Below are positions 1-6,590 of a DNA stretch of 6,590 bases, piece after piece (positions within the stretch are counted from its first letter, which is position 1; each line of letters opens with the position of its first letter). Source of the DNA: a virus; IMG/VR virus record IMGVR_UViG_3300022758_000001, positions 1-6,590 of that record; one strand, 5' to 3'. Under the pieces are notes generated by a model, which was given only the letters and a program-made list of their open reading frames with translations, did not search any database and was not told the origin of the DNA. Both the position numbers and the translations under genes were made by a program.

Positions 1-127
1 CTTCCTTTTCTGGTTCTTCTGGTTCTGGTGGTACACCTTACCAGTACACCCCTACGAATATGATTGGTGATGTTGCTTCTTTTGCTGGTGCTATGAAATC
101 TCTTTCGGAAGCTCGTAAGTCTGGTAC
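1..127. repeat. Terminal direct repeat, copy 1 (identical to 6464..6590). It is the wrap-around of a circular genome with a unit length of 6463 nt.
   Basis: Base-by-base comparison shows 1..127 (cttccttttctggttc...aagtctggtac) equals 6464..6590 exactly. The repeat lies inside a continuous ORF (VP2), so it is an assembly or window overlap and not a biological repeat. Confidence 0.95.
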
Positions 128-800
128 GGAAGCTGATTTGTTGGGTAGGTATGGTGATTCTGATTATTCTTCTCGTATCGCTAATACGGAAGCTGATACT
201 TATTTTAAACAGCGTCAATCTGATGTTGCTACTGCTCAGAAAGCTAATTTGCTTTTGTCTGCCGAAGCTCAGCAGGTTATGAATATGTATCTTCCGCAGG
301 AAAAACAGATTGAGTTATCTACGCTTGGCTCTCAGTATTGGAACTTGATTCGTGACGGTTCTATTAAGGAAGAGCAAGCTGAGAATTTACTTGCTACTCG
401 TTTGGAGATTGCCGCTCGTACAGCTGGCCAACATATTTCTAATAAGGTTGCTCGTTCTACGGCTGATTCTATCATCGACGCTACTAATACTGCTAAGATG
501 AATGAAGCTGCTTATAATCGAGGTTATTCTGTATTTTCTAATGATGTCGGTTATCGTACCGGTAAGATGGATCGCTGGCTTCAAGATCCCGTTAAAGCAC
601 GTTGGGATAGAGGTATAAATAACGCTGGTAAGTTTATTGAGGGTCTTTCTAATATTATCGGTTCTGTTACTAAGTTTGGTTTCTTAAGAAATGCTAACCA
701 AAGGTTAAAAGAAGATAAGCTACAATTTGACAGAGGTACTGTCGATATTTTCGACGATAACAAAGGTTATTCTTGGACTCGCCAACATCGTGGACGTTGA
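1..800 (+). CDS. VP2: VP2 minor capsid / DNA-pilot protein, C-terminal part. It continues from 6166..6590 across the circular junction.
   Basis: The frame is open from the window start (codons phased from nt 3) to TGA 798..800. It is in frame with ATG 6166 through the 127-nt overlap (6166 to 6523, which equals position 60, is 357 nt). The joined ORF is 1098 nt, giving 365 aa. T-ending codon bias matches the other genes. Confidence 0.85.
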   Translation, partial: SFSGSSGSGGTPYQYTPTNMIGDVASFAGAMKSLSEARKSGTEADLLGRYGDSDYSSRIANTEADTYFKQRQSDVATAQKANLLLSAEAQQVMNMYLPQEKQIELSTLGSQYWNLIRDGSIKEEQAENLLATRLEIAARTAGQHISNKVARSTADSIIDATNTAKMNEAAYNRGYSVFSNDVGYRTGKMDRWLQDPVKARWDRGINNAGKFIEGLSNIIGSVTKFGFLRNANQRLKEDKLQFDRGTVDIFDDNKGYSWTRQHRGR

Positions 801-822
801 TGTTTATTTGTTTTATTCCTTT

Positions 823-855
823 AAGGGATTGGCTTTTCAGTCAGTCCCTTTTTTG
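823..855 (+). terminator. Rho-independent (intrinsic) terminator downstream of VP2
   Basis: Hairpin aagggattggct-tttc-agtcagtccctt: a 12-bp stem pairing 823..834 with 839..850 (10 Watson-Crick pairs plus 2 G-T wobbles) and a 4-nt loop. It runs directly into a T tract (tttttt, 849..854). It starts 23 nt after the VP2 stop codon. Confidence 0.75.
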
Positions 856-926
856 TATGGCCCTTCTGCTTCACTTTACCCTCCTATCCATTCTGTCCGT
901 CCAGCTGCATGGGGGGCCCCTTTGGG

Positions 927-944
927 GGGAGCAGGCACGCTCCC
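927..944 (+). other. Perfect 6-bp GC-rich hairpin (GGGAGC / GCTCCC, 6-nt loop aggcac)
   Basis: Pairs g927-c944, g928-c943, g929-c942, a930-t941, g931-c940 and c932-g939 were checked by hand. The 5' arm shares G residues with the neighbouring CCCC-TTT-GGGG hairpin (917..927), so the two folds compete. Confidence 0.6.
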
Positions 945-986
945 TAAATCTCTATGACGAGACGGGAGTCGAGCATGAAAAAAACG

Positions 987-1020
987 TCGGCCGTCCACGG
1001 GCCGCAGCCGTGGCCGCCGG
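987..1020 (+). other. Long GC-rich hairpin
   Basis: The core stem pairs ccacgg (995..1000) with ccgtgg (1008..1013) around a 7-nt loop gccgcag. It is extended by pairs 993-1014, 991-1016, 990-1017, 989-1018, 988-1019 and 987-1020 (wobble), with t994 bulged and one C-C mismatch (992/1015). Confidence 0.55.
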
Positions 1021-1052
1021 AGGCATCATAAAGTTAAGCTATTTTACTTTGG

Positions 1053-1075
1053 TACGAAGTTCCCCGGCTTTCGTG
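1053..1075 (+). other. Hairpin tacgaag / tttcgtg (5 Watson-Crick pairs plus 2 wobbles, 9-nt loop), directly abutting the GCGAAGC motif
   Basis: Hand pairing of 1053..1059 with 1069..1075. g1075 is shared with GCGAAGC at 1075..1081. Confidence 0.4.
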
Positions 1076-1081
1076 CGAAGC
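1075..1081 (+). other. GCGAAGC heptamer (sequence of the very stable DNA mini-hairpin), copy 1 of 2
   Basis: Exact gcgaagc at 1075..1081. By my visual scan of the + strand, the only other exact copy is at 5502..5508, also noncoding. Confidence 0.5.
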
Positions 1082-1082
1082 A

Positions 1083-1108
1083 AACCGGATTAATTGTAAT
1101 CTCCGGTT
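1083..1108 (+). other. Hairpin aaccgga...tccggtt
   Basis: A perfect 7-bp stem pairs 1083..1089 with 1102..1108. Three inner pairs (1090-1099, 1091-1098, 1092-1097) follow, with a 2-nt bulge (1100..1101) and a 4-nt loop attg. Confidence 0.55.
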
Positions 1109-1192
1109 CAAACTCTCCTTGTTCACGATAGGCGAAAGTCACATCACTTTATAGATATTGTGTATATCAAAATTAGTTTTTATATTTGCGGT

Positions 1193-1702
1193 ATGATTAA
1201 CAACCGTAGTAAAACATATGGCTCTTGTCTTCATCCTCGTGTGATAAAGAACAAATATACAGGTGACCCTGTGTATGTTCCTTGTGGCACGTGTGAGTTT
1301 TGCATACACAATAAGGCAGTCAAGGCTGAGTTGAAATGTAATGTTCAATTAGCTGCTTCTAAATATTGTGAGTTTATCACTCTGACCTATTCAACGGAAT
1401 ATTTGCCAGTCGGTGAGTTTTATAAAGGTGCTTTTGGTGAGGTAAGATTTCGTTGTTTACCTCGTGATTTTGTTTATTCATATAAGACCGTTCAAGGTTA
1501 TACCCGTAATATATCATTTAACGATGAATGTTTTGACTTCGATACTCAATTGTCTTGGGATTCTGCACGATTGTTGCAGAAGAAAACACATCTACACTAC
1601 ACTTCTTTTCCTGATGGTCGGCGTATTTATAACCGCCCTTATATGGAAAATCTTGTCGGTTATCTTAACTATCGTGATATACAGCTTTTTTTAAACGTTT
1701 GA
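1193..1702 (+). CDS. VP4: Replication initiation protein VP4, N-terminal (zero-frame) segment. It encodes 169 aa if translated without a frame change.
   Basis: ATG 1193 gives MINNRSKTYGSCLHPRVIKNKYTGDPVYVPCGTCEFCIHNK..., the Cys/His cluster (C-x-HP ... VPCGxCxxC) typical of microvirus VP4 N-termini. HUH motif I is FITLTY (1373..1390). The segment ends ...NYRDIQLFLNV at TGA 1700..1702. The GTG at 1160 used by the ORF track only adds 11 unconserved residues. HUH motifs II and III are absent from this frame. Confidence 0.85.
   Translation: MINNRSKTYGSCLHPRVIKNKYTGDPVYVPCGTCEFCIHNKAVKAELKCNVQLAASKYCEFITLTYSTEYLPVGEFYKGAFGEVRFRCLPRDFVYSYKTVQGYTRNISFNDECFDFDTQLSWDSARLLQKKTHLHYTSFPDGRRIYNRPYMENLVGYLNYRDIQLFLNV
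1687..1693 (+). other. Candidate -1 frameshift site: slippery heptamer T TTT TTA within a T7 run (or the site of a homopolymer length error)
   Basis: Zero-frame codons are CTT|TTT|TTA|AAC|GTT|TGA, so 1687..1693 is phased X XXY YYZ. The -1 frame is closed by TGA 1675..1677 and open from 1678. The zero frame closes at 1700..1702. The only frame-overlap window (1678..1702) therefore contains the heptamer. Confidence 0.6.
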
Positions 1703-2826
1703 ATCAAAATATAAGGAGTATTACAAATGAAAAGATTTACTACTACGTTGTTGGAGAATATGGGCCAACAACATTCCGTCCGCATTTCCATGTCTTATTA
1801 TTCCACGACTCGAAAGAGCTCAGACAAAGTATACGACAGTTTGTTCTTAAGAGTTGGCGCTTTGGTGATACAGATACGCAACCTGTCTGGTCTTCCGCTT
1901 CTTGCTACGTTGCGGGATACGTCAATAGTACTGCGTGCCTTCCCGACTTTTATAAGAATTCTAGCTATATTAAGCCGTTCGGTCGATTTTCTACGCATTT
2001 TGCGGAATCCGCTTTTAATGAGGTTTTTAAACCGGAAGAAAATGAAGAAATATTCGCTTTATTCTATGATGGTCGAATGCTCGAACTTAATGGAAAGCCT
2101 ACACTTGTGCGGCCTAAAAGGTCGCATATCAATCGATTATACCCCCGACTTAATAAGTCTAAGCATGCGACTGTGGATGATGATGTACGAGTTGCAACGG
2201 CTTTATCAAATATCCCCCACGTCCTCGCAAAATTCGGCTTTATTGACGAAGTAACTGACTTTGAGATGTCTAGGCGTATATATTACCTTATTCGTAGGTA
2301 TCTGGAAGTTGACCATACATTGAAATATGCTCCTGAACAACTTAGGTTGATTTACAACTCTTGTCGTTTGTCGTTGTATATAAATTTCTCTGACGAAAGT
2401 GGTTGTGCTGCGATCTATCGTTTGTTGCTTAATTATCGTAACTTGGTTAATAATTGGATAACTGCGCCTGTTGGTAGTGTTGCGTTTACTGGTCAATTAC
2501 GTTATGCTATTAGATCAATTCACTCTTTCTATGATTATTGTGCTAAACGTTCGTTGCGTGACCAGTTGTTGAAAGTTAAGAAATGGTCTAATGATTCTTA
2601 TGTACGTGATAATTTGTCAATATATTATTTTTATCCGTTGACTGATGTTGATATAATGAAGAAATCTTTTTCGGAGATAGTGTTTGATAGTCCTGTTTTG
2701 CGAGCTAGCTACGCAGATTATGCCGCGGATAATCGTGAGCGTATCAAACATAAAGCTCTGAATGACAAGAACGCTTTACTTATCGCTTCTGTTGACAAAA
2801 ACATTGATTACTATTATGGAAAATGA
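1693..2826 (+). CDS. VP4: Replication initiation protein VP4, C-terminal (-1 frame) segment with the HUH and catalytic-tyrosine motifs. Fused to 1193..1693 it gives a 544-aa Rep.
   Basis: Reading from 1693 gives KRLNQNIRSITNEKIYYYVVGEYGPTTFRPHFHVLLF. HUH motif II is HFH (1783..1791). Motif III is Y-x3-Y in CYVAGYVNS (Y at 1906..1908 and 1918..1920). There is no in-frame ATG for about 125 codons; the track start at 1699 is a TTG. The stop is TGA 2824..2826. Confidence 0.85.
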   Translation, partial: KRLNQNIRSITNEKIYYYVVGEYGPTTFRPHFHVLLFHDSKELRQSIRQFVLKSWRFGDTDTQPVWSSASCYVAGYVNSTACLPDFYKNSSYIKPFGRFSTHFAESAFNEVFKPEENEEIFALFYDGRMLELNGKPTLVRPKRSHINRLYPRLNKSKHATVDDDVRVATALSNIPHVLAKFGFIDEVTDFEMSRRIYYLIRRYLEVDHTLKYAPEQLRLIYNSCRLSLYINFSDESGCAAIYRLLLNYRNLVNNWITAPVGSVAFTGQLRYAIRSIHSFYDYCAKRSLRDQLLKVKKWSNDSYVRDNLSIYYFYPLTDVDIMKKSFSEIVFDSPVLRASYADYAADNRERIKHKALNDKNALLIASVDKNIDYYYGK

Positions 2827-2980
2827 AAGTTATTATTCCGCTGTGTTACACTATCTTGGACATAAGCGTGAGGTTGTTATTCGTTTGGATGCTGCGGTGA
2901 TCGATTCATTTCTTACCCGTGGTTATGTAGTTGAGCTTTTAGCTCCTATTCCTGTTGTGAAAGAACCTGCTTTAGATTGA
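2816..2980 (+). CDS. Hypothetical small protein (54 aa)
   Basis: ATG 2816 overlaps the VP4 stop by 11 nt. The product is MENESYYSAVLHYLGHKREVVIRLDAAVIDSFLTRGYVVELLAPIPVVKEPALD. T-ending codon bias matches the known genes. It ends 6 nt before the next gene. I recognise no motif in it. The upstream track start at 2762 would overlap VP4 by 65 nt and seems less likely. Confidence 0.5.
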   Translation: MENESYYSAVLHYLGHKREVVIRLDAAVIDSFLTRGYVVELLAPIPVVKEPALD

Positions 2981-2986
2981 TTTGTT

Positions 2987-3391
2987 ATGTATAAACCAAT
3001 TCACTTTTCTTTGTTGGAACTGGTCAATACCAGTACAACAACTTTGGCAAATAATATCCCAACTTGGGATTCTTTGTTGAACTTGACTTATCTCTGTAAG
3101 TATATACTTGACCCGTTGCGTGACGCTTTCGGAAAGCCTATTTATATTAATTCCGGTTATCGTTCGAATTTTGTAAACGAGGCTGTTGGTGGTGTTTCGA
3201 ACTCTCAGCATAAATTTGGCTATGCTGCTGATATTTCGGTTAGTAGTCGTGATTCTATCTCTGAACTGTTTGCTTTGATTCAGGAAATGGAATTGCCGTT
3301 CGATCAGGTTATTTATTACCGTAAAGCTGGCTTTATTCATGTTTCTTGGTCCCCGACTTATCGAAAGCAGATTATTGTTAGGGATGCTTAA
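2987..3391 (+). CDS. Zinc metallopeptidase of the LAS / Peptidase M15 (VanY / D-Ala-D-Ala carboxypeptidase-like) type, a putative peptidoglycan hydrolase (134 aa)
   Basis: The signature is ...INSGYRSNFVNEAVGGVSNSQHKFGYAADI...GFIHV. The proposed zinc ligands are H75 (cat 3209..3211), D82 (gat 3230..3232; H-x6-D spacing) and H118 (cat 3338..3340). The SGYR...N..GG..SxH..G.AxD pattern matches what I recall for Pfam Peptidase_M15_3. There is no N-terminal signal peptide or TM segment. Confidence 0.8.
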   Translation: MYKPIHFSLLELVNTSTTTLANNIPTWDSLLNLTYLCKYILDPLRDAFGKPIYINSGYRSNFVNEAVGGVSNSQHKFGYAADISVSSRDSISELFALIQEMELPFDQVIYYRKAGFIHVSWSPTYRKQIIVRDA

Positions 3392-3593
3392 AGTTGATTC
3401 TTTCCCGTCTATTCACAATAGTGTAGTAGACGGGATACCTGAAAATTACGTTTACTATTATAAAAAGTATTTGTATGAAATTGAATTTCTCCGTTTTAAA
3501 AAAAGTGATTTTGTTGATTTACGACATTTTGACGTTTCTGTTATCGAGAAAGAAAAACAATTAGTTATTAATTTTAAGTTTGAAGAAAAATGA
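3384..3593 (+). CDS. Hypothetical small protein (69 aa)
   Basis: ATG 3384 overlaps the peptidase stop (ATGCTTAA, 8-nt overlap). Its TGA 3591..3593 overlaps the VP1 start (ATGA). The product is hydrophilic and Lys/Glu/Tyr/Phe-rich (MLKVDSFPSIHNSVVDGIPENYVYYYKKYLYEIEFLRFKK...). The alternative ATG at 3339 would overlap the peptidase gene by 53 nt. Confidence 0.5.
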   Translation: MLKVDSFPSIHNSVVDGIPENYVYYYKKYLYEIEFLRFKKSDFVDLRHFDVSVIEKEKQLVINFKFEEK

Positions 3594-5470
3594 GTAGTTT
3601 ATTTTCTTATGGCGATATTAAAAATTCGCCTCGTCGTTCAGGCTTTGACCTGTCTAATAAGTGTGCTTTTACAGCCAAGATAGGCGAGCTTTTACCTACC
3701 TATTGGAAATTCTGTTTGCCTGGTGATAAATTTCATATTTCTCAGGAATGGTTTGCACGTACGCAGCCTGTTGATACTTCTGCGTTTACCCGTATACGTG
3801 AATATTACGAGTGGTTTTTTGTTCCGCTTCATCTGCTTTACCGTAACAGTAATGAGGCAATTATGTCAATGGAAAATCAGCCTAATTATGCGGCTTCTAG
3901 CTCTGCCTCTATTAGCTTTAATCGTAATTTGCCGTGGGTTGATTTGGCAACTATTTCTGCCGCTGTTAAGAATGTTACTGGTAGTTCTTTTCCTAATAAC
4001 TTCTTTGGCTTTTCTCGCTCAGAGGGTTTTAAGAAGTTGTCTTCTTATCTTGGTTATGGTGAAATAGACCCTGATAAGTATGCGCAGAATTATCGTTTGT
4101 CTGCTTTTCCTTTTTACGCTTATCAGAAAATTTATCAGGATTACTACAGACATTCTCAGTGGGAAAAGAGTAAACCTTGGACTTACAATTGTGATTTCTG
4201 GAATGGAGAGGATTCAACGCCTGTTGCTTCTACTGTGGATTTGTTTACTCAGAATCCCAATGACTCGGTTTTCGAGCTTCGTTATGCAAACTGGAATAAA
4301 GATTTGTGGATGGGTGCTTTGCCTAACAGTCAGTTTGGAGATGTTGCGGCTGTTAATTCTATGATTGACGCCTCTACTGCTAAGGTTTCTGTTGGTGGTT
4401 CTGCTCTTGTAAATGGTAATATGCCAGTTTTATATGCTGATGAAAATGGTTCTGTAGGTAGTATGATTGCTGGTATTCGTGCCGGTGGTATTGAAGGTGC
4501 TCCTGGTAATGGTCAGACTGCGACTGCTTATCCTAGTGGAAATTTGCCTGCTAATACCCCCTACTTTTTTGCACATGGTACTGAAAAAACGCCCGTTGGT
4601 CCCAATAGTTCACCTGCTGCTATTTCTGGTTCAGACCTGACCGCGTCTCTTTCTGGTCAGTTGAACGCACAATTTTCTGTTCTTCAACTTCGCGCCGCTG
4701 AAGCCTTGCAAAAGTGGAAAGAAATTGCTCAGGCGAACGGACAAAACTATGCTGCTCAGGTTAAGGCACACTTTGGCGTTTCTACTAATCCTATGCAATC
4801 ACATCGTTCGACTCGTATTTGCGGTTTTGACGGTTCTATCGATATTTCGGCTGTGGAAAATACAAATCTTACGTCTGACGAGGCTATTATCCGCGGTAAA
4901 GGTTTAGGCGGTCAACGTATTAATGACCCGTCAACCTTTACTTGTACTGAGCATGGTATAATTATGTGTATTTATCACGCTACTCCGCTTTTGGATTATG
5001 TGCCTACGGGCCCTGACTTACAGTTGATGTCTACTGTTAAGGGCGAGTCTTGGCCTGTTCCTGAGTTTGATTCTTTAGGTATGGAGTCTTTGCCGCTTGG
5101 TCCTCTTATGAATAATAAGGCCCTTGGTGGTAGTTTGAACAATTCATTTGCTGGTTATGTTCCTCGTTACATCAGTTGGAAAACTTCTACTGATGTTGTC
5201 CGTGGTGCCTTTACGGATACTTTAAAGTCTTGGGTCGCTCCTGTTGACCTTGACTATATGAAAGTCTTTTTTGCTGGTAATACGGATGATTCGACTATTG
5301 CGGAGAATGTATTACTAACTTACTCTTGGTTTAAAGTTAATCCCTCGGTACTTAATCCTATTTTTGGCTTGGCCGTTGATTCTTCTTTTAATTCGGATCA
5401 ATTGCTTTGTAACTGTCAGTTTAACGTTAAGGTAGCGCGGAATCTTTCTTACGATGGTATGCCTTATTAG
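3590..5470 (+). CDS. VP1: Major capsid protein VP1 (F-like jelly-roll capsid protein), 626 aa
   Basis: The N-terminus MSSLFSYGDIKNSPRRSGFDLSNKCAFTAKIGELLPTYWKFCLPGDKF is the characteristic microvirus capsid start. The conserved internal motif is FSVLQLRAAEALQKWKEIAQ. It is the longest ORF, with strong T3 codon bias. The stop is TAG 5468..5470. Confidence 0.93.
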   Translation: MSSLFSYGDIKNSPRRSGFDLSNKCAFTAKIGELLPTYWKFCLPGDKFHISQEWFARTQPVDTSAFTRIREYYEWFFVPLHLLYRNSNEAIMSMENQPNYAASSSASISFNRNLPWVDLATISAAVKNVTGSSFPNNFFGFSRSEGFKKLSSYLGYGEIDPDKYAQNYRLSAFPFYAYQKIYQDYYRHSQWEKSKPWTYNCDFWNGEDSTPVASTVDLFTQNPNDSVFELRYANWNKDLWMGALPNSQFGDVAAVNSMIDASTAKVSVGGSALVNGNMPVLYADENGSVGSMIAGIRAGGIEGAPGNGQTATAYPSGNLPANTPYFFAHGTEKTPVGPNSSPAAISGSDLTASLSGQLNAQFSVLQLRAAEALQKWKEIAQANGQNYAAQVKAHFGVSTNPMQSHRSTRICGFDGSIDISAVENTNLTSDEAIIRGKGLGGQRINDPSTFTCTEHGIIMCIYHATPLLDYVPTGPDLQLMSTVKGESWPVPEFDSLGMESLPLGPLMNNKALGGSLNNSFAGYVPRYISWKTSTDVVRGAFTDTLKSWVAPVDLDYMKVFFAGNTDDSTIAENVLLTYSWFKVNPSVLNPIFGLAVDSSFNSDQLLCNCQFNVKVARNLSYDGMPY

Positions 5471-5491
5471 TTAACCGCAGTCTACTCTCAA

Positions 5492-5530
5492 CTTGAGGCC
5501 AGCGAAGCGAGGCCGACTGCCGGCCTCAGG
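5492..5530 (+). other. Pair of mutually exclusive hairpins sharing one 3' arm, 22 nt downstream of VP1
   Basis: The inner hairpin pairs gaggccg (5509..5515) with cggcctc (5521..5527), a perfect 7-bp stem with loop actgc. The outer alternative pairs cttgaggcc (5492..5500) with ggcctcagg (5522..5530), 9 bp including one T-G wobble. The GAGGCC 5' arm is duplicated (5495..5500 and 5509..5514). No T tract follows, so this is not a canonical terminator. Confidence 0.6.
5502..5508 (+). other. GCGAAGC heptamer, copy 2 of 2, between the duplicated GAGGCC arms and inside a tandem AGCGA-AGCGA
   Basis: Exact gcgaagc at 5502..5508; agcgaagcga spans 5501..5510. Confidence 0.5.
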
Positions 5531-5572
5531 TTACTTCTATCTTTCCGCTTATGAACGGACTTTTGACTATGC

Positions 5573-5629
5573 TAAGGAGTGAGGCGCTGTCCCGCCGAAC
5601 TAAGAAATGGGAGCGTAGCGACTTCCTTA
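5573..5629 (+). other. Closed multi-stem structured element upstream of ORF 5675
   Basis: The closing stem pairs TAAGGA (5573..5578) with TCCTTA (5624..5629). Inside, GGCG (5583..5586) pairs with CGCC (5593..5596). Alternatively cgc-tg-tccc (5585..5593) pairs with gggagcg (5609..5615). All pairings were checked by hand. Confidence 0.4.
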
Positions 5630-5635
5630 AGATGG

Positions 5636-5662
5636 TTATTTATTTATTTATTTATTTATTTA
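5636..5662 (+). repeat. Tetranucleotide microsatellite (ATTT)6, followed by a duplicated AGTTAT that runs up to the start codon
   Basis: A residues fall at 5638, 5642, 5646, 5650, 5654, 5658 and 5662, each pair separated by TTT. AGTTAT occurs at 5662..5667 and 5671..5676. The ATG is at 5675. Confidence 0.9.
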
Positions 5663-5674
5663 GTTATTTTAGTT

Positions 5675-6169
5675 ATGAAAAAAGATGTTATTATTAGAGG
5701 TTTTGCACGTTATTCATTAAATCGTGACAATCAACTTCATAATTATACTTTTCACGGTGTGCATTCTGCCGCTGTTGCTCTTTCGGGTGTACTTCGTGAA
5801 CAATCTCCTGTTGAGGATTTTCTCTTTGAGGATAATTTTGACGGTTCGAGAACTTTCGTTAGTGACTATTCTGTTCTTTCTGGCCAAGCTGCTATTGACC
5901 AGATGAATCCGACTCAATTACGCCGTTATCTCAATGGTTTACGTCCCTCTTCTTCTCCTTATACTCACCATTATAATGATGATTTCCTTTTGGAATATTG
6001 TAAGGATAGGAATATTCAGTCTTATACTGAAATGCAGGCTTGGTTAGAACATCTTATTTCAGAGGGTCAGTCTCTTGAAAATGATGTTGCCGCTTATCAG
6101 GCTGCTAAGTTGGCTGAACAACAACAGGCTACCGAATCTCAACAAAATGCCCAGGATTCTACTGAATGA
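5675..6169 (+). CDS. Hypothetical protein, 164 aa. Its position suggests a scaffolding (VP3-like) role, but that assignment is weak.
   Basis: ATG 5675 gives MKKDVIIRGFARYSLNRDNQLHNYTF.... The C-terminal tail is acidic and Gln-rich (AKLAEQQQATESQQNAQDSTE). Its stop overlaps the VP2 start (ATGA, 6166..6169). T3 codon bias is present. The track's GTG 5579 start would read through the structured GC-rich region and the microsatellite (giving LFIYLFIYL), which is implausible. Confidence 0.7.
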   Translation: MKKDVIIRGFARYSLNRDNQLHNYTFHGVHSAAVALSGVLREQSPVEDFLFEDNFDGSRTFVSDYSVLSGQAAIDQMNPTQLRRYLNGLRPSSSPYTHHYNDDFLLEYCKDRNIQSYTEMQAWLEHLISEGQSLENDVAAYQAAKLAEQQQATESQQNAQDSTE

Positions 6170-6590
6170 TTGGTGCTGCTATTGGTGCTGCTGGCTCTTT
6201 AGCCAGCGGTGTCGTTAACGCTATTGGTAATAATCGGCAAGGTTCTAAGAATCGTAAACATCAACTTGAAATGCAGCGGATTCAGAACGAATGGGCAAGT
6301 TCTGAATCTCAGAAATCACGTGATTTTGCTAAATCAATGTTTGACGCTACGAACGAATGGAACTCCGCTAAAAATCAGCGTGCACGCTTAGAGGAAGCTG
6401 GTTTGAATCCTTATTTGATGATGAACGGCGGTTCGGCTGGTTCTGCTCAGTCTACATCTGCAACTTCCTTTTCTGGTTCTTCTGGTTCTGGTGGTACACC
6501 TTACCAGTACACCCCTACGAATATGATTGGTGATGTTGCTTCTTTTGCTGGTGCTATGAAATCTCTTTCGGAAGCTCGTAAGTCTGGTAC
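6166..6590 (+). CDS. VP2: VP2 minor capsid / pilot protein, N-terminal part. It runs off the window end and continues at position 1 via the circular junction.
   Basis: My hand translation from ATG 6166 gives MIGAAIGAAGSLASGVVNAIGNNRQGSKNRKHQLEMQRIQNEWASSESQKSRDFAKSMFDATNEWNSAKNQRARLEEAGLNPYLMMNGGSAGSAQSTSATSFSGSSGSGGTPYQYTPTNMIGD..., with no stop before 6590. The Gly/Ala-rich hydrophobic N-terminus and the AGLNPYL motif are typical of microvirus VP2. The ORF track omits it because it has no stop within the window. Confidence 0.85.
   Translation, partial: MIGAAIGAAGSLASGVVNAIGNNRQGSKNRKHQLEMQRIQNEWASSESQKSRDFAKSMFDATNEWNSAKNQRARLEEAGLNPYLMMNGGSAGSAQSTSATSFSGSSGSGGTPYQYTPTNMIGDVASFAGAMKSLSEARKSG
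6464..6590. repeat. Terminal direct repeat, copy 2 (identical to 1..127)
   Basis: Exact 127/127 identity with the window start. Confidence 0.95.

Follow-up and report, generated by a model that had tools for sequence, protein, structure and literature searches.

The Rep gene of this gut microvirus is one gene interrupted by a single change of frame, and we conclude that the interruption is very probably a non-programmed contraction of a homopolymer by one base, from T8 to T7. The T7 site does not look like an evolved recoding feature. The zero-frame part of Rep (1193..1702, + strand) runs from the ATG at 1193 to the TGA at 1700..1702 and encodes 169 aa that include a Cys cluster and HUH motif I (FITLTY, 1373..1390); it is 95% identical to residues 1-167 of P0001, an intact Rep of 544 aa. 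The remainder (1693..2826, + strand, 377 codons, stop at 2824..2826) lies in the -1 frame, carries motif II (HFH, 1783..1791) and the catalytic YVAGY (1906..1920), and is 95% identical to residues 166-544 of the same protein. The frames overlap on the + strand between the TGA at 1675..1677, which closes the -1 frame upstream, and the zero-frame TGA (1675..1702 overall). Here sit the T7 homopolymer (1686..1692, + strand), followed by AAA, and the T_TTT_TTA heptamer (1687..1693, + strand) in the zero-frame X_XXY_YYZ phase. The original prediction had placed the motifs, the tyrosines, the upstream TGA and the T run with its heptamer at exactly these positions. It was also right that the -1 frame opens without an ATG, but the first ATG lies 133 codons past the TGA at 1675..1677, not about 125; the sole start-type codon close to the junction is the TTG at 1699.

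A -1 shift at the heptamer joins the two parts into a protein of 544 aa that reads ...IQLFLKRLNQ at the junction, and the version with eight Ts reads ...IQLFFKRLNQ. The merged protein matches the Pfam family PF23343 (REP_ORF2-G2P, HUH endonuclease) with 53.6 bits against a cut-off of 27.8 (residues 158-246) and phrog_942 with E = 1e-38 (residues 6-268). Each match is unbroken over the junction (residues 167/168), which bears out the earlier claim that the T run breaks Rep in two and that a -1 shift restores a conserved block. In a 20-sequence alignment, H198-F199-H200, Y239 and Y243 are invariant columns, and the junction falls between the nearly invariant F166 and the invariant K168/R169. Residue 167 itself is variable (F, L, H, N, Y, M, Q, I or A in the alignment, and Ser in a further homologue, P0127). 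An alternative genetic code is irrelevant here, since the two halves of Rep sit in different frames.

The window, by which we mean the whole stretch of 6590 nt that was analysed, is a complete circular microvirus genome with an exact 127-nt terminal repeat at its ends; the identical ends put the true genome length at 6463 nt. The 127-nt overlap suggests a k=127 de Bruijn, short-read-type assembly, and the protein catalogue files the products of the window under JGI/IMG. Every gene is on the + strand: a pilot-like gene of 365 aa that wraps around the contig ends, Rep (split in two frames, 1193..2826), a small ORF of 54 aa, an M15 peptidase (2987..3391, PF08291), a small ORF of 84 aa, the major capsid protein (3590..5470, PF02305) and a further ORF of 164 aa. 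The genes other than Rep are intact and collinear with those of relatives. A decaying integrated prophage is unlikely, as the contig closes via its exact 127-nt overlap and the remaining genes are intact. The nearest deposited phage is Bacteroides phage phiHBP1 (PV598014), with 82% nucleotide identity across 97% of the window; phiHBP1 is a lytic phage of B. fragilis that has been cultured and Sanger-verified (PMC13064476).

The relatives of the window locate the lesion. In a search of 5.8 billion proteins the strong matches were uninterrupted Reps only, the best being P0001 (95% identity, 544 aa, 100% query coverage, uninterrupted), which represents a cluster of 291 sequences. Each full-length member of the P0001 cluster among the matches listed has QLFFKRL at the junction, which is the sequence that a T8 run predicts and not QLFLKRL, the product of a -1 ribosomal frameshift. 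We gathered the junction DNA from 17 distinct relatives. CAG C-T8-AAR CGT with an intact Rep was found in 13 distinct lineages (88-95% Rep identity) drawn from NCBI, ENA, Logan and IMG/VR: L002 (=L003/4/13), L007, L008, L009/10, L011, L012, L014, L015, L018/19, L020/21, L022, L023 and L029. Several of these are present on many contigs (P0128 on 13, P0122 on 9). L018/19 (P0128) is the same as the window over the 60 nt compared, the sole difference being T8 versus T7 (C-T8-AAA versus C-T7-AAA). The more distant phiHBP1 (L001) has T5CTT and L005 has T5CTG (QLFLKRL), with Rep intact in both, and a clade at 58% identity (L016, L017) has TTG/TTA TTT CAT at the junction. A degenerate DNA pattern spanning the junction gave two matches in viral contigs, one of them T7, seven in metagenome contigs, all of them T8, and none in genome contigs. 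A protein-based search for the locus in IMG/VR returned six loci and no newly frame-broken Rep; the ENA contig that carries the 84-aa protein of the window is a different genome and has T8. The original prediction had offered a miscount of the run, with T8 reading QLFFKRL, as one alternative to a frameshift signal, and this is what the relatives show. It had also named conservation of the T run and of the break in close relatives as a check, and it fails this check: the break is absent from the 13 T8 lineages and from the two T5CTK lineages.

We suggest that the ancestral sequence would have been CAG CTT TTT TTT AAR CGT (Q L F F K R), with the T8 run inside an uninterrupted Rep of 539-544 aa, as in essentially all relatives, and that the window would have lost one T of this run; the direction of change, T8 to T7, is our reading of the comparison with relatives. 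The loss of a single T accounts at once for a break inside a conserved block, a heptamer in phase, a downstream part in the -1 frame and the lack of a stimulatory RNA structure. Removal of any T from CAG CTT TTT TTT AAR yields CAG CTT TTT TTA AR, so the T_TTT_TTA phase is automatic and the downstream frame is left at -1. The in-phase heptamer is therefore not independent evidence for a shift. A -1 slippery site is mimicked whenever a coding homopolymer loses one base, and, as the phase comes automatically, perfect slippery heptamers at homopolymer frame breaks should not be counted as evidence of recoding. In this T-rich genome TTTTTTA shows no enrichment: 2 occurrences in the window against 4.5 expected.

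The surroundings of the heptamer lack the elements that would stimulate a shift. Folding of the downstream 97 nt (1694..1790) is no improvement on shuffled sequence (z = +0.63), and that of the 121 nt around the site (1640..1760) is worse (z = +1.83). The sole perfect stem (1747..1754 with 1765..1772, spanning 1747..1772) starts 54 nt past the heptamer, and no stem-loop or pseudoknot was found at a spacing of 5-9 nt downstream of it; inspection by eye had likewise yielded no convincing downstream stem. The 30 nt upstream (1657..1686) hold no SD-like or GGAGG-like element, and an Rfam search of the window gave no match. The 45 nt 3' of the run, which are about 100% conserved, were considered as a stimulator and rejected: they are equally conserved in the intact T8 and T5CTT genomes, show no fold and coincide with the start of a conserved ORF in an alternative frame. 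Nor does the run itself appear to be held as a signal. At invariant Phe/Leu columns in ten T8 genomes, synonymous variation is seen in 3 of 19 TTT and 2 of 8 CTT columns; since such columns vary rarely, three invariant codons in succession are expected about half the time. T8 was therefore discarded as a conserved slippery signal: its synonymous conservation cannot be told from the background, and the run is absent in phiHBP1 and L005.

Among the genomes compared, T7 with the same frame break occurs in the window and in L006 only. L006 (IMGVR_UViG_3300045988_013671, the same contig as NODE_25 of ENA ERZ501094) has a Rep about 94% identical to that of the window. A neighbour-joining tree of Rep (200 bootstraps) places the window beside L002 and L011, both T8 genomes (73% bootstrap); a sister pair of the window and L006 receives 18.5%. 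Because the window clusters with T8 genomes and not with L006, the two T7 states are most simply read as independent events at a hot spot and not as a maintained character. The capsid gene of L006 has two 1-nt frame breaks, and the Logan and SPAdes assemblies of its sample disagree at two G5/G6 runs. The T7 of L006 is given by both assemblies, which come from different assemblers, and the SPAdes contig has a k-mer coverage of about 97; the reads of that sample probably carry T7 themselves. The exact 169-aa truncated product of the window is on record for two JGI/IMG contigs. Changes private to the window branch in the downstream Rep frame number six synonymous and one non-synonymous. This 6:1 ratio, together with the intact state of the remaining genes, means that the lesion is very recent, artefactual or functionally compensated; the split Rep is not an old pseudogene.

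The locus thus has the features of a sporadic indel: a mononucleotide run, nearest relatives that are one unit longer and intact, a scattered distribution that does not follow a clade, and a downstream frame without decay. The missing T would either have been lost in sequencing, library preparation or assembly, or be genuinely lacking in the phage DNA that was sampled, through a replication-slippage mutation at a hot spot, and we regard these two origins as roughly even. Homopolymer disagreements between assemblies, and the frequency with which genes of microvirus MAGs are split by assembly frameshifts (PMC9239249), point towards an artefact. The short-read-type assembly, the recurrence of T7 in both assemblies of L006 and the occurrence of the 169-aa product on two contigs point towards a true allele. 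In short-read de Bruijn assemblies, consensus errors in homopolymers of 7-8 nt should be uncommon, which would count against an error. Of course, a dead essential gene at consensus level in a circular and otherwise intact genome is awkward unless the gene is leaky or is complemented by a helper. E. coli genes avoid runs of U7 and A7, for which transcriptional slippage or high indel mutation rates have been given as the reason (PMC4066793). The closest precedent is the set of frame-split microvirus MAGs described by Kirchberger, Martinez & Ochman (2022, PMC9239249), in which, as here, an essential gene occupies two ORFs where relatives have one. Those cases were treated collectively as assembly problems and patched with Ns, whereas the lesion in the window is traced to a T8-to-T7 change, and the same T7 state comes from two assemblers, at least in L006. 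The annotation of the contig should show one Rep gene with a frameshift or low-quality note.

The original prediction had favoured a programmed -1 ribosomal frameshift of the HIV-1 type at U_UUU_UUA, with a fixed ratio of the 169-aa product to a 544-aa Rep containing QLFLKRL. The heptamer is correctly phased inside the 25-nt overlap, the shift falls between the conserved F166 and K168/R169, and Leu occupies residue 167 in a clade at 85% identity; however, the phase is forced by a one-T deletion, and in the 90% cluster of the window, the junction-spanning members listed carry Phe at 167 instead of Leu, except for Ser in P0127. The frame break is not conserved, close relatives having an uninterrupted Rep and phiHBP1 lacking a long T run altogether, and the site has neither a stem-loop or pseudoknot at 5-9 nt nor an SD-like element upstream. 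In E. coli, heptamers without stimulators stay near background, the ribosomal -1 shift reaching at most about 10 times a background of 0.055% (PMC4066793). We consider a programmed shift very improbable. A genuine recoding signal here would have no described precedent as a programmed frameshift in a microvirus Rep, and it would be a novel means of setting the dose of an HUH initiator. The heptamer and its phase are identical to those of HIV-1 gag-pol, and in both a -1 shift yields an enzymatic downstream product, but gag-pol has a downstream stem-loop, whereas the window site has no stimulator, its relatives have no break and its host is bacterial; functionally it would be closer to an unstimulated slippery site than to a cassette. 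The E. coli dnaX and IS3/IS911 cassettes also place a slippery heptamer within a gene with the downstream part in the -1 frame; these have an SD-like element upstream, a hairpin or pseudoknot downstream, or both, and are conserved among homologues, none of which holds for the window site. The further suggestion of a two-product logic like that of phiX174 A/A* falls with the programmed reading, relatives having an uninterrupted Rep. In both systems two Rep-related products arise from one gene region, but phiX174 A* is C-terminal and arises by internal in-frame initiation, whereas the short product of the window would be N-terminal and would end at the frame break. No evidence was found to support the 169-aa fragment as a designed product. 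Rated lower still is the idea that Rep is made as two polypeptides, with a C-terminal chain of 375 aa that starts at TTG 1699 (a TTGA stop-start overlap) and assembles with the first chain into the HUH enzyme. This TTG does overlap the TGA at 1700..1702, is the only start-type codon nearby and has AU-rich sequence just upstream. Such a split would, however, cut one fold between its HUH motifs I and II, and it is seen in no relative; L006 has TTA in place of TTG at this codon, so the arrangement is not shared, and in the intact gene the TTG does no more than encode the Leu of KRL.

Transcription offers a different route across the run. Programmed transcriptional slippage was rejected: the run is 7 nt against about 9 nt or more in known cases, relatives are in frame with T8, and 7 Ts only reach the detection threshold in E. 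coli (PMC5009743, PMC6260861). The known systems (Thermus dnaX A9, Shigella mxiE T9, Citrobacter tssM and the poly-A runs of Buchnera) resemble the window in joining an out-of-frame gene at an A/T homopolymer, but their runs are about 9 nt or longer and not 7, and the arrangement in the window is not conserved. Should the T7 allele be real, full-length Rep would be made solely through the background leakiness of the U7 run. The main rescue route would be the addition of a U by RNA polymerase, giving QLFFKRL, with a smaller share from ribosomal -1 slippage, giving QLFLKRL. Such leaky rescue is plausible, and by analogy with these systems transcriptional slippage would be its most plausible route. 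With E. coli RNA polymerase, -1-frame reporters that carry T7 or T8 regain about 5% or 10%, respectively, of the signal of the in-frame control; a U is inserted in 0.75% of transcripts at a T7 tract, and with fewer than 7 Ts nothing was detected (PMC6260861). Taken together, U insertion at T7 runs by this polymerase is about 1-5%. The G7 run of herpesvirus thymidine kinase, with its 'savior' frameshifting (PMC5009743), is alike in that a one-base homopolymer indel may be tolerated through low-level frameshifting, but the candidate leakiness here comes with no known selective advantage of the indel allele.

A stronger proposal is that the T7 allele is both real and maintained, the T8/T7 run acting as a toggling, slippage-dependent switch that attenuates or phase-varies replication; insertion of a U by the polymerase would then supply low-level full-length Rep (QLFFKRL) beside an abundant 169-aa N-terminal fragment. 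T7 is present in two different genomes that are about 94% identical in Rep, it is reproduced by two assemblers in L006 (one at ~97x coverage), and the truncated product of the window is recorded on two contigs. The other genes of the window are intact, the downstream frame is under purifying selection, and rescue at T7/T8 runs by the E. coli polymerase is on record (PMC6260861). We nevertheless think a maintained switch unlikely. The T7 genomes are not a clade, 13 lineages have T8 and an intact gene, the T8 run is conserved no more than the TTT/CTT background and is absent in phiHBP1 and L005, and L006 is damaged elsewhere too. The run of 7 is also shorter than the roughly 9 nt of known programmed cases (PMC5009743), and the rescue figures, taken by analogy, are for the polymerase of E. 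coli and not that of Bacteroides. A related idea, to which we likewise assign a low probability, is that the T8 run of this Bacteroides-associated microvirus clade is a contingency tract at which T7 alleles recur and persist at consensus level in some populations. If so, such populations would stay viable by making a few percent of full-length Rep, mainly through the polymerase and partly through ribosomal slippage, and an abundant fragment with the Zn finger and motif I; an ssDNA phage would thereby enter a state of low replication that can be reversed. The non-programmed contraction from T8 to T7 remains our preferred explanation.

Rep contains a second reading frame. An ORF of 175 codons at 1727..2254 (+ strand) lies in the +1 frame relative to the C-terminal part of Rep; it starts with ATG, and AAGGAG stands 8 nt upstream. 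SD sequences are little used by Bacteroidetes. The ORF has exactly 175 codons, and starts and stops at the same codons, in 18 of 18 close and mid-distance relatives, including the 58%-identity clade, and an equivalent ORF of 164-192 codons that begins at the same Rep codons ([Y/N]-E-K-I) is found in Reps that are 30-34% identical. With the Rep protein held fixed and synonymous codons randomised, the frame remains open with a probability of 0.0002-0.01 per genome among the closer clades and of <0.0002, 0.069 and 0.069 in three distant ones. Stops in the +1 frame are depleted in this segment only (1 observed against 4.5 expected) and are as frequent as expected elsewhere in the window. The predicted product has no Pfam or PHROG match, and Leu, Arg and Ser make up 39% of it, which is typical of non-coding or overprinted ORFs; in phiX174, a conserved non-coding ORF over a Rep motif has been reported (PMC9865509). 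The ORF at 1727..2254 is a credible candidate for an overprinted gene in Rep.

The C-terminal part of Rep contains an embedded ORF of 175 codons in the +1 frame (1727..2254, plus strand), and in the window the sequence AAGGAG lies 8 nt upstream of its ATG. The length, start and stop position of the ORF are identical in 18 of 18 relatives, which reach down to 58% Rep identity, and Reps at only 30-34% identity have equivalent ORFs of 164-192 codons. When synonymous codons were randomised, the probability of finding this frame open was ~0.0002-0.07 per genome; the depletion of +1-frame stops is confined to the segment occupied by the ORF. We suggest that the ORF is a candidate overprinted gene. 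The open frame could instead be a side effect of Rep motif conservation, and a conserved non-coding ORF over a Rep motif has been described in phiX174 (PMC9865509). Searches of Pfam and PHROG with the ORF gave no match, and Leu, Arg and Ser (L+R+S) account for 39% of its content.

The start of the embedded ORF falls inside a 45-nt block that follows the T run (1703..1747, CAAAATATAAGGAGTATTACAAATGAAAAGATTTACTACTACGTT), the nucleotides of which are essentially invariant among relatives that are 82-95% identical overall. This invariance is independent of whether the run is T8, T7 or T5CTT. The block was considered as a frameshift stimulator and rejected in that role. Immediately before it, a start-type codon, TTG (1699..1701), shares bases with the TGA that ends the zero frame (1700..1702), and such a TTGA stop-start overlap would permit reinitiation in the C-terminal frame of Rep after termination. 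The overlap at 1699..1702 is probably a coincidence, as in the intact genes this TTG simply encodes the Leu of KRL, and L006 (IMGVR_UViG_3300045988_013671) has TTA at this position.

L006 (the same as L027) is the only T7 contig besides the window. Between 4366 and 6223 it carries two further one-base deletions that leave its capsid gene in three frames. Both deletions lie beyond the end of an independent Logan contig from the same sample (L028), which includes only the first ~260 nt of the capsid gene. The Logan and SPAdes contigs of this sample differ at two G5/G6 runs. Taken together, these features of the assembled sequences suggest strain-mixture mis-assembly and homopolymer-length uncertainty in the L006 dataset. 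A human gut metagenome scaffold in ENA (L029, 1889..3516) encodes an 84-aa protein that exactly matches that of the window; it is a distinct T8 genome, ~91% identical, and its Rep is interrupted solely by a 10-N scaffold gap.

The interval between the pilot gene and Rep (800..1192, plus strand) is called in relatives as a gene of 124-142 aa. Its reading frame shifts from genome to genome, and conservation is lowest here (46-62% at protein level); the interval is therefore probably non-coding. It contains a G6-C4-TTT-G6 element (911..929) and is GC-rich around 985..1020; folding of 880..960 revealed nothing significant. The contig, probably the product of a k=127 de Bruijn assembly, has an exact 127-nt terminal direct repeat (1..127 and 6464..6590) and closes into a circle of 6463 nt. 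A 365-aa pilot-like gene spans the contig ends by wrapping.

What the first reader, a model, noticed from the sequence alone, without database searches (positions are those of the whole stretch)
2987..3391. A LAS/M15-type zinc peptidase gene in a microvirus, with no holin or export signal in sight
The 134-aa product carries SGYR...N..VGG..SQH-x6-D...IHV. This is the H/D/H zinc triad and surrounding pattern of VanY/Peptidase M15-like D-Ala-D-Ala or cell-wall peptidases, which tailed phages use as endolysins. Canonical microviruses lyse without a muralytic enzyme: phiX174 protein E blocks MraY. For most gokusho- and alpa-like microviruses no lysis gene is known. From memory, metagenomic surveys have reported M15-like peptidases in a minority of Microviridae, so this is rare but probably not unprecedented. 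The enzyme has no signal peptide or TM helix, and none of the conventional-frame small ORFs (54 aa, 69 aa) is hydrophobic. How it would reach the periplasm is therefore unexplained. It could act in lysis, or as a virion-associated entry enzyme.
Basis: partly seen in the sequence, partly recalled or inferred. Interest (0 to 1): 0.7.

Follow-up and report, generated by a model that had tools for sequence, protein, structure and literature searches.

The report
Known microvirus endolysin, overlooked partner gene
The gene is a real cell-wall-cutting zinc peptidase already reported in gut microviruses, but beside it lies an unannotated 29-codon gene for a small hydrophobic peptide that may explain how the enzyme reaches the cell wall.

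Summary
ORF 2987..3391 (+) encodes a 134-aa Peptidase_M15_3 / LAS-fold zinc peptidase (Pfam E=2.8e-18; AF2 pLDDT 94.8; best PDB fold match 1LBU). H75, D82 and H118 are invariant, dN/dS is 0.21, and there is no signal peptide or TM segment.

It is not new. The window is a complete circular 6463-nt microvirus about 82% identical to cultured Bacteroides phage phiHBP1, whose paper lists an "M15A family metallopeptidase". Roux et al. 2012 proposed this gene as a horizontally acquired endolysin in Alpavirinae and Gokushovirinae. At least 150 GenBank microvirus records carry a homologue.

Tailed-phage homologues sit in holin-endolysin(-spanin) cassettes, so the export puzzle is real.

"No holin in sight" needs revising. 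An overprinted 26-29-codon ORF (3475..3564, MKLNFSVLKKVILLIYDILTFLLSRKKNN) lies 84 nt downstream, hidden in another frame of the annotated 69-aa ORF. It is intact in 30 of 31 clade genomes with dN/dS 0.19, against 2.08 for the annotated frame there. It belongs to the same clade-specific module inserted between Rep and VP1. It is a candidate membrane-active lysis partner, which is inferred and not shown.

Verdict: already known gene; modest interest, raised by a testable lead.

The parts
2987..3391 (+). M15_3 / LAS-fold zinc peptidase gene (134 aa), the putative endolysin
   Evidence: ORF. Pfam PF08291 E=2.8e-18. PHROG 894 endolysin E=1.3e-30. AF2 pLDDT 94.8. Foldseek top PDB hit 1lbu, then Hedgehog N-domains, MepA, LdcB, VanY. 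BFVD viral Peptidase M15/M15A, TM up to 0.85. dN/dS 0.21.
3209..3211 (+). Codon for H75, first predicted Zn ligand (SQH)
   Evidence: Invariant in 54 homologues. Aligns with the His of SRHMYGHAAD in 1lbu.
3230..3232 (+). Codon for D82, second predicted Zn ligand (H-x6-D)
   Evidence: Invariant in 54 homologues. Aligns with the Asp of the same 1lbu motif.
3338..3340 (+). Codon for H118, third predicted Zn ligand (IHVS)
   Evidence: Invariant in 54 homologues. Lies in the region matched to the C-terminal end of the Pfam M15_3 profile.
3475..3564 (+). p29: unannotated overprinted ORF, MKLNFSVLKKVILLIYDILTFLLSRKKNN. Layout is a basic N-segment, a 13-residue hydrophobic core with invariant D17 and T20, and a basic tail. 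Candidate membrane-active lysis partner.
   Evidence: The ATG is present in all 30 genomes where the ORF is intact, out of 31 clade genomes examined; the ORF is 26-31 codons long. dN/dS 0.19 with dS 0.66. Minimum changes by codon position 31/14/37, and 21/3/20 in the core; 0 stops in >=82 events, P=0.017. Cross-subclade BLOSUM62 per residue is 2.06, against 0.98 in the 69-aa frame, over DNA that is 52% identical. No database homologue.
3384..3593 (+). s69: the gene-callers' 69-aa ORF. Its start overlaps the peptidase stop (ATGCTTAA). Its coding status is doubtful in the 3' half.
   Evidence: Open in relatives as 67-71 aa. 230 homologue clusters, all on microvirus-sized contigs and unannotated. 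dN/dS is 0.40 with low dS (0.25) in the N-half and 2.08 with dS 0.09 in the C-half.
3403..3435 (+). Conserved hairpin (10-bp stem, CCCGTCTA...TAGACGGG core) just after the peptidase stop
   Evidence: DNA fold -10.3 kcal/mol, z=-4.06, 0 of 200 shuffles as stable. Stem arms are almost unchanged across the clade genomes, with single-base changes in three; the motif retrieved further clade genomes from the collections. Function unknown.
2816..2980 (+). s54: small upstream ORF of the same clade-specific module (54 aa, not hydrophobic, fast-evolving)
   Evidence: A 48-54-aa ORF is called at this position in relatives. dN/dS 0.46. No family hit. Absent from M15-less alpaviruses.

Best explanation
The ORF encodes a functional zinc-dependent peptidoglycan peptidase of the LAS fold (Pfam Peptidase_M15_3, 'M15A'-like). 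An ancestor of this phiHBP1-like, Bacteroides-infecting microvirus clade acquired it horizontally, as part of a roughly 770-nt module (s54, M15, hairpin, s69/p29) inserted between Rep and the capsid gene. It acts as the phage's endolysin. It accumulates folded in the cytoplasm, because it has no export signal, and cleaves peptide stems or cross-links of the sacculus once the inner membrane is breached. This differs from the phiX174 E-type block of MraY. The most likely source of the breach is the overprinted 26-29-residue cationic hydrophobic peptide p29, encoded 84 nt downstream in the same orientation. That would make a minimal endolysin plus membrane-peptide lysis cassette. Shown here: enzyme family, fold, intact triad, purifying selection, absence of an export signal, lysis-cassette context of tailed-phage homologues, and p29 being a selected coding frame restricted to the M15 module. 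Inferred: the role in lysis, the bond cleaved, and any membrane activity of p29.
For: Family, fold and triad. Purifying selection on M15: dN/dS 0.21. No signal peptide, SAR domain or TM segment. Homologues at 43-46% identity are the endolysins of holin-endolysin(-spanin) cassettes in Stenotrophomonas phage Salva and Bacteroides phage BKR1. The endolysin role was already proposed for microviral M15_3 by Roux 2012. A microvirus PG hydrolase (Ebor Gp7) has been verified biochemically, with only trace amounts in virions. The cultured relative phiHBP1 forms plaques on B. fragilis and carries the orthologue. The module is clade-specific: M15, s54, s69 and p29 are all absent from alpaviruses with 30-42% VP1 identity, where Rep abuts VP1. 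p29 evidence. Another M15-carrying microvirus (bajarodmic virus 66) has a free-standing 40-aa TM ORF near its peptidase, and Ebor has a 45-aa membrane protein Gp1.
Against: No activity or lysis data exist for this protein or for phiHBP1's orthologue. The hydrophobic core of p29 is only 13 residues and contains a conserved Asp, so it is too short for a standard TM helix. Its hydrophobic moment is not above shuffled controls. It has no homology to any holin. p29 lies immediately upstream of the capsid gene, which is the position of the small basic DNA-packaging protein J in phiX174, so it could have a non-lytic role. The same M15A domain also occurs fused to Gp5-like tail proteins in tailed phages, where it serves entry. 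Outer-membrane disruption (a spanin equivalent) is not accounted for.
Confidence: 0.6

Rival explanations
1. The peptidase is a virion-associated entry enzyme. A few copies are packaged or attached to the capsid and locally open the peptidoglycan during DNA delivery, so no export from the producing cell is needed.
For: The M15A domain is found fused to Gp5-like tail or baseplate proteins of tailed phages. Ebor Gp7 was detected in virions, though only in trace amounts. This reading would remove the export puzzle.
Against: The protein is a free-standing 134-aa enzyme with no capsid-binding or structural domain. Its closest relatives are stand-alone endolysins in lysis cassettes. M15-less relatives with 30-42% VP1 identity manage without it. 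The Ebor authors found only traces. From general knowledge, a T=1 capsid leaves little room and microviruses deliver DNA through the pilot-protein conduit.
Confidence: 0.1
2. The enzyme acts from the cytoplasm as an enzymatic single-gene lysis protein. It destroys wall precursors (D-Ala-D-Ala, UDP-MurNAc-pentapeptide or lipid II on the inner leaflet), as VanX/VanY-type M15 enzymes do. That starves wall synthesis, so growing cells lyse without any export.
For: No export signal. The best solved structural relative is a D-Ala-D-Ala-cleaving enzyme. The logic matches known microvirus and levivirus lysis, which blocks precursor supply (general knowledge; discussed in Roux 2012).
Against: Homologues at 43-46% identity are holin-dependent endolysins by their context. 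There is no specific similarity to VanX. NCBIfam gives only a weak match to the periplasmic L,D-endopeptidase MepK, 22 bits against a cutoff of 185. This reading would leave the co-inherited, selected p29 unexplained.
Confidence: 0.07
3. Lysis is caused by a small membrane peptide alone, either p29 acting as an Sgl-type protein or another unidentified factor. The peptidase is then accessory: it speeds up sacculus clearance or serves another purpose such as wall remodelling.
For: Lysis peptides of about 35-37 residues suffice in some ssRNA phages (general knowledge). p29 is as strongly constrained as the core genes, with dN/dS 0.19. M15-less alpaviruses and some Occultatumvirinae subgroups lyse without a peptidase.
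Against: M15 is itself under purifying selection with an invariant active site. It was retained in all 31 clade genomes examined. M15 and p29 are always found together in this sample.
Confidence: 0.12
4. p29 has nothing to do with lysis. It is a J-like DNA-packaging or capsid-binding peptide, or an upstream ORF that tunes VP1 translation. The way the peptidase reaches the wall then stays unknown, for example leakage through membrane damage caused by the Gly-rich N-terminal segment of pilot protein VP2.
For: p29 ends 25 nt before the VP1 start and is small and cationic, like phiX174 J, which also sits just upstream of the capsid gene (general knowledge). Its core is too short for a canonical TM helix and it is not specially amphipathic. 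The VP2 N-terminus MIGAAIGAAGSLASGVVNAIG matches pilot-protein families and is moderately hydrophobic.
Against: About half of p29's residues are strongly hydrophobic (L, I, V, F, M), unlike J proteins. Selection preserves second-position T, meaning hydrophobic residues, in the core. p29 is absent from M15-less relatives, which still need packaging and VP1 expression.
Confidence: 0.2

Closest known systems
M15_3 peptidases of human-gut Alpavirinae and Gokushovirinae (Roux et al. 2012, PMC3394797)
   Same: Same Pfam family (PF08291), same kind of virus and habitat. They were interpreted as a horizontally acquired possible endolysin, with Bacteroidetes affiliation for the alpaviral copies.
   Different: That study had no cultured host and did not address export. 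It noted only an adjacent 'unknown' ORF in 5 of 11 genomes. The overprinted p29 is not described.
Bacteroides phage phiHBP1 'M15A family metallopeptidase' (PV598014.1, CDS 84..488; PMC13064476)
   Same: Orthologue at 66% amino-acid identity in a genome about 82% identical, with the same gene order. The host is B. fragilis. p29 is present there too.
   Different: It is annotated 'hypothetical protein' in GenBank and no function has been tested. The M15-VP1 interval spans the record origin and carries no annotation.
M15A-type endolysins of tailed phages (Stenotrophomonas phage Salva gp29 'endolysin endopeptidase'; Bacteroides phages B124-14 and BKR1; crAss-like cr114_1)
   Same: 42-46% identity over 93-95% of the length, about the same size (about 127-140 aa), single domain, no signal peptide.
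   Different: They sit next to annotated holins, and in Salva next to i- and o-spanins as well. The microvirus has none of these.
Streptomyces albus G zinc D-Ala-D-Ala peptidase (PDB 1LBU), the archetypal LAS / M15A enzyme
   Same: Best sequence match (E=2.2e-8) and best fold match (Foldseek E=2.6e-7, TM 0.63 normalised by the query). The SxHxxGxAxD motif aligns.
   Different: 1LBU is a secreted 213-aa protein with an extra N-terminal domain. Identity is only 25% and substrate specificity cannot be transferred.
Microvirus Ebor Gp7 plus Gp1 (Bardy et al. 2025, PMC11980548)
   Same: A ssDNA microvirus with a stand-alone PG hydrolase of about 146 aa, verified by zymogram, plus a predicted 45-aa membrane protein.
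   Different: Different subfamily and host (Rhodobacter). The paper does not describe Gp7 as M15, and I did not compare the sequences.
phiX174 protein E (single-gene lysis)
   Same: A microvirus lysis function encoded by an overprinted small ORF with a hydrophobic segment. p29 shares that genetic architecture.
   Different: E is a non-enzymatic MraY inhibitor embedded in gene D, and the phage has no muralytic enzyme (general knowledge). Here an enzyme is present and p29 shows no similarity to E.
Cystovirus phi6 P5 lytic enzyme plus small membrane protein P10 (from memory, not checked here)
   Same: A small-genome, non-tailed phage of a Gram-negative host that pairs a wall hydrolase with a tiny membrane protein for lysis.
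   Different: It is an enveloped dsRNA virus, P5 is also virion-associated, and there is no sequence relationship.

Membership tests
LAS / MEROPS M15 zinc peptidases (Pfam Peptidase_M15_3, PF08291) | Significant match to the family profile above the curated threshold | tested here: met
   66.5 bits against a gathering score of 23.2, E=2.8e-18, covering residues 39-120. PHROG 894 E=1.3e-30.
LAS / MEROPS M15 zinc peptidases (Pfam Peptidase_M15_3, PF08291) | Zn-binding triad His-x6-Asp ... His, plus the conserved Arg of the SxxR motif | tested here: met
   H75, D82, H118 and R59 are invariant in 54 homologues. H75 and D82 align with the H and D of 1lbu's SRHMYGHAAD.
LAS / MEROPS M15 zinc peptidases (Pfam Peptidase_M15_3, PF08291) | LAS (Hedgehog / DD-peptidase) fold | tested here: met
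   AF2 pLDDT 94.8. Foldseek PDB hits in order: 1lbu, Hedgehog N-domains, MepA, LdcB, VanY. BFVD Peptidase M15/M15A, TM up to 0.85.
LAS / MEROPS M15 zinc peptidases (Pfam Peptidase_M15_3, PF08291) | Metal-dependent hydrolysis of a peptidoglycan peptide bond | not testable with these tools
   Needs a zymogram or muropeptide analysis with and without EDTA.
Canonical (holin-dependent) phage endolysin | Soluble muralytic enzyme without a secretion signal | tested here: met
   Maximum KD19 0.79; no N-terminal hydrophobic segment; an in-frame stop lies two codons upstream of the ATG.
Canonical (holin-dependent) phage endolysin | Close homologues located in lysis cassettes | tested here: met
   Salva: endolysin, two holins, i- and o-spanin. 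BKR1: holin next to endolysin.
Canonical (holin-dependent) phage endolysin | A holin (membrane protein with at least one TM domain) encoded in the same genome, usually adjacent | tested here: inconclusive
   There is no canonical holin. The only selected hydrophobic ORF is p29 (3475..3564), whose core is 13 residues long and carries a conserved Asp.
Canonical (holin-dependent) phage endolysin | Required for host lysis late in infection | not testable with these tools
   Needs genetics in phiHBP1 and B. fragilis.
Secreted or SAR endolysins | N-terminal signal peptide or signal-arrest-release domain | tested here: not met
   The N-terminal 30 residues have a mean KD of 0.09 and no hydrophobic stretch. 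The N-terminus is conserved as MYKP.. across the clade.
Single-gene lysis (phiX174 E type) | A non-enzymatic small membrane protein is the sole lysis factor, and no muralytic enzyme is present | tested here: not met
   A muralytic-type enzyme is present and under selection. Hydrophobic alternate-frame ORFs in VP1, VP2 and the VP3-like gene fail the conservation and selection tests.
Virion-associated peptidoglycan hydrolase | The enzyme domain is part of, or bound to, a structural protein and is present in virions | tested here: inconclusive
   It is a stand-alone 134-aa protein with no structural domain, which argues against this. Virion content is not testable here. The domain does occur in Gp5-like tail fusions elsewhere.

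The most novel reading that the evidence does not exclude
p29, a never-annotated overprinted 26-29-codon gene hidden in the 3' half of the annotated 69-aa ORF, encodes the missing membrane-permeabilising partner of the M15 endolysin. This Bacteroides microvirus clade would then carry a horizontally assembled, two-component 'mini holin-endolysin' cassette. That would be a third lysis strategy for Microviridae, besides E-type Sgl and 'unknown', and it could be tested directly in the cultured phage phiHBP1.
Probability: 0.3. Interest if true: 0.7.

Novelty: already known. Interest (0 to 1): 0.4.

Why it matters
How microviruses other than the phiX174 group lyse their hosts is still largely unknown, even though these phages are among the most abundant in the human gut. 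The peptidase itself adds nothing new. The combination found here is what makes the question testable:

- an intact, selected endolysin-type enzyme with no export route;
- a co-inherited, strongly constrained mini-ORF that gene callers miss;
- a close cultured relative (phiHBP1 on B. fragilis).

The case also shows that overprinted genes in microviruses are systematically missed. The frame that annotation pipelines report here (s69) is the one that shows no protein-level constraint in its 3' half.

Tried and rejected
1. Long hydrophobic alternate-frame ORFs as E-like or holin candidates: VP1 3723..4067 and 4080..4364; VP2 151..282 and 502..618; VP3-like 5724..5906 and 5934..6047. Most (4080, 3852, 502, 5934, 5724) have starts or stops that are not conserved (for example ATG to ACG in 5 of 13 for 5934). 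151..282 keeps its ATG and length but fails the selection test. Synonymous variation in the host genes is normal, and syn/nonsyn in the candidate frames is 0.14-0.47, as expected for a T-rich strand.

2. The hydrophobic N-terminal extension of the 196-aa ORF (start 5579). It is not conserved; relatives start at the downstream ATG and give 160-177 aa.

3. p29 as an amphipathic helix. Its hydrophobic moment (0.26) is no higher than in shuffled sequences, so that description was dropped.

4. Small IMG/VR contigs with M15 hits (L004-L085) as additional microviruses. They show no VP1 similarity, and their largest ORFs look like tailed-phage proteins.

5. Homology searches for p29 (PHROGs; the 5.8-billion-protein word search) found nothing.

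6. s69, s54 and alt175 against Pfam and PHROGs gave nothing significant. s69 homologues are confined to this clade.

7. Literature searches for a microvirus holin or an export mechanism for the peptidase found none.

8. Identifying the donor lineage. Bacteroides and Stenotrophomonas phage homologues are about equally distant (43-46%), so the donor is unresolved.
Full report
OBSERVATION. ORF 2987..3391 (+) is present as described: ATG start, 134 aa. It carries SGYR (R59), VGG, SQH (H75), D82 and IHV (H118). The family assignment is far beyond chance. Pfam Peptidase_M15_3 scores 66.5 bits against a gathering score of 23.2, E=2.8e-18. PHROG 894 'endolysin' gives E=1.3e-30. The only solved-structure sequence hit is 1LBU, the Streptomyces albus zinc D-Ala-D-Ala peptidase (E=2.2e-8), and the SQHKFGYAAD motif aligns with its SRHMYGHAAD. 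In an alignment of 54 homologues at 42-97% identity, H75, D82, H118, R59, S56, Q107 and S120 are invariant. An AlphaFold2 model built on that alignment has mean pLDDT 94.8. Foldseek against the PDB returns, in order, 1LBU (E=2.6e-7), the Hedgehog N-terminal domains, MepA, LdcB and VanY, which is the LAS set. Against viral models it returns Peptidase M15/M15A with TM up to 0.85, including peptidases of other microviruses. The protein has no signal peptide, SAR domain or TM segment: the highest 19-residue hydropathy mean is 0.79, and an in-frame stop lies two codons before the ATG. Within the clade its dN/dS is 0.21 at dS 0.95, so it is a functional gene under purifying selection.

WHAT THE WINDOW IS. 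The window has a 127-nt terminal direct repeat, so it is a circular assembly of a 6463-nt genome. It is about 82% identical over 97% of its length to Bacteroides phage phiHBP1 (PV598014.1, host B. fragilis). Gene order, conserved in 12 related genomes, is: Rep (539 aa), small ORF (48-54 aa), M15 (134 aa), small ORF (69-71 aa), VP1 (about 626 aa), a protein of about 166 aa, pilot protein VP2 (365 aa; window 6166..6590 continuing at 128..800), then about 400 nt of non-coding DNA.

ALREADY KNOWN. Roux et al. 2012 reported M15_3 peptidase genes in 6 Alpavirinae and 5 Gokushovirinae. They argued for repeated horizontal acquisition and proposed an endolysin role (PMC3394797). The phiHBP1 paper lists 'an M15A family metallopeptidase' among its eight proteins (PMC13064476). 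Later work notes the same gene in Amoyvirinae and Occultatumvirinae. In the GenBank phage collection, 406 records hold a homologue. At least 151 of them are microviruses by name, and most are annotated 'peptidase'. Bardy et al. 2025 showed biochemically that a microvirus PG hydrolase (Ebor Gp7) degrades peptidoglycan and is present only in trace amounts in virions (PMC11980548).

THE EXPORT PUZZLE IS REAL. Tailed-phage homologues at 42-46% identity are single-domain, signal-less enzymes of about the same size. They sit in classical cassettes: endolysin, holin/antiholin, holin, i-spanin and o-spanin in Stenotrophomonas phage Salva; holin next to endolysin in Bacteroides phage BKR1. The enzyme type therefore normally depends on a holin. 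No annotated protein of this microvirus is a membrane protein, apart from the Gly/Ala-rich N-terminus of the pilot protein.

SEARCH FOR A HIDDEN PARTNER. The + strand is T-rich, so alternate frames are full of hydrophobic ORFs, and hydrophobicity alone means nothing. I aligned 13 and then 17 clade genomes (66-90% nt identity) and asked which alternate-frame ORFs stay open and show protein-like substitution patterns.

- Synonymous variation is flat across VP1, VP2, the 166-aa gene and M15. That rejects the long hydrophobic ORFs inside them, most of which also have unconserved starts or stops.
- Only two alternate-frame ORFs stand out genome-wide.
- One is a 175-codon ORF inside Rep (1727..2254), treated below as a side observation.
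- The other is a 29-codon ORF at 3475..3564, 84 nt downstream of the peptidase stop and 25 nt upstream of VP1. It is overprinted on the 3' half of the 69-aa ORF that gene callers report.

EVIDENCE THAT p29 IS A REAL GENE.
- It is intact in 30 of 31 M15-clade genomes, each with the ATG, at 26-31 codons. The exception, L143, differs from its near-twin L142 by a 1-nt deletion in a T-run, in an assembly with about 5x coverage.
- NG86 dN/dS is 0.19 with dS 0.66. That matches VP1 (0.18) and Rep outside the overlap (0.14). The annotated 69-aa frame over the same DNA gives 2.08 with dS 0.09.
- Minimum substitutions by p29 codon position 1/2/3 are 31/14/37 (chi-square 10.4). In the hydrophobic core they are 21/3/20, and second-position T is invariant in 9 of 13 codons. 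The most conserved sites are thus the wobble positions of the annotated frame.
- No stop arose in at least 82 events; about 4 were expected, P=0.017.
- The two subclades have M15 only 50-53% identical, and this 78-nt span only 52% identical. Between them, the p29-frame translation keeps BLOSUM62 at 2.06 per residue, against 0.98 for the 69-aa frame and -0.35 for the third frame. The pattern M[KR]..[FI].[VI][LF][KR]K[VI][IL].[LF][IL].D[IL][LV]T[FL][LF]..R[KR] is preserved.
- The frame has no hit in PHROGs or in the 5.8-billion-protein collection, so it has never been called as a gene.

WHAT p29 LOOKS LIKE. It has a short basic N-segment, a 13-residue aliphatic core with invariant Asp17 and Thr20, and a strongly basic tail. 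Net charge over the first 26 residues is +3 to +6. The core is too short for a textbook TM helix, and the peptide is not unusually amphipathic. Membrane activity is therefore an inference from composition, size and position, not a demonstrated property.

MODULE CONTEXT. Alpavirus-like genomes whose VP1 is 30-42% identical lack M15, s54, s69 and p29 altogether, and in them Rep abuts VP1 directly. The stretch from about 2816 to 3590 (s54, M15, hairpin, s69/p29) is therefore a clade-specific insertion that is inherited as a unit. Other PG-hydrolase-bearing microviruses carry a small membrane ORF. Bajarodmic virus 66, whose M15 peptidase is 43% identical, has a free-standing annotated 40-aa ORF, MVYILVLVLVVIKLIIILCFRKKKS..., and Ebor has a 45-aa membrane protein, Gp1.

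MECHANISM. The best-supported reading (about 0.6) is that M15 is the endolysin of this clade. It folds in the cytoplasm and cuts peptide stems or cross-links once the inner membrane is breached. p29 is the leading candidate for causing the breach (about 0.3 for that specific step). The bond cleaved cannot be inferred: the nearest structure is a DD-peptidase, and NCBIfam gives only a weak, sub-threshold match to the L,D-endopeptidase MepK.

Rivals:
- A virion-associated entry enzyme. The domain does occur in Gp5-like tail fusions, but here it is free-standing and M15-less relatives do without it.
- A cytoplasmic precursor-destroying 'enzymatic Sgl'. This would be elegant, but nothing supports it beyond the missing signal.
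- p29 as the sole lysis factor, with M15 accessory.
- p29 as a J-like packaging peptide or an upstream ORF, which would leave export unexplained.
No spanin equivalent was found, so passage of the outer membrane is unaddressed.

VERDICT. Novelty of the finding as given: already known. Interest is 0.4. A specialist would not be surprised by the gene. The overprinted p29, together with a cultured host-phage pair, does make the long-standing question of microvirus lysis outside the phiX174 group directly testable.

SIDE OBSERVATIONS.
- Rep in the window is split (1160..1702 and 1699..2826). A T-run has 7 T (1686-1692) where 15 of 17 genomes have 8 nt, and L002 shares the deletion. The site reads T TTT TTA.
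- A 175-codon ORF inside Rep (1727..2254) has its ATG in 13 of 13 genomes. Rep dS falls from 0.72 to 0.27 across the overlap. ORFs of 163-167 codons are open at the same place in alpaviruses whose Rep is only 32-39% identical.
- A conserved hairpin lies at 3403-3435, z=-4.06.
- The clade is mosaic. L002 has M15 99% identical but VP1 75%; L093 is 87% identical overall but its M15 is 69%.
- L144 joins M15 and a truncated VP1 to bacterial ABC-transporter genes, so it is either a chimera or a provirus remnant.

Noticed in passing
window 1-127 and 6464-6590: An exact 127-nt terminal direct repeat. The window is a circular assembly with an overlap, and the unit genome is 6463 nt. The pilot-protein gene VP2 (365 aa) therefore runs from 6166 across the junction to 800.
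   Followed up: yes
window 1686-1693 (Rep, 1160..1702 / 1699..2826): Rep is split into two frames by a T-run of 7 where 15 of 17 related genomes have 8 nt (T8 or TTTTTCTT). IMG/VR genome L002 shares the deletion. The site reads T TTT TTA, a classic -1 slippery heptamer, and a -1 shift would restore the 539-aa Rep. It could be a homopolymer assembly error, a defective genome, or real frameshifting or slippage.
   Followed up: partly
window 1727-2254 (+), inside Rep in another frame: A 175-codon overprinted ORF with its ATG conserved in 13 of 13 genomes. Rep synonymous divergence drops from dS 0.72 to 0.27 exactly over the overlap and recovers after 2254. ORFs of 163-167 codons are open at the same place in alpaviruses whose Rep is only 32-39% identical (L105, L121). 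It is probably a real, unannotated overlapping gene, comparable to phiX174 B/K inside A. No family hits.
   Followed up: partly
window 3403-3435: A hairpin with a 10-bp stem (core CCCGTCTA / TAGACGGG), almost unchanged in the clade genomes (single-base changes in three), immediately after the peptidase stop. DNA dG is -10.3 kcal/mol and z=-4.06. All three frames around it have low synonymous divergence, which points to a nucleic-acid-level function such as a terminator or complementary-strand origin.
   Followed up: partly
window 3384-3593 (69-aa ORF): The ORF that gene callers report here has dN/dS 2.08 in its 3' half and dS of only 0.25 in its 5' half. Its start always overlaps the peptidase stop (ATGCTTAA or ATGA), even across a 10-nt indel. 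Whether it is translated at all is unclear. 230 homologue clusters exist, all on microvirus-sized contigs.
   Followed up: partly
window 5469-5643: About 175 nt between VP1 and the next gene have no BLAST match in phiHBP1, and this interval varies across the clade. Upstream of the conserved ATG at 5675, the 196-aa ORF has a hydrophobic extension (WLFIYLFIYLVILV) that is not conserved in relatives.
   Followed up: partly
L002, L003, L093 compared with the window: The clade is mosaic. L002 has M15 99% identical but VP1 75% and the genome 88%. L093 is 87% identical overall but its M15 is only 69%. This suggests frequent recombination that shuffles the lysis module and the capsid gene.
   Followed up: no
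L144 (13,356-nt metagenome contig OGXR01002100.1): It holds the M15, hairpin and p29 region and a truncated VP1, followed by bacterial-looking genes (a lipoprotein and LivG/F-like ABC-transporter ATPases). There is no internal repeat. It is either a chimeric assembly or an integrated, degraded provirus.
   Followed up: partly
L096 (bajarodmic virus 66, PQ006596.1) 3245-3367: A free-standing annotated 40-aa ORF, MVYILVLVLVVIKLIIILCFRKKKSISNNKRIGIVDNKRF, with a strong N-terminal TM helix and a basic tail. It lies about 400 nt upstream of that microvirus's M15 peptidase gene and looks holin- or Sgl-like.
   Followed up: no
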